Shown: positions 1 to 64,000 of the stretch, one piece after another | How positions within the stretch are numbered: position 1 is the first letter of the stretch | Layout: each line of letters opens with the position of its first letter | Origin: a virus | IMG/VR virus record: IMGVR_UViG_3300022872_000001 | Coordinates: 128,171 to 192,170 of that record | DNA length: 64,000 bases | Strand: one strand, 5' to 3' | Program-made: the position numbers and the translations under genes | The notes under the pieces: model-generated | Told to the model about the DNA's origin: nothing | The model's input: only the letters and a program-made list of their open reading frames with translations | The model's database searches: none

Positions 1-836
1 AAACCAGAAGCAGCAGCAGTGGTAAGTGAAACTAAGGAAGTAATGTCTGAGTTAGCACCGGATGCTGCCGCACCCAGGCTAGTACGCGCACCTGCCGAAG
101 TTGTTGCATTCGTACCCCCATTAGCCAATGGTAAAACGCCAGTCACACCTGTGGTGAGCGGTAAACCTGTGGCATTGGTAAGTGTAGCTGCGGAAGGAAC
201 ACCTAGATTCGGAGTGGTTAAAGATGGGGAGGTACTGAGCACCACAGAACCTGTACCTGTAGATGTCGTAGTACCTGTACCACCATTAGCAACTGCCAGC
301 GTACCGCTAAGCGTAATAGTTCCTGCACCTGTGATAGGTCCACCTGATGTGGTCAAACCTGTGGTACCCCCAGATACAGCAACGGAAGTTACGGTACCTG
401 AACCTGAAGGAGATGTCCAAACAAAGGCTGTACCATTCCATGTAAGTATTGTATTGGAAGAACTTGGTGCAGCTATGAAACCTGTAGTACCTGAACCTGT
501 TTGGTAATTTATCTCGTTGGCAGCACCTCCAGCAATAGCTGCTGCTGTGCCTCCTACATTCAAGCTACCTGCAGTACCTGTCAAGCCCGTTCCGGCACCC
601 GTAAAACTGCCAGCAGTAATAGTGCCAGACGCAGTTGCGGATACCAAAGAAGCCAATGATGTGATGTCGGTATTGGCACCAGGTTTGGCACCTATCTGTT
701 TAACCGATCCACTATGATCTTTGGAAAACAGAATTTGATCAGCTAAGTTGACTGCCAATTGACCTTCTGCCAGCTGACCTGCTGTAGGCACAGTCCCCGA
801 GGTATTTGATCTTAAGTTCTGTATGATGTTAGCCAT
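1..836 (-). CDS. Tail fibre/adhesin-like protein, 3'-truncated by the window edge
   Basis: Absent from the ORF track; read manually from ATG at 836: MANIIQNLRSNTSGTVPTAGQLAEGQLAVNLAD (N-terminal motif common in phage fibres), then Gly/Thr/Ser-rich repeats (GANTDITSL/GANSDITSL, LAVANGGTG/LPLANGGTN). Frame is open to position 1. Confidence 0.75.
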   Translation of the reverse strand, partial: MANIIQNLRSNTSGTVPTAGQLAEGQLAVNLADQILFSKDHSGSVKQIGAKPGANTDITSLASLVSATASGTITAGSFTGAGTGLTGTAGSLNVGGTAAAIAGGAANEINYQTGSGTTGFIAAPSSSNTILTWNGTAFVWTSPSGSGTVTSVAVSGGTTGLTTSGGPITGAGTITLSGTLAVANGGTGTTTSTGTGSVVLSTSPSLTTPNLGVPSAATLTNATGLPLTTGVTGVLPLANGGTNATTSAGARTSLGAAASGANSDITSLVSLTTAAASG

Positions 837-876
837 GTAAAATCCTATTGGTTATTTATTCTCACAATTCTTTAAA

Positions 877-1386
877 CTACGAGTAGGTACCTGAATCCAA
901 TTCAAGATCCTGAACGTCAAACTGGATGTTGCCTGCCGTGGTAGTTACTCCAATACCGTTACCACCTGTCAATGCCACGACTCCAGTTTGTGCATTTAAG
1001 GCTGAAACTCCTGCCCCAGGAGAACTAGAAATAATTTGTACTCCATAAACAGCAGTACCTACCGTCAAGACAGAACCTGACTGTAATACACCGTTCTTAA
1101 AAACGATATTATCAGATGGTAGAGTTACAGGAGTAATTACACCGTAGTACACAGCCAAGTCGTATCCCCGTATGATCGCTCGGGATACCTCAATCTCAGG
1201 TAAGGCAAACCGCCAACTATTTCCGTCATATACATACAGGCCGGGAGAACGTGCTCCCTCTGTTTGGGATAATATTACTGCCTCACTTGCTGACGCACTA
1301 AGAACAGATAAGGACGTAACAGCAGGAGCATTAAAGGGACCTGAAAAACCATTTTGATAAATGGTTAACGGAAAGGAGAATGACAT
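877..1386 (-). CDS. Hypothetical virion/fibre-associated protein
   Basis: 169 aa beta-rich ORF co-oriented with fibre and lysis genes; abuts the endolysin stop. Confidence 0.55.
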   Translation of the reverse strand: MSFSFPLTIYQNGFSGPFNAPAVTSLSVLSASASEAVILSQTEGARSPGLYVYDGNSWRFALPEIEVSRAIIRGYDLAVYYGVITPVTLPSDNIVFKNGVLQSGSVLTVGTAVYGVQIISSSPGAGVSALNAQTGVVALTGGNGIGVTTTAGNIQFDVQDLELDSGTYS

Positions 1387-1388
1387 GG

Positions 1389-2039
1389 CTATTCCTTGAA
1401 TATATTTTGGGCTTTATGCAGTACCTCAAGACGTTCAGGTACTGTAGAGGGAGAACCATTTATAGTAGTAGTCATCGCAGTGAATTGGTCTGCATCAGCA
1501 ACCGCATTGAAGTGATGCGTATTCCAGAACCAACCTGCCGTTAACCAACGAGTTTCAAAATCTGTACCAACTAAGGCAGGATTTGTGTAAAGAAGGTAAT
1601 CCGAAAATAATGCCTGAGATGCCGCCTTATAATTATCTGCGAAGGTAAGATTGAAAGCGCCTTGACCGCGATATTTCCAACCATCCCCCGAGGCTACATT
1701 TCCATTACCATAGCGATTGGCATATATCATGTTGGCAAGCTTCTCTGGATTATTGATGTAATCAGGAGCGTAGGCTTTTTCGGTATTGCTCTGATCCATG
1801 GTGAAGTGGGTAGGCCAAACTTCAGGTAAACGTTCCGCCGTTCTGTAGTTCAGGTTCTCTTCCCATTTTGTGTAACCTTCTGTCTCGAAATATGATTGAG
1901 ACATGAAGTAACATAACCGACGCACGTTAGTTATGTCGAATCGAATCAACATCGGATTCAGTGTTGCTACCGCTGAATCCAAGCTTGTTGTCGGGATCGC
2001 GGAAGCAAATTGTTTTAGCTGTTGAGCTGTCACTACCAT
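1389..2039 (-). CDS. Endolysin, glycoside hydrolase family 19 (chitinase-like lysozyme)
   Basis: YFMSQSYFETEG..EENLNY, YANRYGNG...GDGWKYRGQG..NLTF.DNY motifs; SD GGAG upstream. Confidence 0.9.
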   Translation of the reverse strand: MVVTAQQLKQFASAIPTTSLDSAVATLNPMLIRFDITNVRRLCYFMSQSYFETEGYTKWEENLNYRTAERLPEVWPTHFTMDQSNTEKAYAPDYINNPEKLANMIYANRYGNGNVASGDGWKYRGQGAFNLTFADNYKAASQALFSDYLLYTNPALVGTDFETRWLTAGWFWNTHHFNAVADADQFTAMTTTINGSPSTVPERLEVLHKAQNIFKE

Positions 2040-2454
2040 CTGGAACTCCTATTACGGATAAGGTTGCTAACGTAAATCGTTGACTTGAGGATTTGATTGG
2101 ATTCACTTCATAATTGACATTAACAACCACGTTATAATTCCCAACCGGAAGGTTGTGATAGGTCAAAACAGAATAGGTATCCTGATGACGTTTTAAAAAC
2201 AAAGCAGGCGTTACCATTATCAATTGACCATCTGTATCTATGGTCGTTGAATATACATAAAACGCCTCGTTAGTAATCTTACTTAATTGAGGAACGCGGA
2301 TTACAGATGATTGACCGTAGGTTTGCGTTACCACGGCTATAGGCTGAATGCCTTCTAAGCTAGTTGGAGATTCCTGAGCCCAATATAACGCCAACATAAC
2401 AGATGACGCGGATAAGGTGGCTCCCAGTCCTAGCAGGATCTTCCCTAAGTGCAT
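1927..2454 (-). CDS. N-terminally membrane-anchored protein in the lysis cassette (paralog 2)
   Basis: Hydrophobic N-terminus (KILLGLGATLSASSVMLALYWA); beta-rich C-terminal domain resembling 2463..2963; 3' end overlaps the endolysin by 113 nt. Confidence 0.6.
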   Translation of the reverse strand: MHLGKILLGLGATLSASSVMLALYWAQESPTSLEGIQPIAVVTQTYGQSSVIRVPQLSKITNEAFYVYSTTIDTDGQLIMVTPALFLKRHQDTYSVLTYHNLPVGNYNVVVNVNYEVNPIKSSSQRFTLATLSVIGVPDGSDSSTAKTICFRDPDNKLGFSGSNTESDVDSIRHN

Positions 2455-2462
2455 GAAATCTC

Positions 2463-2963
2463 CTAATTAGTTTTTGTCCCTACGCTTATATGAGCTAAAT
2501 CGAATTGAACCGAATTTGTCTGAATTGGATTCCCAAGGTACCTAACGTAAGCTACCAAAGAATATTCTCCTGGAATAATCGTGTCCGGTAATTTGACATT
2601 TACCGTATCTAGTTTCAGGTCGTCCTTGTCCACAACGGTCTGAGGATATCGGTAGGCGAGATTACCTGCCATGTCCATCAATTGTAAATTGTAAATTACC
2701 TTGGGTCCGGAAACCCGCATACTAATCTTTGGTTCAAGCTTGGTAGAAGAGCCTTGCTCCAGATTTACCCAACTAGTATGTGGGGCAGACACTCTAACAT
2801 TGGACGCTGGCTGGACAGACCAAGCTATAGTGGATATTACCAACGTAGGAACTGCAACTAAGGAACACACTGCAAAAATTGAATCAACAGTAGCCTTGTA
2901 TTTAAGGTACACGGCACTTTGTAGTGCGATCTTTATTTTCGCAGGTAAGAGGATATTAAACAT
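2463..2963 (-). CDS. N-terminally membrane-anchored protein in the lysis cassette (paralog 1)
   Basis: One TM segment (IFAVCSLVAVPTLVISTIAWSV); shares PGEYSLVAYVRY..NPIQT / PVGNYNVVVNVNY.VNPIKS with its neighbour. Confidence 0.6.
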   Translation of the reverse strand: MFNILLPAKIKIALQSAVYLKYKATVDSIFAVCSLVAVPTLVISTIAWSVQPASNVRVSAPHTSWVNLEQGSSTKLEPKISMRVSGPKVIYNLQLMDMAGNLAYRYPQTVVDKDDLKLDTVNVKLPDTIIPGEYSLVAYVRYLGNPIQTNSVQFDLAHISVGTKTN

Positions 2964-2964
2964 A

Positions 2965-3348
2965 TTAGTGCTCCGGGTTTTCAGACATAGTAGATTTTTC
3001 GACTATTGGCTGTACCGCTGGAAGCGAGGTAGGCTCCTGTGGTACTGCTGGCTGTTGTAATCCCGGAAACTTGGTTCGCAAGAAATTCTCGAACTCCACC
3101 CAGGCCCGATTACCCATTAATCCCGATACTGCAATTATGAACGGTAGTAATGTGGAATCGATGTTACCCCATTTGCAAATCCAGAAGGTCATCACACCAG
3201 TAAAACCTGAGGTGATAATTTCTATTAATGCTCTACCTATAACAAATTTCTGCATACTATTCAGGTACTTAACAAGACCTGCACAGGCTGCTACGGCTAT
3301 TACCCACACGTAGGTAACTAGTGGATAGCCAAAGGCCTCTTTTTCCAT
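2965..3348 (-). CDS. Holin, LydA-like
   Basis: About 3 TM segments with TYVWV...GLVKYL...EIITSGFTG..TFWIC......AVSGLMG.RA pattern; upstream of the endolysin. Confidence 0.75.
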   Translation of the reverse strand: MEKEAFGYPLVTYVWVIAVAACAGLVKYLNSMQKFVIGRALIEIITSGFTGVMTFWICKWGNIDSTLLPFIIAVSGLMGNRAWVEFENFLRTKFPGLQQPAVPQEPTSLPAVQPIVEKSTMSENPEH

Positions 3349-3431
3349 TAACAGGACTCCTATAAGTTTTGTACCGCTTATTCATAAGCTCTGCACTTGT
3401 ATAAAATTTGATAGTAAGCTATTGCGTACTT

Positions 3432-3440
3432 AGTAAATAA
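3432..3440 (+). promoter_or_regulatory. AGTAAATAA putative phage promoter
   Basis: Recurrent intergenic sense-strand motif, about 20 nt before ATG 3461. Confidence 0.45.
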
Positions 3441-3460
3441 GGTGTGAAAAGGAGCTTTAT

Positions 3461-3793
3461 ATGAATAACAAACCACCAACCTGCATCATTTTTCATGGTG
3501 TAGCTATGTCGGATAAGGCGAATCTTGTGTCGGCTGATCCAAGAGGTTTAGCTCTATACGTGGATATGTGTGCACGGAATAATTTGTCAATACCTGTAAC
3601 TGCCGATAAATTCAAATTCAATGTGGAAACCGAGGTCAATGAAGCCTTTAAATCGGTTAAACATAAATACAAAATCCTTCTGCACGATTGCCAACAAGAT
3701 GAGGAACTTATATCCTTTGAGGACTATTTGATTCACATGCATCTGATAGTGGATGTCGAACAAAATGATTATTACTCTTTCAGGATTAACTAA
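3461..3793 (+). CDS. Hypothetical protein
   Basis: 110 aa; SD AGGAG; TAATG overlap with the next gene. Confidence 0.6.
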   Translation: MNNKPPTCIIFHGVAMSDKANLVSADPRGLALYVDMCARNNLSIPVTADKFKFNVETEVNEAFKSVKHKYKILLHDCQQDEELISFEDYLIHMHLIVDVEQNDYYSFRIN

Positions 3794-4656
3794 TGCGTAA
3801 AACGTTGCTGTTTGTGGATGGGAATTTTTACATGAACCGAGCCTGGCACGTTATTCATACCGAAAATTCCATTGGGCGCGCACTAGGCGCCCTGATGACC
3901 TCAATGATATGCCGCGATGCCATAACGGTAAAAGCAACTCATGTTATCGTAGGTTTCGATGGTATGAGTTTTCGATACGACATTTATGATGATTACAAAC
4001 ACTCCAGAAAGAAAAAGACAAAGGGTAAATCCAAGTCGGATGAAACCACTAAGGAGATTTATACCTACATGAAAGATGTCCAGATGTACATAGGTGATGC
4101 AGGAATTCCTTTCGTGCATCCTCCCAAGCATGAGGCAGATGATGTCGGTGCAGTCTGTGCTGCTATGGGATCAAAAGACCTGCGAGTGGTTATAGCCACT
4201 AAGGATAAGGATTCAATTCAACTCCTTAATCCTAATGTGGTTATGTATAATTCAAACATCAAGTATCCTAAAAACCCGTATACGCTGGCTGATATCGCCA
4301 TTAGTAAGTACGGAGTCGAGTCTCACCAAATGGTAGATTACCAAACGCTGGTGGGAGATAAGGGAGATGATGTTCCAACCTTGTTAGGTCCTGCCAAGGT
4401 CAAAAAGATATTAGCCAAATATGGATCAATCCGAAACTGGTATAAGAAGGGACCGCGCGGCGGCAAGAGATGGCTGACGGAACACAGTGAGGAGATTTTA
4501 CGGAATCGTAAATTGGTACAACTCATCGATGACTGCATTGAGATTGATATAAACGATCTAAAAGTACCAAGGCTGACGAAGAAGGTTCAATCCTTCCCGT
4601 CAGCTTGGCACGATTACCAATCCTTTCTGTATCCCAAAAGCCGAGGTCTCTTTTAA
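3793..4656 (+). CDS. 5'-3' exonuclease / flap endonuclease (PolI N-terminal, T4 RNase H-like)
   Basis: LLFVDGN, GFDG, HEADD, TKDKD, LVGDKGDDVP..LGP.K (H3TH) motifs. Confidence 0.9.
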   Translation: MRKTLLFVDGNFYMNRAWHVIHTENSIGRALGALMTSMICRDAITVKATHVIVGFDGMSFRYDIYDDYKHSRKKKTKGKSKSDETTKEIYTYMKDVQMYIGDAGIPFVHPPKHEADDVGAVCAAMGSKDLRVVIATKDKDSIQLLNPNVVMYNSNIKYPKNPYTLADIAISKYGVESHQMVDYQTLVGDKGDDVPTLLGPAKVKKILAKYGSIRNWYKKGPRGGKRWLTEHSEEILRNRKLVQLIDDCIEIDINDLKVPRLTKKVQSFPSAWHDYQSFLYPKSRGLF

Positions 4657-5078
4657 GCGGTAGTGCTTGTAGACGCTGCCGGCGTGGCTATAACTGCAGG
4701 TGCTACTGGAGGCGTGGATGCCGCAGTAACTTCTGCCACCGTAGTTCCTGTAATCGATAGAGGGCGTGCTGTGGGTGCGGAGTCTAAGGCATCCAGTTTA
4801 GCCCTTAAATCGGACTTCCACTTATAGGTAAGCACAATGGAATCCAGAAGAGGTACCAGCTTTTGTGCATACCAATCCGCAAAGGACAAATACGGATTAC
4901 TATCGGTGAACACTGGCGTTTCATAGGTATACAACATAGAATTGCTTACAATGTTGCTACCTCTCTGCGCCTGCAGTGTGAATTGAACAGCCGTAACATA
5001 ATCCGAATTACCATTCAATGTCGTGGTATACGGAGTTACTCCTGTATAGGTAAAAGTTACATCATCCGTTGCTGCCAT
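4653..5078 (-). CDS. Small tail-fibre-associated protein
   Basis: 141 aa immediately downstream of, and overlapping, the fibre gene. Confidence 0.5.
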   Translation of the reverse strand: MAATDDVTFTYTGVTPYTTTLNGNSDYVTAVQFTLQAQRGSNIVSNSMLYTYETPVFTDSNPYLSFADWYAQKLVPLLDSIVLTYKWKSDLRAKLDALDSAPTARPLSITGTTVAEVTAASTPPVAPAVIATPAASTSTTA

Positions 5079-7863
5079 TATCTTCTCCTTGTCGATTAAG
5101 TTTTGCTGTCAATCTGCGGACAACATCTTCCAGAATTTGTAAACGCGCTACAGCTTCTTGCAACGCCGCGCCTAATATGGCAGTGTGCGCTTCATTAACG
5201 ATTGCCAGTTTACCATCTTCCCGTTCCATAACAGCTTCGGGCACTTGCGCCTGCAATGCTTGCGCACTTGTTCCTGCCCTGCGTAGTTTGGTATCATCAT
5301 CAATCAGTTCATAGGTAAAGTATTTCAAATTCATTACCTTACGAATAGCATTGGTCAACGAACCTAATTTATGTTTCATTCTCATATCTGACAGCGCGGT
5401 AGCATTGGTAAAGTATCCATTGCCTCCGGTATCTACATAAGCCGGTGTACCTCCTGCGCCGTTACCAAAGTACGTGTTTCCCCCTGATGTAAGATTCAGG
5501 TACAAACCATTACCTCCCGCCGCACTCAATTGGAGATTCGTGGTTGAATGAACCGTAGGTGATTGGATTCCTGTGAATACTGCGGCACCTGCACTACTTA
5601 CGGATGCTACAGACCCGCCTGCCCCATTGCCGATGGAAACACCTCCAGTACCCGACGTGTAGTTCAGGAGTAAGGCATTGGCTCCCGTGCTACGTACTTC
5701 CATGGTTGTTGTACCTGTCAGAACGCCTGCAACGGCAGCATTAACGTCAGCTTGTGTCAAGGTTACTGCACCGTACCGGGTGTTGAATGTCAGAACCTGA
5801 TTCTGAGTCCATTTGTGCCACAAGCCACCGATGGATACGGCAAGATCACCTACCGCCCAAGATGTGATTCCATCCAAAGCTGTTGTACCTGCGGTAGCTA
5901 CTCTATAGATGCGACCTTCCGCCGTTACCTGAATAGTTATATTGCCTGAGGCATTTGGGTTAGGCGCGTCACACTGAATCTCACCTGTAGCAAGCAGAGA
6001 TTGATTCGGGAAATCCTCAGCATGGGCTAGAGTAACTACGTTGGTATTGGCATTCCAGGTACCTGCTAACTCCAAAGTACCAATAGAGTTTTGACCTACA
6101 GGCAATCGACCATACAAATAATTGTACGTAGACGTTGAGGAGCTGCCTGAATTCGCGGTCAACTCACCTGGGATATTTCCAGGTGTACCTATTTCTAGAG
6201 CAGAGAAAGCCCCCACATCGGAAGCCACCAGAACCACGTTGCCGGTAGAGTCAGGACTCTTACCTGCTACTGTTACGATATCTGTGGACAATACTCCAAG
6301 ACCAGTTATCTGTAAACCTCCTCCTACCTGTACCGCACCTGGCATAGTGGTAGTTGCTAAAGCAGGTGTGCCTCCAATCAGATTCCAAGAACCCCATACA
6401 CCTGAGGTGTATGTACGCCAAAAGCCAGAGGTCGATCCCATAAAGCGCTGCACAAGATCACCACCTGTTGTTCCTGCTATCATTGGAATAATTTCCAATG
6501 TACCGTAGGTAGCGGGTGCATTAGCCATAGCACCTGTACCTGAGTTGGTAAAGAACAAACCTGACGTTTGGAAAGTATTCAAATCCGAACCAGACGGAAT
6601 AGCCTGAGGATCAACCAGACCGATGCTTCCAGGATTCGTTACGTTACCTGAGGAGTCAGGACTCAATCCACCTACAGTTTTCACTGGAGGGAAACCTAAA
6701 TCAAGAACTCCTGCATTGCTGGTAAGGTTTCCTGTTAATGGTAATTTGACTCCACCCAAGGTAGTCGTTGATGCCATAGGCAACGTATAGGCGGCAGGTG
6801 TGTTGATCAAATCTGTATAGCTACCCGTTTGAGCCACGGTAGCTAAACCTGGTATATTGGAAGCAGTAAGAACCACCACACCTGTGTCACCATTTATGGA
6901 AGTAACCACACCAGCCATAACTGCATCGAAGGATAAAACACCTGTGTTATCAACAGATAAACCATTACCTACAATCACTCCTCCAATTAAGGTTGTGGTC
7001 GCAGGACGTAATATAACATTTGACGATGATAAAGGCTGGCGCTTGAATACGGTGAAGGTATCACCTACAGCAGGTGTAACTGCCATCATGGTTGCGAAAC
7101 TTAAGGTGGCCAACCCTCCACCCGTAACTACAGTTTTTATGTAACGACATATGGAATAATTAACCCCTGAGGTGAATTCCAGGATCAATTCCCCAAAGTA
7201 ATCGGGATCCATATCTGTGGTATATTGGGATAACGCAATGGTTACGGATTGCGAATCAAATCCTACCACAGTGCCTACCGTTTGATTAATATAGGCATAG
7301 CAATCGAACGACCACAAACCGTTACGATCGGTGAAAGCTAACATAGGTGTTTGCGAACCAGACGCAGATTGAACCACGTAGGCATTAGGCGTAGCCTCTG
7401 CCGATTGAGGCAGAACATCTGGAGATTGGATAACTGCCAAACGGAATTGGTTATTTGATTCCCCAATATCCATCCACATTTCATAGTTGGTATCTACTAT
7501 TGACAAGTAAATATCGAGACGAACACTGTTACCAGGATCAACACTGGTTAATGCCAGTTTCTGTATTAAGGTAGAGGAGCATCCTATGGCAAACAATTCT
7601 CCATTGGTCATGTAGAGACCGAACTCACCCCAGGCAAAAGGGCCGACGCTATAATCCATATAGCAGCCGTATTTAATCACATTCGCATTAACTGCAACAG
7701 GTGAGGACGGTGCACCCGAAAATAAAAGGCTGCCGTGAATATCAGTATCTGTCGGTTCTGGGGTATAATTATAACCACTCCCAATCTTGAAAAGGGATAA
7801 GGCAATAGGACCAGTAGCTGCCTGAAGAGCTGCAACTCCAAGATCGGTAATTTGGACATTCAT
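5062..7863 (-). CDS. Long tail fibre with C-terminal intramolecular chaperone (peptidase S74-like)
   Basis: N-terminal ITDLGVAAL...GEFGLY baseplate-attachment domain; LPMASTTTLGGVK-type repeats; C-terminal SDMRMK...AGTSAQALQAQVPEAV chaperone motif. Start moved to ATG 7863 (SD AAGGAG). Confidence 0.88.
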   Translation of the reverse strand: MNVQITDLGVAALQAATGPIALSLFKIGSGYNYTPEPTDTDIHGSLLFSGAPSSPVAVNANVIKYGCYMDYSVGPFAWGEFGLYMTNGELFAIGCSSTLIQKLALTSVDPGNSVRLDIYLSIVDTNYEMWMDIGESNNQFRLAVIQSPDVLPQSAEATPNAYVVQSASGSQTPMLAFTDRNGLWSFDCYAYINQTVGTVVGFDSQSVTIALSQYTTDMDPDYFGELILEFTSGVNYSICRYIKTVVTGGGLATLSFATMMAVTPAVGDTFTVFKRQPLSSSNVILRPATTTLIGGVIVGNGLSVDNTGVLSFDAVMAGVVTSINGDTGVVVLTASNIPGLATVAQTGSYTDLINTPAAYTLPMASTTTLGGVKLPLTGNLTSNAGVLDLGFPPVKTVGGLSPDSSGNVTNPGSIGLVDPQAIPSGSDLNTFQTSGLFFTNSGTGAMANAPATYGTLEIIPMIAGTTGGDLVQRFMGSTSGFWRTYTSGVWGSWNLIGGTPALATTTMPGAVQVGGGLQITGLGVLSTDIVTVAGKSPDSTGNVVLVASDVGAFSALEIGTPGNIPGELTANSGSSSTSTYNYLYGRLPVGQNSIGTLELAGTWNANTNVVTLAHAEDFPNQSLLATGEIQCDAPNPNASGNITIQVTAEGRIYRVATAGTTALDGITSWAVGDLAVSIGGLWHKWTQNQVLTFNTRYGAVTLTQADVNAAVAGVLTGTTTMEVRSTGANALLLNYTSGTGGVSIGNGAGGSVASVSSAGAAVFTGIQSPTVHSTTNLQLSAAGGNGLYLNLTSGGNTYFGNGAGGTPAYVDTGGNGYFTNATALSDMRMKHKLGSLTNAIRKVMNLKYFTYELIDDDTKLRRAGTSAQALQAQVPEAVMEREDGKLAIVNEAHTAILGAALQEAVARLQILEDVVRRLTAKLNRQGEDNGSNG

Positions 7864-7920
7864 CTGGAAATGCTCCTTGTTGTGAATTTCATACGTACAC
7901 ATTAAATTAGAAGAGTGCTA

Positions 7921-8808
7921 ATGGCAAAGAAAACTAAAGTTCAAGATCCTAGAGTCACATCCGTGATCTCAGAACTAGGTAAGGTGTACTCGGATGGACT
8001 AAAATCTCTCCATACGTCCAAAGGTGATTTATCGCGTATGAGGTATCTACGCCCATCCCAACTTCCGTTCTGTCCTATAAACTTCTTCACCATAAATGCT
8101 AGCCAAGGCCCCTTGCGTATTCAGGATATGGAGTCTGCATTCTATACATCTATAGGTACAACCGTTCATACAGTAGTTCAAAAGTACCTTAGCCACTCTG
8201 GTAAATTTCTAGCGCGTTGGACGTGTAAGCAGTGTGGTAAGGTGCGCAAGATATCGATGAATAATCAGTGTTGCGACTTCACTATGGAGTATGATGAGGT
8301 TCTGATACGGCATAAGGGAGTGGTAGGTCACATAGACGCTATCTACCGAGACAAGTACGGGGATTATTGGATTCTGGATTTCAAAACTACCTCAGTAGCC
8401 TCTGCTTTGGCTAAATCCCGCAACCCAGGTATCTCCTATGAAGAGCAAATTGAGACCTATGCCTACTACGTAAGAGAGCAATATGGCATTACTGTTAAGG
8501 GTGTATTGCTCATGTTCATCAAACGGGATAGCCCAAAAGCTCCTATTATGTTCGGTCGCGTTCTTAAGGATATAGACTTCGATGTAGTTGCTAAGCGCAT
8601 TAAGAAATATAAGAAGATGCACCATGAAGTTTTGCATATCGAAACCTTGAAGGAAGCAAAACAACTTTTGAAGAAGTATGGTAAATGTAATAACCCTATG
8701 TGTGATACGTGTGGTTCATATCGTTCATATGAGGATGCATTTATCAATGCCTACCACAGAGGGAAAAGCATGAAATACCTACCTCTGATAAACGTTGCAA
8801 GTAAATAA
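7921..8808 (+). CDS. Cas4/RecB-like PD-(D/E)XK exonuclease
   Basis: LRPSQLPFCP, GT.VH, GHIDAI..., DFKT, QIETY motifs; C-terminal C-x4-C-x2-C. Confidence 0.8.
   Translation: MAKKTKVQDPRVTSVISELGKVYSDGLKSLHTSKGDLSRMRYLRPSQLPFCPINFFTINASQGPLRIQDMESAFYTSIGTTVHTVVQKYLSHSGKFLARWTCKQCGKVRKISMNNQCCDFTMEYDEVLIRHKGVVGHIDAIYRDKYGDYWILDFKTTSVASALAKSRNPGISYEEQIETYAYYVREQYGITVKGVLLMFIKRDSPKAPIMFGRVLKDIDFDVVAKRIKKYKKMHHEVLHIETLKEAKQLLKKYGKCNNPMCDTCGSYRSYEDAFINAYHRGKSMKYLPLINVASK
8800..8808 (+). promoter_or_regulatory. AGTAAATAA(N)GGATAC putative promoter
   Basis: Motif overlaps the upstream stop, about 27 nt before ATG 8835. Confidence 0.45.
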
Positions 8809-8834
8809 GGGATACATTAACCCAAGGAGCATTT

Positions 8835-9167
8835 ATGTTATACGACCTTCCAGATAATAAAGGGACTATTGATCCTGAAGCAATTGACTACATTAGTGGT
8901 CTTGAATACAAAGCCTGCCATCCTAGAGATGGTAGTGGTTTGGAGCTTTCATTGTCATTCCGCGTTGTTATGGCTAACGGGTACGTTATCGTATTCGGTC
9001 GCCGCGTTACCAAGAGTTTGGCTGATGATGTACATGGGTATAATCATTACTTCACTAACCCGGGTCTTCAATCGGAATCGGAAGATGAAATGAGGGATGC
9101 GTATGAGGAAATTCTCGGCGAGTTTCGGAACGCTATAAAGAGTAAATGGGAGGTTACACATGGCTAA
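8835..9167 (+). CDS. Hypothetical protein
   Basis: 110 aa; SD AAGGAG. Confidence 0.6.
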   Translation: MLYDLPDNKGTIDPEAIDYISGLEYKACHPRDGSGLELSLSFRVVMANGYVIVFGRRVTKSLADDVHGYNHYFTNPGLQSESEDEMRDAYEEILGEFRNAIKSKWEVTHG

Positions 9168-9375
9168 GGTAAAAGAAATCTCCGTCACAGTATCGAAGAC
9201 CTTTCAATTCAAACAGTTTGAACCATCCCATGTATCAATCACCGAGACCTTAACCCTGGCTCCAGAGGACGATAAGGATGAGGTGAAGAAGAAAAGTTAT
9301 AAACGTTGTAGCGACACGGTAAACGAATTGCTTCTCAAAGAAGGTAAGCGTTACCAAGAAAAGAAAGGTAAATGA
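9160..9375 (+). CDS. Hypothetical protein
   Basis: 71 aa; SD GGAGG; overlaps both neighbours. Confidence 0.65.
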   Translation: MAKVKEISVTVSKTFQFKQFEPSHVSITETLTLAPEDDKDEVKKKSYKRCSDTVNELLLKEGKRYQEKKGK

Positions 9376-10022
9376 TGGTTGAAGAAAATGCATTGCACAG
9401 GAAGTACAGGCCTCAGGTATTAGAAAAGTTAATCGGTCATGAGGCAGCGGTAACACGTATGCAAGGTATGGTGGAGTCTGGTAAGATTCCAAACGCATTA
9501 CTGATTACAGGCCCGTCTGGAGTAGGCAAGACAACGTTCGCCCGAGCCATTCACCATGCAATCAATGGTTTGAAGAATCACCAAGATTATCTGGAAGTCA
9601 ACGCGGGTTCGGAACGTACTATTGATGACGTACGGAGCTGGATTCAAACATCCAAGTTTCGTCCGCAAGGTAAGCGCAGAATCTTGTTAATCGATGAAGC
9701 GCAGGGGTTACTTAGTAATGCCCAAGCTACAGATTGTTTTTCTGGCGACACTGCTGTCCTAACAGATAAAGGAGATCTCACAATGAAAGAGATTCATGAG
9801 ATTACCGATAAAGGCGAGACAATTAAAGTTGCGTCTTTTAATCACAAAACTCAAAAAACGGAATTCAAAGCTGTGGTTGCTTCCCGTAAAAAGGAAAATG
9901 CCAAACCTATGGTGAATATAGGTTTGGCAAGATGTACAGAAGACCATCCTGTGTGGGATTCGGGAATAGCATGTTATGTAGATGCTAAAGATGTAACCTC
10001 TATGTTGACTATCAAAGATTAA
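9372..10022 (+). CDS. dnaX: Clamp loader (DNA pol III gamma/tau-like AAA+) N-extein fused to split intein N-half
   Basis: LHRKYRPQ..E.LIGH, Walker A GPSGVGKTT, Walker B LIDEAQ, then intein block A CFSGDT at residue 122 and block B TEDHP; stop at 10020-10022. Confidence 0.9.
   Translation: MMVEENALHRKYRPQVLEKLIGHEAAVTRMQGMVESGKIPNALLITGPSGVGKTTFARAIHHAINGLKNHQDYLEVNAGSERTIDDVRSWIQTSKFRPQGKRRILLIDEAQGLLSNAQATDCFSGDTAVLTDKGDLTMKEIHEITDKGETIKVASFNHKTQKTEFKAVVASRKKENAKPMVNIGLARCTEDHPVWDSGIACYVDAKDVTSMLTIKD
9735..10019 (+). mobile_element. Split intein N-fragment (95 aa)
   Basis: Begins C1-F-S-G-D-T; contains block B CTEDHPVW; lacks blocks F/G. Confidence 0.88.
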
Positions 10023-10434
10023 AATCTTTTTCACCTGCTAGGAAGCCAGAGTGTAGTCTTCCTAGCCTTTTATAGTCATTTTCCCAGACGTAGATTACAT
10101 TATATCCTAATTGATTTAAGGTTAATAATCGGTGCATTGTCTTTTTATACGCCTCTTTTTTAATTGGATAATTTTTAGGATTACCGTGAAAGTAGTCTCC
10201 TAAAAATTCAAATACTGTTCTTGTTTCTTTGTGGTATCCATCTAACCTTATTTTCTTTCCGTTTAATTCAAGGGTCTTTTCTTTGGATCCGTGTCTTCCT
10301 TTGATACACACGCCATAGTATTCTTGTAATTCATTTATCCAAGCAAAACCTATAGAAGACCTGTCCTGCTTTACCTGTAGTCCTCGTCCAGTCGCATACT
10401 TGTAAATATAGTTGTTAGTAGATTTTAATTTCAT
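10012..10434 (-). CDS. Free-standing Vsr/DUF559-like (EDxHD-type) homing endonuclease
   Basis: RLDGY....RTVFEFLGDYFHGNP...TMHRLLTLNQLGYNVIYVWENDY; SD AAAGGA; AT-rich; antisense between the intein halves. Confidence 0.8.
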   Translation of the reverse strand: MKLKSTNNYIYKYATGRGLQVKQDRSSIGFAWINELQEYYGVCIKGRHGSKEKTLELNGKKIRLDGYHKETRTVFEFLGDYFHGNPKNYPIKKEAYKKTMHRLLTLNQLGYNVIYVWENDYKRLGRLHSGFLAGEKDFNL

Positions 10435-10471
10435 CTTAAATCCTTTTAATTAAGCGTTAGCTACGTAACTC

Positions 10472-10603
10472 ATGAAAACTTATCCGCATAAAATTAAGGT
10501 AGAAAAAACTACCCCTGAAGAGGTCGTTTATGACCTACAGATTGAAGACAATGAGAATTTCTTTGTAAAGGTGGAAGATGGTAGATACGGATTGGTGCAT
10601 AAT
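10472..10603 (+). mobile_element. Split intein C-fragment (44 aa)
   Basis: Ends His-Asn at 10598-10603; Cys codon at 10604; in-frame TAA at 10466 shows it is a separate ORF. Confidence 0.88.
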
Positions 10604-11359
10604 TGTTTGCTGAAGCCTTTGGAAGAACCTAGTCCGTCTACTTTATGGATTCTGTGTTCCATGGATCCGGCTAAGTTCAAAGTTGGTAAAGGTATTGCAA
10701 TCGCAAAACGTTGTACTCAGATTGTTCTTGAACCTCACACGTCGGCTGATCTGTTGAAACAAGCACGGCGTATCGCCAAAGGTGAAGGAATGAATTACGT
10801 CCTGGATGAAGAGAATAAATTACTCAAATCCGTGAGCCGTAATTGTGAAGGTGACATGCGTACCTTGGCAAACATAATGCAGGCAATGCAACAGTATTAC
10901 GATGGCATCAAAGGGAAGAAACCAAAGATGCTATCCAAGGAACACATTGGTGAGGTCATTAATTCCACTACCTCCTCAGATGAGGAACACGCCGTTAAGA
11001 TTCTTACGGCTATCTACGCAGGTTCCTTTGCAGAGGCACAGAAGGCAATTCTGAATATTCAGGATCCCTTCCAAGCTATCCAAAAGATGATGTGGACTAA
11101 TGGTTACGTTATGAACGATAAGGTTCTTAATGGAGCCAGACATCCTAAGGTATGGGGTAGCGCTGCAGGTAAGATGTTGAAAGATAACCTAGCAGCCATC
11201 AAACCAGAAGTTCAATTAGGCGCTCTAGCTATTACCAATGAAGCCTTGGTTGATCTTAAGGCAGCAGTTATGGCAACCGCAGTAGATATTCCTTTGTTGA
11301 TATCTGCCCGTGTTTTCCGTTTGATTAAAACAATTCAACTGACGTACCCAAAGAAGTAA
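10472..11359 (+). CDS. dnaX: Split intein C-half fused to clamp loader C-extein
   Basis: Block F VYDLQIEDNENFF, block G LVHN then Cys+1; extein CLLKPLEEPS (cf. NALLKTLEEP), KRC arginine finger, GDMR sensor 2. Confidence 0.9.
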   Translation: MKTYPHKIKVEKTTPEEVVYDLQIEDNENFFVKVEDGRYGLVHNCLLKPLEEPSPSTLWILCSMDPAKFKVGKGIAIAKRCTQIVLEPHTSADLLKQARRIAKGEGMNYVLDEENKLLKSVSRNCEGDMRTLANIMQAMQQYYDGIKGKKPKMLSKEHIGEVINSTTSSDEEHAVKILTAIYAGSFAEAQKAILNIQDPFQAIQKMMWTNGYVMNDKVLNGARHPKVWGSAAGKMLKDNLAAIKPEVQLGALAITNEALVDLKAAVMATAVDIPLLISARVFRLIKTIQLTYPKK

Positions 11360-11374
11360 TAAAGGAGTAAACCC

Positions 11375-11566
11375 ATGCAGTTCGTTCGATTTCAAGATGG
11401 ACTAGTGGTCATAGATTTCACGGATGTAAATATTCAAGCCAATGTGCGTATAGCTGAATGCGAGGTAGGTGACACCCGCTATGTGGGTTTAATTCCACAA
11501 GAATGCATACCCGGAACAGGTCATTGGATCTGTAGTTACTCATCTTACGAATTGATTGGAAGTTAA
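11375..11566 (+). CDS. Hypothetical protein
   Basis: 63 aa; SD AAGGAG. Confidence 0.5.
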   Translation: MQFVRFQDGLVVIDFTDVNIQANVRIAECEVGDTRYVGLIPQECIPGTGHWICSYSSYELIGS

Positions 11567-12007
11567 ATGGAACATGTACAAGTACCAGAGGGATCCGTAT
11601 CAATCCCACTCAAGGCAGGTGAACCCGAAGGACCTCAGGTTATCATACCTAACTTCGATATGTCGAAAGTGAATGTTACCAAAGTTGTTTTGCAAATGAA
11701 GCATCCTGTCCAGGTGAAACCAAACGGAACTCGGAAGCAACGGCGTACCATCCTTAAACCTTTCATGCTACGCTGGATAGGTACACTGGATACAGTAGCT
11801 GAACTGAAAACCAAGATGAGCAAGGCTAAGGCCGGTGATGTATATTACGTCAGGGAGGCAAAGCTGAACTACTTCTGGCATCCTCATCCTACGGAATACA
11901 TGTCAGCCTTTTTAGGTGTGACTTTGCGACCTACTGTGGATAATGGTGCTATCAAATCCTGTGAAGTAACCGTTCATATGGATGCTAAAATAGGAGTTGA
12001 TAGCTAA
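11567..12007 (+). CDS. Hypothetical protein
   Basis: 146 aa; directly abuts the previous stop. Confidence 0.55.
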   Translation: MEHVQVPEGSVSIPLKAGEPEGPQVIIPNFDMSKVNVTKVVLQMKHPVQVKPNGTRKQRRTILKPFMLRWIGTLDTVAELKTKMSKAKAGDVYYVREAKLNYFWHPHPTEYMSAFLGVTLRPTVDNGAIKSCEVTVHMDAKIGVDS

Positions 12008-12371
12008 CATGACAGCCAGTATCGAAGGTCTTTACGTAGGTTCTACCACTTTCAAGATTTTCGGAGAGATTCCGCCTGATAGGTTTGAGCAGGTAAGAGA
12101 GTTAGCTTCCTTGATAGGTGCGGAGTGTGGTAAATTCCTAAAACTAGACCCTCGGACGCGTTCCCATGTAGCCAAGGAAGCCAGTGATTATCTCAAAAGG
12201 ATTCACTGGCTTCCTTTGCTTGTAACGTGTGACGAGGTTAATAATCTGGTTAGCTACAAGGTGGAGAGGCGCATTGCTCCGCGTACCTTGAACATTGATA
12301 TCATGTTCGAATACAATTGCCATTTGTCAATATCCTATTCTCAAAGAGCAGATATTCACAAAAGCAATTGA
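11997..12371 (+). CDS. Hypothetical protein
   Basis: 124 aa; TTG start with SD AGGAG. Confidence 0.5.
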   Translation: MIANMTASIEGLYVGSTTFKIFGEIPPDRFEQVRELASLIGAECGKFLKLDPRTRSHVAKEASDYLKRIHWLPLLVTCDEVNNLVSYKVERRIAPRTLNIDIMFEYNCHLSISYSQRADIHKSN

Positions 12372-12393
12372 TGGATTTAAACACGGAAATAAG

Positions 12394-14682
12394 ATGAATA
12401 TCTTTAAGTCCCTTCGGTTGAAAAATACCGGACCTTTCAAACAGCAAACATTTAATTTCAAACCTGGTTTATCGGTTATTTACGGATTGAATAAGTCCAA
12501 CGCCCGCCAGTCAACTAATGCAAACGGTGCTGGTAAGAGTTTTTTCTTTAGCCAAATATCGGAAATTCTCCATGACTCTCCTGTTGTTGGTGAGAAGGCT
12601 GACAGAATTAAAAAGGGCGAACGTACTCTAACCTTCGACATCAAGGGCAAGGAAGTAGCGGTAACCCGCAAGAACACGAAACTCCTGGTTAGTGTGGATG
12701 GCAAGCCTAAAAAGTTTCGTACTCAAGCAATCTGCAAATCCTGGGTTAAGAAGTACGTACCTTTGACGGCAGAGGACTTCAATACCTATGTCCATATTGA
12801 TGCCCGTATTCCTCATCCGTTGGTTATGGGTACTACGACCGATCGTCGGCGTTTCTTCTCTTCTTTCTTCTCTTTGGATAAGCTTGATATAGAGCGTAAA
12901 CTATTCCAAGCTGAATTGTCCAAGCTATCTAAGGTACGCGCGGCCTACCGTGAATTAAAGAATGAATATAAAATCACGATTGAGGATGGTGTAGGTAAGG
13001 ACGAATATCAGGCAATGAAGGAAAAAGAGGAATTACTCACCACCAAGCTGCGTAAGTTATCCAAACAGAATGATAAGTTGCAGGAGATTGCATCTATCAT
13101 TACCTTCTACGAAGCAGCGGAAGATTCCATTAAGCGCTTAATGGATATGGTGGGAGACGAACTTACCGTAGACTCCTTCGAGAAGAAATTTGAAGATGTA
13201 AAATGGGACTACGCTAAGGATACGAAGGACTTGGAAGAGGCATTGGAATATGAGGAGTACCTTAGGGATAATAGAACTTATCTTAAGAAGTATGAATCCC
13301 TCTCTAAGGGAACGCGTAAGCTACTGGTTGAATTAGGCTATCGAAAATCTCTAAAGAAGGTAGAGAAATCCGTAGAGCGGCTAGATGAGATTAATTCAGC
13401 CTTGCATCTATTAAAAGATACCTTAAAGAAAACCAAAGCAAACAAACCTGATAAGGTTGAAGACCTTGGATATGATCGGCGTGAGATATTAGCTAAGTTA
13501 GATTCTCTAGCTCACCAGAAAGAACATATAGAGAAATTCAAGGAAGGTGTATGTGACACATGTGGGCAATCTGTAAAGGTAAGAGATCCAAAAGAGATCC
13601 AAAAAAGGATAGCAAAACTTAAGGATCGCCTAGAGAAAGCCCAAGCGTACACGGATTACAAAAATGATCTTATCGAGTATAAGCAGGCTAAAAAGGTTAT
13701 CGATAATTGCAAAAGTGAGATCGAAAAGCTGGAAGAGGAAGCTGAACCTCTGCGCAAATATGAATCCATGTACAAGGAACTACGTGGTATGCCGGAGAAG
13801 CCTGCTAAGTTCGAAGGTAAGAAATTAGAGGTTAAGGTTAAGCAGCGCATGGTAGACGAAGACAAGGATCGCCTGCACCTTCTCAAGTTCCTTAAGCCAA
13901 ACATCGAGTTGATTATCGATTACTTTGCTCTAACTAAGGAGCAGATTCAGTCAGCTAAGGATGCATCTGTCCTGCAAAGGAAGATTGAATCCATCAATGA
14001 AAAACTTTCGAGTCTCCGAGGTAAATTAGAGGTACAGAAAGCGATTCGTCAAAGAGCCAAACGGTTGAAGGCACGTTTGGTTGAGATGAAGGAGCAGCTA
14101 AAGGACGAAGTACCTTGGAAACTTCTGGTAGATGCATATAGCGAGAAGGGCGTTAAGAAATTAGCCATTCAGGCAGTCAGCCATCGATTAATGGAGATTG
14201 TGAATCGGTATGCTAAGTTGGTGTTCCCAGAGGACTATACGTTCTCCGTGGAATGGACAGCATCCCAACTGAATTTGTTGGTACACCGTAAGTATGGTAA
14301 AAGGATAGAGGTATCAGACGTGCGTAAGCTGTCTGGAGCGGAATCCAAAATCTTCACGTTGATTATGATTCTGGCTTTGCTAACGTTCGTACCGGAACGC
14401 AAACGTTCATCTTTGATGATCTGTGATGAGCCGACGGCTAATTTTTCTCCAGAGACAACCAAGGCATTTTCGGAGCTACTTCCAATTCTGAATAAGCTAA
14501 TACCAACCATAATTATCATTACACCACGCACAGGTGAACGTTACGAGAACGCTACCAACTTTACCGTCGTTAAAGAAAACGGTTATTCCAAATTAGAAAA
14601 AGGACACCCCAGTGAAATCACACGTAATACAGGCGTACGGAGTTCCCGGAGAAAGCCCGCAGAATCTCTCATGGGCGCTTGA
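12394..14682 (+). CDS. SbcC/Rad50-like ATPase (T4 gp46-like recombination nuclease subunit)
   Basis: Walker A NGAGKS, long coiled coil, zinc hook CDTCG, signature LSGAES, Walker B MICDEP; start moved to ATG 12394. Confidence 0.88.
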   Translation: MNIFKSLRLKNTGPFKQQTFNFKPGLSVIYGLNKSNARQSTNANGAGKSFFFSQISEILHDSPVVGEKADRIKKGERTLTFDIKGKEVAVTRKNTKLLVSVDGKPKKFRTQAICKSWVKKYVPLTAEDFNTYVHIDARIPHPLVMGTTTDRRRFFSSFFSLDKLDIERKLFQAELSKLSKVRAAYRELKNEYKITIEDGVGKDEYQAMKEKEELLTTKLRKLSKQNDKLQEIASIITFYEAAEDSIKRLMDMVGDELTVDSFEKKFEDVKWDYAKDTKDLEEALEYEEYLRDNRTYLKKYESLSKGTRKLLVELGYRKSLKKVEKSVERLDEINSALHLLKDTLKKTKANKPDKVEDLGYDRREILAKLDSLAHQKEHIEKFKEGVCDTCGQSVKVRDPKEIQKRIAKLKDRLEKAQAYTDYKNDLIEYKQAKKVIDNCKSEIEKLEEEAEPLRKYESMYKELRGMPEKPAKFEGKKLEVKVKQRMVDEDKDRLHLLKFLKPNIELIIDYFALTKEQIQSAKDASVLQRKIESINEKLSSLRGKLEVQKAIRQRAKRLKARLVEMKEQLKDEVPWKLLVDAYSEKGVKKLAIQAVSHRLMEIVNRYAKLVFPEDYTFSVEWTASQLNLLVHRKYGKRIEVSDVRKLSGAESKIFTLIMILALLTFVPERKRSSLMICDEPTANFSPETTKAFSELLPILNKLIPTIIIITPRTGERYENATNFTVVKENGYSKLEKGHPSEITRNTGVRSSRRKPAESLMGA

Positions 14683-15349
14683 GGCTTTAGGCATTTCTCA
14701 CTCCCTTCATGGTGTAGGTCTTACCCGCCATACTTTGCCTGAGATTAGGCATATATCTAAGGAACAACCTTATTGGGTTTGTATTCTTAACGGTATAGAT
14801 GCTTTGCGCACGCCTATGCCTAAAAAACCTTATATTCTTTTCATCTGCGAGTCCTTCGCACGTTTGCAAACGTGCAATGTAGGTCTCCTACCCTTTTCGT
14901 CTTATGATAAGCCGTATTCTTGGAATCTTACGGACGCTTTATTATACGCATCACATAATCCAATAAAAGATGGTTGGCAATTGGTAGAGAAGAAACCATC
15001 AATTGAGGACTATGTAAGCCAAGCGTCAAAACCCTCTTTCCTGAATTTTATACAGACAGCACAGTATAAGATTACTCCCTATGCCCTGATGAAGGAAGTA
15101 GGTGCATTATGCATTAGCTATCTCAATGGTACTACCTCCCAACGCGAGTTATTTCAACGTTTGAAGGCGAGCCATAAATTTGAGAGATTGTTAGCCATAA
15201 TGAAGTTAGAAGGCTCCCTCAACCTGCGTAAGGCAGTTGCTCGATTCAAGGAAACACAGGATGTTGAATCGGTAGCTATGGAGTTTGGTGTGGAGCAATT
15301 CGAGATTACCTACGTAATTAAGTCAGGCGCTAAACATAAGGAAAAATAA
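14612..15349 (+). CDS. Hypothetical protein
   Basis: 245 aa; GTG start after AAAGGA; overlaps the SbcC end. Confidence 0.55.
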   Translation: MKSHVIQAYGVPGESPQNLSWALEALGISHSLHGVGLTRHTLPEIRHISKEQPYWVCILNGIDALRTPMPKKPYILFICESFARLQTCNVGLLPFSSYDKPYSWNLTDALLYASHNPIKDGWQLVEKKPSIEDYVSQASKPSFLNFIQTAQYKITPYALMKEVGALCISYLNGTTSQRELFQRLKASHKFERLLAIMKLEGSLNLRKAVARFKETQDVESVAMEFGVEQFEITYVIKSGAKHKEK

Positions 15350-15705
15350 TGGCAACGCGTTTAGTTGTTCAACAAATTAATCTGGAAGGTCTACAATATT
15401 TGGACATTCCGGATGGCGATCTAGTTTATGACGGACGGGAATTTGGTGAACCTTCCAAAGTTAAATATGTGGCATTAGCAATGTCATCGGTCAATGGGGA
15501 AACACTGCCTTTCGTGGAACCCTCGACCAATATTGCAGCCAACGCCTATATGCGATTGAATGTGGTTAGCCGGTCTACCGTGTCAGTTGCAACTCCCAAT
15601 CCTGATCTGATCTTAATTGAAGACCCTGCAGAAGGTCAGTGCATGTGCGGTTTAACCTGCACAGGTACACGTCTTTCCTACGTTCAAGTTCTACCAGTTA
15701 TCTAA
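15349..15705 (+). CDS. Hypothetical protein, possibly virion
   Basis: 118 aa beta-rich; TAATG coupling. Confidence 0.55.
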   Translation: MATRLVVQQINLEGLQYLDIPDGDLVYDGREFGEPSKVKYVALAMSSVNGETLPFVEPSTNIAANAYMRLNVVSRSTVSVATPNPDLILIEDPAEGQCMCGLTCTGTRLSYVQVLPVI

Positions 15706-15723
15706 TCATCTAAAAGAGGAAAT

Positions 15724-16533
15724 ATGAATACTCAATTTGGCTTACCCTTACAGGAAGCATCTACACAAACCCTTCTGCCTATTATCTCCATGCCGCGTGG
15801 TATGTTGTATGGTTATTTTGTAATTGCAGAGACCACGTTCGCAGCAGGTAGTGTTCCTGCAACATTTGCCTTAAACGAAGGAGCCGTAAGCATTCAATCA
15901 GTCACTCCTCCCGTAGGTGTGAATGATGGCCACAACTACGGCGTTCCTCAATATGTGGCTGCCGTATATACCGAAGATCAGGCAAAGCTTGAACCGTACG
16001 GCGGGTACTCTGCCTTTATCGATATCAACGACACAGGCAACTATGCTATGTGGTTGAATCCTTCCTATGCTCGGCAATTGCGGTCTGGTCGAGGTGTTCT
16101 TATCAATTCGTTGCTGGTTAATCCGGCTGCTTACGTCCCACCTGCCCCTGGCTCAGCTACACCACCTAACGTTACTAATGGTACGCAACGTTGGGCAGCC
16201 AACCTTACCGTTTCGATCAATCAATTGGGTTGCTCCTTCTTTGACTTCAATTGGATCCAAACGTTCCAAGCAGTAATGGCAAATACGGTGCCCTTCAATG
16301 ATGCACAGCCCCTGTCGATTGAGATCGTTTCGAATCCTACTGGGGGTGCCTTCAAATCCACAATCGTAGGTGGGGATGGTCAGCAAGCAATGTCATCAGG
16401 TGCAGTTATCTTCTCTACTTGCCGTATCATTCGTTTGCAGGATGTTACTGCTGGTGACTACGTGTTTACCTACAAGGTAACAGATACCAAAGGTCTGAGT
16501 TCTACCTGCACTCTCACTCTCACTGTGGTATAA
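15724..16533 (+). CDS. Hypothetical beta-rich protein, possibly virion (Ig-like C-terminus)
   Basis: 269 aa; C-terminal GDYVFTYKVTDTKGLSSTCTLTLTV; SD AGAGGA. Confidence 0.6.
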   Translation: MNTQFGLPLQEASTQTLLPIISMPRGMLYGYFVIAETTFAAGSVPATFALNEGAVSIQSVTPPVGVNDGHNYGVPQYVAAVYTEDQAKLEPYGGYSAFIDINDTGNYAMWLNPSYARQLRSGRGVLINSLLVNPAAYVPPAPGSATPPNVTNGTQRWAANLTVSINQLGCSFFDFNWIQTFQAVMANTVPFNDAQPLSIEIVSNPTGGAFKSTIVGGDGQQAMSSGAVIFSTCRIIRLQDVTAGDYVFTYKVTDTKGLSSTCTLTLTVV

Positions 16534-16547
16534 TTAGTATAAACCTA

Positions 16548-16577
16548 AGGGTGCATCGGTTAATTCAGGTGCACCCT
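16548..16577 (+). terminator. Hairpin after the gene
   Basis: AGGGTGCA...TGCACCCT inverted repeat; weak U tract. Confidence 0.45.
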
Positions 16578-16602
16578 ATCCTTACCTTTAAACCCTTTAC
16601 CT

Positions 16603-16610
16603 AGTAAATA
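16603..16610 (+). promoter_or_regulatory. AGTAAATA putative promoter
   Basis: Intergenic, about 37 nt before the clamp gene ATG. Confidence 0.45.
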
Positions 16611-16647
16611 GTAGCTGTAACCTTTCATTAACTATAAGAGAATAACT

Positions 16648-17733
16648 ATGCAATTATCCTTGGAAGCCTCGGTAATCCACGAAGCCTTACGTGTTGTCAT
16701 GAAGTTGGCCGCTCCTGTATCCGGTGCCGTTACCATTCAATCCGATGGTAAAGGTGTAACGATGCACTCTGCGTCAGATGTAAATCGGTGTTCATACAAA
16801 TTACCAGCTACCGTCAAAGGTAAGGCTGGTGTTTTCGCTATTGCAGTTGACGCCTTAAGTGCAGCTACCAAAGGACGTAAAACTATTGAGATGATTTATG
16901 ACAAGACGGTATTAACCATCAAGTCAGGATCTTACTCGACCAAGTTGTCCACAGCAGATGCTCTTCAACTCGAATACGACGAGGAAAAGAAGAGTGACAA
17001 GATTAAGATCACAGGTGAACAGGCTGTATGGTTGAAGCAGGCTGTACAAAGTGTGGCTTTGAAACCAACCGCAATTTTGTCAGCATATATGCCTTTGTCT
17101 ATCAAGCTAGCCAAGAAGGGTGCATTCATTGCTTGCTATGATACCCAGCATATGGCTTTCCTTACATCAAAGGAAATCGAAGGTGAAATGGATCTCACCT
17201 TGCCCTTGGATACGTTGCAGGCAGTTCTGGATACATTCAATGCCTCCGCATTCAAGATGGAAATGTCCGCAGCTAACCTATACGTCACCAATGCACTGAT
17301 TAACGTTGTTTTGGCTTTACCGCAGGCAGAAGAGAATGCTTTGACTGCGGAAGAGGTTCGTATGAAAGCCAAGGAGGCTTCGGATATCAACGGTAAGCAG
17401 ATTGAAATTCCCAAGAAGGAAGTAATTGAGTTTATCGATAACGCCCGTTCCGTAATGACAAAGGAACGTGGAGAACTGAATATCTCCACAGAACCAGGTA
17501 AGGTGAAGTTCATGGTAACTACGGTGAACGGATCTTCCAAGGTTACAATCAAGGCCAATGTTAAGAAGGAAATCAAGATCGATATCGATTATGAATACTT
17601 CGAGGAAGCTATCCGCAAGTGTGAGGACTCGGTTATTATGAAGGTCGTAGGTCAGGACTTCATTATGTTCCAACAAAAGAAGGCAACAGTCCTGGTAGCC
17701 CTAAATCAAGGTACAGAGAAGGAAAAGGAATGA
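16648..17733 (+). CDS. dnaN: DNA polymerase III beta-type sliding clamp
   Basis: 361 aa (bacterial clamp size), alternating beta/alpha three-domain pattern, IACYDTQHMA (cf. ATDGHRLA); clamp loader in the same block. Confidence 0.7.
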   Translation: MQLSLEASVIHEALRVVMKLAAPVSGAVTIQSDGKGVTMHSASDVNRCSYKLPATVKGKAGVFAIAVDALSAATKGRKTIEMIYDKTVLTIKSGSYSTKLSTADALQLEYDEEKKSDKIKITGEQAVWLKQAVQSVALKPTAILSAYMPLSIKLAKKGAFIACYDTQHMAFLTSKEIEGEMDLTLPLDTLQAVLDTFNASAFKMEMSAANLYVTNALINVVLALPQAEENALTAEEVRMKAKEASDINGKQIEIPKKEVIEFIDNARSVMTKERGELNISTEPGKVKFMVTTVNGSSKVTIKANVKKEIKIDIDYEYFEEAIRKCEDSVIMKVVGQDFIMFQQKKATVLVALNQGTEKEKE

Positions 17734-18101
17734 GGATACCTGCTGATATATCTCGTGGCATTTTCTATTCCTTAAACGAAGGTTACGTATTGCTAAACCG
17801 AGATATGAAGCAGGGTATGAAACTTGTGGTTGGTGCGGAACTATCAATCAAATGCATGTTCCAGATTCGAAACCTTTTGTTTGAGGACGTGCGTGTAGGC
17901 TTCATCTTTACATCAGGTTTCGAGATTACTAATCGAGGCGGTTATTTATTGACCTTCTTAAAAGGTAAAAGCCCTGCTGAGGAATATGATGTCTTACTCA
18001 AGGATGACTTCATTGTTCTGTATGACTATCCAAATAGAGGTACCTTGGCAATTTCCCCTTTGGTGAGCGACGAAGTTTTAACCATTTTCCAGGAGCAATA
18101 A
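17730..18101 (+). CDS. Hypothetical protein
   Basis: 123 aa; ATGA overlap. Confidence 0.55.
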   Translation: MRIPADISRGIFYSLNEGYVLLNRDMKQGMKLVVGAELSIKCMFQIRNLLFEDVRVGFIFTSGFEITNRGGYLLTFLKGKSPAEEYDVLLKDDFIVLYDYPNRGTLAISPLVSDEVLTIFQEQ

Positions 18102-18151
18102 TATGTTCAAGTTACATCCTCACCAGCTCAAGTTGATGGACAGGAAAATAA

Positions 18152-18706
18152 ATGGCTGATAAGAAATTAAAAATAAGTAATCCCCGAAAACAGATCATGG
18201 GAGCCTTAAAGGAAGATTCTGACTTCAAAAAGTTCCGTAAGATCGTTAAAAGGGTCGAAGAACGTTTGAAGATTCAGGAATTCCTAAGTGAAGCTAAGGC
18301 ATTGCACGCAGGACGTACCAGCCGTAAACTACATGAGAGGAAGCAATTCAACCCCAGAGCCTTGATTGAAGCCTCCACCAAGGACCTCTCTATTCGCTCC
18401 CGTTTGGTAGAAATCAGAGTGAACGTTTCTGTTAATCTATCCAACCTTGAAGAGGCGATAGATGCCGTCAAGCGTTACATATCAACAGAGTTTTATGATG
18501 CTTTGTCGGAATACAAAACCGTAGATCTTAAGAAATCCTTAATCGATAGAGCAATTGCCAGACCTTTGGATATGATGAGTGACACCAAGAGTCTTATCGA
18601 AGTTCTGGATATTTTAATCCGCGATATAGACCAAAGTAATTTCCACATGAAAACAATGATCGAAGCTTTGAAGCTCCTTGATGATTCGAAAGGTAAAACA
18701 ATATGA
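18152..18706 (+). CDS. Hypothetical helical protein (possibly UvsY-like mediator)
   Basis: 184 aa alpha-helical, near a UvsW-like helicase; function is inference only. Confidence 0.5.
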   Translation: MADKKLKISNPRKQIMGALKEDSDFKKFRKIVKRVEERLKIQEFLSEAKALHAGRTSRKLHERKQFNPRALIEASTKDLSIRSRLVEIRVNVSVNLSNLEEAIDAVKRYISTEFYDALSEYKTVDLKKSLIDRAIARPLDMMSDTKSLIEVLDILIRDIDQSNFHMKTMIEALKLLDDSKGKTI

Positions 18707-19194
18707 CCGTTACTTCGTCTTCCCTGGTTAGTGCGATTAACCCTAAAGGGTACTCCTTGTCCCAATTATCACAAACCTTTGTTAAGGTTACAGGGGAACA
18801 GAATGGAATTCGCTATACAGGATTTATAAATCCTCTTGATGATCCTTACAGCATGGCATTCGGATACACCACAGACCATTCGAATAGCGTGCCTACGATC
18901 ACCACATTCGTTAACGGTACACCTGCAGATGATACACAGGCTCTAATTCTTAACAAGTTCTATCAACTAATCGATAAGCAGAAGGTGTACATGCCTATTG
19001 CTTCATTTGAAAATGTGGAATGGAGTTTCGATATTGACACTATGTGGAATGCATCTGCCATGTTTGAGGTATGGAATTCCAATATGACTTTTAAAGTTAA
19101 TATGACCATTACTACCTTCACATCAATTCAACACTTTATTGCAAGCAATAAGAGTTACTACAATGATGTTGTAATTGAGATTAGCACAAAGTAA
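18703..19194 (+). CDS. Hypothetical protein
   Basis: 163 aa; ATGA overlap. Confidence 0.55.
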   Translation: MTVTSSSLVSAINPKGYSLSQLSQTFVKVTGEQNGIRYTGFINPLDDPYSMAFGYTTDHSNSVPTITTFVNGTPADDTQALILNKFYQLIDKQKVYMPIASFENVEWSFDIDTMWNASAMFEVWNSNMTFKVNMTITTFTSIQHFIASNKSYYNDVVIEISTK

Positions 19195-19206
19195 ATAAAC
19201 GGATAC
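19190..19206 (+). promoter_or_regulatory. AGTAAATAA-AC-GGATAC putative promoter
   Basis: About 30 nt before the helicase ATG. Confidence 0.45.
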
Positions 19207-19230
19207 ACCGATAAACGCTCAGGGATCCAA

Positions 19231-20754
19231 ATGTCCGAATTAAAAGTTGTAGCTCGTGAAGCGTTCTTTATCAAAATAGAGGACATAGGTAAGAAGTTGA
19301 AAGATAAGATTATCGATCATTATACTTACCGCTTTTATGAGGAAAAAAGTTGTAAAGAATGTGAGTGGTTGATTGAGCGCCACAGTGATAATTGTGAGGA
19401 CTGTGCCGCTTATAAAGGTGGCATTCAGATGGCCAAGATTGAAAAGATAGGTGATACCAAATATCTATCTACACCTATAGGTGACAAAGCAGGATTAACC
19501 AAACTGCTCGAAAAGAAAGGCCATGAAGTAAAGCTCAGGAAGAAGCACAAGGATACTGACTTCAAACGACCTATCAAGTTCACAGGTACCCTAAAGCCAG
19601 ATCAGAAGCAAGCAGTTAAGGCTATTTTCAAATACAAGATGGGTGTGGTGAAAGCTCCTCCGCGAAGTGGCAAGACCGTCCTATCTTCCGCAGCTGTTTG
19701 CATGATCGGTAAGAAAACAATCATTTTAGCCGCTCAGCACTCGTGGTTAGCCGGTTTCCGTGAGACCTTTCTAGGATCAAAGACCCAGAAGCCTTTAACC
19801 AATGCCAGAGAGAAACGAGTAGGTTACGCCCGCAAGTATGCAGATTTTCTCAAGTATGATGTATGTTTGGTTACTTACCAAACCTTCAATTCCGAAGGTG
19901 GTCAGAAACTACTCAAAAAGATTCGTGATCTATTCAACGTGTTGGTTGTTGATGAAGTCCACGGCGCGGCTGCGAACAAATACGCATATGCATTATCACG
20001 GTTAAACGTGGAGTACCGTATAGGATTATCAGGAACTCCTTCTCGGAAGGATGGCAGGATGATTCTTGCTTCCAACCTTATGGGTCCTATTATCCATGAA
20101 TCAATTGTTAAACGTTTGAGGCCAACTATACACCTGACGCGTACAGCTTACTCCAAGGCAGATACAAAGAGTAAAGCTAGGTCAGGCTGGTCATTGATGG
20201 TAGGTGCGTTGGAGAAGGACAAGAAGCGTATTAAGTTGATTGCAAAATGGGCTTTGTATGATGTGAAGAATGGGCACATGGTGATGATCCCTTTCACACA
20301 GCAGAAGCCTATTGCCATGTGCATAGCCAAGATCAATGAAATGGCAGGGAGGAAGATAGCATATCCCTTCCATGGTAAGATCAGTAAAAATATGCGAGAT
20401 GAGTATATTGATAAGGCTCGCAATTACAAAATCAAAGTACTGGTAGGTAACGCCAAGATGATGAGTACCGGTATCAATATTCCGCGTGCATCTATGCTCT
20501 ACGAAGTTACTTTATCATCAAATATGGAGAATTGCGAGCAACGAATATCTCGTGTACTAACTCCCTATGACGGTAAACCTTCCCCGGGCGTTCGTATGTT
20601 CTTAGATGATACTGCGGTTCGCAAGCGTTGTTTTGCTAACGAATACTGGGGATGCATTCACAAGGTATTTAAACCCATAATTGCGGATAAGGACCTGACA
20701 GCCTTGAAGAGTTATTTTTCAGCGAAGAAGGTAATTAACCACTGGGAATTATAA
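19231..20754 (+). CDS. SF2 DNA helicase, UvsW-like
   Basis: APPRSGKT, VVDEVH, LSGT, TGINIP, EQRISR motifs; N-terminal Cys cluster. Confidence 0.88.
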   Translation: MSELKVVAREAFFIKIEDIGKKLKDKIIDHYTYRFYEEKSCKECEWLIERHSDNCEDCAAYKGGIQMAKIEKIGDTKYLSTPIGDKAGLTKLLEKKGHEVKLRKKHKDTDFKRPIKFTGTLKPDQKQAVKAIFKYKMGVVKAPPRSGKTVLSSAAVCMIGKKTIILAAQHSWLAGFRETFLGSKTQKPLTNAREKRVGYARKYADFLKYDVCLVTYQTFNSEGGQKLLKKIRDLFNVLVVDEVHGAAANKYAYALSRLNVEYRIGLSGTPSRKDGRMILASNLMGPIIHESIVKRLRPTIHLTRTAYSKADTKSKARSGWSLMVGALEKDKKRIKLIAKWALYDVKNGHMVMIPFTQQKPIAMCIAKINEMAGRKIAYPFHGKISKNMRDEYIDKARNYKIKVLVGNAKMMSTGINIPRASMLYEVTLSSNMENCEQRISRVLTPYDGKPSPGVRMFLDDTAVRKRCFANEYWGCIHKVFKPIIADKDLTALKSYFSAKKVINHWEL

Positions 20755-20772
20755 TGCTGAATTGGAGTTCTA

Positions 20773-21504
20773 ATGAAAGAGCTTAAACCCTCTGATAAGA
20801 AACGCAAAGTAGATAAGAGTAGATTGAAGAAACCGAAACCAGCCAAGGTTGAGGAAGAATACGAGGAAGATGATAGGCCTATCTACCGATCCCCTACCGA
20901 AGATGACGATGCACCTGTAGGTAATCGAAAGATTGAGGTGAAGCAAACTCCTCTGGTTCGGGAGGTAGTACCGGGTCATGTGTTTCGGCAATCAGCTTTT
21001 AAATTCCAACCTTCTGCCTTTGGTTTGGAATCGCAAAGACTTAATGAGCGCATCATAGAAGCCTCAGTACAAACTAATTCATTGAGTCTATTCCTAAAGG
21101 ATCCAACCCGGGCTTTGGTGTATAGCGTTTCCGGTAATCCTGATGAGTCCAAGGCCCGATACTTTGCAGCTTACCTTGTGCAGGAACATATAAAGGCCAT
21201 GGGGGAATATGCAAATGTAATCTGGTATCCTATGTATGGAGGTTATAGTAATCCTTTGATGGATAGATCCGATGATCTTGGCATGCCTTCAATGATTGTT
21301 TTAACCAACCTGACTCCTGTATCAACTCAAATAAAGCTGGAGAAGGCGCGGGATATTCTGGCACGCTATGAGGATATACCTCGCATTGTGGTTAGTGCAG
21401 GTATGGATCCTCTATCATTCATGACCACTCGTTTGCATTCAGCTGTTAATGCGTTGGCGTATTTCAGCGAGTCCTTGGTTAAGATGAAAGTCCAAATTAT
21501 TTAG
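20773..21504 (+). CDS. Hypothetical protein, possibly a degenerate P-loop (DnaC-like loader)
   Basis: 243 aa; VYSVSGNP...ARYFAAYL and MIVLTNL resemble eroded Walker A/B. Confidence 0.45.
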   Translation: MKELKPSDKKRKVDKSRLKKPKPAKVEEEYEEDDRPIYRSPTEDDDAPVGNRKIEVKQTPLVREVVPGHVFRQSAFKFQPSAFGLESQRLNERIIEASVQTNSLSLFLKDPTRALVYSVSGNPDESKARYFAAYLVQEHIKAMGEYANVIWYPMYGGYSNPLMDRSDDLGMPSMIVLTNLTPVSTQIKLEKARDILARYEDIPRIVVSAGMDPLSFMTTRLHSAVNALAYFSESLVKMKVQII

Positions 21505-21511
21505 GAATGAA

Positions 21512-21736
21512 ATGCTGATTACTATTTCCCTGAGTACCATACTAGTCATGTTCTGGATAATTCTCGTACTGTGTATGTGGGCATTCCTTGGCACTAAGCT
21601 GTACCTAAAGCAAAGAAGGTGTTCGCATTTACGGTACAGAGAGAATAGAGCGTGTGCAACTATATGCGTTAAGTGTGGTAAGAATCTAGGTTTTATTGGA
21701 AGTGTCCGACACCGTTGGGATGCAGAGGAAGAATAA
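21512..21736 (+). CDS. Small membrane protein with Cys/His motif
   Basis: Long hydrophobic N-terminus then CSH...CVKC. Confidence 0.55.
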   Translation: MLITISLSTILVMFWIILVLCMWAFLGTKLYLKQRRCSHLRYRENRACATICVKCGKNLGFIGSVRHRWDAEEE

Positions 21737-21901
21737 CATGACCAATGTCCCCAATGCCACGGTACAGGTATGCGGGCAATAGGTGGAGCTTGCATTCACG
21801 GTATTGCATGTCCTTGTCCAAAGTGTTCCTGTAGTTGTAGTACCGTACCTGACACCATTAAGATGTATGGAACTGTAACCTATGGTAATGTAAATATCTA
21901 G
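21737..21901 (+). pseudogene. Cys-rich small protein lacking an in-frame start
   Basis: HDQCPQCHGTGMRAIGGACIHGIACPCPKC; the SD-supported ATG at 21738 is one base out of frame. Confidence 0.4.
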
Positions 21902-21937
21902 GGCTAACGGTATCGTCCAAACTTTTAGAAAGAATCT

Positions 21938-22144
21938 ATGACTTTAAAAAGAGAAATAAGTGAGGCGGAGTTAGACGAGGCTGCTCGTAAGGCTCGGAAC
22001 TTCATCACACTATCAGGTTCCTTAAACTATACATTGAACGAGGTCATGCGTTCCAACGAACCTGACGGAATATTCAATCTGCTGGGTTCCCTTTCAGATG
22101 CCGCAATCGCTGCGGTATTAAAAGAAATTCGAAACACACAATGA
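21938..22144 (+). CDS. Hypothetical protein
   Basis: 68 aa helical ORF. Confidence 0.5.
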   Translation: MTLKREISEAELDEAARKARNFITLSGSLNYTLNEVMRSNEPDGIFNLLGSLSDAAIAAVLKEIRNTQ

Positions 22145-22250
22145 AAAACGTATTCCTATTTATGGCATGGATAGTAGCTTTATTCGATCATTCAATAGCT
22201 GCGATTTTTATAAGCTTCTACGCAGCATGCACAGTATTTGGAGAAACACC

Positions 22251-22802
22251 GTGAACGACATTAGCATAGATTTGGAAACGTTAGGTACACGCTATGATGC
22301 ACCCATAGTGTCTATAGGAGCTCAAGTATTTGATCGGAACACTGGTGCTTTAGGTAAAAGCATCTACCTACCCATAGATATAGAATCGTCCCTTTTCTTC
22401 GGAAAGGTGGATGCAGCTACACTAAAATATTGGATGCAACAGCCGGATAGTGTGAGGGCTATATTCAATTCTCCTACGTATGTACATATACACATTGCCT
22501 TAATTCAACTGACCGACCTTATCAAGGAAACAGGCCCGGAGGTTAGAGTATGGGGTAATGGTGCAACGTTTGATATCACTATTCTGGAGCACTCCTATTC
22601 CAAGGGATTTATAAATCCTCCTTGGGAATTTCGGTTTATTCGGGATATGCGAACACTGGTTGAAACTGCCAAAGAATTTGGTTTTGATAAGAAGCAAATT
22701 CCTTTCGAAGGTGTACCTCATACTGCCTTAGACGATGCCAAACATCAGGCGAAGGTTATTGCACATTGCTGGCAATTGGTTACAGGAAGGACAAATGAAT
22801 AA
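22251..22802 (+). CDS. 3'-5' exonuclease, DEDDh family
   Basis: IDLETLG..YDAPIVSIGA, VWGNGATFD, IRDMRT, HTALDDA; GTG start with SD GGAG. Confidence 0.85.
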   Translation: MNDISIDLETLGTRYDAPIVSIGAQVFDRNTGALGKSIYLPIDIESSLFFGKVDAATLKYWMQQPDSVRAIFNSPTYVHIHIALIQLTDLIKETGPEVRVWGNGATFDITILEHSYSKGFINPPWEFRFIRDMRTLVETAKEFGFDKKQIPFEGVPHTALDDAKHQAKVIAHCWQLVTGRTNE

Positions 22803-22818
22803 CATACACAGAGGAATC

Positions 22819-23439
22819 ATGAAAACAATTGTAACCATTACAGGTCCTACCTGCTCAGGTAAGGATTATCTCTTACAATACTTCCTGTATATAGGGTACG
22901 CCAAGCTAGTGTCAGTAACGACGCGTCCTCCTCGTCCAGGGGAGGTAGAAGGGGAAAGCTACTACTTCATAGGCGAGGAAGAATTTGCCGAACTAAAATC
23001 CTCGCAAGCATTTAGTCAAACTGTCGAATTCTCTCAATACAACTATGGTGTAACGTATTCTGAGATTGAGAAGAAATTGGAGGCCCGTAATAATATAGCT
23101 TTCGTTATTGTAGAACCTGGCGGCGTTGATCAGTACGCCAAGGTTTGCAAGGAATTAGGCTATGGTCATTTCAAGTTATTTGTAGATACCAAACAGGAAA
23201 TAATTGAAGCACGTATGCAGGATCGGACGGTATCCCAACTATCCCAAAAGGAGTTATCGGATACCAAAATTGAAGGCATCCTTCGTAGGTATAAGGAAGT
23301 AATTACAGGTAAGGAGCGCGATTGGAATAAACTACAGGACTGGGATTTAGTCCTAGATGGAACTATGCCTGGTTTCAAAAACCATACCTATTTTCTGAAT
23401 GCTTACACTGGCACACAGCTATTGCAGGGTAGTAAATAA
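22819..23439 (+). CDS. Guanylate kinase-like NMP kinase
   Basis: ITGPTCSGKD, VSVTTRPPRPGEVEGESYYF, YNYGV motifs; SD GAGGA. Confidence 0.85.
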   Translation: MKTIVTITGPTCSGKDYLLQYFLYIGYAKLVSVTTRPPRPGEVEGESYYFIGEEEFAELKSSQAFSQTVEFSQYNYGVTYSEIEKKLEARNNIAFVIVEPGGVDQYAKVCKELGYGHFKLFVDTKQEIIEARMQDRTVSQLSQKELSDTKIEGILRRYKEVITGKERDWNKLQDWDLVLDGTMPGFKNHTYFLNAYTGTQLLQGSK

Positions 23440-23447
23440 CAGGATAC
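23431..23447 (+). promoter_or_regulatory. AGTAAATAA-CA-GGATAC putative promoter
   Basis: About 30 nt before the DnaB ATG. Confidence 0.45.
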
Positions 23448-23468
23448 ACAATCATTCAAGGATAACAA

Positions 23469-24827
23469 ATGGGAATGAAGGTAGTTAGCCCCAAAGCTGA
23501 ACTTGCCGTACTTCGAGGCATGTGCAATCGTGATGCAAAGATTGCAGGTACTCTTATTCAAGGAATTGAAAAATCGTATTTCAATATACCTGAATCAATC
23601 GAGCTCTTCGAGTCAATTCATAGCTACATGGCGGACAACGGTTCGCCACCTACGTACAGATTACTGTTAGAAGATCCAGAACTAACGGATGAAGCCCGTT
23701 CACACATGCGGGATTCACAGCAGGTAATTACGGATATTAAATCAGCAAATAAGGCTATCCGAGTTTTGGATATGTATCGCAAACGTCGCGGTATTGCCAA
23801 TCTCGTTGAAACAGTTATTAGAGAAAGTTCGAAGCCTAAGTTTGACGCAGATGATGTGCTACATAAGGCTTCGGAAAGCATTGCGATCATGCGAACCAAA
23901 AGAGCAAATGATGATTCGTTCGTTCACTTTGGTAAGAATGACTCAAGCGAGAAATTAATTAAGTCAATTCTTTACGACGATAATTCTGACCAAATTATCC
24001 CTACAGGATTCAAGGCATTCGATGCTGAATCAGGAGGATACGCGCGAGGTGCATTAGTAACAATTGGTGCTAATTCAGGTGGCGGTAAATCTGCTACTGC
24101 ATCTCAATTAGCTATCAATCAAACAAGCATGGGTTATAAGGTACTGTTGGTTCCCTTGGAAATGTCCAAATGGGAAATGACGGCACGTATTATGGCTAAT
24201 GTCACGAAGACAAACTTGACCAATATCTTAACTCAGCGTCTATCTACCAATGACCGAGATATTGTCTACAAGAAGATGCGCAAGTGGCGGAAGAACTGTA
24301 AAGCCAAGGGAGGGCGTTACACGATCTTTAAACCGCCTACTGATATGACGATTGAAGAGATCATGGCGTCGATCAGCGCCATCCAATGCGATGTGGTCAT
24401 AATCGATTATATCTCATTATTGAAAGGCACAGATGATGAGAATCAATGGCGTACACTCGGATCTGTGGCACGCTATGCCAAGATCAATGCAGAAAATATG
24501 AATAGAGTTAATGTCCTCCTGTGTCAGGTTTCGGATGAAGGTAAGATTCGTTACGCAGGTGCCATCAAGGAGCATAGCGCCAATTCTTGGATCTGGGTTG
24601 CAACTAAGGAAACCAAGGAACTAGGCATCAATATTGTGGAGCAGCTTAAGTCACGTAATAGTAAGGCTTTCCCATTCAGACTGAAAACGAACCTGGAGTT
24701 CATGCGAATTAAGGATGCGCCTATGGACGATTCATTGGGATCAGACCCTGAGGAAACTGCTAGTGGTAAAAAGAAGGGCAAGAAGGAAAAACAACTTAAG
24801 AATCTTGCCATGGAATCGGACGTCTAA
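23469..24827 (+). CDS. dnaB: Replicative DNA helicase, DnaB-like
   Basis: IPTGFKAFD..SGG..RGALVTIGANSGGGKS, LEMSKWEM, VIIDYISLL, LCQ, KSRN motifs. Confidence 0.9.
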   Translation: MGMKVVSPKAELAVLRGMCNRDAKIAGTLIQGIEKSYFNIPESIELFESIHSYMADNGSPPTYRLLLEDPELTDEARSHMRDSQQVITDIKSANKAIRVLDMYRKRRGIANLVETVIRESSKPKFDADDVLHKASESIAIMRTKRANDDSFVHFGKNDSSEKLIKSILYDDNSDQIIPTGFKAFDAESGGYARGALVTIGANSGGGKSATASQLAINQTSMGYKVLLVPLEMSKWEMTARIMANVTKTNLTNILTQRLSTNDRDIVYKKMRKWRKNCKAKGGRYTIFKPPTDMTIEEIMASISAIQCDVVIIDYISLLKGTDDENQWRTLGSVARYAKINAENMNRVNVLLCQVSDEGKIRYAGAIKEHSANSWIWVATKETKELGINIVEQLKSRNSKAFPFRLKTNLEFMRIKDAPMDDSLGSDPEETASGKKKGKKEKQLKNLAMESDV

Positions 24828-24836
24828 AGGAAAACT

Positions 24837-25520
24837 ATGACACAACTTATCTCGGCGGCGAACTCGAAGTTCACAGGAGGAGCGCTGTCGTACATGATCG
24901 AAACAATCTGGCCATCGATGTACTCGAAGCCTGCAAAGGCCGCGACCTTGGCGGATCGGCACACAAATGAGATATTCTTCATCATGCGTAAGGTGGTGCC
25001 GCAGGAGATTGGCATCGAACACGTGGTCGGCATTACGGGGTTCTTTCTTGATCTTACACAACCTAAGAATATTTATCTACGTTGGACAGGGATTATTCCT
25101 AGTGAACGTCGCAAGGGTGTGACTAAGGATGCCATGGATATCTTAATCAAGAAACTTCGTATCGAATATCCTGCATATGAGTATCTGATTGAGTTAGTTC
25201 CGGACAACGAATATGGAAAAACCGTGGCTTTACCTTTCTTTTCTGCCTATGGTTTCAAACCACACACAGAGGAAGTTCCTAAAGGTGAGGACGATTCCTG
25301 GAATTGTATTCCCTACGCTTTTAGGTTGTGTGGATCTGAACTGGTAGTAAAAGACATTCACTATGGCATTAAAGCAGGGGATATAGTGGAATCCCCAGGT
25401 TGGTACCTTACTGAACTTATAGTTGTAGACGTAAATTGGGCTTTAAAAGCAGCGGCAATCAAGTTAGGTAAACACGGATCTACTGTAGTATGGCCTGTTG
25501 AAAATTTGAGGAAGATTTAA
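24837..25520 (+). CDS. GNAT-fold-like protein
   Basis: LRWTGIIPSERRKGVTK (motif A-like) and LPFFSAYGF (motif B-like). Confidence 0.5.
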   Translation: MTQLISAANSKFTGGALSYMIETIWPSMYSKPAKAATLADRHTNEIFFIMRKVVPQEIGIEHVVGITGFFLDLTQPKNIYLRWTGIIPSERRKGVTKDAMDILIKKLRIEYPAYEYLIELVPDNEYGKTVALPFFSAYGFKPHTEEVPKGEDDSWNCIPYAFRLCGSELVVKDIHYGIKAGDIVESPGWYLTELIVVDVNWALKAAAIKLGKHGSTVVWPVENLRKI

Positions 25521-25521
25521 C

Positions 25522-25830
25522 GTGAAAATTTCCATCGATTTTGACGACACAATAACTCGTGATCCTGCCTTCTTTCTTGAGGTAGCCAAACTTGCCTTAT
25601 CCGCAGGGCATCAACCTATGGTAGTAACGATGCGTTATCCATGGGATACAGATGAGAGATTAGGTGACTTCTCCAATATTGGAATTCCTATCTACTATAC
25701 TTCGCATAAAGCCAAGAAGGAGTATATGTTCAAACAAGGTATCAATATAGATGTATGGATGGATGATAATCCTGCCTTTATACTTATGGATGCCAAACTA
25801 CAAACCCAACCAGAGGACTCAAATGAATAA
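25522..25830 (+). CDS. Minimal HAD-family phosphatase
   Basis: SIDFDDT (DxD), VVTMR, HKAK, VWMDD motifs. Confidence 0.75.
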   Translation: MKISIDFDDTITRDPAFFLEVAKLALSAGHQPMVVTMRYPWDTDERLGDFSNIGIPIYYTSHKAKKEYMFKQGINIDVWMDDNPAFILMDAKLQTQPEDSNE

Positions 25831-26203
25831 ATTTAGTAAACCTTCACCTGTAGCGGGTGAATTAAACAATACCGAATCAGAGAAGCAAGAAGCAAATTTC
25901 CGCGCAGCAATGACGCGGCACCACGCAGAATGGGAAACAGTATATCCCAAGCGTACCGTTGATCTGTATCGGCATATGTTCGTGGAAGGTGTACGCGAAG
26001 GCATTAATAGCCTGACTAATGCGACACACTACCACCCTACAATACTTACCAAGGAAGAACTACAGGCGAAGATCAAAGCGGGTACCTATATTGGGCCTGT
26101 AGTACATCATGATGGATTGGGAAATGTATTCGTAGGTAACTTAGAATGTGTACCAAGCAATCCAGAAGGTACGGTTGATGTCTTTCCAACCCAAAAGGCG
26201 TAA
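25823..26203 (+). CDS. Hypothetical protein
   Basis: Start moved to ATG 25823 (SD GAGGA). Confidence 0.55.
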   Translation: MNKFSKPSPVAGELNNTESEKQEANFRAAMTRHHAEWETVYPKRTVDLYRHMFVEGVREGINSLTNATHYHPTILTKEELQAKIKAGTYIGPVVHHDGLGNVFVGNLECVPSNPEGTVDVFPTQKA

Positions 26204-26230
26204 GGTTAGAATGTATATAAGGAGGAATTC

Positions 26231-26512
26231 ATGACACCCGCCATACAATATCCTGAAGGATTTGAGGTTCATCAACATACCTGCGTAACTACGATTGATC
26301 AATGTGCGCGTCTTATGTTGCGTAGAGCCCAGCAGTCATACAAGGTAGGTGCGATGAGTGCTTACATTGCTGAACGCAAAGCAGCCATAGCTCTGTTTCA
26401 AAACGCGGAACTGTGGGCTAACGTATTCATCATAGCCTATACATGGCCTGACGATATCACCAAAGCAATCCTTGAGTTGGCTAAGGAAGATAACTTATCT
26501 ATGTGGAAATGA
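26231..26512 (+). CDS. Hypothetical protein
   Basis: 93 aa; SD AAGGAGG. Confidence 0.6.
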   Translation: MTPAIQYPEGFEVHQHTCVTTIDQCARLMLRRAQQSYKVGAMSAYIAERKAAIALFQNAELWANVFIIAYTWPDDITKAILELAKEDNLSMWK

Positions 26513-26868
26513 ATATGCACTATCACGATGACACTAGCATAGACCGAGCTATCATATCAGCTGAGTGTATGTCAGTATACAGGCAAAATAGATTTAGACG
26601 TATACCTGTTGGATCTATCGCTAAATGGACGTGTTCATCAACTGGACACGTGCAGATCGGAGGTGTCTACGTGACGGCAACAGTGCATTTAGATAGGCCG
26701 CGTTCAGATAGAGAGCTTGTACAGGCTATGTTAGACGCGGAAGAGGAGATATTAAAAGATGCCCACAATCCACACATAGCCGAGTATCATGGATGGACAT
26801 ACATTAAGGAGATTAACATGCTGATATGGAATTTCCTCGTTGTAGATTTACCAGACACGTGGAAATAG
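26503..26868 (+). CDS. Hypothetical protein
   Basis: 121 aa; last gene of the plus-strand block. Confidence 0.5.
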   Translation: MEMNMHYHDDTSIDRAIISAECMSVYRQNRFRRIPVGSIAKWTCSSTGHVQIGGVYVTATVHLDRPRSDRELVQAMLDAEEEILKDAHNPHIAEYHGWTYIKEINMLIWNFLVVDLPDTWK

Positions 26869-26872
26869 GAAG

Positions 26873-26904
26873 AGCCCCAGTATCTTTTGACAGATACTGG
26901 GGCT
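26873..26904. terminator. Intrinsic terminator between convergent blocks
   Basis: 12-bp perfect stem AGCCCCAGTATC/GATACTGGGGCT followed by TTCTCTTT. Confidence 0.75.
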
Positions 26905-26938
26905 TTCTCTTTGCTGATGAGGATTTGTAATCTACCTA

Positions 26939-26992
26939 CTACAGACTTTTCATTTTCTTCATGACTTCGCCGACTTCTTCGATTTTCATCAT
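26939..26992 (-). CDS. 17-aa micro-ORF MMKIEEVGEVMKKMKSL
   Basis: SD AAGGAG overlaps the upstream stop; begins with MKIE like the leader family. Confidence 0.35.
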   Translation of the reverse strand: MMKIEEVGEVMKKMKSL

Positions 26993-26998
26993 GGCTCC

Positions 26999-27433
26999 TT
27001 AGATCAGCTTGTTGAGAGTCTTGATAAAAGCTTTGCAGTTATCAACAGTTACCTGCGCATCTTCCATTTCATACCCAACATTCTTCAAGATGAGCTTGGC
27101 TTCACTCGCCAAGTCTTTCTTGAACTTCACAAAGCTCTGACCCGAAGCGTTGATGTCATCGCTGGTCTGGTCTTTGCCACCTTTGACATGCCCCAATAGA
27201 CTGAGACCTCCGCTGCCTGGGCTCAGTGTCAGGTTACCTACAAACATATCATTGTCCCACTCGACCTCTTGATAGTCGCCGGGGTTTTCTTCAGCATGCT
27301 TCACCGCATCCCGTTTGACTTTCTTTGGGGCACCAAAGATCTTGGTGAGCCACTTCAAAGCTTCCCCTGCATCCACTTCATCAGCAGCTGTAACTTTGCG
27401 TGATTGAATACGCATTGCGGCTTCGATTTTCAT
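26999..27433 (-). CDS. Small protein with KIEA..RI leader (putative internal head protein)
   Basis: MKIEAAMRIQSRKVTAADE; SD AGGAG. Confidence 0.7.
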   Translation of the reverse strand: MKIEAAMRIQSRKVTAADEVDAGEALKWLTKIFGAPKKVKRDAVKHAEENPGDYQEVEWDNDMFVGNLTLSPGSGGLSLLGHVKGGKDQTSDDINASGQSFVKFKKDLASEAKLILKNVGYEMEDAQVTVDNCKAFIKTLNKLI

Positions 27434-27454
27434 ACCTACTCCTAGTTGTTATGA

Positions 27455-27480
27455 GAAAAGAGGGAGCCGAAACTCCCTCC
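27455..27480 (-). terminator. Intrinsic terminator
   Basis: Minus strand GGAGGGAG-TTTCGG-CTCCCTCT-TTTC. Confidence 0.65.
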
Positions 27481-27485
27481 TTCAA

Positions 27486-28271
27486 TTAAGCTACAGATTC
27501 GTGCTCGATCATGTCGATAACTTCCGCCAGATATGTTGGGCTGTAACCAAACAACTGTTTGTAGTATTCAATCTGCTGGTTCTTATCTTCCCGCGAGATA
27601 CCTGCCTTCACGATCTTATTGTGAACCGAACGAGGTGTCTTGATACGGTGAATCGAAGCAACCTGGGAAGCCTGCACAATAGTAGGCTGGCGAGTAGCGA
27701 ACGAAACTACACGCATCTTTTCAGGATTCGAAGCAACGCAGAAACCGTATTCCATATCGCCTGAGGTAGAAGCAAAAGCCACAAATTCATGGCGAGCCGC
27801 AGTAGCCAGAGAGATTTGATGAATCTTAGGAATGTCCGAACGATGGTTTGTGGAAGCTTCAATCAGGTCAGAAAGGTCTTCCTGACCCTTACGTGCCAGA
27901 TAACGGCCAGCTGCGCCACTCTTAACCTCCCACAGAGTTTCATCCGAGTTATCCATAAGGATATTCGAACTCATCACCTTGTAGCCTGCACGCAGTTCGT
28001 TATCGTTCTTCACTGCACGGACAGGACGATTGGAACGTAGGAAGCCAATAGCGACGCCTTCTTGGACGGTACGGAAGGAATTCTCAACCGGAGCAGCCAG
28101 GAACTTCATACGCTGGCACAGAGTATCCTGAATCTCCTGCTTATCGTAGTCACCTGTGAAAGCAAGGATCACACGAGCCAACTGAGGCCGGATCATCGAG
28201 TAATCGGTCATCGACATTGTGTTGGTGCTGATATCCCGGGAATTAAATGCTTTAGTCATTACTTTCTCCAA
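27486..28271 (-). CDS. Hypothetical protein, probably virion
   Basis: 261 aa; codon usage like the capsid genes. Confidence 0.65.
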   Translation of the reverse strand: MEKVMTKAFNSRDISTNTMSMTDYSMIRPQLARVILAFTGDYDKQEIQDTLCQRMKFLAAPVENSFRTVQEGVAIGFLRSNRPVRAVKNDNELRAGYKVMSSNILMDNSDETLWEVKSGAAGRYLARKGQEDLSDLIEASTNHRSDIPKIHQISLATAARHEFVAFASTSGDMEYGFCVASNPEKMRVVSFATRQPTIVQASQVASIHRIKTPRSVHNKIVKAGISREDKNQQIEYYKQLFGYSPTYLAEVIDMIEHESVA

Positions 28272-28403
28272 AAGCGACAGTTTAAACAGATAGGAGTGAG
28301 AAAATGCCTACTCGATTGTAGGTCATTGATAATATGAAATTGTTGGTTGTTACTTATACCTTGCCGATACCTGCGCTGATGTCTTTCAGCTCCGCCTAAA
28401 AAA

Positions 28404-28628
28404 TTAATACAGATTTTCAATTGCATTCAAAATCTTAAGACTGTCATCCCTTAACTGTTGTATAAAACGTTTTTGAGTAGAGTCATCCTCACTTTTCAAG
28501 GCTCTCGTTAAATCCGCAGTTACCTTTGCGGCGTTTTCGCTTGCACTTTTGAGAAATTTAACTTTTGGTTTTTCGTCTGAGGCCGTGACCTTGCACGACT
28601 GAATACGATTTGCTGCTTCGATCTTCAT
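28404..28628 (-). CDS. Small protein with KIEA..RI leader
   Basis: MKIEAANRIQSCKVTASDE. Confidence 0.65.
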   Translation of the reverse strand: MKIEAANRIQSCKVTASDEKPKVKFLKSASENAAKVTADLTRALKSEDDSTQKRFIQQLRDDSLKILNAIENLY

Positions 28629-28717
28629 TTTGTTTCATTCGTTTGTTTGGATTCAATATGGAATTGAAAACTGTAAATTGAGAATTGTTACTACTGGTGA
28701 ATCTTGAAAAGTGTAAA

Positions 28718-29993
28718 TCAGTTATTAATCCATTTGAGAATCTTATTCTTCATTTCCTGCTTTGCTCTCTTACCTGTGTGTAATTCCCAATCAGGTTTCT
28801 TAGGCGTTGAAAGGATAAAATGAGTAATAGATCCTTTGCGCTCACCTTTAACCTTACTGCTATCCTTATTAGGACGCATTACTAATAGAAGAAAAAGGTA
28901 GCCCGCTTTCACTACAGCCTTACCTTTCGATAATACCACTGGATCTACAGTTGTACCTTTTTCCAAGCCTGCCGTGTACGCACTCTTTACCTCTATATAA
29001 AGCTTTTGGTCATTGTGCCTAATACGTAAATCTGGATAGTAATAGTGCTCTACCTTGTTTTGCGTATAAATAAAATTGCGCATCTTTTCACATACCAGAT
29101 ATTTTACAGGTATCCCCCATTTTAGGAGATAGTGCATTGCCATATCCTCATATCCTTGTACCGAGAAGGTTTTTCCAAAAGCCTCCATGGAATACGTATG
29201 ATGCAATTTCTTTATATGGGCGGCATAGTGTTCCGAATTTTGCATCGGATGCTCTACACCATAATTACGCAAATACGTATCCACCACACGCTTTCGGATA
29301 GTAGGGCTTGAACTTGCATTATCGAACCTGTATCTCTTTTGATTGGTATTTCTTGTCTTCTCTTTTAATACAAAGGACTGCATGGAGTTTTCTGCTCCGT
29401 ATCTTTCCACCATGGTTATTTTGGCTTTCTTCATGGTTTCAGGATCCTGAAACGGTACCCTATACTTACCTTTGGTCCTGGCGAGTACGGTTTGTTCTTT
29501 TTTGCGTTTAACAAGGGAAGATTGGCTAGCGTTCCTGCGTAGTGTTTCGCATCTTAGCTTGAACTTTGGCGGATTGCGCCGGACGCCTGACACCCAATTT
29601 CTTAAGGTTGGTAGCTTCTACCTTCTTCCGAACCTTTGTGGATTGGGTAGGCCACTTACAGCCACGCCTTGCCAGATTAGTTGCTTCTTTCTTCGCACGA
29701 ATTACGGGAGAATTCTGTACACAAGAGGTAGAGCAGTATTCCTTCCAACCTAAATCTAACCTGGCGAAACCCACAGGCCCCTTGCAGGTGACGCAGGTGG
29801 ATCTTGCACTGGGATTAAGGTATTGGTATAGGTGCTCTGCCTTAATAACTGCAACCTTAAATTTCTCCTGTAATTTAACCAGAAGTTTTGGATTGTGCGC
29901 ATCTAAGTATCCGTGAGGTCCGAAGTTCCGAGGTGCTGCCTCACGGATCTTAAGAATCTTCTTGTACAGCTTTTGTTTTTCTACCGTATTCAT
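28718..29993 (-). pseudogene. Frameshifted free-standing homing endonuclease (HEG3)
   Basis: 29526..29993 holds RYG/NxxQ-type repeats and stops at QER*; the next frame continues NASQSS...RYGAENSMQ...YYPDLRI....YIEVKSAYT (PD-(D/E)xK). Confidence 0.7.
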
Positions 29994-30031
29994 AGTAAAC
30001 TCCGTATTTGTTTCCTCATACGTTATTTACT
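29994..30031 (-). promoter_or_regulatory. SD-sequestering hairpin with embedded AGTAAATAA motif
   Basis: AGTAAA-TAA-CGTAT-loop-ATACG-GAG-TTTACT-ATG; GGAG lies within the hairpin 3' arm. Confidence 0.55.
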
Positions 30032-30043
30032 GCTTAGATAATG

Positions 30044-30870
30044 CTAAACTGAGTCCACCCAATCCGTATATTTGAACGTAATTGCCAGAGAAACGATGTT
30101 GGTACTCCCTCCGTCCATTGCGACCTCACCCATAGTCTGCGGATATAGACCAGACAGATTCACCGTACGGACTACCTCAGGTATATCATCATATACGACG
30201 ATCTGGCCAGATACCTTGTATGCGGAAGACAAGGTACCTGAATTATTACGCCATGACCGAATAGCTTCCATCCAGGCACCAAACTTCGCACGGGTACCCC
30301 AGTCATTTGTTTCCAGGAAACCCATTTGTATGGAATGGGTATAAATCTTACGACCTGGGAACGGAACAGTTACACCATGCAAGGCTACGTCCAAATCCTC
30401 GAAGGCAGTACCTGGTAATTCAAGAGTCTGACATTTGAAGGTCAGATCACGTGTATCACTAGAACCTGGAATAGCTGGCAGAAAAAGATCAAAATTCCCA
30501 CTTATGTTCCGCATTAGTCGTTACACCAATGCGCGCCTTTAGGCAGCTCTAGCTTTCACTAGAAGGTCAGACTATATCTTCACCCTGAGTAGCAGGGGCT
30601 TCCTATTTCCCGCCACTTGGCGGTACGGCTTGCGCCTAGTCGTTGAACCTTCCGCTGTTCGCGGCTTGGCTGCTGATTGCCCAATCCTAAAGTTTTTCAA
30701 ACCTTCGCGCTCACCTATATTTCAAGGTCACGCTGTGGTACTTATAGGCTCTAAGGGGTTTCCAGCAATTAAGGAAAATTTTACTGCATCATTACTAATG
30801 CAGGTCGCAGAATTTACGACTGTGCAGGATCAGGTAAACTCTGAATATCAAAAATGCTAGATCGAGCCAT
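30044..30870 (-). CDS. Tail tube protein, spliced: join(30816..30870, 30044..30498), 169 aa
   Basis: SD AAGGAG + MARSSIFDIQSLPDPAQS-T|GG-NFDLFLPAIPG...LPG...FPGRKIY...VNLSGLYP; 55+455 nt restores the frame; T4 gp19-like motifs; downstream of the sheath. Confidence 0.88.
30499..30815 (-). ncRNA. Group I intron, ORF-less, 317 nt
   Basis: P AATTGCTGGAAA (30759-70), Q GCAATCAGCAGCCAAG (30665-80), R GGTTCAACGACTAG (30636-49), S GAAGATATAGTCTG (30568-81); P1 CAGUCGU/GCGAC(C)UG with U.G at the 5' site; P10 AAAUUCU/GGAAUUU; terminal G. Confidence 0.93.
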
Positions 30871-30882
30871 ACTAGAACTCCT

Positions 30883-32112
30883 TTAATTAGTTAATATATT
30901 CTGAATAAAATTGTTCACACAGCCTCTAATGCTACTGGGTTTTTCCAGATACCAATTAGAAGCTAGGAAGAGAAACGCATCTTGTTTCTTCCTTTTGATG
31001 TGAATAATCCAACGTACTTTGTTACCACTGTCGCAGGCAATTTGGGCCTTCCTTCTATTGGTTTTTAGATCGCCTTCACCACGCCCTCCTATGTCAGTTT
31101 TACCCCGTCCCATAAATGTCCAAGGGCTTTTGCATTCAATAAACGTATCTAAGGAATGTATATAGAAATCCGGAAATGTACGCATTTCGGAAAATGCGTA
31201 GTCTGGGAAATCTTCACTAAATTCCGTAGATATATCTTTAGCCCCATATTTTGCTACCAGCCTTTTCAAGACTTCCATAGCAGACAAACCTTGAACTTTA
31301 TACTTACGACCTTCTAGTGTAATCTCGTATATGTGCCGAGATTTACTCATTGCCTTGAGGAAGAATTTCGGAATCTGCATGGCGTAAGCTTCTCCATACA
31401 CACGTTTCAAGGTCTCTTGGCCTTTAGCGCGTATGCTTGAATTACTTAGTAAATAATCAGTACCGTATTTCTTTCTATTTGTAGAGCGCACTTTAGACAA
31501 AATCTTTTCTTGCCAGTTATCTCCATATTTCCGTTGCAAGGTTACCCGTCGCTTTTCTATCGATGCAGGACGTTGCATACCATTAGTAATTCCTTCGCTA
31601 GCCATTAATTTGGCAGCACGTTTACCGCAGATGTCCCGCTTAGGATCTTTCCACGCGATCTTATTTTTCTCGCTAATATGCGCTCTTTTGAGATCTGATA
31701 CTTTCTTTGCATGGCTTATACCGCAATTAGAGCAGGTGCAAACTTTAGAATAAGCAAATTGCTCTTTACATATAACGCAAAATCTACTTTCGATGGCGGC
31801 TGAAACGTGGCGACTAAACCCACCAAGCATACGCGGGTTACTACCAAAGAAAACAAATTTTCTGTAAAGGATTTTATTATTATAAAGCTCGCGAAAGAAT
31901 ACTTCACTCAAACTTTTCATGTTGACATGCGAGGCAGACAGCTTACAGAAAAGTTTCTTTATATAAAGCGCGTCCGATTTATTCCATTCATTACGATTAA
32001 ATCTACCGACTACTTTAGGTATAATTTCTACTTTTTCAATTAACGATTTACCCACGCAAGCAGAGTGTAGCGTTATCCTACGACTTTTATTAATCCATTT
32101 ATCTAACTTCAT
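30883..32112 (-). CDS. Free-standing homing endonuclease (HEG2), PD-(D/E)xK type
   Basis: RKYG/RVYG repeats, TFPDFYIHSLDTFIECKSPWT; start at ATG 32112 (SD GGAG); stop overlaps the tube SD. Confidence 0.8.
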   Translation of the reverse strand: MKLDKWINKSRRITLHSACVGKSLIEKVEIIPKVVGRFNRNEWNKSDALYIKKLFCKLSASHVNMKSLSEVFFRELYNNKILYRKFVFFGSNPRMLGGFSRHVSAAIESRFCVICKEQFAYSKVCTCSNCGISHAKKVSDLKRAHISEKNKIAWKDPKRDICGKRAAKLMASEGITNGMQRPASIEKRRVTLQRKYGDNWQEKILSKVRSTNRKKYGTDYLLSNSSIRAKGQETLKRVYGEAYAMQIPKFFLKAMSKSRHIYEITLEGRKYKVQGLSAMEVLKRLVAKYGAKDISTEFSEDFPDYAFSEMRTFPDFYIHSLDTFIECKSPWTFMGRGKTDIGGRGEGDLKTNRRKAQIACDSGNKVRWIIHIKRKKQDAFLFLASNWYLEKPSSIRGCVNNFIQNILTN

Positions 32113-32134
32113 TTTATCTCCACACAGATTGGAT

Positions 32135-32198
32135 GAGTTCGCGCTACTAGAAGCGGTGTGGCGCTTCGGGCTGGCCGGCCTTTTCATAGCTCGAACTC
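32135..32198 (-). ncRNA. Three-way-junction element, copy B
   Basis: GAGUUCG-A-GCUA/UAGC-G-CGAACUC stem; UGAAAA; GGC-CGGCCA-GCC; GAAGCG-CCACAC-CGCUUC; UAG. Confidence 0.55.
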
Positions 32199-32216
32199 AA
32201 AAAAAGGTTTACAGGA

Positions 32217-32279
32217 TCAGTTCCAATTCTGGGCCGGATCAGCTAGGCTCTGGATATCATAAATACTGGATCTTGCCAT
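32217..32279 (-). pseudogene. Truncated duplicate of the tail tube 5' end (MARSSIYDIQSLADPAQNWN*)
   Basis: Own SD AGGAG; 17/20 aa identical to the spliced tube N-terminus; intron-less junction; TGA after codon 20. Confidence 0.8.
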
Positions 32280-32313
32280 TTAAAACTCCTTAATAAATAA
32301 ATCAGTCATTAGG

Positions 32314-32943
32314 TTAAGCCCAAGGTGCATCGACAACTACAATGGATTTATCGATGGTAGCCACAAGGACTCCTAACGGTATAGATACGTATGCTGATTG
32401 CTTGCGAACGAAACCTCGCGACAGTAGAACGTCCTCAAGTTTTAGAGGCAGCAACAATTTATTGTTGGCTGTTACCTCACGCCTGAGACCGCATATCAAA
32501 GCTATACCAGAGGTACCTTCGACAGGATGCATTACGGTGACTTCCCGTTCCTTATCGATGATCGAATTCAGTGCAATTAGTGCATCATGGAATACCGGAA
32601 GGTAATCACCTAGCAGAGTAATTACCACGCCCCACTGGGTGTCTGTCTCTCTAATCAATACAGGCTGAACTCCGCGTTTGCTATAGAACCTGGCATCCTT
32701 CAATTTCGGATCAACCTTCCACCCTAAACCATTGAAGTTTGTGGCTTTGTACCCTAAGGTGTATAGTTCACGAGCCACAGACTCTACCGTACCTTTGGAG
32801 CAGATCGTGTGATCGACCTTATTTATTTGGTATGTCTGATTACGTTTGTTGGTTATGTTGAGATGATTCAGTTCATCACAGAGTTTCTTCGCTCGCTTCT
32901 CCGTTTCATCCCGCGATTTGAATGTCTTGGCTAACTCCTGCAT
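32314..32943 (-). CDS. Hypothetical protein
   Basis: 209 aa; SD GAGGA. Confidence 0.55.
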   Translation of the reverse strand: MQELAKTFKSRDETEKRAKKLCDELNHLNITNKRNQTYQINKVDHTICSKGTVESVARELYTLGYKATNFNGLGWKVDPKLKDARFYSKRGVQPVLIRETDTQWGVVITLLGDYLPVFHDALIALNSIIDKEREVTVMHPVEGTSGIALICGLRREVTANNKLLLPLKLEDVLLSRGFVRKQSAYVSIPLGVLVATIDKSIVVVDAPWA

Positions 32944-32977
32944 TGTTATTCCTCTTTATTGAATTTACAATATAAAA

Positions 32978-35314
32978 TTAGCACATAGATAATTCCCACT
33001 TTAACTTACCGGCATCATAGATACGATGTAAATTAAGCAATTTACAGTTTTCCCACTCGGATAAGGTAGGATCAAATGCGGCAAATGTCTTCGCTAGGTT
33101 CTCACGAGTGGTAGATTGCATCGGTCTAACATCTAAAGAACCAAACCAAACTTTATAACCTGGCTTACTTTCTGACACATTAACGAATCCTAATGTTTCA
33201 TACATATCGCCATTAAACATCTGATTATCTGAATAGCTTATTATCTTTCTAGGATTCATATCCCGAATAAATGCCTTTAGAAGCTTAGATGCCCCGCCTG
33301 GGACTCTTGTTGAGGTAACGTAACGAGTTAATTCGTAAACATCCTTAACCTTTTTAGATCCTCTATTTGACCTTGTAGTATCGAAGATCATGCAAGCAAC
33401 TACTTCGCCTTCGTAGACAAGGCAATAGGCTTTACCTGTTCTAGGGGAGCCTTGTATATGGTTATTATCAACTAGAGCCTTGACGTCAGATACATTCTTA
33501 ATCTCTATGGAACACTTACGCGCAAATACAGACGCTTTACTCATTCCCAACGTATTACCTATTAGCTGGCGAATTACTCTTTTACCTCTATGCGTTCTCC
33601 ATATGTAGTCCCATACAGTAATCAAACGCCACCCTTTACTCTTAGCCTTCTTAACTCTGTCCTTAATCAGTGATGCTGCCGTAGCCTTATCCCTAGTTGC
33701 AGTTGAATCAAAATAAAGTGTTCTTAGATCTATAGCTACCCTATACTTAGAGTAATAAACGCAGTGATTTTTTACATAAAAGGAAGGATCAATACTTGAA
33801 AGATAACCAGTAACAGAATCCTCAAAATTCTTGCGTAGGGTTTCCCCAAACTGCAAATAGTGATTGAAGGTAATATGGGAAGGAAGATTATTACTCAACC
33901 ACCATTTACCTTTTAACTGGACCCAATTCTTTTCAATCCTAACAAACCAAATACACTTTCCTCTATTTGCTTTGGCTTTCTCTAGAGAGGATTTGAGGTT
34001 GTTAGGTCCTAGTAACGTCCAAAGAGATTTGCATTCTATAAATGTGTCTAGGGATTTAATGTAAAAGTCAGGTATACCGTTAATACCTAGTCTGCGCCTA
34101 GCTTTCTTGGCAACTAAATCGAAACTAGAATACACATTCTTTAGGCCAAATTTTTCTACCAGTTTATATAACAGCTCTTCCTCGTAGCTACCTTGGACTT
34201 GGATAGTCCTACCATCAATAACAATCTGTCTAAATGATAAAGACTTCTTTAATCCTTTTAAAGCTTGCTCTGGGTTTTTATTAGGCTGCTCGTAACCGTA
34301 TATTTTTAGCCAGGTAGCTTTGCACTTATCCATAATTTCTGGATTCTGGGTAGGTGTAGGAAAACCGTACAGCCTAATGCAAGTAGCCTCAATTTGTTTA
34401 CGCAAAGAAGGTGAACCCTTCGCTACACCCCCATACCTTTTAAAAGAGGTTACAGCTACCTTGGCTTTAATTGCCTTTGATTGCATGGGGTGTTCTACAC
34501 CATATCTCTCAAGGCTTGTATTAATTCTACGCTGGATACTATTCGGGTTTTTACTATTATGTGTAAAGCCCGTACGGTCGAAATATGTTTTACAGCTCTT
34601 AGCAGTGCGTAGCTTAATATCCTCAGCAGATTTACTACGCCAAGCATCGCTTTTCTTCTTCTGGATACTAAGTTTTTCTTCTAAAGATTTATTCCTCCAA
34701 GTTTTACTAGCCTTATTACTAACTGCGGCACATTGCATAGGATTTTCAGCACCGTATCTTGCAAGATTAGTTTTCTTTTTCTTTTGACGTGTCTTTTCTT
34801 TTTGTTCTTCCGTCCGAGATTTAAACTTAACTGCTCCCTTGGAAGATATATCAGGATTCTGCGCAGCTCGTTCTACTCCATACCTAGCAAGATTTGTTGC
34901 TACTAGAGATTTATCCCTAATCTCGTACCTAATCCTATGTGCTTTATTAGGAGTTCGCAAGTCACATAGAGAGCATACGGTCTTGTGCGTAAACTGCTCT
35001 TTGCAGCACGGACATATTTTCTTGTTCAGTAAAGAAAGTAGTGTTAATTTGTTATCTACGTCTTTAGCATTTCCTGATGTAAGATACGAAACCTTTTTCC
35101 ATAATTTCCTATGGTTGGTATACAATTCACCTAGTAATTGAGATGCCCAGAATCTACCTTTAGGGTTAGTAAGATTTTTATGCAGGGTTTTAACCTGCTT
35201 TCTATCGTCAGAAGTAAACTCCGACAGGTTGAATTTCCCGGTGACTTTCGCAACTTTTAATAATCTGTCTTCTGAGGAATACTTACTTAATTTAGGGTGA
35301 TTTAAAACTCGCAT
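32978..35314 (-). CDS. Large multidomain homing endonuclease (HEG1)
   Basis: Several T.L.RYG..NP.Q repeats, IPDFYIKSLDTFIECKSLWT, eroded Vsr-like segment, Hef-like C-terminus (FARKC...NHIQG...ELTRY...GGASKLL..F...SYSD...G.MY..LGF); AT-rich; SD AGGAG. Confidence 0.8.
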   Translation of the reverse strand: MRVLNHPKLSKYSSEDRLLKVAKVTGKFNLSEFTSDDRKQVKTLHKNLTNPKGRFWASQLLGELYTNHRKLWKKVSYLTSGNAKDVDNKLTLLSLLNKKICPCCKEQFTHKTVCSLCDLRTPNKAHRIRYEIRDKSLVATNLARYGVERAAQNPDISSKGAVKFKSRTEEQKEKTRQKKKKTNLARYGAENPMQCAAVSNKASKTWRNKSLEEKLSIQKKKSDAWRSKSAEDIKLRTAKSCKTYFDRTGFTHNSKNPNSIQRRINTSLERYGVEHPMQSKAIKAKVAVTSFKRYGGVAKGSPSLRKQIEATCIRLYGFPTPTQNPEIMDKCKATWLKIYGYEQPNKNPEQALKGLKKSLSFRQIVIDGRTIQVQGSYEEELLYKLVEKFGLKNVYSSFDLVAKKARRRLGINGIPDFYIKSLDTFIECKSLWTLLGPNNLKSSLEKAKANRGKCIWFVRIEKNWVQLKGKWWLSNNLPSHITFNHYLQFGETLRKNFEDSVTGYLSSIDPSFYVKNHCVYYSKYRVAIDLRTLYFDSTATRDKATAASLIKDRVKKAKSKGWRLITVWDYIWRTHRGKRVIRQLIGNTLGMSKASVFARKCSIEIKNVSDVKALVDNNHIQGSPRTGKAYCLVYEGEVVACMIFDTTRSNRGSKKVKDVYELTRYVTSTRVPGGASKLLKAFIRDMNPRKIISYSDNQMFNGDMYETLGFVNVSESKPGYKVWFGSLDVRPMQSTTRENLAKTFAAFDPTLSEWENCKLLNLHRIYDAGKLKWELSMC

Positions 35315-35343
35315 ATTCGTCTCCTGTTTAGTGGAGTAAAAGG

Positions 35344-35410
35344 CACCATAGGTATTCTAGGGTAGCTAAACCTACCCAAAGCTGGCCGGCTCTTTCAAAT
35401 ACCTATGGTG
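35344..35410 (-). ncRNA. Three-way-junction element, copy A
   Basis: 13-bp CACCAUAGGUAUU/AAUACCUAUGGUG; UGAA; AGAGC-CGGCCA-GCUUU; GGGUAG-GUUUAG-CUACCC; UAG. Confidence 0.55.
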
Positions 35411-35419
35411 GGTACTACT

Positions 35420-35428
35420 TTATTTACT
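35420..35428 (-). promoter_or_regulatory. AGTAAATAA putative promoter
   Basis: Directly after the sheath stop, before element A and HEG1. Confidence 0.4.
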
Positions 35429-37397
35429 AGCTGGTAGATCCTGCTACACTGGCTAATGTTTCACTAAAGCTCACCCCCTGCTTACTAATCACCATTTGAA
35501 GCTGTATTTCATGAATCGGTAAAGTAGGAACGATGACAACAGTGACTACTCGGATTGCAGAATTGATATACGCCGAAGGATTGTTGCTCGAATCACTAAC
35601 AACCTTGAACGATGTAATCCCTCGCGCATTTTGAATCGCTTGCAGGTAGTCGGTGCAGGAACCTACAATCTGGCGACCTGTGAAGTCATCATTTGGTTCC
35701 TGTAATGAATACATCAAGAACTTGGAAATCGATGTCTTCATTACGTTGACGATACGCCGCACCGACAACCAGGACAACGCAGACTGTTGAGCAGCTAGAG
35801 TCTGTTGTTCCCACAGTGCAATGCCTTGACCAATGAAGGTACGCGTGTAGTTAACCTGTGCCGCAAACAATGCATTTGCTTCGCCACCATCGAATGTATA
35901 TCTCGATTTAACCACATTTACCAAACCGCGGTTCAAACCTGCAATAGAGAACGAAGGGTTAGCTACACGGTCAGTACGGGCACACAAGGCAGCAGCCCAA
36001 CCTGAGAATGGAATATACAACTGCTTACCGTTGATATTGTCATTCTCATAGACGTCAGGATTGAACAGTGCCGAGTAGGTAGAGTTCAGGTTCAATGTCA
36101 GATTACGGTAGTTCACCGCAGCCTGCCATTGCTGCGAAACTGAAGGTGTATCCAATACACAGATGCAATCACCCCGCGATTGAGCCAAGGCATCCATAGT
36201 GGTTTGCACATTTGGATCGGCCCGACCTGCGTTGATGATAGTGTTGATCGGATACAGTTGCTTATTGGAGAAAACCGCGTAAGCAGCCGCAATTTGGTAA
36301 TTGGTAGGAGCTGTACCTGAATCCCCACCTGCCATAGTGGATTGGGCTGCCGAGGTAATCGCAGGAATATCCAGCAAGCTAGGCACATTCGAAGTAACCT
36401 GAATGTACTGCGAGAATGGATTAATACGATTTTCCAGATCCGTAGCCTGGCCATTATCGTCTGTACCCAGTTCCAGTGTGCAGCTAAAGCTTTCTCTTGG
36501 ATTTGTTGCAGATACAGTAAGGTCAAATACATTGACGGTAAAGGTTGGATTCGCAGCAGCCAGATCAGCTGTACTTGTTATCGGTTGCTGAGCGATATTC
36601 GGAGTAACCCCACCTGTATCAGTGAAGGTGTATGTGCCTTGACCGATGGTAGTAATTAAACCGAACGTTCCACCCGAAACACGACCGTAGATGTTATAAC
36701 CAGTGGCAGCGCTAACTGCATCCCAAGTTAAGGTGTTGGAGTAGGTAACACCTGAACCTGCAATGGTAATCTGTACAGCACTAGATGCCAGGGTCTCAAC
36801 CAGATTTCCTGTTTGGTTACTGATTGCAGATATCTGATATTCGAAGGTACCTGGTACTAAGGTACCACCTGTACTCGCGCTGACAACTGCCAATCCGGCA
36901 GGAGTATCGATGTTGGAAGAGGTGATTGACAACGCTACATTGTTACCGTAGGAACCCTGTCCCTTACTAGGGTAGAACAAAGCAATTGAATCATTTGCAC
37001 CTGAAGGCAGTAAACCTGCCCAATCCACATCTGTAGGATCTGTAATACCTGCGCTGATAGGTAACAAACCTGTTACCTCGTTAGCACCAGTTCCTGTGCT
37101 ATACATGAGAATGGCTGAATACAGAGCACCTGTGCCTACTACACGCTGCGCCCACATTTGATTGCCTTCACTAAAGAAATCCAGTGCGCAATATACGTCG
37201 AATGAAATAGACGCATTAGGATTACCGAACTCGGTAAGAAAATCATTACCATTCGTGAACTGCAAGGGCTTATCGGAGGTACCTTGTGAACTGACAACCA
37301 ACATGCAAGCTACGGAAGAGGACGCAGACGTAATCACCTGGGACAGGTTGAATTCTTGCACGTAGACGTCGGATGCTTGCGACTGAAGAATAGACAT
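35427..37397 (-). CDS. Tail sheath protein
   Basis: SDVYVQEFNLS, FLTEFGNP, RGDCICVLD, FSIAGLNRG, LSWLSVRRIVN, EPND motifs of contractile-tail sheaths. Confidence 0.92.
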   Translation of the reverse strand: MSILQSQASDVYVQEFNLSQVITSASSSVACMLVVSSQGTSDKPLQFTNGNDFLTEFGNPNASISFDVYCALDFFSEGNQMWAQRVVGTGALYSAILMYSTGTGANEVTGLLPISAGITDPTDVDWAGLLPSGANDSIALFYPSKGQGSYGNNVALSITSSNIDTPAGLAVVSASTGGTLVPGTFEYQISAISNQTGNLVETLASSAVQITIAGSGVTYSNTLTWDAVSAATGYNIYGRVSGGTFGLITTIGQGTYTFTDTGGVTPNIAQQPITSTADLAAANPTFTVNVFDLTVSATNPRESFSCTLELGTDDNGQATDLENRINPFSQYIQVTSNVPSLLDIPAITSAAQSTMAGGDSGTAPTNYQIAAAYAVFSNKQLYPINTIINAGRADPNVQTTMDALAQSRGDCICVLDTPSVSQQWQAAVNYRNLTLNLNSTYSALFNPDVYENDNINGKQLYIPFSGWAAALCARTDRVANPSFSIAGLNRGLVNVVKSRYTFDGGEANALFAAQVNYTRTFIGQGIALWEQQTLAAQQSALSWLSVRRIVNVMKTSISKFLMYSLQEPNDDFTGRQIVGSCTDYLQAIQNARGITSFKVVSDSSNNPSAYINSAIRVVTVVIVPTLPIHEIQLQMVISKQGVSFSETLASVAGSTS

Positions 37398-37407
37398 TTA
37401 TTACTCC

Positions 37408-37695
37408 TTATTCTGCGACAGTCGAGGCTGTGGTTGTGGTGACGGTCGCTTCCTTAGAGGAAGTCGTACTCGAGGTAGATACTGGTGTTACTACAGCTGG
37501 TGTTGCAGGGTGTACGATTACGGCTTTGGGATTGAGTGCAATCCAATTAGGACTCACCGTATAACCTAAGGGTAAATCCACCCGTTTCCTAGGCATGATA
37601 TTAACCGATGTTTTGGTAGCACCGTTAACCACATCCACGTGAAGGTGTTCCTGCGTGCGATTAATTACCAGCTCATAAAGACGTGCTTGAGTCAT
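37408..37695 (-). CDS. Hypothetical protein
   Basis: 95 aa; SD AAGGAG; Thr-rich tail. Confidence 0.6.
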   Translation of the reverse strand: MTQARLYELVINRTQEHLHVDVVNGATKTSVNIMPRKRVDLPLGYTVSPNWIALNPKAVIVHPATPAVVTPVSTSSTTSSKEATVTTTTASTVAE

Positions 37696-37751
37696 AACTT
37701 CTCCTTAATAATGAATCTATATAAAATTCACTGATTGCTTTTTGGTAATTT

Positions 37752-38435
37752 TCAAACTACACGGTAATCATCAAACGAGAAGAACTGGGAACCGCTTAGG
37801 CTACCATCTGCCTGCATCTGTTGACCTGCAATTTGTATATCCTGTACCACGCTGGATTGAATCATCATTGGTTCGGATATATAGCCACGTAACGATATGG
37901 ATGAGGTAACCGTGTATGTAGATATATTCTCCAGTACATTCTCTCGTTGAGGAGTAGGTATAGCGTCTGATAGAACCATACCACCTATATTCAAACGCAA
38001 ACGTCCGTACTCGATAGTAAATCTCAGGTAACCTGCGGTACGCGCGAATAACCAGCGACGAACAAAAGCAAGAACTGAACCTTGAGAAGATCCTGCCGAA
38101 TACTTATCAGTTACGAACTCCACGTTTACTTCAAAAACCGCTGGCAAAAGTTTAACTTTGTGCGTTACTCCGTCTTCAACCCAAGCTATCAATCCATGCC
38201 GGCTTAAGGCTTTCTGATTGTATGACTCTAGGTTAGACGAGAATGTTTCAGGCATTATGTAGGCGTACGGATACGTAACATCTCTGCCTTCAAAATATTT
38301 CTTTAGTACCTGCACTTTATCTGTGGCAGTGGACAGTAAAGCAGGACATCCGAACACCTGGGTAAATCTTTGCTGCAAACCTGCGAAGATAAAATCCTCA
38401 ACAGGCATAATTACCTTTTGCGTTGTTTCAGCCAT
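37752..38435 (-). CDS. Probable tail completion/terminator protein
   Basis: Between capsid and sheath; YPYAYI..., beta-rich; start moved to ATG 38435. Confidence 0.5.
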   Translation of the reverse strand: MAETTQKVIMPVEDFIFAGLQQRFTQVFGCPALLSTATDKVQVLKKYFEGRDVTYPYAYIMPETFSSNLESYNQKALSRHGLIAWVEDGVTHKVKLLPAVFEVNVEFVTDKYSAGSSQGSVLAFVRRWLFARTAGYLRFTIEYGRLRLNIGGMVLSDAIPTPQRENVLENISTYTVTSSISLRGYISEPMMIQSSVVQDIQIAGQQMQADGSLSGSQFFSFDDYRVV

Positions 38436-38464
38436 GATCACACCTTTTCTATGCCCAAATGAGA

Positions 38465-38504
38465 AGAGGCCCGGCCAGCAATATGAAATGCTTACCGGGC
38501 CTCT
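38465..38504 (-). terminator. Hairpin after the capsid operon
   Basis: 10-bp stem AGAGGCCCGG/CCGGGCCTCT with an inner AGCA/TGCT stem; TCTCATTT follows on minus. Confidence 0.55.
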
Positions 38505-38536
38505 AATTAACACTTGATGAGCACGTATGCTCTTGG

Positions 38537-39055
38537 TTACTTCTTCTTGGCTTTCTTCACGACCTTCTTGGCAGCCGTTTTCGACACTGGTTTAGCGATG
38601 ACTTTTGCCTGTTCAGCTTTCAGGAAGGATGCCAAAGTAGCTTCGAAAGTTTCGTCGCCTTCATCCTCATCTTCTGCATCCTCATCTTCGTCCTCATCTT
38701 CGTCCTCATCTTCGTCCTCATCAGGCTCGTCAGAATCCTCAGCAGCCATAGTGGCTTCTTCGTGCAATTCATCCTCTTCAGGCATTTCATCCACGCCGTC
38801 AATAACGAATTCATCGGCAAAGACACCCGTCTTAGGCTTAGTTGGAGCAGCCTGAGTCTTGGTCTTCTGGCGAGCAGCAGCCTCTGCCTTGAAAGCCGCA
38901 CGATTGTTCATTTCCATCGTTGCGATTGCACGAGTTGCGGTAGGGTGGGTTGCAGCCAGTGCGAATTGCTTAGATGCACCTTTTGTATCGCCTCGACGCG
39001 CCAGAACCATTGCCATGGTAAGGTGATCGAAAGCACCAATATGCTTTTTCAACAT
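38537..39055 (-). CDS. Acidic/basic low-complexity head-associated protein
   Basis: (DE)n tract then Lys-rich tail; start moved to ATG 39055 (SD AAGGA). Confidence 0.65.
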   Translation of the reverse strand: MLKKHIGAFDHLTMAMVLARRGDTKGASKQFALAATHPTATRAIATMEMNNRAAFKAEAAARQKTKTQAAPTKPKTGVFADEFVIDGVDEMPEEDELHEEATMAAEDSDEPDEDEDEDEDEDEDEDAEDEDEGDETFEATLASFLKAEQAKVIAKPVSKTAAKKVVKKAKKK

Positions 39056-39130
39056 TTTGTTTCCTTTCAGGTATTGGATGAGTATAGGTGTAGTGAAGGT
39101 GGTCACCTGTTAAGATGACCCCCATCCACT

Positions 39131-40216
39131 TTACAGCCGAATACCCTTGGCGATGGAACGGCTGTTGGCAACCGAAACCGACAACTGTTCATGCAGGACC
39201 CAGCCCTTACCTGGCAGACCTTCGACGCTGATATCGGTAGTAGTGGACATCAAACCACCACGATCAGAGTAAGCACCATGGTTCAGTGCATCAGAGATAA
39301 CGAAGAATTCGCCTTTGCTCAGAACCTTATGCTCAGGATGGCGATAGGCGTCCGAGGTAACGGTCATACCGTACATAACGCCCAATTCACCAGTCAACAG
39401 CAGTTCATGGCGAGCAACTGGATCGATGGCTTGGTAGAACTCACTGTTACCAATCACGTCGGTGTACAGATCCGAAGCAATCAGAACGTGTGGAGCTTTC
39501 AGGCCCCATTGGGTAACGTTGGTACGAACTTGTGCCAAGGTATACGGAGTCAACTGACCCGAGATAATCGACAGATTGTTGTCCAGACCAACGACACGAT
39601 TCCATTGGTTGTACAGCAAACGGTCTTCGGTGACCATGATGGCTTCGGTTGCTTCAACATACTTTTCCTGCAGGACATCGCCAGCGGAACGATTCAATTC
39701 GTTTTGGGTAACGAACGGACGGGTAACCACTGAGAGTTCTGCAGGTGTGTACCATTTGTCACGGGTGATTTGGGTACCAACCTTGGTAGGACCAGTTGCC
39801 CAGACAGCGGTAACGTTCTTGCCGCGAACTGGGAAACGTGGAATCGAACCTTGTTGCACGTCAATGCGTGTAAGATACTTACGCATGAAACCTTGACGAT
39901 TGGCAGTCATGTACAGCGATTCAGCCATACGCTCACCCAGGACGCGGTGAGTAGTTGGATCATTGAAGGCGGCGCGGATAAGTTCACCGTTTGCCTTCAT
40001 GTCAGCTTCACGTTGTTGGGCTGCCGAAGCGGTAATAACTTCACCGTTCGAGGAGGCAGCTAGGAAACGCAGTTGCTGGTTCAGCAGGTCACGTTTACCG
40101 CTGGCGTTCAATTCGCCATTGGCGCCAATCGCACGTTCCGCGCTATCTTTGAAACGAAAATCGGATGCGACAACTGGTTGCTTCGTGGAAGCGATGAGTT
40201 TTGCACGGGTTACCAT
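39131..40216 (-). CDS. Major capsid protein
   Basis: 361 aa downstream of protease/scaffold/decoration; biased codon usage; HK97-like pattern (RFPVR..VTAV, DIIGN, TGELGVMYGMTV, GWVLHE). Confidence 0.8.
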   Translation of the reverse strand: MVTRAKLIASTKQPVVASDFRFKDSAERAIGANGELNASGKRDLLNQQLRFLAASSNGEVITASAAQQREADMKANGELIRAAFNDPTTHRVLGERMAESLYMTANRQGFMRKYLTRIDVQQGSIPRFPVRGKNVTAVWATGPTKVGTQITRDKWYTPAELSVVTRPFVTQNELNRSAGDVLQEKYVEATEAIMVTEDRLLYNQWNRVVGLDNNLSIISGQLTPYTLAQVRTNVTQWGLKAPHVLIASDLYTDVIGNSEFYQAIDPVARHELLLTGELGVMYGMTVTSDAYRHPEHKVLSKGEFFVISDALNHGAYSDRGGLMSTTTDISVEGLPGKGWVLHEQLSVSVANSRSIAKGIRL

Positions 40217-40272
40217 GTTTTAATTCTCCATTCAGAATGTTAGGACGTGTTCGTTATCGAATACGTAATGGC

Positions 40273-40947
40273 TTAAACAGCCGAAAACTCAATACCCAGG
40301 TACGGATATTCCACACCAGGAACTGCAACGACAGTAGCAGGGATAGTAACGCCGCTACCAGTTTGATCCGTAAGTTGGCCACCGGGTGCCAGCTTGATTG
40401 CAGTAGCTGCTTCCCAGTTAACCGAGGCATCAAACTCGCCTGTGTACAACAGACCACGTTTGGCGACACCGATTTGGCTGATATAGTCACCGCTGTAACC
40501 ACCAGGTTCCACATCACCGAAGATAGCGCGGGCTTCCAGAACTGTCAGCGCGTACTTGTAGGTAACGGTAACTTCATCACCCGCAGTCAAGCCAGAAACT
40601 TGCGAACCCGACACCGCTGGGGAAGTAACAGCCTCGCCCAAGGTATTATCGAACACGAATGTTTGACCGGTTACAGGTGGGCGCGAAAGGGTGATAACGC
40701 CGGTAGTAGGAACAACGAATGTTTCCACTTTGTTGGTCATTGCTTCCAGGAACGGAGCAGCCGATGTACCGGCCATTGCAAAGCCAGCAAAGATTTCGCC
40801 AGCTTGACCAGTCGAAGGCAGAACGCCTGCCGACTGTGCATTAGCTTGACGAACCAAGGCCAGACCTTCAGCGCGAATGACCGCACCTGGTGCCTGGATC
40901 ATGTCTGCGGAATCAGTGATTTTCGACAGGGTCAGGGTAAAAGACAT
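40273..40947 (-). CDS. Head decoration/cement-like protein
   Basis: 224 aa beta-rich between scaffold and MCP; ends YPYLGIEF. Confidence 0.55.
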   Translation of the reverse strand: MSFTLTLSKITDSADMIQAPGAVIRAEGLALVRQANAQSAGVLPSTGQAGEIFAGFAMAGTSAAPFLEAMTNKVETFVVPTTGVITLSRPPVTGQTFVFDNTLGEAVTSPAVSGSQVSGLTAGDEVTVTYKYALTVLEARAIFGDVEPGGYSGDYISQIGVAKRGLLYTGEFDASVNWEAATAIKLAPGGQLTDQTGSGVTIPATVVAVPGVEYPYLGIEFSAV

Positions 40948-41010
40948 TTGAAACCTCCAAGTAAATGTTTGTACTTCACAATAAAAATACAGGTTGTGAA
41001 ACTAAGGTAA

Positions 41011-42510
41011 TTACATACCGAATGAAAAGGGCTTCTTGCCAGAGAGGATTTCGGAAGCAGCTACCGAATAACCTGTGGCGCGATGATCCAGCAAACGGGA
41101 TTTTTGCGAGGCACTAACGCGGATTGCAGGACGGCTAAACGCTGTAACCTGACTAGCCTGTTCTACATCATCCTCAATGAATTCGTCATCCATCGATTCG
41201 TCTGCACCAAATTCATCGCTGGCAATATCATGCTGCGCTGTATCACTTAGGTCACCATCTGAGGTACCAAATGGATTATCGGTAATGTCTTCACTGGTCA
41301 TGTCGAGAGCTTCAACGTAACCTGCACGGACTTCCTCAGGCATAACAGCCAACTTGGCAGCCAGATCAAAAACAGATTTGTTGAAAGCAAAGGCGTCCTG
41401 AGCAAAGGCGCGAGAGATGATACGGGAAGCGCCACGAACACCTGCGTGTTGCATCTCACGGTGCAGATTGTCCTTCAAAGGATTCTCGATGTCCTTGAAG
41501 TAACCACGCGCAACACCAACGGAAGCGATAGCCAAAGATTGAGTCATTACCTCATCCTTTTGCTGGGCTACCTTGCGCATAGCAGACGCCTGAACCTTAA
41601 CGGACTTAGCAACGCGTGCCTCAACAACCTTAGGCGCAGTAACGTTAACCTTAGCCAGTTCGAAACCCATAGAGCGCAAACCTTTACGCAAACCGTTTGC
41701 TTGGATTTCGGAAGCAACTACTTCGGCGAATTGCTCGGTCAGATAAACATCCGAACGATCTGCGGCTGTTGCAATCCTACGATTCATCGAAGCAACGATA
41801 CGGTTCTTATGGATGACGTGCACCGAAGCGTTGATAGTGGCAAAGGCGACATCATCCCCCTTATCATCAGTACCGTCGATATCTACCAGTGGCATGTCAT
41901 CCGAGGAAGTAATAATTTCTTCCTCATCTTCTTCATGCGCATCTTCTGGATCAATACCGTCTTCCTCGTGTTCATCTTCCAGGAATTCGCCAGCACCGTC
42001 TTCATCCATGAAGTCTTCCTCTTCGAAGTCAGCTTCCATAGGTTCATCAGGCGCATGCAAACCCGGTTCATTTTGAATCTGATTTTCTACGGTATCTTCT
42101 TCCGTAGCATCAACTTCTTCGCCTTCTTCGTCCTCGGCTTCTTCTTCCTCATCGACATCCTCATCTTCCTCGGCTGCCGAGGTTTGAGTAGGAAGATAAC
42201 CAGCGGCAGGATCTTCGTCGTTATCGATGGTGCCGATATTCTGCTCGTCGGTCGAGGCATTCTGAGTCGGCAGATAACCGGCTGCTGGATCTTCGTCGTT
42301 ATCGATGGTGCTGATATTCTGTTCATCTGTGGAAGCAGTGATTCGAGTGTGGGTATCACCACCTTCAAAATCTTCCGGATCAATCAGGTCGTCAGCAAGA
42401 TCGTTATTAACCAGATCCTGTTCAGCTTTTGGAATGGTGACCTTGCCGCCATTGTCACCGTGGGTCGAAGTGCTAGCCTTGGCTAACTTCTTCTTCGTCT
42501 TGAATAGCAT
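41011..42510 (-). CDS. Probable scaffolding/prohead core protein
   Basis: 499 aa, very acidic, between protease and MCP; many [IVL]-x-A-[SAD] sites. Confidence 0.6.
   Translation of the reverse strand: MLFKTKKKLAKASTSTHGDNGGKVTIPKAEQDLVNNDLADDLIDPEDFEGGDTHTRITASTDEQNISTIDNDEDPAAGYLPTQNASTDEQNIGTIDNDEDPAAGYLPTQTSAAEEDEDVDEEEEAEDEEGEEVDATEEDTVENQIQNEPGLHAPDEPMEADFEEEDFMDEDGAGEFLEDEHEEDGIDPEDAHEEDEEEIITSSDDMPLVDIDGTDDKGDDVAFATINASVHVIHKNRIVASMNRRIATAADRSDVYLTEQFAEVVASEIQANGLRKGLRSMGFELAKVNVTAPKVVEARVAKSVKVQASAMRKVAQQKDEVMTQSLAIASVGVARGYFKDIENPLKDNLHREMQHAGVRGASRIISRAFAQDAFAFNKSVFDLAAKLAVMPEEVRAGYVEALDMTSEDITDNPFGTSDGDLSDTAQHDIASDEFGADESMDDEFIEDDVEQASQVTAFSRPAIRVSASQKSRLLDHRATGYSVAASEILSGKKPFSFGM
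42181..42336 (-). repeat. Two tandem 78-nt (26 aa) repeats
   Basis: ASTDEQNISTIDNDEDPAAGYLPTQN / ASTDEQNIGTIDNDEDPAAGYLPTQT with synonymous differences. Confidence 0.85.
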
Positions 42511-42579
42511 GTGAAACTCCTTTATGTGAACGAATAAATCGGATCAACTAATCCACAAAATAAAATTACGCTCTGTGGA

Positions 42580-42825
42580 TTACTTAGTCTTCTTAGGCAC
42601 CGGTTCGCCGCGCATTTTCTTCTGGAGAGTGGTAAGCTCTTCCTTGGCATTTTTGAGCTGTTCACGTTCCTTGGAGGCGTCCTCACCTTCACTCGACATA
42701 TCCGAAATATCTTCATTCAGATTTTTGATACGTTGGTTCAGGTGCTGTTCGTATTCCTTGTCACCTGCTTCGTCGGCATGGAGTTTCTGGCTAGCCATGA
42801 TCCGTTGCATTGCTTCGATCTTCAT
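42580..42825 (-). CDS. Small protein with KIEA..RI leader
   Basis: MKIEAMQRIMASQKLHADE; coiled coil; inside the head operon. Confidence 0.7.
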   Translation of the reverse strand: MKIEAMQRIMASQKLHADEAGDKEYEQHLNQRIKNLNEDISDMSSEGEDASKEREQLKNAKEELTTLQKKMRGEPVPKKTK

Positions 42826-42834
42826 TTTTAATCC

Positions 42835-43617
42835 TTAGTAACGGTTATTTGATTGAGGGCGAACACCTGCCATTTCCTTCGATGCATCCATTTCCTGAAC
42901 ACTATTACTTAGGGCAGTTACCCAGGCTGGAGACTCTACGATGGAGGTTTCTATAGGCTGAATACCATGAGCATTACGGTAAGCAATATGACTGGAACCA
43001 TCATAGTCTTGAAACTTCTTCCAATCAATATCGTTGTTATGGTTAACATGACCACAACCTCCGTGTTTTGTCATTTCCGTATTGCAGTAGGAGCAGGTGA
43101 AGTAATCGACGAAAGCGCCCATAGAATAGGTATTGATATCCCCTTCCAGGACACGGCGTGCAATCTCCGGATACTTATATTTTTCTAGGGCTATAAGTCC
43201 CATTACCTTCCACAAACGACCTGATCCGTAATTAAGAATGGGAACCATCCGAGCATCAAGAATCACGCCATACGCGTCTTCGTGAACCTCGTTGCGGTGT
43301 TCGTAGTGCAGTGGGCATCCGCTCCATGCCTTATAGGTCTGCCGGGACACAGGTGGAGGCTGAAACTTAACCAGTTCGGATAAAGGGAAACCAATGCCAT
43401 TCCGGTTGGGAATATCGGATGGACAAATGGGGGTCTTGATTATGATGTAGTCATTGATGTTGGGACTAATCTCGTAGATTTTAGCTGCGTAGGGAAACCA
43501 TGTTTCATAGTCGAGCTTCTGAATAACAGAAGGATCTTTAGCGACATCCGTTACTGATATGGATGTGCTCGCAATCACTACGTTAGCCCTACGCGCATTA
43601 GACGGCGCAGTGAACAT
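42835..43617 (-). CDS. Probable prohead maturation protease
   Basis: LHYEH, YSMGA, CSYC...CGH, ETSIVESPA pattern (HK97/herpes-like protease); TAATG start at 43617. Confidence 0.65.
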   Translation of the reverse strand: MFTAPSNARRANVVIASTSISVTDVAKDPSVIQKLDYETWFPYAAKIYEISPNINDYIIIKTPICPSDIPNRNGIGFPLSELVKFQPPPVSRQTYKAWSGCPLHYEHRNEVHEDAYGVILDARMVPILNYGSGRLWKVMGLIALEKYKYPEIARRVLEGDINTYSMGAFVDYFTCSYCNTEMTKHGGCGHVNHNNDIDWKKFQDYDGSSHIAYRNAHGIQPIETSIVESPAWVTALSNSVQEMDASKEMAGVRPQSNNRY

Positions 43618-44009
43618 TAGCGTACTCCAATGTAAACTTCGGTACCCTTGGTTGGGAACGTAATTCGGCATGCGGTGAATAGGAGATCACACGGAGTAAT
43701 GGTATCGGCAGTAAGACTCAAGGAGTTACCCCATAAAACGCTCGCTTGAGATGCAGGATCATTATTCATTATAGCTCCAATATTACTCAAGGTGAATTCA
43801 ACCGTAACTGCTTGTGAAGCCTGGAAGAAAATACCTTGATTAATATCACCACTGACGATATTCTGTAAGGTAACAATGTGTTGGTCACCTGCCGCATTAT
43901 TAATCAACCCAACCCAACCCATACCGCTTGGTAAAGAACCGATACCTACACCTTGTATGCCAGCATTACTGTATGCCCTACCACTATTGCCAATAACAGT
44001 AACAGTCAT
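43617..44009 (-). CDS. Hypothetical virion protein
   Basis: 130 aa beta-rich. Confidence 0.6.
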   Translation of the reverse strand: MTVTVIGNSGRAYSNAGIQGVGIGSLPSGMGWVGLINNAAGDQHIVTLQNIVSGDINQGIFFQASQAVTVEFTLSNIGAIMNNDPASQASVLWGNSLSLTADTITPCDLLFTACRITFPTKGTEVYIGVR

Positions 44010-44020
44010 GATTATTCACC

Positions 44021-44419
44021 TTAGGTAGTTGCGGATTCACCAGTTGCGGGAGTTGGCTCTGGAGTTGGTTCTGCGGGAGCAGGAGTAGGCTCGGGTGTTA
44101 CCACAGGTGTAGGAGTTTCTACTACAGGAATGGTTACTACAGGTTCGACAGGTGCTGTAGTTGGTGTAACCGGAGCAGGTGTGACAACAGGTGCCGAAAC
44201 GGGAGCTACCGAATCTTTACCCGGGAAACCTGCTGGCAGTAAACCTGTGTACGCCAAACCATAGTTGGCAGTGGCACTATCTACATTGCCATGCAGGTAT
44301 TGAAATTCTTTGTACAGCGCCTGGTCTTCCATAGTCCAGTAGTCACCCGAACTAACTTTCAGACCCTTGGCTTTCATAGCTGCCTTGAGTGCCACGTAAT
44401 CAATATGTTTAGCTGCCAT
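44021..44419 (-). CDS. Hypothetical protein with Pro/Thr-rich tail
   Basis: 132 aa; SD GGAG. Confidence 0.6.
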   Translation of the reverse strand: MAAKHIDYVALKAAMKAKGLKVSSGDYWTMEDQALYKEFQYLHGNVDSATANYGLAYTGLLPAGFPGKDSVAPVSAPVVTPAPVTPTTAPVEPVVTIPVVETPTPVVTPEPTPAPAEPTPEPTPATGESATT

Positions 44420-44512
44420 TTGTATTCTCCGTAAAAGAGGGATTAATGTTGTTTATGCGTACAATGTGAAATTGAGGACTGTGCACCTTTATGGAAACAC
44501 AGTCCCTCCGGA

Positions 44513-47500
44513 TTACATCTCTTCGGAAACGTCACGCAATTTTGTGCGACGCAATTTGTTGTACATCTTATTCAGATCTTTTTCATTGGATACCTGAATG
44601 CCAGCCTCCTTGATCTTATTGGCAATAGCTATAAGCTTAGGCATGGTTAAACCAAAATACATAAGAACAGGTTCGCTCAATGCCCATTTAATTCCAGGAG
44701 CCTTCGCACGAATTGCCTTATTGGTGCCAGCTTGACCATGCGCAGGTAATACCAAGTAAGCATGACCATTTTCAAGCAACGGGTACGGCTTGATGATCTT
44801 AGGATCAGAGGAAGGTTTCTGTTCCACGCGGTAGAAGTTACGCAACTGACCTACCGAAGCAAACTTATAGATCAGATTAGGAGTTGATTTACCTTTCTGG
44901 AGCATGGTATGGACTGCACCAAAGGCTTCCTTCAATTCCTTCATCTTGGGGTCAGGCATAAAACCCTTTTCAGCCCATAGTTTCAATTGTTTTTCAAGAC
45001 GCTGCGCATTGGTAATCGGTGCGTAGTAGAACTGTTGAGCAATTGTGAAACCGAGGGATTGGAGAGCATTAGACGCTGCGGAATTCTTTTCATCAATGAA
45101 GTACGACAAACTTAGGAAACCATTGATTACAGACAGAGCTAATTCCACGGACATTGCCTTTTCCAGATCCTTCTTCTGCTTTACCTTATCCTTCTTCAGC
45201 TTATCCAATTCCTGTTGTTTCTGGAGCCTTACATTCTTGGCATCTTGAACCACAGCCACGGCAGGATGGTCAACTGGGGCATCTATCGGCAAATCACCTG
45301 TACCTTTAAGGATCTGGGTACGAATGTCATTAGTCGAAGTGTCCTTACGTGTGATAAGGAAGGTAGAGGAAAATTTGACCCAAATAAAACCACTAGGTAA
45401 ATCTACCTTAACAAAACGTGCCTTCATATCGAAAGCCCGAATAGTTCCTTCACCAAACTCCGTATGCACTACCTGACCAGATAGCTCCTCTTTTATACGC
45501 TTGAAGGATTCCTGTTCGGTAGCTTTTGCGTCCTCAGGTGATTGGTCTTCCTCTTCGTCACCTTCAAGAGCGTCTAACCGGAGATAATCATCCATGCGCA
45601 CCAAACCTAATTGGTCTGTACCATATATTTCCAAACCAGGTGTATAAGGTACGGTATGCATTAGACGAGCATCCTTAGGAACAGGTGCAATCTCAACCGT
45701 TTCAATCTTTAGGTCACCGTGTATCTCACGATATTCCTTATAGTCGTCATACAAACATTGGCGATATTCGGAGTAGGCATTACCGTAAATAGCTAAGGTA
45801 GAATTGCTATCCAAATCATCAGGATTACCCCAGTCATTATGTTCCTGAACTGTGTCCAGAGTCATCTTCATTACAGGGACATCTGGAATGGATTCATACG
45901 TCGTATTGTCTGCATTCTCGAACTTTGCATTGGCAATCAACTTAGAGATCAAACGCGATATCTTGGTAATGTCAATGGTGCGATCGGCCATGACCCAGTC
46001 GAAATAAATCTTAGTACGACGAGATTCCTTCTTGAGTTCAGGACGATTGACACGGGAGTTACCTTGCTCCAATGTACCTGGATTCCAGACAGTTTCGCAA
46101 TTGTGAACAAGTACGGGTGTTATAGGAACGTAACCACTTCTGCCTCCCTGATTGTGAGTAGTTACCGCAAAGTAATTATGGTTACCCTCTACCTCAAGAT
46201 CATATCTATACTTACCAATGGTGTTAACGTTCCTGTTACGCTGAACGTGTATAACCTTTAGATAGTGATTGTTAATAAAGGATTCTAACCTTGCCTTACC
46301 TTTACGTACTGTATCGTTGCTTGCTTCTAAGGCAGCCTTTTTCCTATTAGCCATTACCTGCTTAGATTTATTGGACAGTATCCCGTGCGATTCATAAAGA
46401 TGATTGTGTTTAGTATTGGGATGATCTATAAAATCGCATTTAGGGCATGACCAATCCCCTACACTATCATAAGGAATCACTTCAGAATTTACATCTACCT
46501 TGAACCGAGTAAAATCTCCACCGTAGGTTATTAATTTTTGACCTTTCTTTAAATTCGCAGCCAATACTTCCTCACCACCCTTAAGAATAAAAGGATGGAC
46601 TGACGTGCTTACTATGGAAGATCTTTGGCCGGTTATGCTATCCTCAACAGTGACGCTTACGTACTCATCATCAGGCTGAACAGGAGTTTTCCAACGAGTC
46701 AGAATCCTACGTTTTTCAATCCTCTTATTTTCTAAATCGTAAGATAGTACGTATTTAATATCTGGATTATCTACAATCTCCTTAATGGTAAGGGATTTAT
46801 CGTAATCAATAAGAACTGGGGTTTGACCTGGGAAGCATCTAACCAACCGTGAAGCATGTTGCAAATTCAAACCAGTATTCATGGATTGCTCAACACCAAT
46901 CATGATCTGCTTGGATTCATCATGTTCAAATGCAGCGCCTGCCTCAATCTTATCAGCCGCAACATAAAGAATTGCTTTAGCTTTTAAATCATTAGGCAAT
47001 AGATTATAGATCTCTTCGGCGGAGGCAGTGTAATTAGTAAATACCAAAACTTTACCAGGTATTTGCTGCTCTATATGCTCTCGAATGAGCTCATGAATCT
47101 TGTGTACCTTAGGACTTATACGATCTTCGCCCTTAAGAACTTTATCCCCTAATTCATCACTAGTAGGAGCAGTAATGAATTGTTCCAACCGAGCAAGGTA
47201 AGGACCTAAGATACCTGCCAAGTCTTCATCTGCATCCTCGTCATCTGCGCTTTCATCACCAGGATCTTCCTCCCCTTCACCCTTTGGTTCAACCTTGGAT
47301 TTACCTCCATTAATGAATTCAGCCAAACGCGGAGAGGTCTTGGCCGCTTCTTTAATGGCTTCAATGGTGCGCTCAAAGAGAAGATTATAGATTTCTCGTT
47401 GTGCTTCCGTCAGGTCAACCCGATGGAATTTCTCAATTGCTTGCGGCAATAACGCTGCCCATTCCTTACGCATGGCTCCTGCAACTACTACCCGGGTCTT

Positions 47501-50500
47501 GATGATTTCCGAGATTTGTTGCTGTGCACCTGGTTTCCATTTCAGTACACGATTACCACTTACCTTTTCACCAAAGCGCTCATTAAAGGCGTCCCGGGAT
47601 CCAAAGAGAGTAGGATCTAGCATAGCAATCTGCAAAGCCAGGTCAGATGGCGAATCGTGAGCCATAGTACCAGACGCCAAGCGTTTCTTAGGAATATCTG
47701 CAATTAAAGCCATACAAGCCTTAGTACGGGCTGAATCATTTTTTACAGAATTGTGAACTAAACCTCCATTTACAGAGAATGACGGATGTCCGTCAATCTG
47801 GAGGTTATAAACTTTCGCACTTCCTTCGGACGATTGATAACTGCTTTGTTCGATACGCTTAACACTGTCCACCCTAAGGAATTTAGAAGTTTCTTCTTTT
47901 TTACATCTAAATGCCGTCGAGTTGACATATAGTGGGATGAGCCGTTCACTTCCAAGGCTAACCTTAGTTTCGGCCACGCAAAGTCCACTTTGTAGCAAGG
48001 AGGATACCCGGAGTCCCTTGGCTGTTTCGTAGGTATGGCCAGCTGAAATGTCGCTTTCGGAAACATGTTCATCACTAACTGTTCGCAAGGACTTATCGTC
48101 CCGTTGCCTCCTCGTTTCACAAATCCGTGACCTATTGCTAACAACGTCGAAGATACTTTCGCACGAGTCTTGGGATCCTTCATAGGATTGTTTACCTTCA
48201 TATACTGAGAGTTCCGAGCTCGACCTTCCTTGTAAATCTCTGGATTTTTCTTCTCTTTCTTCTTCTTGGTTTCCATACCCTTCGCATAATTCTCCGAGGT
48301 GTGAATCTTTGCTAGAATTTTTGGCTGAGACATCCTCCATTTCGCTGAGCAAGATGTCCCGCAGAACCTTTGATTCTTCGTTTTTAAATTCTTTTGAACA
48401 AATTCCTGTCGGCAATACTTGCACTTCATTTAATAACTCCTCAGCATAAATCTGACATACGATCTCATCACCTACAACCAGATCCTTAGCAAATATCCAT
48501 CCGCGTTTGGTAAAGAAAGGGTGTTTAGTAGTAGCAGATATAATCTTACCATTATATGCCACTTCAATAATATCCGTATTTAAGGGGAGTGCATGCGTTG
48601 CCTGCACCTTAGAAATACCTATAGCCGAATATATGGAATCCCCGACGTTGATATCCTCGATCTTACGAATTCCTGAGGGAGTGTCGACCTCTGTACCTGC
48701 TAAAAAACAATGACTCTCATCGAGCATCGAATAGCCGAATTTGAATTGACGTAAAAATTCAATAATCGGATAAACGTTTACATTGGTAGTACCATAACAT
48801 ACCTGTTGTTGCCTGTAACGCAGAACATCATAATCAGCAATAACAACGGTGTTACGAGGAGCTGACTGCAAGATTTTACCCAAACGCTCTAAACCATTCT
48901 TACGAACGGTATAGGTATTGATAGGAATGGCATTCAACTTACCATCGGTGAAGAATACGATTTCCTTAACGTACTGTGCAACCAGATGCGGAGGACACAG
49001 GATCAGGTAAGGTTCTGAGCGGTTGGCTTTAATCTCGTATAGGATATCGGTAATGGTTAATACCGATTTACCCCCACCTGCTTGAACAGGAAGAATTGCG
49101 AAGTCTGGCGAATCTTTCAATAGGTTACGCACCTTCTTTTGGTGCGGTAACATAATGTTCTCTTTGCGGAACAATGGAATAGATGGAATTTCCCAAGCGG
49201 CATCTACGGCTTGATTAATGGCTGCCTTACGAATTGTCTCATCCACAGCTTGGGTCTCTGGAAACTTAGGACCATACTTAGCAATGATCGTTAACCATGC
49301 CAAGTTAGAGGCAACGTGGGAAACCGAATACCTGGCATACACAGAATCCAACTGCGCGATAATCGCAGCTTGGGCATTTACACACCAGCGGGACAGACAC
49401 TGAAAAGCAGGATATTCCGAGTGCGGAGTAATATGGGTAAGATTCAGGATCGGATCCTCATCCATACGATCAATTACAGCTTTAACTGTGGCGAGATATT
49501 CGGTGAGACCATGAGTAGACGCTTTGATACTCTCGTAGGCTACCGGATCGAAAGCTTTAATAGCCTGGAGTTCGGCTTCGGTAGGTTCAACCGATTTACC
49601 AATACCTGCTGTTTCTGCCATCGGCAGGAAACGAGTAAACAGGGCAACAATATCCGTGTCACGCTTCATCATATTGATGATGTGAGGAGCCTGTGCTTTC
49701 TTGTACCTCACCAAGTCCAGTACCTTTAGCATACCTGTGGTCTGGGTGAATGCATACTTATTATTCACCCAATCGATCAGTACTGGCACGTTACGCGGTA
49801 AATGAGTTTCTTTGCTCAGAGTCTCCATGGTGCCCGTAGGATCCAAACGATGCAAGGCAAAGGAGTCATCGCCCTCGTATGAACCTGCTAAGCTAAACAG
49901 GTTCTCGTACTTACTGGTATTATCCAGTTTGTAGGGTAAATAAATAGGCATACCTGCAGGATCTATGGATAGGCCATACTCGTCTACCCGTGCGTCTTCC
50001 GACTCTACGGGAGGCAAGGTACGTGCAATCTTAGAGATTGGAAACGAAGACAGAGGATTGGAACCTTGTTGACCAAAACCAGAAGTAGTCCACTGTAACA
50101 TTAACGGATAGAGATCGATATTACGGATTTCCATCCAGTTAGTTGTGGTAAGCTGCTCTGCTTCTGCTTTGGTAATCTTAAAGGTAGCGAAGAAGACACC
50201 TCTATTAGCAGAGTGTTCAAAGGTGACGCTAACAAGGCAACTTTGGAGCGCAGCCAAACCTGCCGCATTCACATTACCCATTGAAGCTATTACCTTCTCC
50301 TTGGTGTAATGTACAGCACCTAAGGTATCAGGTGTTGACGGATTCTGAACGGTCTTTTCCATCAGATTATCAATTCCGAATTTATCCTGATCAGGATTAT
50401 CTTCAGACAGAACTCCTCGCGCCAACATTGCGGCAAGATTTTCTAAACCACCTGCGATGTTGTCGCTATTAACACTCCATAGTGGAACGGATACGGTAAA

Positions 50501-50785
50501 GTGCGGATCAGCGGCATCATTGATTTTCTGAAGACGGGTCAAGCCGGCAGGAGTTTTCTTATGGAAAACTTCCATCACCTTACGGATATCGCGCGCGTCA
50601 GTTCCGTATTTATCGGATTTAACAACCTCTGGAAATACGGAACCTAACCAAAACCGCTGCATAAACGCCATAGGTTTTTCACGGAAACCGCGGTTGTAGA
50701 CATAAAGGAAATTCTTCTTTAACTCTATACGAGGTAACTGAAGAGTTGCAGGCGCAACCAAGTTGGTAGTGACACGTAAAGTCAT
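44513..50785 (-). CDS. Large SNF2-family helicase with two cis inteins (about 1524 aa after splicing)
   Basis: MLPHQ, QAGGGKS, LILCP, LDESH|SVKN, LASGT, VLVFTNY, GLNLQ.ASRLVR|CETVWNPGTLEQGNSRVNR. Confidence 0.9.
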   Translation of the reverse strand: MTLRVTTNLVAPATLQLPRIELKKNFLYVYNRGFREKPMAFMQRFWLGSVFPEVVKSDKYGTDARDIRKVMEVFHKKTPAGLTRLQKINDAADPHFTVSVPLWSVNSDNIAGGLENLAAMLARGVLSEDNPDQDKFGIDNLMEKTVQNPSTPDTLGAVHYTKEKVIASMGNVNAAGLAALQSCLVSVTFEHSANRGVFFATFKITKAEAEQLTTTNWMEIRNIDLYPLMLQWTTSGFGQQGSNPLSSFPISKIARTLPPVESEDARVDEYGLSIDPAGMPIYLPYKLDNTSKYENLFSLAGSYEGDDSFALHRLDPTGTMETLSKETHLPRNVPVLIDWVNNKYAFTQTTGMLKVLDLVRYKKAQAPHIINMMKRDTDIVALFTRFLPMAETAGIGKSVEPTEAELQAIKAFDPVAYESIKASTHGLTEYLATVKAVIDRMDEDPILNLTHITPHSEYPAFQCLSRWCVNAQAAIIAQLDSVYARYSVSHVASNLAWLTIIAKYGPKFPETQAVDETIRKAAINQAVDAAWEIPSIPLFRKENIMLPHQKKVRNLLKDSPDFAILPVQAGGGKSVLTITDILYEIKANRSEPYLILCPPHLVAQYVKEIVFFTDGKLNAIPINTYTVRKNGLERLGKILQSAPRNTVVIADYDVLRYRQQQVCYGTTNVNVYPIIEFLRQFKFGYSMLDESHCFLAGTEVDTPSGIRKIEDINVGDSIYSAIGISKVQATHALPLNTDIIEVAYNGKIISATTKHPFFTKRGWIFAKDLVVGDEIVCQIYAEELLNEVQVLPTGICSKEFKNEESKVLRDILLSEMEDVSAKNSSKDSHLGELCEGYGNQEEEREEKSRDLQGRSSSELSVYEGKQSYEGSQDSCESIFDVVSNRSRICETRRQRDDKSLRTVSDEHVSESDISAGHTYETAKGLRVSSLLQSGLCVAETKVSLGSERLIPLYVNSTAFRCKKEETSKFLRVDSVKRIEQSSYQSSEGSAKVYNLQIDGHPSFSVNGGLVHNSVKNDSARTKACMALIADIPKKRLASGTMAHDSPSDLALQIAMLDPTLFGSRDAFNERFGEKVSGNRVLKWKPGAQQQISEIIKTRVVVAGAMRKEWAALLPQAIEKFHRVDLTEAQREIYNLLFERTIEAIKEAAKTSPRLAEFINGGKSKVEPKGEGEEDPGDESADDEDADEDLAGILGPYLARLEQFITAPTSDELGDKVLKGEDRISPKVHKIHELIREHIEQQIPGKVLVFTNYTASAEEIYNLLPNDLKAKAILYVAADKIEAGAAFEHDESKQIMIGVEQSMNTGLNLQHASRLVRCFPGQTPVLIDYDKSLTIKEIVDNPDIKYVLSYDLENKRIEKRRILTRWKTPVQPDDEYVSVTVEDSITGQRSSIVSTSVHPFILKGGEEVLAANLKKGQKLITYGGDFTRFKVDVNSEVIPYDSVGDWSCPKCDFIDHPNTKHNHLYESHGILSNKSKQVMANRKKAALEASNDTVRKGKARLESFINNHYLKVIHVQRNRNVNTIGKYRYDLEVEGNHNYFAVTTHNQGGRSGYVPITPVLVHNCETVWNPGTLEQGNSRVNRPELKKESRRTKIYFDWVMADRTIDITKISRLISKLIANAKFENADNTTYESIPDVPVMKMTLDTVQEHNDWGNPDDLDSNSTLAIYGNAYSEYRQCLYDDYKEYREIHGDLKIETVEIAPVPKDARLMHTVPYTPGLEIYGTDQLGLVRMDDYLRLDALEGDEEEDQSPEDAKATEQESFKRIKEELSGQVVHTEFGEGTIRAFDMKARFVKVDLPSGFIWVKFSSTFLITRKDTSTNDIRTQILKGTGDLPIDAPVDHPAVAVVQDAKNVRLQKQQELDKLKKDKVKQKKDLEKAMSVELALSVINGFLSLSYFIDEKNSAASNALQSLGFTIAQQFYYAPITNAQRLEKQLKLWAEKGFMPDPKMKELKEAFGAVHTMLQKGKSTPNLIYKFASVGQLRNFYRVEQKPSSDPKIIKPYPLLENGHAYLVLPAHGQAGTNKAIRAKAPGIKWALSEPVLMYFGLTMPKLIAIANKIKEAGIQVSNEKDLNKMYNKLRRTKLRDVSEEM
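46100..46837 (-). mobile_element. Cis intein 2 (246 aa), no nuclease, C2H2-like insert
   Basis: CFPGQT...TSVHPF...YDLEVEGNHNYF...VLVHN|C; central CPKC-x10-H-x4-H. Confidence 0.9.
47750..48709 (-). mobile_element. Cis intein 1 (320 aa) in the DEAH motif
   Basis: CFLAGT...ATTKHPF...VYNLQIDGHPSFSVNGGLVHN|S. Confidence 0.92.
47770..48429 (-). CDS. Nested out-of-frame DUF559/Vsr-like endonuclease inside intein 1
   Basis: CKYC..FCGTSCS Zn motif, NUMOD3-like NPMKDPKTRAKVS, YKVDFAWPKLRLALEVNGSSH...D..K..LL..LGWTVL; SD GAGGAG 7 nt before ATG; shifted by one base from the helicase frame. Confidence 0.88.
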   Translation of the reverse strand: MKCKYCRQEFVQKNLKTKNQRFCGTSCSAKWRMSQPKILAKIHTSENYAKGMETKKKKEKKNPEIYKEGRARNSQYMKVNNPMKDPKTRAKVSSTLLAIGHGFVKRGGNGTISPCEQLVMNMFPKATFQLAIPTKQPRDSGYPPCYKVDFAWPKLRLALEVNGSSHYMSTRRHLDVKKKKLLNSLGWTVLSVSNKAVINRPKEVRKFITSRLTDIRHSL

Positions 50786-50932
50786 TATTTACCTTCCTAA
50801 GGAATAGATTTGTGTCGGTCGAAGATGACGTAAAATGCTGCGAAAATATCGTAGACGCCATAAAATTGCGGATATTGATAATCATTCAATAACGCTACAT
50901 TAGAGTAAGAGTGGAAATACAAGAGAAAAGGA

Positions 50933-50968
50933 GAGAGAGCGATAACCAATTAAGATTATCGCGCTCTC
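50933..50968 (-). terminator. Probable terminator hairpin
   Basis: GAGAGC-GATAA...TTATC-GC-GCTCTC; pyrimidine/U tract follows on minus. Confidence 0.5.
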
Positions 50969-50972
50969 AGAA

Positions 50973-51680
50973 TTACAGCAATTTATGACTCAAGCCGTAG
51001 GGTCTTTGGGATTTCAAAACAGGCATCCAAAGGATATCCAGAATGAACCTTTCCAATTCCTGCTTACTCGGCAAAGGTTTATTAGGAATCTCTGGAAAGT
51101 AATCAACCACAATCTCGTAGCCTATATGCCAACGATCCGGAGATTTTGCTCCTTCGTTCTCTGCAAAGAAGGTAGCATTATCACCTAAAGGTTTGGACCA
51201 CCTACCGTCAATAGAACGGATTATATTAAAGCGAGGAAATGGCATACGTAGTAACCAGTCCGGGAAGGTAGGATCCTTAAGCCTAATCTGACCACTAACA
51301 CACAGAATAAATCCCGTAGGAGTCATCATCGCTGTACGATGAGTATTTCTTAAGGTTATCAAATCCAGTATTTTGGATCGATTGATGAACTTAACCACCG
51401 CGCGTCGAGCTTCCCTTAATCTTTCAACACATTCATCATTAGTGGTTTGATGGAAATCAGAGAAGGCATATCTTCCTGCCTGAGCGCACTCATTTACATA
51501 GGATTCAATCACCTTATCCCAATCCATTTGGGCATCTTTGGTAGGTTTAAAAACCTTTACGATGCTATCCCAGATATCTCGATTTTGGTGATTGAACATT
51601 ATAGGAAATCCTGCAGAAGTAGGACTCCGAGATTGCATCAGGATAGGAACGCCCAGACTGGATAAGTATGGGGTATCCAT
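50973..51680 (-). CDS. Hypothetical protein
   Basis: 235 aa; SD AAGGAG. Confidence 0.65.
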   Translation of the reverse strand: MDTPYLSSLGVPILMQSRSPTSAGFPIMFNHQNRDIWDSIVKVFKPTKDAQMDWDKVIESYVNECAQAGRYAFSDFHQTTNDECVERLREARRAVVKFINRSKILDLITLRNTHRTAMMTPTGFILCVSGQIRLKDPTFPDWLLRMPFPRFNIIRSIDGRWSKPLGDNATFFAENEGAKSPDRWHIGYEIVVDYFPEIPNKPLPSKQELERFILDILWMPVLKSQRPYGLSHKLL

Positions 51681-51683
51681 AGT

Positions 51684-52406
51684 TTAAATCTCCTTATCAA
51701 CAACACCATCATTGATCATTACACTATTATCACCAGTGCTAGTTCCATCGGAATCATCGGTGGATGGCAAACCGTCGTCATATTGCTCTTCCTGGAATCC
51801 GGTATCTGGATCATCAAGAGACAATTCGCCGTCATTGATAAGGATGTCATCCACAGGAATCTCATCTTCATCGTAGTCACCTTGGCGAACCTTTTGATCC
51901 TCGGAAATACCTACATCACCTTGGCCGCCGTTCTTTACTAAGGCTAAACCTGATTTAATTCGAGTAGAAGCCTGAATGCGGAAAGCGCCGACAAGGTTAG
52001 GCTCATCTAAATCCTCGGCTTCGATTTCCTCACCATCCACGGCTTCACCCAGCATCTCATAGGCTACGGATTCCAGTGTCGCAGGGTCTGTTCCTAGCGA
52101 TAATGCCAAGTGGTGAAACTGATCGTCAGATGGATCAGGATTCAATTGCAGGAAGATAGCAATCAATTCACGAATGGCTGCCTGCTTCTCTTCGCTACCA
52201 TCTACTGTGTTTGCTTCAATCACAGAAGCGCCGAGTTGTTTGATTTGTTTGCGCAGGGTATCAATGCGCTTCTGCTTCGGATCGTTAGCCGGAACACGGC
52301 CACCATTCAAGCCGACCTGATCCAACTCACGGGAAAGCTTCTTGACCTCTTCACGCAGTTGATTGATTTTCTCAGTCTTACCTGCTGCTGTAATTTCTTT
52401 ACTCAT
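51684..52406 (-). CDS. Acidic protein, putative internal head protein
   Basis: Start moved to ATG 52406 (SD GAGGA); MSKEITAAG; internal AFRIQASTRIKS copy of the leader. Confidence 0.65.
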   Translation of the reverse strand: MSKEITAAGKTEKINQLREEVKKLSRELDQVGLNGGRVPANDPKQKRIDTLRKQIKQLGASVIEANTVDGSEEKQAAIRELIAIFLQLNPDPSDDQFHHLALSLGTDPATLESVAYEMLGEAVDGEEIEAEDLDEPNLVGAFRIQASTRIKSGLALVKNGGQGDVGISEDQKVRQGDYDEDEIPVDDILINDGELSLDDPDTGFQEEQYDDGLPSTDDSDGTSTGDNSVMINDGVVDKEI

Positions 52407-52714
52407 ATTTTCCTCGCTCGATACATGTGATTGTGGCGGAGGTTGTGGCAATCTTCACATAGACATATCAGATTAGCCATGGTAGTTGTGCCACCGTCCC
52501 TAAGACTAATTATGTGGTGAACATCTTTGGCTTTCTTTAGGATACCTCGGCGTCTGCATGGAACACACTGGTTGTTATCCCTTTTACGAACAGCCGCGCT
52601 AATTTCCCACCAACCGTTTTTCTTGGACATACCTCCCACTGTATTATAGGTATGTCTCTGTATCTTCTTTACGCCATAAGAATTTGTGGACGATCGAGAT
52701 GTGCGTTTAAACAT
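52403..52714 (-). CDS. HNH endonuclease
   Basis: CVPC...DVHHIISLRDGGTTTMANLICLCEDCHNLRH; exact start uncertain. Confidence 0.85.
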   Translation of the reverse strand: MFKRTSRSSTNSYGVKKIQRHTYNTVGGMSKKNGWWEISAAVRKRDNNQCVPCRRRGILKKAKDVHHIISLRDGGTTTMANLICLCEDCHNLRHNHMYRARKI

Positions 52715-52716
52715 TA

Positions 52717-53181
52717 TTAGTGCCTTACTATGCGGCCTTTGTCGTCCTCAGCCACAAAGTTTTTATCCTTCTTCACACCGGCCTCCCATTCATCCTTGGT
52801 TTCAGACATCCATATTTCAGGAGTCTTCCAATAACCGTATGCACTTTGTTTCTTTGTATCCCCGTTCTGGACTTTGCGCCAACCTGGACTAGATTCACAC
52901 CGAAGGTTAGGTTTGAGTTTGAAGAGTTTCTGTAAGGTATCAACAAAGTCTTTCGTCACCTTATAACGTTGTTTCAACTTCATTCCTGCATTCTTCAATC
53001 CCTTGGATAGACCGTCCTTCTTCTCAGGTTTATCAGGTTTATCCATAGATTTTGAATTTTTCGCAAACTTTGAATTCGGGTGAAGCTCGATATATTCTTT
53101 TTGCTGTTCCTTACTAAGAGACTCGAACCATGAATTTTCTCCTGCCTGAATGCGCAATGCAGCTTCTATTTTAAGTATCAT
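52717..53181 (-). CDS. Small protein with KIEA..RI leader; paralog of 56453
   Basis: MILKIEAALRIQAGENSWFESLSKEQQKEYIELHPNSKFAK. Confidence 0.7.
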   Translation of the reverse strand: MILKIEAALRIQAGENSWFESLSKEQQKEYIELHPNSKFAKNSKSMDKPDKPEKKDGLSKGLKNAGMKLKQRYKVTKDFVDTLQKLFKLKPNLRCESSPGWRKVQNGDTKKQSAYGYWKTPEIWMSETKDEWEAGVKKDKNFVAEDDKGRIVRH

Positions 53182-53247
53182 CGTTTTCTCTTGGATTTAT
53201 TAAGGTACGGGAATCACTTGATTCCCGCTTCCTTATGAAATTGCTAG

Positions 53248-54072
53248 TTACGAGATAATTGCCTTAACCACACAGCTGGCGTTATCTCCGGCAGCAGGAG
53301 TACCTGCAATACCTTGTGCACTCAGAGTGATGTAGTACGTACCATAAGGTACAGCTTGGGATTGCATCGATTCCGGCAACAATAAATCCTTAAGGAAGGC
53401 GAAGGTGTAGGATTCGATGTTCTGAACTACCTGGTTGGTGATGCCTTCATTATCCGTGATATTGGTACCGGCAGGAGTCGATACCAAAGTGTTACCCGAC
53501 AAAGCGAAGGAGATTACAGGAGTAGTGGCACCTGTGGAGTCCAACGATGCGGTCAGTGTAACGTTGTAATCCGTTAATGGAAAACCAGGTAAGGACGCAA
53601 TCGAAAATGCAAATGTCCAGTTTTGGCCATTGTTAGGTGATAGACGCGGAAGATTATACACGCCATTGTTGGATAGTGGCATAGTGCCATCAAGTTTCCA
53701 TTTGATGGCAATACCTAATTGAATGTTTACACCGTTACCACACTGGAAATTAGAAACAGGATTGCCTGTTCCTAAATACATGTAACCAGTGGAAGGGTTA
53801 ATGGCCTCAGACCACAAGGTTACGTTAGGTAACTGAACTCCTGCTGAGAAGTTGTTGGCTACTGGAGCAGGTAACAACTGAGGGAAGGTAAGACCATACG
53901 CATCTGCGGCAGGATCAATTACCACACCTGCATTACCGGGACGGAAAGGGGTTTCCAGGAGATAGCGCTCGTACAATGCCATATCTGTGGACTGAAAATA
54001 TGTACCGGCACTCACAGGATAACCTGCGGCACTTAACGTTTGTTTGAGGCGGGTGTAATTAACGCTGTTCAT
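53248..54072 (-). CDS. Hypothetical beta-rich protein, possibly virion surface
   Basis: 274 aa; SD AGGAG; flanked by a hairpin at about 53219-53236. Confidence 0.6.
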   Translation of the reverse strand: MNSVNYTRLKQTLSAAGYPVSAGTYFQSTDMALYERYLLETPFRPGNAGVVIDPAADAYGLTFPQLLPAPVANNFSAGVQLPNVTLWSEAINPSTGYMYLGTGNPVSNFQCGNGVNIQLGIAIKWKLDGTMPLSNNGVYNLPRLSPNNGQNWTFAFSIASLPGFPLTDYNVTLTASLDSTGATTPVISFALSGNTLVSTPAGTNITDNEGITNQVVQNIESYTFAFLKDLLLPESMQSQAVPYGTYYITLSAQGIAGTPAAGDNASCVVKAIIS

Positions 54073-54097
54073 GTATAACTCCTAATTGATTGGATGA

Positions 54098-54496
54098 TTA
54101 ACCGTATTGCTTGCTGAATTCAAATAGAGCTTTCTTAGATTGTTCATCCAGCTCTTTATATTTAGGAAGTTTTTGAATTTGGGGGGTGAAACCAAAATAA
54201 TTATCTATCGCCCATTTAGCGTCACGACCTCGAGTAGGTACAAGACTCATATCCTTGGAATAGCCTATTTCAGGAATTCGCAGGATCATAGACAAACCGT
54301 AACGGCTGGAATTGGACTTCTCCAAGGTTACAGTAAGGCGTGTGTTACCTAAGGGCTTACTCCATTTCAGGTTATGATCACTACCCTTAGGAGCACCCAT
54401 AATCTTTGTTACTTCCTTGATCATGCCGTCTACATCGCTTTGTTCTGGACTTTCGGCTGACATAATGCGCTGCATCGCTTCAATTTTGAATATCAT
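54098..54496 (-). CDS. Small protein with KIEA..RI leader
   Basis: MIFKIEAMQRIMSAES; start moved to 54496 (SD AAGGA). Confidence 0.7.
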   Translation of the reverse strand: MIFKIEAMQRIMSAESPEQSDVDGMIKEVTKIMGAPKGSDHNLKWSKPLGNTRLTVTLEKSNSSRYGLSMILRIPEIGYSKDMSLVPTRGRDAKWAIDNYFGFTPQIQKLPKYKELDEQSKKALFEFSKQYG

Positions 54497-54506
54497 TGTT
54501 AATCCT

Positions 54507-55106
54507 TTATTTTGCGAAGAATACAAAGTCTTCTCCTACCAAACGTGTTATTGGTTTACCTTGAACAACAGGTATATTAGAACTATTCCATTCGAATGGA
54601 AATTCCTTATCGAAAGGGCAGCACCATAAACGAATCTTGAATTTCTTGGCTAAGGCTTTCCAGGTTCTAACAGCCATAGATCCCATATTAGGACTAGAGC
54701 ATAATCCCTTGAAGTATTTTATGGCTTGGCTATACATTAGGACGCCGTAACCTTTACCCCTGTAATCTTCCTTGATAAAGGATTCGTGCACTCTATGGAG
54801 TACACCAGGTATGTCCTGGTTATCTCTTACAATCTTAAGATAGCCTACAATCAATCCCTTGGTATATAGCATTAGCATATTCGTGGATGCCCCGGGAAAT
54901 AATAGAATATCTACGGGACCTGAGGATGTTATCTTTTGGCAATGCTCTGAATGGCTTGTGTATAAACCTTGCAGCTTTGTGCAGATATTAGATCCTGCAT
55001 CTGAGGGAATATTTTCACCCTCTTTAATGGGCTGACTATCGACCTCTTCCTCAGCCATTTCAATGGATGCTTGGATGCGTTTATACGCTTCAATCTTAAA
55101 AGCCAT
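54507..55106 (-). CDS. GNAT-fold protein with KIEA..RI leader
   Basis: MAFKIEAYKRIQAS; VHESFIKEDYRGKGYGVLMY (R-x-x-G-x-G motif A). Confidence 0.7.
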   Translation of the reverse strand: MAFKIEAYKRIQASIEMAEEEVDSQPIKEGENIPSDAGSNICTKLQGLYTSHSEHCQKITSSGPVDILLFPGASTNMLMLYTKGLIVGYLKIVRDNQDIPGVLHRVHESFIKEDYRGKGYGVLMYSQAIKYFKGLCSSPNMGSMAVRTWKALAKKFKIRLWCCPFDKEFPFEWNSSNIPVVQGKPITRLVGEDFVFFAK

Positions 55107-55116
55107 ATACTACCTC

Positions 55117-55467
55117 TTAATCGGGTTTATTTGCGTCTTTATCAATCTTGGATTGAAAGTATTTCTGAGCAACGGTATTAGCTACGTTGGTACCAGCCCA
55201 AATAGCCATGTAACCTGTGAAATAAAACTCAGTTAGTTTGTCACTCATGGTGAGATTAACGAAACCCCAAGTAGATACAAGTAAGGCAGTGAGTTGACCA
55301 ATCTTATATATGGAAGGCTGCTTGGTATCAGGATCGATAATCAGATAGCGCAGATCATAAGTATCCTTACGAACCTGTACCACGATTAAGGCGATCACAA
55401 AAATAGCCAGTACAAGAACCAGGGATATACCCATAGGATTCATGTGCTGAGTTAAATATTCGAACAT
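55117..55467 (-). CDS. Small 3-TM membrane protein (holin-like)
   Basis: Three hydrophobic segments, basic C-terminus; lacks the leader. Confidence 0.6.
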   Translation of the reverse strand: MFEYLTQHMNPMGISLVLVLAIFVIALIVVQVRKDTYDLRYLIIDPDTKQPSIYKIGQLTALLVSTWGFVNLTMSDKLTEFYFTGYMAIWAGTNVANTVAQKYFQSKIDKDANKPD

Positions 55468-55739
55468 TAGTTCACCTCTTTCTTTTCAATTGACCAGTGG
55501 TCAGGAGAAGGACGTTTAACATAAGGCGTTAGATCATCCCAACTAAAGGTCTGCTGTGAATCTGAAAACTTCACGGTTATGTAAGGTCCATCCACGGTTA
55601 CGAAGGAACGTGTAATCTCGCCAGTAGCAGGACCCTTATCGGTGAATTGATCACCCATGAATTCAATGGTATCTCCTACATCAGGAGATTGAACCTCTTT
55701 GGCCAGAATTCTTTTGTAAGCCTCTATTTTAAATACCAT
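55467..55739 (-). CDS. Small protein with KIEA..RI leader (SH3/KOW-like body)
   Basis: MVFKIEAYKRILAKEV; PDVGDTIEF..GEITR..YITVKF. Confidence 0.65.
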   Translation of the reverse strand: MVFKIEAYKRILAKEVQSPDVGDTIEFMGDQFTDKGPATGEITRSFVTVDGPYITVKFSDSQQTFSWDDLTPYVKRPSPDHWSIEKKEVN

Positions 55740-55747
55740 AGGAATCC

Positions 55748-56374
55748 TTATTTAGGCCAAATGAAAAGAAAGACATCACTCTTTGGGGCGGTCAATTCGA
55801 TCTTCTGCCGAGTATCAAAAATCTTCATACCATCGATCTTGATATCTTTCCGATCGCAGGTATGCCCTTTGTATTCGATATAGATTTCATGATTCTGCTT
55901 ATACAGGGATAACCACACAGCCAAACTCAAGGAACCTAGGTTGCTGCTACTTCCTAGAGATTTTTTCGCGTAGTGATGGGCAATGGCATACAAGGTTTTA
56001 CCGAATCCCCGATTGCGATATTCCTTATCCACCCAAACGGAATGTACGCTATCGAGATTACCTGAAAAATTACGTTGAAGGTCAATTGTGGCTACAGGTT
56101 TCTTCGTTATATCCGAAAGTTTTAATTCACCATCAGTAAGGCTTTTAAGCTTCCCTGGTAAAAGTTCGACCAGCATGAATGTATAGCTTTTAGCCTTAAT
56201 AGGCGTCATGAATAAGGCTAGATTATCCGATTTACTGGAGTTAATCAGCTTGAGATTACCAACCTTATATTTTTCAACGTATTTCTCCGCGTCTTCCTGA
56301 CCCAAGGTATAGTTATCCCCTTGGATAATTGGCATAGCCTGGATACGTTGGAAGGCTTCGATTCGAAATACCAT
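55748..56374 (-). CDS. GNAT-fold protein with RIEA..RI leader
   Basis: MVFRIEAFQRIQAM; VHSVWVDKEYRNRGFGKTLY; SSSNLGSLSLAVW matches SSPNMGSMAVRTW of 54507. Confidence 0.7.
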   Translation of the reverse strand: MVFRIEAFQRIQAMPIIQGDNYTLGQEDAEKYVEKYKVGNLKLINSSKSDNLALFMTPIKAKSYTFMLVELLPGKLKSLTDGELKLSDITKKPVATIDLQRNFSGNLDSVHSVWVDKEYRNRGFGKTLYAIAHHYAKKSLGSSSNLGSLSLAVWLSLYKQNHEIYIEYKGHTCDRKDIKIDGMKIFDTRQKIELTAPKSDVFLFIWPK

Positions 56375-56452
56375 TTTAATTTCCTTTATTTTGAATCCTC
56401 AGCGTCTACCGCAGCTTGCCATTCCTCTTTAGTTTCGGATACCCATGTATGC

Positions 56453-56860
56453 TTATCCTTGTAATAACCGTATACTAAGTTTAGTATCGGCTTTATCTCC
56501 ATATTTCTTTTTCCAACCAGGACTAGAAGCATTCTTCAATTTCTTCTCTTTGAAAAGGTCAGAGAGTTTTTCAAAGAATTTGGTTGTTAATGGGTAGCGC
56601 TTCTTTAATTTCTTGACAATCTTATCCTTATGTTTTTGCATTAAACCTGACTTAGGTTTAGGTTTACCTGAAGGTAGAGCGGTTGGTGGAGGGGCCGGCG
56701 TACCGCTCTCACTTTCAGGATGTTGACTTCCTGCATCTTTGGCATACTTAGAATTAGGATGTAAATCTATGTATTCTTTCTGCTGATCTTTAGTAAGAGA
56801 CTTAAACCAAGTATCTGCATCTGCTTGAATTCTTTTTGCTGCTTCGATTTTGAATTTCAT
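56453..56860 (-). CDS. Leader protein with apparent frameshift (extends to 56386 in the +1 frame)
   Basis: MKFKIEAAKRIQADADTWFKSLTKDQQKEYIDLHPNS; the +1 frame continues VYGYYKDKHTWVSETKEEW, matching the paralog. Confidence 0.65.
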   Translation of the reverse strand: MKFKIEAAKRIQADADTWFKSLTKDQQKEYIDLHPNSKYAKDAGSQHPESESGTPAPPPTALPSGKPKPKSGLMQKHKDKIVKKLKKRYPLTTKFFEKLSDLFKEKKLKNASSPGWKKKYGDKADTKLSIRLLQG

Positions 56861-56870
56861 TTGGTTTCCT

Positions 56871-58388
56871 TTAGTTATATCGAGTCCAAATACCTGGGCC
56901 TGAGCCTCCCCAGATTGATGCGGCAGTCACGGTTATACCTACTGAACCGATAGCTCCGTGCCTTAAACGAGAAATATCTGCACTTCCATCCCCTGACGTA
57001 TTTCCCTTAATGATCAAGTTTTGTTTGAATGGCTTGATCTCATTATCAAGACGGGATTGAATCTTGGAAGCAGCGGCATCTAACATACCTGTACGATCTA
57101 CATCCAAGGAAATGGCAGCACCTGAGAAGTTAAATGCCTTCTCACCTTCTGCGATGTACTGCGCTTCCAAAGCCGCAACCTCTGCGTAGAGTAGCCAATA
57201 TTCACGAATAGCTCCCTTAGCATTGGTCATCGTGAAGCTGGTGAAGTTACCTGATGCACCATTGAAAGCATCCCGACCACGCCGCAACCAAGCAATCACC
57301 TCCTCAGTGGTGTAGATAAGATCGGCATGACCGTACAGAGTGGTCATAGCTTTGGTGATCTTACGTTTTACGTCGGCAACTGCGGATAGGATAGATGAGT
57401 TTACCACCCACAACTCGGTGCTTTCTGTGAATACCTGCGCTGCATTGGAATTGTTGCCATAACTCCATAAAACTGCATAAGGTTCCAGAGATACTGGTAA
57501 GGCATTAGTTGCAGCTGAGGCTGTATAGAAGTAACCAGAAGCCACTCGTTGAAAATTACTAACGCGTTGGCCAGTGATAGTTTTGTTATCACATTGGATC
57601 TCTACAACCATGTTATCGTATAGTTTATCAACAACGATTTCCAAGGTAGCAGGATTGCCTTGCAACTCTACAGCTGGCATTACACCTAAAGGAACGGTGG
57701 TCAACCCAATTACCGTTACATCCTCAAACGAATAATAGATGTACTGTTGATTATCTAAACTAGGAGTTCCTTTGTTGCTCAAATCCAGGGTATATCGAAT
57801 CTTGTACTTCTGATCGAACTGTGAAGGGGGGACCGAGGATGGAACGTTGATAACGGAACGCGCAATTACGTTGTTGCTAATACCTGACGATTGAATCTGA
57901 TAATCAAATGCGTTACCTGAGGCATATACGGTACCGTCACCTGTAAGCAATTCCCAATTAACGAAACCTCCACGCGGATCAAAGGAAGCAGGGAATTGGA
58001 ATATGGCAGTACCAATTGCAGCATTCCCTGCTTCCACTGTATCAACCATATCCTCGTACGCCATTGGATTAGACGTAGTGTAGGGAACCTGGACATCGGT
58101 CATTACAGACACAGCGATTAGACATGTGAAGACACGCGCGTTGGTAGTTACTACTAATTGCACGCCGTAGGAAACGTTGTTGTCACCTCCAGATAAGGTA
58201 GCTGCCACCTGAGGCAGACTACCAGAAGTTAGGGAGATGAATAGTTCGGTAGGACTAATAGGGGATACAGGTCCCAGAGTGATGTCGGTGATTGTTTCAG
58301 ATAACAGGAGCTTATCGCTTATATCGAACTGAATAGCAGAATCACCAATGGCATCCTTTTGGAACACGAACATATCTTTGGTGCTCAC
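56871..58388 (-). CDS. Virion protein with C-terminal head-tail adaptor-like domain
   Basis: Beta-sandwich N-terminus; helical C-terminus ...EGEKAFNFSGAAISLDVDRT... Confidence 0.55.
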   Translation of the reverse strand: MSTKDMFVFQKDAIGDSAIQFDISDKLLLSETITDITLGPVSPISPTELFISLTSGSLPQVAATLSGGDNNVSYGVQLVVTTNARVFTCLIAVSVMTDVQVPYTTSNPMAYEDMVDTVEAGNAAIGTAIFQFPASFDPRGGFVNWELLTGDGTVYASGNAFDYQIQSSGISNNVIARSVINVPSSVPPSQFDQKYKIRYTLDLSNKGTPSLDNQQYIYYSFEDVTVIGLTTVPLGVMPAVELQGNPATLEIVVDKLYDNMVVEIQCDNKTITGQRVSNFQRVASGYFYTASAATNALPVSLEPYAVLWSYGNNSNAAQVFTESTELWVVNSSILSAVADVKRKITKAMTTLYGHADLIYTTEEVIAWLRRGRDAFNGASGNFTSFTMTNAKGAIREYWLLYAEVAALEAQYIAEGEKAFNFSGAAISLDVDRTGMLDAAASKIQSRLDNEIKPFKQNLIIKGNTSGDGSADISRLRHGAIGSVGITVTAASIWGGSGPGIWTRYN

Positions 58389-58582
58389 TTGTTACTCCTT
58401 GGTTGGATGATTGCGTCCTTGATATCTCTAAGTTTGGCAAGCTGTTGATACAAAGCCGCGCTTTCTTCCTGAAGCCGTAATACTTGCTTATCCTTAGAAG
58501 GTTGCAGATTCTTATCCCATCCTTTAAATGCTTCAGCAAATGTTGAACTAGCCTTAATCCTAGTAGCGGCTTCGATAATCAT
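58385..58582 (-). CDS. Small protein with IIEA..RI leader
   Basis: MIIEAATRIKASST. Confidence 0.6.
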   Translation of the reverse strand: MIIEAATRIKASSTFAEAFKGWDKNLQPSKDKQVLRLQEESAALYQQLAKLRDIKDAIIQPRSNK

Positions 58583-58594
58583 AAATCACCTGTT

Positions 58595-59851
58595 CTAACC
58601 ATTAATTATTTGCGCGATCTTCCGCATCTGCGTATCTTTTAAACCAAACTTATCGCGCATGAATTCGAGATCATAATAGCTAATCTCACCCTTCTCGGCT
58701 ACTTTGGAAAGATTGAACACGATATTCGTGGTATCGCCTTTCTTCTCTTCCTTCATCAAAAGTTTAACACCTTTTGATTTAACCAGAGTGCGTAATTCAA
58801 TGTAGAGTTGGTAGGCAACCTGCTTTACGATCTCAGGCGAATTCGCCTCAGGACGCAGAGTAAAGATCATGTAGTTTTCATCCACAGATACAGATTCGAT
58901 AAAGTCACGGAAGCTAAAGAATTCCTTGGTGAGCTTACCTGGGTCAGCCTTCATCAGCATTGCCATAGGTACAACGCCCAAGGCTGTGGAGAAATTCTCT
59001 ACCTGTAACATTGTGGATATGGATTTCAAGGCATCCTGGACGTTACCTACCGAAGTACCATGACCAATTAACTTGTTAGGTACTTCATACTCGTGGTTCA
59101 GCTGGACTTCAACCGAGGATTTGGGACCAATCAGCCATTGGATTGAGATATACAAATGAGGAGTAACGAAACCATCGTCATTAACTACATCCCGTAGCAT
59201 CAGGTAATAGGTGAATACCAATTCACCCTCCTTAGTTACCGATACGTATAGGAACAGATCGGAATCCTTAAATACCACATGCTTGTTGATCAATTGGGAT
59301 ATGGCATCCATATAGGCTTGGAATGCCTCTGGTACGTGGTTGCTGGCCACTTCATGCAAGAAACCAAGAACAGATTTCAATTGATCCGCTACCTTGGCTT
59401 TTAGCGCACGCATGGCTCCGACGGCATCGTTATAAGCCTGACCACGCCGATCCGGGAACTGCAAACTTAATTGCGATTCCATAGTATCAAGTAGTTTATG
59501 TTTTTCGTGTAAGTCCTCTGCCAATGCATATTGGCTTTCCAATTTAGCCAGATTAGGAACAATTACCTTCTTCAATGAAGGATCAATATTGGTCTTTAGG
59601 CGTTTGACATCTTGGAGTTGCTCCTTCCGATCTCTAGGAGTAACATCGAAGGTCATGGAGGCCTTGATATTACCACCCTTTGGTTTCAACAAGGATGCAA
59701 ACATTTTTTGATACTGATCAACCAGCTGTCCAGATTCATCTATCTGCTTTTTCAGAACATCGGTAAAACGAACATAGTCCTCAAGGTAACGAAAGCGCGG
59801 GAGTTCAACCTTCGCGGCTTTGGTACTTTGCTTGAGTTCGGGTTTGGCCAT
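58595..59851 (-). CDS. Hypothetical protein, probably virion
   Basis: Start moved to ATG 59851 (SD AAGGA). Confidence 0.6.
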   Translation of the reverse strand: MAKPELKQSTKAAKVELPRFRYLEDYVRFTDVLKKQIDESGQLVDQYQKMFASLLKPKGGNIKASMTFDVTPRDRKEQLQDVKRLKTNIDPSLKKVIVPNLAKLESQYALAEDLHEKHKLLDTMESQLSLQFPDRRGQAYNDAVGAMRALKAKVADQLKSVLGFLHEVASNHVPEAFQAYMDAISQLINKHVVFKDSDLFLYVSVTKEGELVFTYYLMLRDVVNDDGFVTPHLYISIQWLIGPKSSVEVQLNHEYEVPNKLIGHGTSVGNVQDALKSISTMLQVENFSTALGVVPMAMLMKADPGKLTKEFFSFRDFIESVSVDENYMIFTLRPEANSPEIVKQVAYQLYIELRTLVKSKGVKLLMKEEKKGDTTNIVFNLSKVAEKGEISYYDLEFMRDKFGLKDTQMRKIAQIING

Positions 59852-59861
59852 TATTTTTCCT

Positions 59862-61106
59862 TTAAGTTCTATGAGGACCACGCATATTGTCATGCTGGGT
59901 ATTCGTTGTTTCATTCTTAGTTTTGATACGACCGCGGGGAGGCAGTAAACGAAAACGTTCCATTGGTTCAATAACGCGAACCATACATTCCCATCCTAGT
60001 ACGTTTCGGTTCCTTGTGTTCCACCAGGGAACATTCTGAACAACCAGCACTTTACCGAATGTAGATTCCACAATGATATCCATTGGACGCACGGATGGAA
60101 TATTCGGGGAGAGAATAATTTGAAAAGGCTCCAATGTTTCTAATCTTGTGATATCGGCTGATTTGGTTAATTTGGGAAATTCGAAGAATGCCGATTCATG
60201 TGTTAAATTGAATTGTAGCTCAAAGTGTGTGAACCTTAAATCCTCAGGAAAGTTGATCTCTATAAGATGCGGTAATCCGTCGCAGAACTTTAACACCTGT
60301 AGTTCATTGGTAATAAGAGTCGAGTCAATCGTGAATTGCGCATTTACTGGGGTGCTATCATCCATAACCCGAATGATATCCATACCAGTAGCACCTAGAG
60401 GAAAGGTGCAGGTAACGAAGAATTTAGAACCTTTAGCTGTCCATGGTTTGGCTAGAGCATCAATATCACACTCACCTAAAGTAACGAAAGGATCCGCTAC
60501 AGAGAATACTTGGCGACTAGCGTGGAATGGCATGTAACCACCAACGAAACCTGTACCGAAGCAAACAGAGCAGGCTATATCGGAACCACCAAGCAATGAT
60601 CCGTCCCAATCACCGAACATCTTTTCGATATCCAGATCAGGATCAACGGGACCGTTATCTCCATAACCTGCACCTTCGATTACTTCACCGATAGGATAGT
60701 CGGTTGGATCGTTCATTACCAAACCAAAGGTACCTTGGTGTTTGTTACCGGGTGCTAAAGGACTGGTTTCATTGGTAAAAGGATTTTGTGGATTCCAATT
60801 TTGGTGACCGTAAGGAGTGACATCGAAGGTATCACTACCTGTAATCAATTGGTTAATTAATCCCTTGGATGCTTTACCTTCTTTATCTAAACGAGTATTC
60901 AAATGCTTTTGGGAGGATTGGCAGGTGCATCGCTTACCTTGTTCCAACCGATTGTATAAAATGCCAGCATAACCTTGAACACGTAAGGCTGACATATATC
61001 TGGTTTGTTGGGCAGGCAGGATTTCTTGAATGGCCTTTTTCGCAACATCGGATGCCCGGGCATTAGCCGGGAGTATGCGATTATTCGATCTGGAAACCAC
61101 TGGCAT
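59862..61106 (-). CDS. Probable neck/head-closure protein
   Basis: RCTC and CSVCFGTGFVGGY motifs; located among virion genes. Confidence 0.5.
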   Translation of the reverse strand: MPVVSRSNNRILPANARASDVAKKAIQEILPAQQTRYMSALRVQGYAGILYNRLEQGKRCTCQSSQKHLNTRLDKEGKASKGLINQLITGSDTFDVTPYGHQNWNPQNPFTNETSPLAPGNKHQGTFGLVMNDPTDYPIGEVIEGAGYGDNGPVDPDLDIEKMFGDWDGSLLGGSDIACSVCFGTGFVGGYMPFHASRQVFSVADPFVTLGECDIDALAKPWTAKGSKFFVTCTFPLGATGMDIIRVMDDSTPVNAQFTIDSTLITNELQVLKFCDGLPHLIEINFPEDLRFTHFELQFNLTHESAFFEFPKLTKSADITRLETLEPFQIILSPNIPSVRPMDIIVESTFGKVLVVQNVPWWNTRNRNVLGWECMVRVIEPMERFRLLPPRGRIKTKNETTNTQHDNMRGPHRT

Positions 61107-61142
61107 GGTCGTTCTCCTTCATTACTTATATATGTAATGAAA

Positions 61143-61448
61143 TTAGGAGAACGCTTTCATGGAGACGGAGGATATTCCTAAGGGTGCTTGTATCTTTTCA
61201 ATTAAAGCAGGACTACGGATCGACAAATTAACAATTAACGTATTAGGATCGGATGGATCAATTTCCAAACTTTCAATTTTGACATTGTGTTCGGCATCCA
61301 GATAAGTAATGTTCCTATAACTATCTATCAAACTATCCATAGAATTAGGTAGAGGTCCCACAAACGTAAATTCGTGCTCTATCCTATCTTTAATTCTATC
61401 CTTAAGATTATTTATGTGATATTCAACACCCGGATTAAGGAGTGGCAT
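61143..61448 (-). CDS. Hypothetical protein
   Basis: 101 aa; SD GAGGT. Confidence 0.5.
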   Translation of the reverse strand: MPLLNPGVEYHINNLKDRIKDRIEHEFTFVGPLPNSMDSLIDSYRNITYLDAEHNVKIESLEIDPSDPNTLIVNLSIRSPALIEKIQAPLGISSVSMKAFS

Positions 61449-61911
61449 TATTTACCTCGATCAGGATATCTGCGATTCTACGATAGGCATAAAGAGATTC
61501 TCCAATGTCTCCAACCTTATCCATTGCATCTGCAAGTTCGGTAGCTGTAGCATTCATCCAGGCACGGAAACGGACACCATCTGTAATATCCAAGGCGTGA
61601 CGTTGGCGAGCATAATCCATGTAGTGCTCGACTTTCTTGAACTTCGCAGTTAGGTCAGCTTCGTTGATGTCGAGCATACCACGAGCACCTAGCATTAGAA
61701 ACGAGGCAATTACATCGTTGGCTTCCTTGCTGATTTTGATTCGATTACGCTCGAAGTTATCTGGCCCTTTATCCTCAATACCGAAACGCAAAGCCTTCAT
61801 CATGGAATGAACCAGAGATTGAATCTCCAGGGAGAGTTCGTTTAATTCTTCCATTGAAATAAGGAAGCGGTGCTGTTCATCATTTAATGGTGCAAGTACT
61901 GGCTTTTCCAT
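61435..61911 (-). CDS. MazG-like nucleotide pyrophosphohydrolase
   Basis: MEELNEL...KALRFG...N...ISKEANDVI all-alpha NTP-PPase pattern. Confidence 0.55.
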   Translation of the reverse strand: MEKPVLAPLNDEQHRFLISMEELNELSLEIQSLVHSMMKALRFGIEDKGPDNFERNRIKISKEANDVIASFLMLGARGMLDINEADLTAKFKKVEHYMDYARQRHALDITDGVRFRAWMNATATELADAMDKVGDIGESLYAYRRIADILIEVNNATP

Positions 61912-61931
61912 TTCAGTCCTTATAGGTGTAA

Positions 61932-62228
61932 TTATAAATAAAGTCCTGAGATGACAACCTCCCCAATCAACTTATGAATAGGAGGTACAACCTGTGTAGC
62001 TTTTCCAGCATCGGTACCTAACCAGGTATTTAATTTGTAAATCGGATGCTCCTCGGAAAGATCATCGGAATTGATCATCAGATTATTAGATGCTCGGGCC
62101 CATTCTGCCTGAATCAAAATAGGGTTTATAAGGAAGAACTTTACGCTTTCAGGATTTTCATTCCATACCAAGAGCAATTGAGGTACAGGATTAGATTTGG
62201 TTGCTTGAAACTTTGGCTTGGGGAACAT
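61932..62228 (-). CDS. Hypothetical protein
   Basis: 98 aa. Confidence 0.55.
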   Translation of the reverse strand: MFPKPKFQATKSNPVPQLLLVWNENPESVKFFLINPILIQAEWARASNNLMINSDDLSEEHPIYKLNTWLGTDAGKATQVVPPIHKLIGEVVISGLYL

Positions 62229-62252
62229 AATTTACCTTTAGTTGTGTACTCC

Positions 62253-62261
62253 TTATTTACT
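62253..62261 (-). promoter_or_regulatory. AGTAAATAA-GGAGTACAC putative promoter
   Basis: About 25 nt before ATG 62228. Confidence 0.45.
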
Positions 62262-62289
62262 GCCTTCGAATTTAGATTTTAATGGCAGG

Positions 62290-62321
62290 AAAGGAGATTA
62301 TCGGTTAGGATAATCTCCTTT
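62290..62321. terminator. Intrinsic terminator hairpin
   Basis: 13-bp stem AAAGGAGATTATC/GATAATCTCCTTT with 6-nt loop. Confidence 0.7.
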
Positions 62322-62335
62322 TGAACACTTATGAA

Positions 62336-63055
62336 TTAATGGCTTGGACCGGCAGGATTTACTGGAACAGAGGGAGCAGCGGAGGGAGGGGCTACCGGTG
62401 TGCTCGGAGGATTACCACCTGAAACAAAATACTGATAAGCTTCAAGGGTTTTAATTAGGACATGTCTACCTTCGGCTGTCATTAAAAAGCCAGGTAAAGC
62501 CAATAAATTATTCGGATGTGACAACCATAGTTGCTGTTCTTTGGTGAACGCGGCACCTACGATAGGTTTCAATATTTCCCACATATTACCTCCTGAAGGG
62601 TTAGATGGATTGGTAGAAGCTTGAATAGGGGCAGCTTCTTGAACCTGTTGAGTCTGTAAAGGTACGGGAACTTGTACCTGTGTTTCTACTACTGGGGTTG
62701 CGGCTAACGCCAGAGGTACCACAGGGGTTGCTTGTGCTTGTGGCACAGGAGCAGGTAAGGTAAGGCTTTCATTTTCCAACGTGCGCATTTGCAGATTGGC
62801 AGAATATTGAGAGGCTACCTCGGCAGCAACAATAGATCTAACCAAACTTGTTATATCCGACATAGCAGGGTTAGGTTGGATACTAGGTGCAGGTTGCTGG
62901 GCTAGGTACGCCAGAGGATTCGGATAATTAGGAACTGATTGATATGCAGGTTGTTGCAGTACAGGCACTGTCATCTGCCCGGCCAAGGATTGCACCGTTG
63001 CTAACTGACTCTGTAGGTTAGATAATAGTTGCTGGATTTGGGCAGCATCAGCCAT
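62336..63055 (-). CDS. Gln/Pro-rich hypothetical protein
   Basis: 239 aa; SD AGGAG. Confidence 0.65.
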   Translation of the reverse strand: MADAAQIQQLLSNLQSQLATVQSLAGQMTVPVLQQPAYQSVPNYPNPLAYLAQQPAPSIQPNPAMSDITSLVRSIVAAEVASQYSANLQMRTLENESLTLPAPVPQAQATPVVPLALAATPVVETQVQVPVPLQTQQVQEAAPIQASTNPSNPSGGNMWEILKPIVGAAFTKEQQLWLSHPNNLLALPGFLMTAEGRHVLIKTLEAYQYFVSGGNPPSTPVAPPSAAPSVPVNPAGPSH

Positions 63056-63073
63056 GGAATACTCCTTTAGGAA

Positions 63074-63108
63074 TAAGGCATTAGGAAGATGTTATCCCTA
63101 ATGCCTTA
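63074..63108. terminator. Intergenic hairpin
   Basis: 12-bp stem TAAGGCATTAGG/CCTAATGCCTTA. Confidence 0.55.
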
Positions 63109-63150
63109 CACTACGAACTACCAACTACACGATACGAGGTACCAACCTGA

Positions 63151-64000
63151 TTACGCAGTGTTGACGTTGGTAGGGCTTGCGGTTTGTGCACCAGTGGTAG
63201 TGGCACCTGTGTTACCGGCAATAATGTTGCTGTTTGTTGCATGAGCTATCTGGGTAAGATTGCCCAAGCCACTAGCAATTTGCGCCAACAGCATGAGTTG
63301 CTGTTGTTGCTGTTGCTGAGCTTGTGCCTGTGCCTGCACTTGGTTGACGGTTTGGGTTACATCAACCGTAGTGTTGCCGATACGTGCATTCACACGATCC
63401 TCCAAACCACGCGATTCAGCAACAGTCAGTTGACGTTGCAGATTACTTTCGAACTGCGAAGTAATCAGAGCACGCGTCTTCTCACCATCATTGGTAATAA
63501 CCTGACTCAGGGCAAACGTGTTTTGAATACCTTGAGTATTAACGCCGGCGACAGCCAAAGCGTTAGCTGCATTACCAGCTTGCACAGTGTCCTTAACCGA
63601 GTTTTCAGTTGCAATGATGGTAGCAGTTGCATTGGCAATACCAAGGTTAACATCTGCAAAACCTTGAGTCGCTGTAACCAGATTGGTATTGATTTGGTTA
63701 CTCAATGCAGCTTGGGTTCCGGCCAACGCCAACTGAACTTGGGCTTCATTGTACGGAATCGACGCTTTGATATCACCAAGCGTTTGCTGGACGGAGGTGT
63801 TTTGCAGATTACTTGTAACACCATCCAAGGCTGACGTAAGCATAGCAGGAGTTACCCATTCACGACCGCCCTCGCCTTCACGACCCCGGCCACCAAACAA
63901 ACCGCCGCCGCCGAGTAGGGCGCCACCCAGTACACCACCCAACAGACCTGCGCCTAGACCGGCTCCTGCTCCCGCTCCCGCCCCACCCCAACCACCGTGC
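63151..64000 (-). CDS. Gly-rich, coiled-coil, poly-Gln protein; 5'-truncated
   Basis: Frame stays open past 63942 to the window end (HGGWGGAGAGAGAGLGAGLLGG...); NDGEKTRALI; QAQAQAQQQQQQQ. Confidence 0.7.
   Translation of the reverse strand, partial: HGGWGGAGAGAGAGLGAGLLGGVLGGALLGGGGLFGGRGREGEGGREWVTPAMLTSALDGVTSNLQNTSVQQTLGDIKASIPYNEAQVQLALAGTQAALSNQINTNLVTATQGFADVNLGIANATATIIATENSVKDTVQAGNAANALAVAGVNTQGIQNTFALSQVITNDGEKTRALITSQFESNLQRQLTVAESRGLEDRVNARIGNTTVDVTQTVNQVQAQAQAQQQQQQQLMLLAQIASGLGNLTQIAHATNSNIIAGNTGATTTGAQTASPTNVNTA

Follow-up and report, generated by a model that had tools for sequence, protein, structure and literature searches.

An apparently fractured clamp-loader gene in an uncultured giant phage, with a split intein and an antisense endonuclease between its halves

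Introduction

How does a phage make a clamp-loader subunit when the gene for it lies in two pieces, with an endonuclease gene reading the opposite way between them? The question is raised by a locus in IMGVR_UViG_3300022872_000001, a 192-kb record (82% complete) from an uncultured giant phage from peat. We have analyzed a stretch of 64,000 nucleotides of this record, called the window below. We consider it probable that a phiRSL1-like jumbo phage carries its clamp-loader gene here in fractured form, with halves that splice in trans and a decaying homing endonuclease inserted in reverse. After separate translation of the two halves of the clamp loader, the 95-aa IntN would pair with the 44-aa IntC to form a class 1 Hint domain, and trans-splicing would yield an AAA+ clamp-loader subunit of 372 aa whose exteins meet at ...NAQATD-CLLKPLEEP.... 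A homing endonuclease of ~570 aa and of the EDxHD/Vsr-like type would once have invaded a mini-intein here in reverse, and an in-frame internal deletion has since removed its zinc-finger DNA-binding region.

Results and discussion

Organization of the interrupted gene

The features of the locus are collected in Table 1. ORF1 and ORF3 are both on the + strand in different frames. ORF2, which encodes the endonuclease, lies between them on the - strand; its 3' end overlaps that of ORF1 by 11 nt, and 37 nt separate the gene from the IntC ORF. A preliminary description of this DNA, made from its letters and open reading frames, had given the extent of the locus (9372-11359), the start at ATG 10472, the opposite strand of the endonuclease and the 11-nt overlap, and these hold to the base. 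Each of the three + frames contains 9 to 14 stops between positions 10020 and 10474, so a contiguous intein cannot be read here. The same description had remarked that ATG 10472 has no clear SD; reading the upstream sequence again, we likewise found no SD-like motif. An SD is also absent from about one third of the window ORFs of at least 120 aa, by a crude survey. We count the missing SD at ATG 10472 against our main reading of the locus, and likewise the fact that the nuclease retains its catalytic residues and an SD.

Table 1. Features of the interrupted clamp-loader locus (positions in the window)
Feature	Position	Strand	Remarks
ORF1	9372-10022	+	216 aa: N-extein residues 1-121 (end ...NAQATD), IntN residues 122-216 (start CFSGDT)
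N-extein, 121 aa	9372..9734	+	Walker A GPSGVGKT, Walker B LLIDEAQ, end ...NAQATD
IntN, 95 aa + TAA	9735..10022	+	Cys1 (TGT 9735-9737 = Cys122 of ORF1); block B T68-E-D-H71
Perfect 12-bp hairpin, then T-run on - strand	9899..9929	-	inside IntN coding sequence, 83 nt downstream of endonuclease stop
ORF1 stop	10020-10022	+	TAA
ORF2 (endonuclease)	10012-10434	-	140 aa; stop codon 10012-10014
Catalytic domain, EDxHD/Vsr-like, residues 24-140	10015..10365	-	2811 homologues at E<=0.001
N-terminal remnant, residues 1-23	10366..10434	-	disordered in model; ~430 aa zinc-finger region gone
Divergent spacer, 37 nt	10435..10471		endonuclease SD inside: AAGGA, - strand, 10441-10445
ORF3	10472-11359	+	295 aa: IntC residues 1-44 (end LVHN), then Cys+1 10604-10606, LLKPLEEP
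IntC, 44 aa	10472..10603	+	block F VYDLQIEDNENFF, block G LVHN
C-extein, 251 aa + stop	10604..11359	+	Cys+1, LLKPLEEP; sensor 1, Arg-finger, sensor 2; C-terminal domain

The source is a metagenome assembly, and the layout might be an artefact of assembly, or the interruption might be removed as an RNA intron. Either is vanishingly improbable. The two junctions concerned, that of the IntN stop with the endonuclease 3' end and that of the endonuclease 5' end with the IntC start, are bridged with 0 differences and without a joint by independent contigs of four further runs from peat (three RNA libraries and one DNA run), and no joined form was seen. The contiguous cis intein that the preliminary description had named as fatal to a split was not seen either. 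The three peat metatranscriptome runs contain the stretch as contigs and give no strand, level or transcription signal. At least half of the stretch is present in 14 runs, the endonuclease protein is predicted on 5 contigs, and the layout is repeated in a second phage contig, L047, described below. An Rfam search over positions 9000-11800 found no intron and no other RNA family, and intein motifs stand exactly at both borders of the interruption. A megablast search with the region found no match among phage records.

The clamp-loader host

The clamp-loader profile phrog_5846 (PHROG 5846) is cut exactly at 111|112: its positions 3-111 match residues 5-118 of ORF1 (E 7e-32) and its positions 112-356 match residues 44-287 of ORF3 (E 1.5e-29), the two ORFs together covering 3-356 of 380 positions. 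The N-extein is also matched by TIGR02397 dnaX_nterm and by RFC small-subunit models, and the C-extein covers positions 134-288 of TIGR02397. In the PDB, profile searches find the RFC small subunit at 7e-29 and E. coli gamma at 7e-27. We assigned the Walker A/B, Arg-finger and sensor elements of Table 1 by eye from the sequence. The intein-less proteins of phiRSL1, Motura and BCSR5 are collinear with the two halves across the junction, in an alignment without a gap, and the C-extein is 43-56% identical to intein-less phage clamp loaders. With the exteins joined, the spacing from DExQ to LLKPLEE is 11 residues, a value that 57 of 59 intein-less alleles share. A DnaX-type host and an AAA+ module restored by joining the exteins had both been proposed before; the profile matches place the protein among the DnaX/RFC-type clamp loaders, and the profile break, the gapless alignment and the 11-residue spacing agree with the restored module.

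One might suppose that the gene is a defunct one which the phage is losing, with another clamp loader in its place, and the C-half does lack an SD. This is highly improbable. Both halves are full-length open frames with all the family motifs and strong profile scores, and the same organization is kept in 14 split alleles. The two halves are moreover the only clamp-loader match within the 192-kb record, although that record, being 82% complete, leaves some room for a second gene.

The split intein

Among solved structures the best relative of IntN is the NrdJ-1 intein 8ubs (E 2.6e-5 over 84 residues). TIGR01443, which models the intein C-terminal region, matches residues 19-45 of ORF3 with 21.1 bits, above its cut-off of 15.6. 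Cys1 and the Thr and His of block B are invariant in 8 N-halves, and all N-halves end 24-27 residues past TxxH. In 11 C-halves the invariant residues are V19, Y20, D21, N27, E28, N29, F31, H43, N44 and C45. The locus has the marks of a class 1 intein (Cys1 after the N-extein, TxxH, blocks F and G ending in His-Asn, and Cys+1) as well as those of a split one (separate frames for the halves and a host that is collinear once the intein is removed). A complete class 1 split intein at the break, as predicted from these motifs, is thus supported; the earlier proposal of an IntN of 95 aa and an IntC of 44 aa ending in HN|C stands, with the NrdJ-1 match, the TIGR01443 score and the invariant residues behind it.

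The invariance of Cys1, TxxH, block F, HN and Cys+1 despite 40-56% identity of the exteins indicates selection for splicing chemistry, and we infer that the two halves splice in trans. The halves might instead assemble without a peptide bond, the intein pieces acting as an affinity handle. The model for such an arrangement is NrdA of phage Aeh1, which is split by an endonuclease and has no intein, and PMC3045599 indicates that fragmented phage enzymes can function as assembled pieces. We regard non-covalent assembly as quite unlikely here: no split or cis allele departs from Cys1, TxxH, the terminal Asn or Cys+1, which is unexpected if binding alone mattered, and the cis alleles need splicing for any product.

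Alleles at the insertion site

The locus is one of a recurrent family in metagenomes. At the same site there are 14 split alleles, 3 contiguous (cis) mini-inteins of 145-146 aa and 98 intein-less alleles, so that the intact and cis forms to which the preliminary description had looked in related phages both occur. The split alleles have the same organization in all 14 cases and are scattered among intein-less ones. The tree of the exteins likewise scatters the intein-bearing alleles; it requires 12 changes or more, of which well-supported branches force 9. The +1 position is Ala in most intein-less alleles and Cys in the window; in NrdJ-1 it is presumably Ser. Cys is found at +1 in five intein-less alleles, three of which are sister to split alleles. 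The sister alleles of the window clamp loader are intein-less, at 62% identity. The window intein shares 32-62% identity with the inteins of other alleles, compared with 40-49% for the exteins; it is no closer to the others than the exteins are, and there is thus no sign of recent transfer.

A history of homing at this site would fit these alleles. They form a series at one site: empty, empty with a Cys footprint, contiguous mini-intein, split with a full-length antisense endonuclease, and split with a deleted endonuclease. This allows a direct comparison of the steps by which the homing cycle passes through gain, split and decay.

L047 is an independent 119-kb viral contig which carries the N-extein and IntN on the + strand, an endonuclease of 566 aa on the - strand at positions 2239-3939, and IntC with the C-extein on the + strand. 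It shares the antisense layout of the window, with a full-length enzyme. The strand of the endonuclease was read at these two loci. Judging by matching length and source, a clamp-loader half and an endonuclease also seem to share one contig in five cases: P0158 with P0004 (21,506 nt), P0225 with P0005 (20,371 nt), P0186 with P0006 (12,748 nt), P0277 with P0390 (13,546 nt) and P0276 with P0013 (1,601 nt). Scans of viral contigs with the cis allele P0162 and with P0002 (see below) found no such locus, and the sole match to a degenerate DNA pattern for HN|CLLKPLEEP was the L047 contig.

The antisense endonuclease

Residues 2-23 of the endonuclease correspond to residues 3-24 of the 573-aa P0002, with 68% identity, and residues 24-140 correspond to its last 117 residues. 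By this alignment the 140-aa ORF is an internal-deletion derivative of a homing endonuclease of ~570 aa, of the EDxHD/Vsr-like type, and has lost the zinc-finger DNA-binding part. Relatives of the enzyme bear DUF723/DUF4379 zinc fingers, which the window copy does not have. A fused N-terminal DNA-binding region is a trait of the EDxHD family; here just 23 disordered residues precede the nuclease domain. D65, E76, D80, H83, E118 and D120 fall in columns that are invariant or at least 90% conserved in an alignment of 40 sequences, and the catalytic set of the family (Asp, Glu, Asp-x-x-His, Asp) is thereby present.

The AF2 model built from an alignment has a pLDDT of 79.9, and the single-sequence AF2 model has one of 32.7. 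Foldseek with the model placed 3r3p (prob 0.99) and 1cw0 (prob 0.98) within ranks 2 to 4. The VIA Z scores were 8.1 for 1cw0 and 7.3 for 3r3p (89/97 residues), tied with other restriction-endonuclease-like folds. The model suggests, with moderate confidence, a Vsr-like restriction-endonuclease fold for the nuclease domain, whose catalytic residues likewise agree with those of I-Bth0305I and Vsr. Searches of PDB sequences with the single sequence and with the family profile gave no match, and the one Pfam match, to REase_MTES_1575, was weak. The ORF had been described as a Vsr-like endonuclease and set beside known free-standing ones. Its family membership stands, on the catalytic columns and the fold, but the internal deletion and the missing DNA-binding region do not fit a normal free-standing enzyme.

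An endonuclease without its DNA-binding region may no longer home. The start codon, the SD and all conserved catalytic residues are kept, so that the ORF most likely encodes a decaying homing enzyme, at best weakened; the word decaying is a judgement, and the present activity of the nuclease is likewise inferred. A competing reading, possible but doubtful, is that the 140-aa protein is an active minimal homing enzyme, a dimer of catalytic domains that still cuts intein-less alleles and spreads the split intein. The catalytic columns are all kept, the catalytic domain is confidently modelled, and the ORF, shortened in frame, retains an SD and an ATG of its own. In I-Bth0305I, moreover, specificity comes mostly from the nuclease-domain dimer, and the contacts of the N-terminal region are mainly unspecific (PMC3239194), so a short form could still be active. 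However, the nearest relatives (257-613 aa) all have one or more zinc-finger modules. The absence of any sign of recent transfer also weighs against a minimal enzyme that is still spreading, as do sister alleles that are intein-less at just 62% identity.

Hairpins and the reverse orientation

The hairpin listed in Table 1 has a delta-G of -21.2 kcal/mol (z -4.96), and 0 of 200 shuffles were as stable. It is a possible one-way terminator of the antisense gene. Promoter-like and terminator-like sites in the window and in L047 did not exceed the frequency in shuffled sequence, and the hairpin of L047 lies within the last codons of its endonuclease, so that a conserved terminator lacks support. 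A 5' hairpin hiding the endonuclease RBS, of the kind reported by Dassa et al., was unsupported (z -0.30). No structure stands out in the leader of ATG 10472 (z -0.55), nor in the 37-nt spacer when set against shuffled controls.

The reverse orientation could itself be functional if convergent transcription coupled the expression of the endonuclease and the clamp loader, by mutual exclusion or by timing. We think this unlikely, while counting for it the overlap of the endonuclease and IntN 3' ends in both known loci. The strong hairpin buried in IntN is likewise counted on that side. If true, such coupling would be a regulatory layer undescribed for fractured genes.

Comparison with known systems

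The preliminary description had suggested that a DnaX-type host with an antisense endonuclease may be new. Fractured genes, and antisense Vsr-like endonucleases in contiguous inteins, are already published. The host and the combination of a split intein with an antisense enzyme we did not find in print: the open-access literature yielded no split intein in a phage DnaX or clamp loader and no antisense endonuclease between split halves.

The closest systems are the fractured genes of Dassa et al. 2009 (PMC2677866), namely gp41-1, NrdJ-1, IMPDH-1 and NrdA-2. They share with the window a host in two ORFs that keep the original order, orientation and locus, intein halves at the break and an endonuclease in between. 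The intein is split between blocks B and F, and the half lengths are alike (theirs 88-105 and 33-54 aa). In the fractured genes of Dassa et al. the three ORFs are on the same strand and the endonuclease 3' end lies over IntC, whereas here the endonuclease is antisense and lies over the 3' end of IntN; both in strand and in overlap the window locus departs from their arrangement. A 5' hairpin is usual in their loci and none is supported in the window. Their host types include no clamp loader, and the window endonuclease is additionally internally deleted. With NrdJ-1 (8ubs) the window intein has in common the block B motif RCT-x-DHPV (RCTPDHPV in NrdJ-1) and the point at which IntC starts; sequence identity appears low, the host protein and insertion site are different, and Cys stands at +1 in the window.

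Antisense VSR-like endonucleases in contiguous actinobacteriophage inteins have been described in bioRxiv 10.1101/2025.01.02.630785, which also cites Gorbalenya 1998 for an antisense LAGLIDADG gene in the Synechocystis dnaX intein. The actinobacteriophage inteins resemble the window in the opposite strand, the canonical endonuclease insertion point and the VSR-like EDxHD type. They are contiguous, the sense frame staying open across the endonuclease part, whereas the sense frames of the window locus are closed; its intein is thus split, unlike theirs. Such elements are predicted in the same work to leave split or mini relics, which it did not survey. The founding EDxHD homing endonuclease, I-Bth0305I (3r3p; PMC3239194), is like the window enzyme in catalytic fold and motif, but it is encoded in an intron and its N-terminal region is of the NUMOD/HTH type, where the relatives of the window copy have DUF723/DUF4379 zinc fingers and the copy itself has none. 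The cis inteins of cyanobacterial DnaX and archaeal RFC small subunits (Novikova et al. 2016, PMC4760082) also sit in the AAA+ module near Walker B. They are contiguous and belong to cellular genomes, and neither a split nor a phage intein of a clamp loader is reported in that survey.

The locus is a variant of the known fractured gene design and introduces no new principle. It adds a new host, a phage clamp loader interrupted 11 residues after Walker B, and a new geometry, in which a homing endonuclease lies antisense between the halves; a free-standing endonuclease can thus split a mini-intein in either orientation. More than a dozen divergent natural Cys1/Cys+1 pairs (IntN 95-100 aa, IntC 38-57 aa) are now at hand, kin of the fast NrdJ-1/gp41 group and candidates for orthogonal protein ligation tools.

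Organization of the fractured clamp-loader gene

On re-reading the sequence, the three-ORF layout of the preliminary description (Table) was found exactly as claimed, including the coordinates and the 11-nt overlap between the convergent ORF1 and ORF2. The starts of ORF2 and ORF3 are separated by 37 nt. ORF1 and ORF3 lie in different frames, and every forward frame between them is closed by 9 to 14 stops; the intein is thus split at the DNA level. An Rfam search of the locus found no intron. At least half of the stretch is present in 14 peat-metagenome runs. Both junctions, IntN stop to endonuclease 3' end and endonuclease 5' end to IntC start, are spanned by contigs of four runs (three from RNA libraries, one from a further DNA sample), with no differences and no joint; no joined form was seen. 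The RNA-library sequences confirm the layout and not transcription, since these data are contigs.

Table. Features of the window and of related loci on other viral contigs
Feature	Position	Strand	Description
Window, Cys-rich protein	7915-8808	+	297 aa; position of RSL1 ORF170 (annotated CRISPR/Cas-associated)
Window, ORF1 (N-extein + IntN)	9372-10022	+	216 aa; Walker A GPSGVGKT, Walker B LLIDEAQ, to ...NAQATD, then 95 residues from CFSGDT..., TAA
Window, hairpin in IntN	9929-9899	-	perfect 12-bp palindrome, then T-run, on this strand only
Window, ORF2 (endonuclease)	10012-10434	-	140 aa
Window, ORF3 (IntC + C-extein)	10472-11359	+	295 aa; junction LVHN/C at residues 44-45, then LLKPLEEP
Window, SbcC-like ATPase	12295-14682	+	795 aa; counterparts RSL1 ORF161 and L047 4808-7054
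Window, two intein matches	46166-46813, 47750-47878	-	one 2091-aa frame; one match above Pfam cut-off
Same genome, upstream of window, intein match	G000:C1:86945-87358	+	870-aa frame
L047, N-extein + IntN	1584-2255	+	independent 119-kb viral contig
L047, endonuclease	2239-3939	-	566 aa; 50% identical to ORF2
L047, IntC + C-extein	3908-4804	+	same 119-kb contig
L010, fractured ATP-dependent DNA ligase	2225-4861		same-strand (classic) order
L017, fractured P-loop ATPase	2466-5070		break directly past GTGK, CVDGNT... next
L040, L042, L043, L044, L052, inteins	~3000-4100 each		related to the intein of the window; different host genes

The proposed DnaX-type host is confirmed by PHROG 5846 (clamp loader of DNA polymerase), of which ORF1 residues 5-118 cover profile positions 3-111 and ORF3 residues 44-287 cover positions 112-356, placing the break between adjacent positions. 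The NCBIfam dnaX_nterm and RFC small-subunit models concur, and the family profile matches structures of the RFC small subunit, E. coli gamma/tau and T4 gp44. The closest named relatives, those of Ralstonia phage phiRSL1 (ORF166), Achromobacter phage Motura and Burkholderia phage BCSR5, are uninterrupted proteins of 363-365 aa collinear with the N-extein plus C-extein. The two halves are the only clamp-loader matches in the source of the window, a 192-kb IMG/VR record of 82% estimated completeness. Gene order around the clamp loader is as in phiRSL1.

The antisense layout recurs in another phage, represented by the contig L047, with a full-length enzyme. There too the 3' ends of IntN and endonuclease overlap, by 17 nt, and a downstream SbcC-like gene is common to L047, the window and phiRSL1. 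Judging from contigs of equal length and source, five more endonuclease relatives (124-579 aa) appear to share contigs with other split halves. The hairpin within the IntN coding sequence (Delta-G -21.2 kcal/mol, z -4.96) could be a one-way terminator of the antisense endonuclease transcript; a scan of L047 established no equivalent.

The split intein

All the elements of the split-intein reading were found. IntN carries Cys1 and the TxxH of block B (T68-E-D-H71); among solved structures, the NrdJ-1 split intein is its closest match (8ubs, E 2.6e-5). In IntC, whose start lines up with that of the NrdJ-1 IntC, block F (VYDLQIEDNENFF) and block G (LVHN) are present, Cys+1 comes next, and the score exceeds the cut-off of the intein C-terminal model TIGR01443. 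The caveat that no clear SD precedes ATG 10472 holds; the leader is rich in A/U and lacks structure, and in a crude survey some third of the window's long ORFs likewise have no SD-like match. No alternative in-frame start codon of ORF3 retains block F. Walker A and B reside in the N-part and sensor 1, the Arg finger and sensor 2 in the C-part. Since each half is without part of the AAA+ site, the product must be joined or at least assembled. The splicing residues are strictly conserved, which argues for trans-splicing; this would yield a 372-aa protein carrying a junctional Cys.

The endonuclease

Relatives of ORF2 number 2811 in a full HMMER search, nearly all of 250-600 aa and matching at their C-terminus; their N-terminal parts contain DUF723/DUF4379 treble-clef zinc fingers. 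Every invariant or near-invariant column of a 40-sequence alignment is kept in ORF2 (D65, E76, D80, H83, E118, D120). An AF2 model built with this alignment (pLDDT 79.9, residues 1-23 disordered) retrieved the catalytic domain of I-Bth0305I (3r3p) and Vsr (1cw0, 1vsr) at Foldseek ranks 2-5; the VIA-align Z scores of 8.1 (1cw0) and 7.3 (3r3p) lie in the middle range and are equalled by other restriction-endonuclease-like folds. These structural matches, taken with the catalytic motif, assign ORF2 to the EDxHD/Vsr-like homing endonucleases described in Dassa 2009 (PMC2677866) and Taylor 2011 (PMC3239194).

The Vsr-like designation thus stands as to family, but ORF2 is not an ordinary free-standing enzyme. 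Its residues 2-23 are 68% identical to residues 3-24 of a 573-aa relative (P0002), and residues 24-140 correspond to the last 117 of that protein. ORF2 therefore derives from such an enzyme by an in-frame internal deletion, which removed ~430 residues of DNA-binding modules. Its SD is kept (AAGGA, 6 nt before ATG 10434). Most specificity of I-Bth0305I resides in the nuclease-domain dimer (PMC3239194), so the 140-aa protein could still be active. The clade (P0002-P0013 and cluster members) shows roughly three size classes: 550-613 aa, 257-272 aa (a single DUF723 module) and 112-140 aa, some of the last possibly cut by contig ends.

Alleles at the insertion site

Protein searches showed that empty, cis and split alleles coexist at one site. 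The split class gains seven more N-halves (219-223 aa) and a dozen more C-halves (274-304 aa), and all N-halves end 24-27 residues past TxxH. A contiguous mini-intein of 145-146 aa is present in three proteins of 468-511 aa, and ~100 alleles are intein-less. The splicing residues are invariant although the exteins are only 40-56% identical. In a quick C-extein tree (IQ-TREE, LG+G4; rows under 200 residues excluded), intein-bearing alleles are dispersed among empty ones; no fewer than 12 state changes are required, and well-supported branches force 9 of these. The sisters of the window's allele are the intein-less P0152 and P0153 (62% identity, support 100). A recent transfer of its intein is not visible, since that intein diverges from those of other alleles about as much as the exteins do.

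The +1 position of empty alleles is mostly Ala, with Cys in five full-length ones (P0194, P0198, P0217, P0223, P0224). Three of the five group as sisters of split alleles, and the N-extein junction sequence of one of these recurs in an N-half. Such alleles may be footprints left by precise loss of the intein, or reflect a target that bears Cys; they are also compatible with gain and loss in a homing cycle. Most likely, the endonuclease inserted into a mini-intein in reverse orientation, splitting it; it would then have spread among phiRSL1-like phages, and is probably decaying in the window's lineage.

Other inteins and comparison with known systems

Three further intein matches occur in the same genome (Table). 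In the ligase gene of L010, the N-part runs to ...SRKLDG/CLSEDT and is followed by a 295-aa Vsr-like endonuclease on the same strand and an IntC ending at LVHN/C, which has YDLQIEDNENFF in common with the window's IntC. Downstream of the L017 break, a 327-aa protein on the same strand has the nuclease domain of ORF2. In L040, L042, L043, L044 and L052, HNH-type endonuclease ORFs share the strand of the intein, are read in a different frame and extend into the IntC region, a layout resembling the out-of-frame architectures of a 2025 preprint (bioRxiv 10.1101/2025.01.02.630785).

A search of open-access literature found no phage clamp loader with a split intein and no antisense endonuclease between split halves. 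The novelty proposed in the preliminary description narrows to the clamp-loader host and the antisense/split combination; antisense endonucleases in contiguous inteins had already been reported: the preprint describes VSR-like ones in actinobacteriophages and cites the dnaX intein of Synechocystis, in which a LAGLIDADG gene lies antisense (bioRxiv 10.1101/2025.01.02.630785). Its inteins are contiguous, whereas the window's is split; split relics of antisense elements were predicted there without a survey (bioRxiv 10.1101/2025.01.02.630785). The clamp-loader inteins of Novikova et al. (PMC4760082) are contiguous only, from cyanobacteria and archaea. The locus embodies no new principle; it is of value to specialists in inteins and homing endonucleases, and as a source of new split-intein pairs. 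In the fractured genes of Dassa et al. (PMC2677866) all three ORFs are on one strand and the hosts are gp41, IMPDH, DnaE, NrdA, NrdJ, ligase and terminase, whereas here the endonuclease is antisense and the host is a clamp loader.

Follow-up and report, generated by a model that had tools for sequence, protein, structure and literature searches.

A putative DUF7487 endonuclease gene between two divergent tube-gene starts, followed by an ORF-less group I intron, in an uncultured jumbo phage

Introduction

Several cases of collaborative or trans homing are known in phages, including F-CphI and the psbA intron of cyanophage S-PM2, examples from T3/T7-like phages, and mobE and the nrdB intron of T4 (PMC2988022; PMC2790892; PMC6083498). 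The terminase of ICP1 represents another such case (PMC10448857). Islands of HEGs that bracket essential phage genes have been described by Barth et al. 2023 (PMC10448857), who state that it is unclear how collaborative arrangements of HEG and intron arise. As outlined for T4, intron homing with limited exon homology was shown experimentally to involve illegitimate one-sided double-strand-break repair (Parker, Belisle and Belfort 1999, Genetics 153:1513; PMC2988022).

The locus considered here belongs to an uncultured jumbo phage with a 192-kb genome and lies in a window of 64,000 nucleotides, the whole stretch of DNA that was analysed. All genes of the locus are on the minus strand, in the order hyp209, SD and stub, three-way-junction RNA, HEG2, SD and exon 1', group I intron and tube exon 2 (Table 1). 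The anatomy proposed in a first-pass annotation of this DNA, comprising the stub, HEG2, the second start and the intron, is borne out in every detail.

Table 1. Features of the tail tube locus (coordinates of the window)
Feature	Coordinates	Strand	Remarks
HEG1, DUF7487, 778 aa	32978..35410	-	between sheath gene and hyp209; own three-way-junction leader
hyp209	32314..32943	-	left flank of insertion; PWA-stop end same as in L022
Orphan stub, SD + 20 codons + TGA	32217..32291	-	probable displaced original tube 5' end
Three-way-junction RNA element	32134..32199	-	5' leader of HEG2; left part of the proposed cassette; predicted by folding
HEG2, 409 aa	30883..32112	-	Pfam DUF7487, PHROG 3339, PD...ExK motif; putative free-standing homing endonuclease
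Second SD + exon 1'	30816..30884	-	55-nt exon, MARSSIFDIQSLPDPAQS + T; working tube start, probably travelling with the intron
Group I intron, ORF-less, 317 nt	30499..30815	-	Rfam RF00028
Tube exon 2	30044..30498	-	PHROG 45 tail tube
HEG3, DUF7487, two overlapping ORFs (split gene)	28718..29993	-	just 3' of tube gene

Results

The stub/HEG2 arrangement recurs with 100% identity in independent contigs that come from several samples and assemblers, which rules out an assembly artefact as its source. The span from stub to HEG2 is covered by L013 and L029 (both cut from a single Logan contig) and by L014, and contigs L031 and L033 begin at 32286. HEG1, HEG2 and HEG3, the only DUF7487 genes in the 192-kb genome, bracket hyp209 and the tube gene, and none of the three is found in the closest HEG-less relatives. 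In those relatives hyp209 is the conserved gene directly 5' of the tube gene; its product shows 69% amino acid identity to a 218-aa gene of L022 and 31% to a 248-aa gene of L038. A scan for promoters and terminators gave a result at or below chance.

Relatives that possess neither HEG nor intron have contiguous sheath, hyp and tube genes, with the tube ATG 18 nt past the same PWA-stop. The stub directly follows this end of hyp209, where L022-L026 have their tube start, and it therefore holds the ancestral position. Neither HEG nor intron is present in the relatives' loci that were read (L002-L012 and L022-L026), the 75 tube homologs are for the most part full-length proteins of 167-169 aa, and the closest relative has 72% amino acid identity in the sheath protein. 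A duplication independent of HEG2 and the intron, which the first-pass annotation had named as evidence against its reading, occurs in none of the HEG-less relatives examined. As to which of the two starts is the resident allele, a question raised in the same annotation, position favours the stub, although the DNA of the relatives is too distant to decide. A sliding comparison of exon 2 with its nearest relatives gave a flat identity profile with no step and no visible co-conversion tract, and metagenome contigs searched with the tube query yielded two relatives only (56-69% identity).

The stub consists of an SD (AAGGAG, 32291-32286), an ATG at 32279, the reading MARSSIYDIQSLADPAQNWN and a TGA at 32219-32217. 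Exon 1' extends from the ATG at 30870 to the T at 30816 (18 codons and one base, MARSSIFDIQSLPDPAQS(W)) and is served by a second AAGGAG at 30884-30879. The HEG2 stop (TAA, 30885-30883) lies 12 nt 5' of the exon 1' ATG and overlaps this new SD, as had been noted before, its last two bases being the first two of AAGGAG. Realignment of the two tube starts returned the count of 17/20 identical residues given previously, and most codons do differ, 13/20 having changed (ten synonymously, three non-synonymously) and 7/20 being the same. When the stub is compared with exon 1' and the first codons of exon 2, 15/60 bases differ, and the homology also takes in about 25 nt 5' of the ATG, including the SD. 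A tblastn search of the 192-kb genome with the tube N-terminus found these two copies only (stub E 1e-14); a repeat search of the sequence did not pick up the duplication because 75% identity leaves no long seed.

Within the first 57 nt the stub and exon 1' have 43 bases in common, and either of them shares 43-45 with L022 or L023. Since they share no more with each other than with these alleles, they are as far apart as the alleles of different phages. None of 50,000 runs of a random-substitution simulation produced so few amino acid changes, and the mostly synonymous divergence therefore indicates that each copy evolved in a genome of its own as a functional gene start. The pattern of substitutions shows the two copies of the tube start to be of xenologous and not of in-genome origin. 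The recoding named in the first-pass annotation may reflect no more than the usual drifting apart of a donor and a recipient allele.

Similarity of the window stub ends 5 nt past the intron-insertion site, and for the stubs of three lineages the similarity ends 5, 8 and 11 nt 3' of that site. Beyond the first few bases, the stub tails show no significant resemblance to exon 2 (p 0.05-0.7), and the stub junction positions are therefore only approximate. A longer extension of the L038 stub into exon-2-like sequence, with indels, looked suggestive and was not significant. We also rejected the stub as an alternative 5' splice site, as no pairing is possible between its AGAAUU and the guide GCGAC of the intron. 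The two stubs that are visible in full each retain SD, ATG and open frame. Intact stubs across three lineages exceed what would be expected of a mere fossil, and it may be that the stub is maintained or regenerated.

The intron (30815-30499, with G as its last base at 30499) matches RF00028 with 74.3 bits (E 9e-18; cut-off 50), and L037 and L038 carry homologous introns at the same position of the tube gene (95 and 66.7 bits, respectively). Compensatory changes occur at 28/75 pairs, the P1 pairing GUCGU/GCGAC is invariant in the three introns, and the TCG-T end of exon 1' pairs with the guide GCGAC. The joined exons read ...PDPAQSWNFDLFLP, the same as in intron-less relatives, and the joined frame, PDPAQSWNFDLF, also matches these relatives. 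Splicing of exon 1' to exon 2 would give a 169-aa tail tube protein that is 79-81% identical to the intron-less 168-aa proteins P0004 and P0005. No ORF resembling a nuclease family is present in the intron, and in a blastn comparison with known phages the matches were confined to the conserved core of the intron. The 16-mer TCGTAAATTCTGCGAC had 17 matches in viral contigs, none of them in a tube gene, and these represent chance or other introns. Apart from the absence of exactly 30815-30499, contigs L014 and L015 match the window completely, which together with the joined reading confirms the splice junction; they derive either from spliced RNA or from an intron-less DNA allele. If they are DNA, HEG2 and the stub occur alongside an allele that has no intron, and the intron would then be unneeded for immunity.

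The HEG2 ORF is open from 32187, and its actual start is assigned to the ATG at 32112 (SD GGAG) because four homologs align from residue 1. The N-terminus contains a helical region, a Cys cluster and KYG repeats, and the C-terminus a PD-(D/E)XK nuclease domain with D315, E326 and K328; P314-D315, E326 and K328 are invariant among 14 HEG2 homologs. HEG2 scores 59.9 bits against Pfam DUF7487 (cut-off 27) and matches PHROG 3339 ‘homing endonuclease’ with an E value of 4e-8. The best structural matches of residues ~250-403 in the predicted structure (model pLDDT 87) were to TnsA (Z 7.0), Vsr (6.7), Hjc (5.1), I-Ssp6803I (5.0) and I-Bth0305I (4.9), all below Z 8, and Foldseek gave a best E of 0.04, to PA-type and NlaIV nucleases. 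The list from TnsA to I-Bth0305I is nevertheless consistent. A PDB sequence search with HEG2 gave no match, and the literature searched contained no mention of DUF7487. To judge from its motifs and modelled structure, HEG2 is a putative PD-(D/E)XK-fold nuclease of the DUF7487 family. The leader RNA of HEG2 is predicted to fold into P1, UGAAA, P2 with the loop CGGCCA, P3 and UAG, and the same three-way-junction layout is found 5' of HEG1 (35344-35410) and 5' of the L038 HEG.

Four HEG2 homologs (P0078, P0079, P0080 and P0081) are all located just 5' of tube exon 1. This position is occupied by a HEG2 homolog in five lineages, and the intron or its start is present in four (the window, L037, L038 and L039); a homologous intron occurs at the same tube site wherever the contig extends that far, the L040 contig stopping in exon 1'. 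Identity within the HEG2 homolog family, and likewise between the lineages, is 33-44%, compared with 50-56% for the tube protein and 73-76% for the intron. L038 has the order stub, three-way junction, HEG, SD and exon 1', intron and exon 2, and its stub is identical to its own exon 1' in 22/22 residues, with 13 synonymous codon changes and no non-synonymous ones. L040 has a stub, a HEG and the beginning of exon 1', and the stubs of L038 and L040 each match the tube gene of their own genome. L037 possesses the HEG, exon 1 and the intron without a stub. The intron-linked exon 1 ends in TCG-T in 4/4 visible copies, whereas intron-less alleles end in TCT, TCA or TCC and stubs in AAT, AGT or ATC, never in TCG. 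TCG is the codon required by the intron P1, and it is carried by exon 1' and not by the stub. A further contig with P0002 (JGI 3300069939) has a gap of 219 nt 5' of the HEG and one of 520 nt 3' of it, the sizes of which would fit a stub and an intron. Scans of viral contigs with HEG2 and with P0002, and of metagenome contigs with a HEG2/P0002 profile, gave no match.

Discussion

We consider it probable (roughly 0.7) that the tube 5' end harbours a composite selfish element, made up of the RNA leader, HEG2, an RBS with a replacement exon 1 and the ORF-less intron, which entered by homing. The first-pass annotation had proposed that HEG2, a foreign exon 1 and the intron integrated at the insertion site of a resident tube gene that lacked the intron, and an entry near that site is supported by the position of the stub, the synonymous divergence, the TCG codon and the recurrent layout. 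In a mixed infection, HEG2 of the donor would cut a tube allele that lacks the intron, a few bases past the insertion site on its 3' side; the stub ends, 5-11 nt 3' of the site in three lineages, lend indirect support to such a target. On the right of the break, repair would use homology with donor exon 2, with synthesis back through the intron, exon 1' and HEG2; on the left, the end would be joined 5' of HEG2, initially by one-sided illegitimate double-strand-break repair and in later rounds possibly by homology with the donor's own stub. The recipient SD and first 20 codons would be left behind as the stub, and the tube gene would stay functional, with a new start from the cassette and the intron spliced out. 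Neither the intron-bearing gene nor the truncated stub would still offer HEG2 its target in the invaded genome. Where HEG2 cuts, in which direction the transfer ran and how the break was repaired are inferred, and the enzyme may cut elsewhere or be inactive. More tentatively, it is possible that the locus represents not a single scar but a distinct, heritable ‘exon-carrying’ homing cassette inside a structural gene, in which the host start is regenerated at each homing and serves as homology arm on the left, perhaps also as a leader translated ahead of the nuclease, while the divergence of the repeats protects the nuclease gene from looping out.

An unlikely alternative, which overlaps the composite-element explanation instead of excluding it, is that the stub is not a mere scar but a maintained working part, re-made from the recipient at each homing and hence of selected appearance; it would serve as a left homology arm abutting the break, with HEG2 co-inherited with the intron, and might also be a strongly translated leader ORF before the three-way junction. 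The intact SD, ATG and frame of the fully visible stubs, and the L038 stub that retains every residue of its exon 1', would agree with such a role, as would the spacing of the junction elements, that of HEG1 beginning 13 nt past the stop codon of the sheath ORF, itself highly expressed, and that of HEG2 17 nt past the stub stop. The 5' part of the L040 stub equals exon 1' in DNA, as expected of a recombination endpoint within the arm, and with only 75% identity between the repeats, recombination would also be less apt to delete HEG2. However, the stub is dispensable, since L037 has the HEG and the intron with neither stub nor three-way junction; L040, moreover, combines its stub with only a small hairpin, and with one clonal sequence per lineage selection on the stub is not measurable.

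That the tube 5' end was locally duplicated in tandem within one genome, a free-standing HEG later landing between the copies and one of them decaying since, is already disfavoured and in our view very improbable. HEG2 is indeed flanked by two direct copies, and those of L040 are partly identical in DNA, but decay predicts mostly amino acid changes and indels, and in two lineages 23 synonymous codons are seen against three non-synonymous ones. Nor does this explanation account for copies that have diverged from each other as much as from other phages, for an intron-matched TCG in exon 1' only, or for the lack of a duplication in any HEG-less relative examined. We give equally little credence to a single ancient insertion that was inherited vertically, with the similarity of stub and exon 1' kept by gene conversion within genomes. 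The deep and roughly equal divergence of HEG, intron and tube proteins between lineages, together with the three-way-junction leader common to the window and L038, could be read in that way, yet gene conversion homogenises DNA, and here the protein is conserved despite differences at 25% of the bases. HEG, intron and stub are all absent from most of the relatives branching between the HEG-bearing lineages, and an unconstrained stub would not outlast divergence to 40% HEG identity.

On the composite-element reading, the locus keeps both products of the event side by side, the displaced start of the recipient and the incoming, intron-matched start, and the same outcome in three lineages would make it a record of how units of endonuclease and intron enter a gene. 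The stub is a candidate answer to the question of how collaborative arrangements originate. The reading predicts that cleavage falls within about 5-11 nt of the insertion site, on its 3' side, that repair proceeds by homology on one side and is illegitimate or stub-guided on the other, and that the unit is able to invade phages with a different upstream flank. It also suggests a plausible role for DUF7487, a Pfam family of unknown function, and the tail-tube gene is added to the phage genes that carry group I introns.

A mobile ORF with a replacement gene end, the resident end being left as a remnant, was reportedly described by Paquin et al. in 1994 from the fungal mitochondrial atp6 gene of Allomyces. 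As proposed for our locus, an endonuclease gene of this type travels with a foreign gene terminus, and the resident terminus that it displaced is retained as a duplicate without function. The Allomyces type differs in that the 3' end is involved, by in-frame fusion in organelle genomes, with GIY-YIG or LAGLIDADG enzymes and no intron.

The likeness to collaborative homing lies in a free-standing endonuclease gene that adjoins the ORF-less group I intron of an essential phage gene, and in a presumed target at or close to the insertion site of alleles without the intron, so that the intron would protect its carrier. In contrast to the described cases, the HEG is bracketed by two diverged gene 5' ends and not by clean intergenic space, and the unit is in effect inside the gene, with its own start. 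The predicted enzyme has a DUF7487 PD-(D/E)XK fold, unlike the HNH or EndoVII-like enzymes of those cases, and the host gene is that of the tail tube. Homology on one exon, microhomology junctions on the other side and the ectopic gain of an intron cassette, as outlined for one-sided repair in T4, constitute the type of event that the stub would need; the T4 events were obtained in the laboratory with engineered substrates, whereas here a natural allele is found in several samples and the layout recurs in other lineages. As in the HEG islands of Barth et al. (PMC10448857), three DUF7487 genes bracket hyp209 and the tube gene; those islands are described without duplicated target-gene ends, whereas the window has a duplicated tube start.

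Organisation of the tube region

The final 64 kb of a 192,170-bp IMG/VR phage record, which belongs to a distant relative of Burkholderia phage BCSR5 and Ralstonia phage phiRSL1, contain three putative endonuclease genes (HEG1, HEG2 and HEG3), the only DUF7487 genes in the whole genome. Every gene of interest lies on the minus strand. The elements listed in the first-pass annotation were all found, each in its reported place: HEG2 is preceded by a short open reading frame with its own SD sequence (the stub) and followed by the working start of the tail tube gene (exon 1'), with the new SD sequence overlapping the HEG2 stop codon.

Features of the tube region
Feature	Position	Strand	Remark
Tail sheath	37397-35427	minus	
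HEG1	35314-32978	minus	
hyp209	32943-32314	minus	
Stub	SD AAGGAG 32291-32286; ORF 32279-32217	minus	20 codons, MARSSIYDIQSLADPAQNWN, ending TGA
Structured RNA element	32199-32134	minus	
HEG2	ATG 32112 to TAA 30885-30883	minus	
Second AAGGAG	overlapping HEG2 TAA	minus	
Exon 1'	30870-30816	minus	MARSSIFDIQSLPDPAQS plus one T
Group I intron	30815-30499	minus	317 nt; RF00028, 74.3 bits
Tube exon 2	30498-30044	minus	
HEG3	29993-28718	minus	third DUF7487 gene, split

Codon comparison bears out the claim that the stub and exon 1' (continued into exon 2) are 17/20 identical in protein yet differ in most codons: 7 of the 20 are the same, 10 are synonymous and 3 change the residue, with 15 of 60 bases different. 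The similarity begins some 25 nt before the ATG and takes in the SD sequence; when the tube N-terminus was searched against the whole genome, only these two copies were found (stub E 1e-14). The region, including its junctions, is covered by contigs from independent samples and assemblers that are 100% identical, which rules out an assembly artefact. Position 32286, where the duplicated SD-plus-stub block has its left edge, is the exact first base of two contigs, L031 (JGI 3300028090) and L033 (SRR11558410), which could reflect a population variant or a branch in the assembly graph.

HEG3, just downstream of tube, consists of two overlapping ORFs of 155 and 291 aa; it probably carries a frameshift and is in decay. 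An N-terminal leader, MKIEAA.RIQS.KVTA, is common to two small proteins that show no other relationship (26999-27433 and 28404-28628, minus); it constitutes direct repeat D5 (75% nucleotide identity). Elsewhere in the genome (74660-77895, locus L028) an I-TevI-like GIY-YIG endonuclease gene (L028 797-1609) comes after a ThyX ORF. Next are a weak group I intron match (L028 ~1501-1736, 22 bits) and a 98-aa ORF that corresponds to no more than the last third of ThyA (Pfam positions 169-266). The arrangement resembles a td-type intron/HEG cassette that has exon 2 alone.

HEG2 and the intron

HEG2 matches Pfam DUF7487 and PHROG 3339 'homing endonuclease', and its start is placed at 32112 because its homologs align from Met 1. 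P314-D315, E326 and K328 are invariant among these homologs. In the structural model (pLDDT 87) residues ~250-403 are predicted to adopt a restriction-endonuclease-like fold matching TnsA (Z 7.0), Vsr (6.7), Hjc (5.1), I-Ssp6803I (5.0) and I-Bth0305I (4.9); the Z values are middling, but the match list is uniform and consistent with the PD...ExK motif. The family matches, invariant residues and fold together suggest that HEG2 is a putative PD-(D/E)XK homing endonuclease.

The intron P1 pairs GUCGU with GCGAC (U-G pair included) and the intron ends in G, which gives the joined reading ...PDPAQS-W-NFDLFLP, the same as in intron-less relatives. Two short contigs (runs SRR31153002 and SRR31153003) equal the window sequence minus exactly 30815-30499; they stem either from spliced RNA or from a DNA allele without the intron, and the borders are confirmed in both cases. 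The intron is present in at least 12 contigs, and the 8 matches listed come from 8 other samples. Homologous introns occupy the same site in two other contigs, L037 and L038 (73-76% identity to the window's intron), and 28 of the 75 predicted pairs show compensatory changes among the three.

A three-way-junction RNA precedes HEG2 (32134-32199, minus), HEG1 (35344-35410, minus) and the L038 HEG (L038 4906-4968). It comprises a long P1, UGAAA, P2 with loop CGGCCA, P3 and UAG, and its stems covary; L037 and L040 have simple hairpins only at this position. The element could regulate how the nuclease mRNA is translated or how stable it is.

The stub occupies the resident tube start

The nearest relatives (tube 79-81%, sheath 72% identical) have neither HEGs nor the intron, and their genes run sheath, hyp218, tube, with the tube ATG 18 nt after a ...PWA stop. 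Since hyp209 ends in the same ...PWA stop and the stub comes next, it is the stub that lies in the ancestral position, and HEG2 with exon 1' is the insertion. By gene order, the comparison with intron-less relatives that had been proposed puts the stub, rather than exon 1', where their tube gene starts, as expected if the old start was left behind as a 20-codon remnant. In the first 57 nt the two copies share 43 bases and each shares 43-45 with the HEG-less relatives L022 and L023, so they are as distant as alleles of different phages. The suggestion that exon 1' is foreign and arrived with the intron is likewise supported: the TCG-T end required by P1 occurs in each of the four exon 1 copies seen linked to an intron (window, L037, L038, L039), whereas the corresponding codon is TCT, TCA or TCC in intron-less alleles and AAT, AGT or ATC in stubs. 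The intron thus goes together with exon 1', whereas the stub groups with intron-less alleles.

These observations support, in its main line, integration of a cassette of HEG2, foreign exon 1 and intron into a resident intron-less tube gene; the intron-less junction is the predicted HEG2 target. Local duplication of the tube 5' end followed by decay, or one ancient insertion plus gene conversion, might also produce two copies, but both are disfavoured by the many HEG-less relatives and by overwhelmingly synonymous divergence, which indicates that each copy was a functional gene start while it evolved; in 50,000 runs of random substitution, residue changes were never so few. A further reading takes the stub as a maintained functional part, either a homology arm or a leader translated ahead of the junction RNA; the data are compatible with it, and it overlaps in part with the cassette interpretation.

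Recurrence in other lineages

An exhaustive profile search recovered full-length HEG2 homologs with 31-43% identity to HEG2, and all those with readable context lie just 5' of a tube exon 1. L038 contains a hyp homolog, SD and stub (MVTRTSLTDVLSVGDPASSWNFLP, then stop), three-way-junction RNA as in the window, HEG, SD and exon 1' (MVTRTSLTDVLSVGDPASS), intron and exon 2. L040 contains a stub (ending SSLQDTLSVGDPAHIWNFD, with unrelated sequence after it), HEG, and SD with exon 1'. L039 has HEG, SD with exon 1 and the intron start, with too little upstream flank to judge a stub, and in the contig encoding the homolog P0002 the HEG is in the same position, with gap sizes that would fit a candidate stub and intron. 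L037 (sheath, simple hairpin, HEG, SD with exon 1, intron, exon 2) has no stub, which is thus dispensable for the HEG-intron pairing.

In L038 the stub and exon 1' agree at all 22 residues, and 13 of their codons differ synonymously. In L040 the first and last 22 nt of the contig (1-22, inside the stub; 1278-1299, inside exon 1') are equal, so that the 5' parts of the copies are DNA-identical, unlike those in the window and L038; such identity would fit a recombination endpoint inside the repeat. Every stub resembles the tube gene of its own genome rather than other stubs, and the similarity of the stubs runs out 5, 8 and 11 nt beyond the insertion site. The L038 HEG ORF extends 22 nt into exon 1' in a different frame (L038 6203-6224); the nuclease gene is thus tightly packed against the replacement start there, as in the window with its stop/SD overlap.

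Proposed route of integration

We infer that the nuclease would cut tube alleles that lack the intron, a short distance 3' of the insertion site. Donor exon 2 would then template repair of the right end, with synthesis back through the intron, exon 1' and HEG, and the left end would be joined without homology upstream of the HEG. PMC2988022 summarises experimental precedent in T4 for such one-sided illegitimate repair. In later homing an existing stub could act as the left arm of homology and be refreshed from each recipient, which would explain intact, 'protein-conserved' stubs in lineages whose HEGs have drifted to ~40% identity. How the DNA is cut, which way it is transferred and how it is repaired are all conjectural in this scheme.

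Comparison with known systems

The arrangement would work like collaborative, or trans, homing (PMC2988022, PMC2790892, PMC6083498), and it lies within a HEG island of the kind reported in other phages, where the origin of such arrangements is considered unclear (PMC10448857). The novelty here lies in two xenologous gene starts on either side of a free-standing HEG, in the recurrence of this pair, in the nuclease family involved and in the gene that hosts it. The nearest known analogue is found in fungal mitochondria, where mobile ORFs bring a replacement gene end and the resident end is left as a remnant.

Follow-up and report, generated by a model that had tools for sequence, protein, structure and literature searches.

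Introduction

In T4, the way in which homing endonuclease expression is controlled has been elucidated one gene at a time. Leader hairpins that sequester the ribosome-binding site (RBS) have been described for I-TevI, I-TevII, I-TevIII and segB of T4 and for mobE of Aeh1, and the translational regulation of homing endonucleases has been named a poorly understood area (PMC2988022). These T-even hairpins and the element analyzed here are alike in that the leader of a phage homing endonuclease gene contains a cis-acting structure that pairs with the Shine-Dalgarno sequence (SD), in that the cassettes lack a promoter and are read from upstream host-gene promoters, and in their presumed role, holding a selfish nuclease low. 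By contrast, the T-even hairpins are simple, gene-specific and without common sequence, whereas the element constitutes one portable, conserved family, in which a three-way junction and a second hairpin, putatively locked by a kissing contact, precede nucleases of unrelated folds.

In repZ of the IncI-alpha and IncB plasmids, a pseudoknot adjoins the RBS, and its pairing activates translation and depends on translation of a leader peptide. Common to both is the cis pairing of a remote hairpin loop with the stretch immediately 5' of an SD; our element differs in that the pairing takes in the SD itself and in that no coupled leader peptide with a constant register was found. In the class III preQ1 riboswitch, the aptamer contains a junction, and its distal hairpin loop forms pairs with the RBS that follows. 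The element shares this arrangement, but has no sequence or model similarity to the riboswitch (whose Rfam model was unmatched) and no known ligand, and the partner of its loop L3 is itself a hairpin loop. The RF02996 int-alpA motif is also a small candidate structured RNA beside mobile-element genes; a relationship to it is unsupported, with no match at E <= 10 for both copy regions and 20 member loci. Our best reading is that the element represents a new architecture for a type of control known from T4 I-TevI, its function being inferred.

Two copies of the element precede nuclease genes

The window, the whole 64,000-nucleotide stretch analyzed here, comes from a 192-kb viral genome. A preliminary description had noticed a layout shared by two segments of its minus strand, and both sites were verified. 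They are referred to as copies A and B, and were delimited by sequence, fold and covariance models:

35427..37397, minus strand: tail sheath gene (phrog_23, 7.6e-76)
35344..35410, minus strand: copy A, three-way junction
35410-35397 with 35357-35344, minus strand: copy A P1, 14 bp
35396-35392, minus strand: copy A J1/2, GAAAG
35391-35380, minus strand: copy A P2 hairpin, with loop CGGCCA at 35388-35383
35377-35372 with 35365-35360, minus strand: copy A P3
35371-35366, minus strand: copy A L3
35359-35358, minus strand: copy A J3/1, UA
35321..35336, minus strand: copy A hairpin P4, 35336-35333 pairing with the SD GGAG at 35324-35321
35332-35325, minus strand: copy A L4, 8 nt, its centre (35331-35326) the exact complement of L3
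32978..35314, minus strand: nuclease gene behind copy A, 778 aa, DUF7487, PD...E-x-K motif
32135..32198, minus strand: copy B, three-way junction
32198-32186 with 32147-32135, minus strand: copy B P1, one mismatch (A/G)
32185-32181, minus strand: copy B J1/2, GAAAA
32180-32169, minus strand: copy B P2, with loop at 32177-32172
32168, minus strand: copy B J2/3, C
32167-32162 with 32155-32150, minus strand: copy B P3
32161-32156, minus strand: copy B L3
32149-32148, minus strand: copy B J3/1, UA
32116..32129, minus strand: copy B hairpin P4, 32129-32126 with 32119-32116
32125-32120, minus strand: copy B L4, exact complement of L3
30883..32112, minus strand: nuclease gene behind copy B, 409 aa, DUF7487, PD-(D/E)XK type

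Each copy forms the three-way junction on its own, with fold energies of -32.2 kcal/mol for copy A (z = -4.5) and -27.7 kcal/mol for copy B (z = -4.3) that none of 200 shuffles matched, while the opposite strands reached z = -2.9 and -2.5 only. Covariance models R1 and R2 scored copy A at 80.5 and 73.9 bits, and copy B at 79.6 and 74.2 bits. As first described, P3 differs wholly in sequence between the copies, yet is fully paired in both, and P2 carries an A-U to G-C swap. The full pairing of P1 claimed at the same time holds for copy A, but not for copy B with its mismatch. The junction, initially read as UGAAA and UAG, had to be trimmed: GAAA and UA remain junction, but the outer U and G form the innermost P1 pair. 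This pair covaries across the family (U-G, C-G or G-C), so that the junction proper consists of the strands GAAA(A/G) and UA.

The distance from element to endonuclease start, given before as 22-30 nt, was measured as 29 nt for copy A (start 35314) and 22 nt for copy B (start 32112). The C-terminal part of the 778-aa nuclease matches PHROG HNH and homing-endonuclease families (Pfam, 4.3e-30; phrog_3339, 7e-79; phrog_559, 7e-49 for the protein), and the 409-aa nuclease matches Pfam at 4e-16 and phrog_3339 at 4e-8. The stop codon of the tail sheath gene lies 16 nt ahead of copy A, making this gene the likely source of read-through transcription; a promoter-like or terminator-like site was looked for between the two, and none was found. 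Copy B was also considered as part of a group I intron, and this was rejected, the intron lying 1.3 kb downstream, inside the tube gene. An intron is nearby only for copy B and one other member, with the element outside it in both cases, and no group I intron match was found near copy A or the other members.

The element defines a covarying family in large phages

The preliminary description rested on two copies only. This is true for the 192-kb genome, but covariance-model building and a scan of phage genomes recovered further covarying homologues, bringing the family to about 35 distinct members. They come from metagenomes, from contigs of uncultured phages and from a single cultured isolate, Burkholderia phage BCSR5, and form leaders of roughly 90 bases in large phages. 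The BCSR5 copy occupies 149344-149440 of MW460245.1, in the region of genes QRE00279-QRE00280. The count is a minimum, since the searches behind it, with two covariance models and a set of pattern scans, started from the P2 motif. Relatives were gathered by these DNA patterns and models, and not through the nuclease protein, a search with which returned only the query's own contigs. A single model scores members at 37-82 bits across unrelated genes. Model scans of the whole records of 19 phage genomes gave 0-2 copies each, showing that the element is not a many-copy repeat in these phages. A scan of 185,579 prokaryote species genomes with a 19-mer core yielded 33 matches, all GC-rich, scoring at most 28.4 bits and none with an L3 match; we attribute these to chance, and the family is thus not evident in cellular genomes.

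Covariation was assessed on 26 distinct rows. Paired cells amounted to 96.3%, compared with 54.7% in shuffles, and the covariation score was 0.861, against 0.181 in shuffles (0 of 500 reaching the observed value) and at most 0.143 in slid controls. Double-sided changes were observed at all 12 modelled P1 pairs and all six P3 pairs. This covariation excludes a chance origin. Within the helices, G-U outnumbered A-C by 17 to 1, indicating that G-U is tolerated and A-C is not, and hence that the folding strand is the RNA sense strand. No match to Rfam was obtained at E <= 10 (cmscan, 4227 families) with 100-nt stretches of the copies and 20 member loci, so the element belongs to no known Rfam family, and no published description was found in the literature. 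With its unrelated nucleases and its position inside the cassette, these data support the earlier inference of an undescribed structured RNA module of endonuclease cassettes.

The genes downstream of the element encode homing-type nucleases of at least four unrelated folds, GIY-YIG, HNH, EndoVII-like and PD-(D/E)XK. In locus L130, the element sits 27 nt inside a 1.77-kb insertion, placing it at the observed boundary of the cassette; the insertion is missing from L133, a nuclease-free relative, which thus has no copy of the element either. An ORF on the same strand ends 3-119 nt upstream of the element in 25 of 32 cases. Neither TATAAATA nor any other common motif was found upstream of or inside the element, and a sigma-70 promoter scan remained at background level; the phages' own promoters are unknown, which makes this a weak test for a nested promoter. 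While the T-even hairpins are relieved by a late promoter nested within them, no T4-type late promoter was found inside or before the element, and hence no release mechanism. An intrinsic terminator was discarded, most copies having no U-tract after P1 and a terminator scan being at background.

Loop L3 matches a hairpin loop at the ribosome-binding site

The whole of L3 (6-7 nt) is the exact Watson-Crick complement of L4, the loop of a small hairpin, P4, located 1-15 nt after P1 on the same strand in every copy. An exact reverse complement of L3 was present in the tail segment of 31 of 32 distinct members, and the 32nd had it with one bulge. In a 22-member control set, full-loop complements were found in 21 of 22 own tails, compared with 4 of 456 cross-member tails, 0.74% of shuffled tails and no upstream flank. 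The complement is directly bordered by a 3-5 bp stem in 29 of 31 members; in copy A, the stem is one base out. P4 covaries as well, with U-A, C-G and U-G at position 1 and A-U, C-G, U-A and G-C at position 3. Treated as a pseudoknot in a plain MAFFT alignment, the kiss was 83.8% paired, versus 37-44% in slid controls, with double changes at five of its six pairs. Different, matched L3/L4 pairs were borne by near-identical backbones (L182 and L282, L208 and L264, L303 and L293), and copies A and B also differ from each other in L3 and L4.

In all members, the L3 complement abuts or overlaps the SD, with the start codon 7-14 nt further, and in 29-30 of 31 L4 holds one part of the SD and the 3' strand of P4 the other. 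The SD of copy B, GGAG(A) at 32121-32117, is divided in this manner. P4 is of low stability (-2 to -6 kcal/mol), and for copy B RNAfold alone favours a register 3 nt away. The L3:L4 duplex was calculated at -7.8 kcal/mol in copy B and at -3.3 kcal/mol in copy A, the weakest of the family. The linker contains few Gs (13 in 285 nt), which is what an unpaired segment would be expected to show. Helix lengths correlate negatively with linker length, but the two variables share a term, and we give this no weight for geometry. Of the roles suggested before, translational control is the one supported: the L3-L4 complementarity, absent from the preliminary description, points specifically there. The G-U bias and the pairing with the RBS make an ssDNA module, also suggested, unlikely.

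Proposed function and alternatives

We propose that the element is a portable cis-acting leader that locks the RBS through an intramolecular loop-loop kiss, a reading to which we assign a probability of about 0.7 in the absence of expression, probing or end-mapping data. The element would form the 5' leader of a nuclease mRNA produced by read-through from the upstream gene. Its three-way junction, in which GAAAA, CU and UA connect the GC-rich, conserved P2 hairpin to two helices of free sequence, P3 and the long P1, would position L3 to pair, within the same RNA, with L4 of the weak 3-5 bp P4 downstream. The first Gs of the split SD, in L4, would pair with the CC that usually starts L3, and the remainder would be held as the 3' strand of P4, so that the entire RBS would be double-stranded once the kiss of 6-7 bp and P4 are in place. 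Binding of the 30S subunit and nuclease synthesis would thereby be held down. The variable L3/L4 part would provide a private match for each copy, and the leader would move with the nuclease gene as the front of a mobile cassette. The loop match to the RBS hairpin thus most likely keeps nuclease production low, although formation of the kiss in vivo, repression of translation and any opening are inferred.

Several points count against the lock. P4 is weak, as is the kiss of copy A, and the geometry is assumed, L3 having to reach L4 past a P1 of 12-14 bp with linkers down to 1 nt. Pairing of a loop with an RBS flank activates translation in at least one plasmid system, repZ. Moreover, a plain lock leaves the conservation of P2 and the junction unexplained: these parts are nearly invariant, whereas P1, P3, L3, L4 and P4 are free in sequence, and the loop CGGCCA was kept in 16 of 18 members found with that loop unconstrained. 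This conservation hints at a partner or a tertiary role. It is also the main support for a regulated switch, in which the binding of P2 and the junction by a small molecule, or by a protein of the phage or its host, sets the angle between P1 and P3, makes or breaks the L3-L4 kiss and so times the nuclease. The nucleases must be produced at some time, and promoter-based release was not found. However, there is no candidate ligand or protein, no Rfam riboswitch aptamer model matches (ligand-binding data are lacking), the conserved junctions may be purely architectural, and in L130 and L388 another hairpin takes the place of P2, the remainder being intact. We therefore regard such a sensor as possible but unlikely. 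If it were true, it would represent a new riboswitch-like class, endonuclease cassettes of unrelated folds would share one timing signal of the infected cell, and the private L3/L4 code would stop cross-talk between cassettes of one genome.

The upstream same-strand ORFs raise the possibility of a processing or stability element, whose junction would shield either the late mRNA of the upstream gene at its 3' end or a cleaved nuclease mRNA at its 5' end, the kiss merely compacting it. The single-stranded, A/U/C-rich linker would be the site of cleavage, and RNase E processing has been reported upstream of T4 segG and segB and of Aeh1 mobE (PMC2988022). We consider this improbable, since it explains neither why the RBS is the partner of L3 in every copy nor why the element is absent where the nuclease gene is absent. 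More doubtful still is a trans-acting or antisense RNA, in which the element or its opposite strand, freed as a small RNA, would pair with the nuclease RBS in trans. L3-L4 pairing would work equally between molecules, and private codes suit a cognate antisense pair, but only 1-15 nt of the same strand separate element and target in every copy, the G-U excess shows that the sense strand folds, and flanking promoter or terminator signals are missing.

A lariat-capping ribozyme sits before some intron-borne endonuclease genes. By this analogy, a self-cleaving ribozyme might free the nuclease mRNA from the upstream transcript, and the element would suit it in being a conserved junction of small size that stands immediately 5' of an endonuclease ORF and has invariant purines and a loop engaged in a tertiary contact; we give this very little credence, since the hammerhead, twister, twister-sister, pistol, hatchet and HDV-like families were all unmatched at E <= 10, the core strands of the hammerhead are missing (GAAAA, CU and UA do not fit), and the tertiary contact targets the RBS, which is unnecessary for cleavage. 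Equally remote is a feature of the DNA itself (a cruciform, a hairpin in ssDNA or a nuclease site) or a dimerization of the RNA by way of the palindromic GGCC in the P2 loop: GGCCGGCC is a palindrome, and GGCC is rarer than expected in the window (76 seen, 145 expected), but G-U pairs are tolerated and A-C are not, the element is common to nucleases of unrelated folds, and variant P2 loops (UUAGCG or 8 nt) lack the palindrome, leaving the self-kissing suggested earlier without support.

Implications of the family

The acquisition of one RNA module by unrelated nuclease families suggests that regulation is a portable part of the cassette. RNA catalogues would gain a well-supported family with four covarying helices and a tertiary kiss, and for phage annotation the element marks endonuclease cassettes and their 5' boundary. 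As a compact natural, putative intramolecular kissing-loop lock with a programmable code of 6-7 nt, it may also serve synthetic translation control. Since the cultured phage BCSR5 carries one member, the proposed lock is directly testable.

The two leader copies fold into three-way junctions

Copy A (35344..35410, minus strand) and copy B (32135..32198, minus strand), the two leader RNA copies in the window, each fold alone into a three-way junction of helices P1, P2 and P3, as the preliminary description had claimed. Their folding energies are -32.2 and -27.7 kcal/mol (z = -4.5 and -4.3), and in both cases the minus strand folds better than the opposite strand. UGAAA and UAG had been taken as junction strands, but the outer U and G covary (as U-G, C-G and G-C) and hence form the last P1 pair, leaving GAAAA (sometimes GAAAG), CU and UA as the junction strands. 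The 17-nt core common to both copies has no third site in the whole virus record. The proposed Infernal comparison with Rfam returned no family for copies A and B, nor did any of 20 members match an Rfam family, the int-alpA motif included, at E <= 10.

The 64-kb window is the final part of the 192-kb virus record. The tail sheath shares 61% identity with its counterpart in Ralstonia phage phiRSL1, and 56-59% with the sheaths of jumbo phages of Burkholderia and Achromobacter. Gene direction around both copies is the minus strand.

Features around copies A and B, in gene order
35427..37397, minus: sheath gene, first in gene order, followed by copy A
32978..35314, minus: 778-aa nuclease, after copy A
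32314-32943, minus: 209-aa ORF lying between the cassettes, matching nothing in Pfam or PHROG
32215-32300, minus: 20-codon duplicate of the tail tube gene start, just upstream of copy B
30883..32112, minus: 409-aa nuclease, after copy B
exon 1 30869..30818, intron ~30817..30499, exon 2 30498..30044 (putative limits), minus: tube gene, after the 409-aa nuclease, interrupted by a group I intron
28718-29993, minus: third nuclease (DUF7487), directly after the tube gene, frameshifted, leaving two ORFs (155 aa and 291 aa)

DUF7487, with a PD...E-x-K motif, is found in both the 778-aa and the 409-aa nucleases, the former additionally matching PHROG HNH and homing-endonuclease families. The third nuclease has no leader element, and the tube stop lies only ~50 nt away; the leader is thus common, not universal. 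The tube exon and intron limits are our reading of the sequence, set against the intron-less tube of a related contig, L130, which makes the ends of the Rfam intron match (74.3 bits, 30547-30860, minus) look offset by ~40-50 nt on each side. The duplicate upstream of copy B comprises the tube Shine-Dalgarno (SD) sequence and first 20 codons, recoded, intron-less and with a stop at its end. Together with the real tube start (30869), to which it is ~75% identical over the aligned stretch, it brackets the copy B cassette, and it resembles a co-conversion footprint left by that cassette.

In relatives, other ORFs (110-340 aa) occupy the sheath-tube interval where the window has the 209-aa ORF. GGCC and CCGG are both scarce in the window (76 and 96, respectively, vs 145 expected for each), and GGCCGGCC occurs there once, as P2 of copy B.

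Further copies and covariation

An IMG/VR scan for the core, filtered for a closing P1, added three contigs with wholly different P1 and P3. Covariance models, built from three sequences and then from six and run against phage genomes as had been suggested, yielded additional copies: canonical ones in other phiRSL1-like contigs, and a divergent one with a different P2 hairpin in L130, a sheath-gene relative. A second pattern scan gave 54 matches, representing 26 distinct rows, and a 19-mer scan of JGI metagenomes gave ~10 additional distinct copies; the same 19-mer met only chance matches, low-scoring and GC-rich, in 185,579 prokaryote species genomes. Among cultured phages, blastn detected one member (66.8 bits), a canonical element in Burkholderia phage BCSR5 (L312 2488-2553, equivalent to MW460245.1 149344-149409). 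It is flanked by a tube-like gene and, downstream, by QRE00280.1, a gene annotated as hypothetical but matching DUF7487 (4e-33). The MW460245.1 record annotates neither the intergenic RNA nor the nuclease nature of QRE00280.1. No element was found in phiRSL1, BcepSaruman, BcepSauron or Motura, and the 19 whole records searched hold 0-2 elements per genome.

Over the 26 distinct rows, standard pairs fill 96.3% of cells, vs 54.7% in shuffled alignments. Covariation scores 0.861, vs 0.181 with shuffling (0 of 500 shuffles reach 0.861) and <=0.143 when partner columns are slid by 1-3, and double-sided changes occur at all the P1 pairs modelled and throughout P3. G-U pairs outnumber A-C pairs 17:1, indicating that the folding strand is the nuclease-sense strand. 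P2 conservation is partly built in, because the P2 motif was in the search patterns. When the P2 loop was left free, CGGCCA appeared in 16 of 18 credible members among the matches listed, the other two having UGGCCA and UUAGCG, the latter resembling L130.

The P3 loop is complementary to a hairpin loop at the ribosome-binding site

The preliminary description had not noticed that the P3 loop (L3) matches the ribosome-binding site (RBS) region. Over its full length, L3 (6-7 nt in most members) is perfectly Watson-Crick complementary to a segment of its own tail, the sequence after P1, in 21 of the first 22 distinct members; the single exception requires one bulge. The matching segment lies 6-15 nt past P1 and ends in or against the SD. 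L3 complements were present in only 4 of 456 comparisons with other members' tails, in 0.74% of shuffled tails, and in none of the upstream flanks. Ten metagenome copies, BCSR5 and two P2 variants likewise carry the match. In copy A, L3 (35371-35366) matches 35331-35326 and in copy B, L3 (32161-32156) matches 32125-32120, the two codes not being alike.

Folding leaders with their tails, and then scoring all members, revealed that a short hairpin, P4, carries the L3 complement in its loop (L4). The complement is bordered immediately by 3-5 covarying stem pairs in 29 of 31 members (the stem is one base out in copy A), and the remainder of the SD forms the 3' strand of P4. When 14 leaders were aligned with plain MAFFT and the L3:L4 kiss was entered as a pseudoknot, the kiss reached 83.8% pairing vs 37-44% for slid controls, with double-sided changes at 5 of 6 pairs. 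Near-identical backbones with different matched L3/L4 (L182 and L282, L208 and L264, L303 and L293) show recent compensatory change. By itself, P4 is weak (-2 to -6 kcal/mol); another 6-7 pairs come with the kiss, worth -3.3 to -11 kcal/mol when calculated as plain duplexes.

The element precedes diverse genes and lies within a nuclease-gene insertion of one relative

The downstream ORF starts 7-14 nt after L4, and its type differs among members: a GIY-YIG enzyme (at least 10 members, one with a disrupting stop codon), an HNH or EndoVII-like enzyme, a DUF7487 PD-(D/E)XK enzyme, a phrog_559/681 endonuclease or, behind one short-P1 variant, a ParB-like protein. L130 and a related contig, L133, align collinearly as far as the end of the tube gene; past it, L130 has a 1.77-kb insertion that starts 27 nt before the element and includes the nuclease gene, whereas L133 has neither element nor nuclease gene. 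The sheath-tube spacer, 42 nt and empty in both contigs, holds both cassettes in the window. The L130 insertion (region 11690-12250) also contains a terminator-like hairpin just past the stop codon of the nuclease gene and, on the other strand, an ORF of 126 aa.

Two short-P1 (5 bp) variants recur unchanged, L150 704-755 on 17 other contigs and L151 543-592 on 7. One of them precedes an EndoVII-like gene; the other precedes the ParB-like gene and is the one member whose L3/L4 match is imperfect, with a bulge.

A putative cis-acting lock on translation

The most economical interpretation is a lock acting in cis, a function inferred without transcript or probing data. P4 and the kiss together would leave every SD base paired, and the junction may serve to point L3 towards L4. 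Because P2 and the junction are strongly conserved, a bound factor remains possible. In T-even phages, hairpins sequester the RBS of I-TevI, I-TevII, I-TevIII, segB and mobE, and a nested late promoter gives relief (PMC2988022). The inferred purpose is alike and the architecture different. Whereas the nested late promoter is a feature of the T-even hairpins, no shared promoter-like motif was found inside or before the kissing leader, so release, if any, is unexplained. Our full-text literature search, which paired homing endonucleases with three-way junctions, pseudoknots, kissing, RBS structure or DUF7487, turned up no account of such an element.

GTAAATA, absent from most other members, lies 8-12 nt before P1 in three copies whose upstream neighbour is a sheath or tube gene (window 35411-35426; L130 10488-10508; L092 6901-6926), and might represent a late-promoter-like box in phages of the phiRSL1 type.

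Follow-up and report, generated by a model that had tools for sequence, protein, structure and literature searches.

A probable non-canonical intein in a phage SNF2-like helicase with a Vsr-like homing endonuclease gene in the +1 frame

The window analysed here is a stretch of 64,000 nucleotides from the jumbo-phage record IMGVR_UViG_3300022872_000001 (positions 128,171 to 192,170). On its minus strand, which also carries intein 1 and the nested gene described below, positions 44513..50785 encode the precursor of an SNF2-like helicase, which, according to the open reading frame and its translation, comprises 2090 aa and carries two inteins. The Pfam model SNF2-rel_dom matched this protein with 46.1 bits against a cut-off of 24.9, and the computed length of the mature helicase after the removal of both inteins is 1524 aa. 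Intein 1 (47750..48709; 320 aa) is inserted in helicase motif II, the codons of which, D-E-S-H (48710..48721), form the N-extein junction. The intein begins with Cys, ends with His-Asn and is followed by the C-extein codons S-V-K-N (47738..47749), where Ser is the +1 nucleophile.

The Pfam analysis of intein 1 alone (47750-48709) gave matches to Intein_splicing (36.3 bits, cut-off 35.8) and PT-HINT (33.7 bits, cut-off 27.7), and the intein/HINT profile score for the whole helicase protein was 63.6. The residues of a class 1 intein are in place, namely C1, T60-x-x-H63 of block B, H319-N320 and the Ser at +1. In an alignment of 39 inteins, C1, H63, H319, and N320 were invariant and blocks A, B, F, and G were conserved. 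The N-terminal splicing lobe with blocks A and B (residues 1-93; 48430..48709) is read in a single frame, and the AlphaFold2 model of intein 1 had a pLDDT of 95-98 over residues 1-95. The C-terminal splicing lobe with the conserved blocks F and G (residues 270-320; 47750..47902) had a pLDDT of 79-95. Residues 128-269 (47903..48328) form a Ser/Glu/Arg/Gln-rich linker in the host frame that is predicted to be disordered (pLDDT <50). Thus, the Pfam matches, the conserved blocks and the pLDDT profile bear out the sequence-only reading of this locus, which had described intact splicing lobes around a featureless host-frame middle. A split-intein reading, in which the host gene and the intein are divided between two ORFs, was rejected because the helicase frame is continuous, running unbroken for 2090 codons straight through the gene described next.

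The second gene, nested at 47770..48429, is shifted to the +1 frame relative to the helicase/intein frame and encodes 219 aa followed by TAA. Its ATG (48427-48429) is preceded, at a spacing of 7 nt, by the Shine–Dalgarno-like GAGGAG (48437..48442), which was read from the sequence and is hidden in the host codons A-E-E-L-L-N. The TAA (47770-47772) lies within block G, 8 codons ahead of the C-terminal splice junction. Both signals were therefore found where they had been proposed. The codons of 47770-47902 are shared by the C-terminal splicing lobe and the C-terminus of the endonuclease. A recognisable Shine–Dalgarno sequence was seen in 19 of 74 relatives, a count too noisy to use given the crude start assignment. 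The search for an internal promoter showed no more sigma-70-like sites than in shuffled sequences, and the AGTAAATA box, which is enriched in this phage and occurs in 11 copies, is absent from the part of the intein upstream of the nested start.

Both frames are open to an extent that far exceeds chance. Across the interval 47770-48429, the third frame contains 23 stops. When the nested protein was kept fixed in synonymous shuffles, the host frame acquired a mean of 10-18 stops and was open in 0 of 5000; when the host peptide was kept fixed, the nested frame was open in at most 2 of 5000. Judging by these shuffles, the chance of 3e-5 that had been estimated for two open frames is of the right order.

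The nested protein matched DUF559/PF04480 in Pfam (E 6.7e-9, 36.0 bits, cut-off 20.6). The profile check of both frames thus placed intein/HINT in the host frame and DUF559 in the nested one, in agreement with the proposal of a separate Vsr-like/DUF559 gene one base out of frame. The protein has 119 homologues, the best at 49% identity. AlphaFold2 on the endonuclease frame gave a pLDDT of 92.9, and the top Foldseek match of the model was 3r3p (I-Bth0305I; probability 1.00, TM 0.77), followed by 3hrl (DUF559) and 1cw0/1vsr (Vsr). The profile comparison with the PDB likewise returned 3hrl (6e-17) and 3r3p (1e-5). The Vsr-like/EDxHD catalytic domain spans approximately residues 114-219 (47773..48090) and contains D149, E160, N162, H166, and D175; all of these except N162 are invariant in 43 homologues. 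The N-terminus is zinc-finger-like (48349..48423; motif R-F-C-G-x-S-C-S-A-K-W). Across the 43 homologues, its cysteines are either invariant (C23 and C27) or at least 90% conserved (C3 and C6), which upholds the zinc motif noticed earlier. The endonuclease profile also gave weak matches to FCS/MYM-type zinc fingers of the PDB (2w0t, E 0.0025). A conserved N-P-M...K.S motif and a helical region characterise the N-terminal part, with the Cys4 finger instead or in addition, and no Pfam match to a NUMOD domain appeared in the nested protein at E values up to 1. Judged by its sequence and model, the nuclease is probably built of a nuclease core preceded by a zinc finger and a helical region for DNA binding. 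No paralogues of it were found in the window or in the whole 192-kb record.

The prototype of the EDxHD family, I-Bth0305I (Taylor et al. 2011, PMC3239194; PDB 3R3P), shares with the nested nuclease the Vsr-like catalytic fold and a bipartite organisation, in which an N-terminal part for DNA binding precedes the nuclease at the C-terminus. According to the residue mapping from PMC3239194, Asp196, Glu206, Asn208, His213, and Asp222 of I-Bth0305I correspond to D149, E160, N162, H166, and D175 here, and the equivalents of D51, the F62 position, H69, and D97 of Vsr are D149, E160 (acidic), H166, and D175. The two enzymes differ in that they are ~21-24% identical over the core, that the nested nuclease has the Cys4 finger at its N-terminus and that a group I intron in phage recA harbours the gene for I-Bth0305I (PMC3239194), whereas the nested gene lies in an intein. 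It should be noted that position 162 is Asn in the window's copy and Asp in at least 90% of its close relatives, and the resulting EVNG had been regarded as a reason to doubt activity. This concern is weakened, as N162 aligns with Asn208 of the biochemically active I-Bth0305I. EVNG is therefore not a signal of a defect, and we rejected it as an inactivating change; the essential Asp is D149, which is present. The tolerance of N162 is argued here from one characterised, distant enzyme.

The substitution pattern was examined separately for the frames. In the overlap core, the differences per site at host codon positions 1, 2, and 3 were 0.469, 0.284, and 0.246, and the nuclease wobble position had the most substitutions in 22 of 22 family pairs; the corresponding values for the exteins were 0.37, 0.29, and 0.58-0.60. 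This frame-specific conservation, a check that had been called for, shows that the endonuclease frame is under purifying selection at the level of the family. Between the window and its nearest relative, identity was 48.5% in the endonuclease frame, 27.5% in the host frame and 28.7% in the non-coding third frame. The nested copies also obey a wobble rule, according to which no T precedes AA, AG or GA codons: the count was 0/5068 in nested copies versus 28/223 in free-standing ones, and 0/66 in the window's copy. The rule is strict and keeps the host frame open, which supports the earlier suggestion that selection had preserved the host frame. For the window's particular copy, we infer selection from the family because no close relative is available (best 49% identity). 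As far as the sequence can be read, the host-frame linker is a shadow of the endonuclease frame, and some 140-175 disordered residues would exist there only because the same DNA encodes the +1-frame nuclease.

The +1 layout recurs in hundreds of phage helicase inteins and contigs, and it is the usual arrangement in this large family of phage inteins. In 79 of the best 80 IMG/VR relatives, the endonuclease occupies the same +1 frame within a helicase intein; in the nearest relative (L008), it is again shifted by +1 within a long ORF, and the arrangement was present in 5 of 5 GenBank phages checked. The nested gene is annotated in none of the GenBank phage records checked. The +1 loci in long ORFs are situated mostly at helicase motif II, and 85 independent assemblies and isolates share the +1 offset. 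Phage contigs also contain free-standing relatives of the endonuclease (L006, L007, and L078). One in-frame fused relative of the catalytic half was found, in an intein of a UvrD-like helicase (P0122/L097); of the 1,015 strong representative clusters, the best 150 were all 353 aa or shorter.

Intein 1 is precisely missing from seven homologous IMG/VR helicase alleles of related phage contigs. These alleles read DES(H/Q)-x-(V/L)KN without an insert, e.g., DESHFVKN, DESQSVKN, and DESHNLKN, and the intein-less homologues are 1523-1562 aa long, compared with the 1524 aa computed for the mature product. In several pairs, the intein is much more alike than the flanks or exteins (for L087/L094, 0.85 versus 0.50 and 0.57). 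The intein–endonuclease unit thus shows a sporadic distribution or horizontal transfer. A blastn search with the region for close DNA relatives among phages returned just a 260-nt extein match of 67% (Burkholderia phage BCSR5).

We consider it likely, with a probability of roughly 0.85, that intein 1 is a non-canonical intein consisting of HINT lobes and a separately translated Vsr-like/EDxHD homing endonuclease encoded in the +1 frame. The precursor would be translated through the linker and then spliced via Cys1, His63, His319-Asn320, and Ser+1 to yield DESH-SVKN. Ribosomes would initiate independently at the ATG at 48429 behind GAGGAG, giving a 25-kDa nuclease. In a co-infected cell, this enzyme would cut helicase alleles devoid of the intein close to their motif II codons, and repair by recombination would copy the intein and the nuclease as one. 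Such a unit may have originated when a free-standing endonuclease gene entered a mini-intein, an origin that had been suggested for this locus and that is supported by the free-standing relatives, the wobble rule and the purifying selection on the endonuclease frame. We propose that the contiguous form survived because stop codons were purged from the host frame.

The nested nuclease may also be thought of as a relic that lost its activity recently, towards the end of the homing cycle, with the intein kept for splicing and the +1 ORF open by inertia. The replacement of the Asp of close relatives by N162 would fit this, as would the missing sign of recent spread: no close intein-bearing relative of the helicase was found, and its seven nearest alleles are intein-less. 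However, the Asn is shared with active I-Bth0305I, neither the zinc ligands nor any of the four invariant catalytic residues is missing, the model of the nuclease folds at a pLDDT of 93, and the ORF is complete with start, Shine–Dalgarno sequence, and stop. Decay would soon show as stops, since with the host peptide fixed no more than 2 of 5000 shuffles left the +1 frame intact. We therefore regard a relic as unlikely.

Phage homing endonucleases are known to mediate the exclusion of co-infecting relatives, which is a precedent for an active nuclease that serves the phage by degrading competitor DNA (marker exclusion, inter-phage conflict), homing being a side effect. Mobile elements also crowd the genome, among them a split intein that is accompanied by another Vsr-like ORF. 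Nevertheless, the family is found almost exclusively in the interiors of inteins (79 of the 80 best loci), as fits selfish co-transmission, and a primary role in the service of the phage seems very improbable to us. As to an artefact, in which two compensating sequencing or assembly indels displaced an in-frame domain, or programmed frameshifting from the host frame, the in-frame relative P0122/L097 is the one observation that speaks for them. Neither agrees with a nested ORF whose own start codon immediately precedes the CxxC finger and which also ends at a stop of its own; strict wobble avoidance in the host frame is not expected from an artefact, and a frameshift product would be without the C-terminal splicing lobe. 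The census of +1 loci, with the same offset in 85 independent assemblies and isolates, effectively refutes both.

The architecture had been put forward as possibly undescribed, but it is already in the literature. Gorbalenya (1998; cited in bioRxiv 10.64898/2026.09.14.751524) proposed intein endonucleases that are out of frame, and they have been described in the 2025-26 work of the Gogarten laboratory (bioRxiv 10.1101/2025.01.02.630785) and in PMC11855218. The non-canonical inteins of actinobacteriophages (bioRxiv 10.1101/2025.01.02.630785) resemble intein 1 in being contiguous, with a foldless in-frame middle and an overlapping endonuclease ORF; the proposed origin is also the same, i.e., a free-standing endonuclease gene invading an intein, and one of their nuclease types is Vsr-like and linked to 3R3P/EDxHD, as here. 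According to the same preprint, however, that Vsr-like nuclease is antisense, whereas ours shares the strand of its host gene and lies in the +1 frame; among their cases, only an endonuclease VII-like ORF, in frame 3, is encoded on the host strand. Their host genes encode polymerase, capsid, terminase, and thymidylate synthase proteins instead of helicase motif II, and these cases are called rare, whereas the layout reported here is common to hundreds of contigs.

Two further arrangements are comparable. A known LAGLIDADG overlapping-ORF intein also has a same-strand ORF between the lobes, a putative Shine–Dalgarno sequence and a disordered linker; its nuclease frame likewise evolves under purifying selection, and a secondary invasion of a mini-intein has been inferred for it. 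There, the ORF is in the +2 frame and the host is a bacterial chromosome gene, whereas here a Vsr-like/EDxHD nuclease lies in the +1 frame of phage helicases. A known shifted-frame HNH insertion likewise leaves the host frame open, and what it actually encodes is an endonuclease that uses a start and a stop of its own; the insertion has no splicing domains and apparently stays in the host protein, whereas our nuclease is Vsr-like and lies in an intein. We found no literature report of a same-strand Vsr-like form in helicase inteins. The design is thus already known, and intein 1 adds a same-strand Vsr-like helicase-intein case to the out-of-frame intein endonucleases.

The literature of 2025-26 calls out-of-frame intein endonucleases rare; our results suggest that they are common in the helicases of phages, where annotation has missed them. 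The wobble rule offers a simple sequence signature for finding further cases. The locus is a clean case of one DNA stretch encoding two proteins predicted to be functional, and it shows how an intein can take up a selfish nuclease gene while the host gene stays intact. With one EDxHD member characterised so far, the small nuclease is also a candidate for a new specificity in this family. More tentatively, and with less than even confidence, we raise the possibility that the +1-frame EDxHD lineage is not a rare accident of transition but one ancient, stable intein–endonuclease partnership in which the overlap itself does work. This partnership may have radiated over motif II of many SF2 helicases (sites DE/C, DExH/C, and DExHx/C, the slash marking the insertion point). 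If so, host-frame translation across the internal start could throttle nuclease synthesis, and through the codons in common with blocks F and G, retention of the nuclease could be coupled to the ability to splice. Overprinting would then be the preferred solution, with one in-frame relative found, and the constant +1 offset would be explained.

The fractured genes of Dassa et al. (2009, PMC2677866) share with intein 1 the nuclease superfamily, the phage setting, hosts in DNA metabolism and short overlaps of the nuclease 3' end with the C-terminal part of the intein. In those genes, the host gene and its intein are broken into two ORFs that are rejoined by trans-splicing, and a free-standing Vsr-like endonuclease gene separates the halves, whereas here the host frame is unbroken through the nuclease gene. 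The same window also contains a fractured clamp-loader gene of the Dassa type.

The SNF2-like helicase is encoded on the minus strand by an open reading frame (ORF) of 2090 codons (44513..50785) that contains SNF2-type helicase motifs and two HINT-type inserts. Intein 1 (320 residues; 47750..48709, minus strand) begins with C-F-L-A-G-T after D-E-S-H of motif II, and its H-N end precedes S-V-K-N. Intein 2 (246 aa; 46100-46837, minus strand) has the junctions R-L-V-R/C...H-N/C-E-T-V-W-N-P, scores 39.7 bits with Pfam Intein_splicing and carries a short CxxC...H..H insert; neither a recognisable nuclease nor a nested ORF was found in it. The insertion sites were compared with seven IMG/VR contigs, where the same helicase (57-64% identity) lacks both inteins and runs uninterrupted through DESHFVKN, DESQSVKN or DESHNLKN, which places intein 1 exactly. 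These alleles are 1523-1562 aa long, and the window helicase minus both inteins has a computed length of 1524 aa. In two of the intein-less loci, L010 and L016, motif II reads D-E-S-Q and not D-E-S-H, an unusual loss of the motif II histidine.

An ORF of 219 codons (47770..48429) lies within intein 1, on the same strand as the helicase and in the +1 frame relative to it. Its ATG (48427-48429) is preceded by GAGGAG seven bases 5', and its TAA lies eight codons ahead of the C-terminal splice junction. The third frame holds 23 stops across the same interval. For the chance test, one protein was kept constant while synonymous codons were shuffled or redrawn in 5000 trials. With the nested protein fixed, the host frame was open in none of them (mean 10-18 host-frame stops); with the host peptide fixed, the nested frame was open in at most two. 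This confirmed the dual-frame observation made in the sequence-only reading. A host-frame stop requires a T-final nested codon directly before a codon beginning with AA, AG or GA, and the host frame is open beyond chance because such combinations are avoided. Namely, T precedes AA, AG or GA at 0 of 66 opportunities in the window ORF (48 of its 153 other codons are T-final) and at 0 of 5068 in its nested relatives, and at 28 of 223 in three free-standing relatives.

The nested protein is a Vsr-like nuclease. Its match to Pfam DUF559 (PF04480) exceeds the curated cut-off, and a profile built from 43 homologues matched the DUF559 structure 3HRL (6e-17) and 3R3P, the catalytic domain of the homing endonuclease I-Bth0305I (1e-5). 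The AlphaFold2 model is confident (pLDDT 92.9), with 3R3P as the best structural match, followed by 3HRL and Vsr. Residues D149, E160, H166 and D175, together with two of the four N-terminal cysteines, are invariant across the family. The sequence-only reading had noted that, with an E-V-N-G core, activity is not assured. In I-Bth0305I, Asp196 corresponds to Vsr Asp51 and Asn208 to Vsr His64, with His213 and Asp222 also mapped (PMC3239194); by this mapping the essential aspartate is D149. N162 aligns with Asn208 of the active I-Bth0305I, which likewise reads E-V-N-G, and the concern is weakened. In the host frame, both intein lobes are folded (pLDDT 95-98 for the N-terminal and 79-95 for the C-terminal lobe), and residues 128-269 are predicted to be disordered (pLDDT below 50). 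The few conserved host-frame motifs in mid-intein are shadows of conserved nuclease motifs.

Both frames are under selection. Nested loci were compared in 22 non-overlapping pairs, and differences per site were scored by host codon position. They were 0.469, 0.284 and 0.246 at host positions 1, 2 and 3 of the overlap core; position 1, the nuclease wobble, was the most variable in all 22 pairs. In the exteins, host position 3 varies most (0.58-0.60). The window and its nearest relative are 48.5% identical in the nuclease frame, 27.5% in the host frame and 28.7% in the non-coding third frame.

The +1 layout is family-wide. That nearest relative (49% nuclease identity), on an 818-bp contig, has the identical arrangement. 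An IMG/VR profile scan yielded at least 309 relatives; in 79 of the best 80 the nuclease gene occupies the +1 frame of a 683-1879-aa ORF, the remaining copy is free-standing, and none of the 80 is in-frame or antisense. Free-standing relatives occur in phage contigs. The only in-frame relative found is P0122 (L097, 169-3636), whose catalytic half lies in the host frame of a UvrD-like helicase intein (V-F-V-D-E/C-L-P-G ... L-V-H-N/C-Q-D-L); the zinc-finger half is absent and the remaining frames are stop-rich. In GenBank phages, tblastn found a homologue in 40 records, each beneath a helicase-type or hypothetical CDS; judged by the features listed under each match, the nested gene is annotated in none of the 40. 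OZ196825, MT104474, KJ572844, MG324353 and OZ196571 are examples showing just the enclosing CDS. Five of the 40, from three Vibrio phages, one Pseudomonas phage and one Corynebacterium phage, were inspected, and each carries the nuclease inside a helicase intein, in the +1 frame. At 50% identity the full-length family (E below 1e-30) falls into about 1,015 clusters, with lengths of 174-353 aa in all of the best 150.

Among the best 80 IMG/VR loci, nearly all junctions lie at helicase motif II, where several sites are used: DE/C...HN/CH, DE/C...HN/SS, DExHx/C and the window's own DExH/C, a minority form of about three loci. In loci L017-L096 the intein-nuclease unit is found at four or more neighbouring positions (after DE, DExH, DExHx and DEASR) with Cys or Ser as the +1 residue, which suggests repeated small target-site shifts. 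Several pairs resemble each other far more closely in the intein DNA than in the flanking exteins (0.85 vs 0.50/0.57; 0.75 vs 0.50/0.47), as would be expected if the unit had moved horizontally between diverged helicases, and this is a sequence signature of recent transfer; the pairs were picked from BLAST hits and speak for the occurrence of transfer, not its rate. Intein DNA is 75-85% identical and exteins just 47-66% in the locus pairs L087 vs L094, L022 vs L023 and L086 vs L094.

The sequence-only reading had interpreted the nested gene as an overprinted endonuclease in an architecture that was apparently new, subject to a literature check. The interpretation is supported, but its premise of novelty is not: according to papers citing that work, Gorbalenya proposed in 1998 that intein endonucleases may lie out of frame or antisense, and such cases have since been described. 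Actinophage inteins carry antisense LAGLIDADG, antisense Vsr-like and same-strand endonuclease VII-like genes (bioRxiv 10.1101/2025.01.02.630785), a cyanobacterial DnaX intein has a LAGLIDADG in the +2 frame, and a hidden HNH is known within a methylase insertion. Split-intein halves with a Vsr-like nuclease between them have been known since 2009 (PMC2677866). The window intein thus belongs to a known, recently described out-of-frame endonuclease type. Our search of the full-text literature turned up no described case of a helicase intein with a Vsr-like nuclease overprinted on the same strand, and the family is far larger and more uniform than the literature implies.

We propose that a free-standing nuclease gene entered a mini-intein. 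Ribosomes would read through the linker and cis-splicing would restore helicase motif II; the nuclease, translated by internal initiation at the SD-ATG, would cut intein-less alleles, after which intein and nuclease would be co-converted. Nuclease expression is the weakest step of this mechanism. The SD is clear in the window and is not general among the relatives, and no internal promoter for the nested gene stood out. The octamer AGTAAATA occurs 11 times in the window (for example, at 3432, 7506, 8800, 16603 and 19190) versus 3.1 expected, a count reached in 0 of 100 shuffles, and is a candidate phage promoter box; its sole copy near intein 1 (47036-47043, plus strand) is not upstream of the nested gene.

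The clamp-loader gene of the window (9372-11359) is fractured as in the Dassa system. Its N-part with IntN (9372..10022) and IntC with its C-part (10472..11359) are both on the plus strand, and between them lies an antisense 140-aa ORF (10012..10434, minus strand) whose sole Vsr-superfamily match is weak (MTES_1575, E 0.028). As the clamp loader is split and the helicase intein contiguous, one phage displays the two results that nuclease entry into an intein can have.
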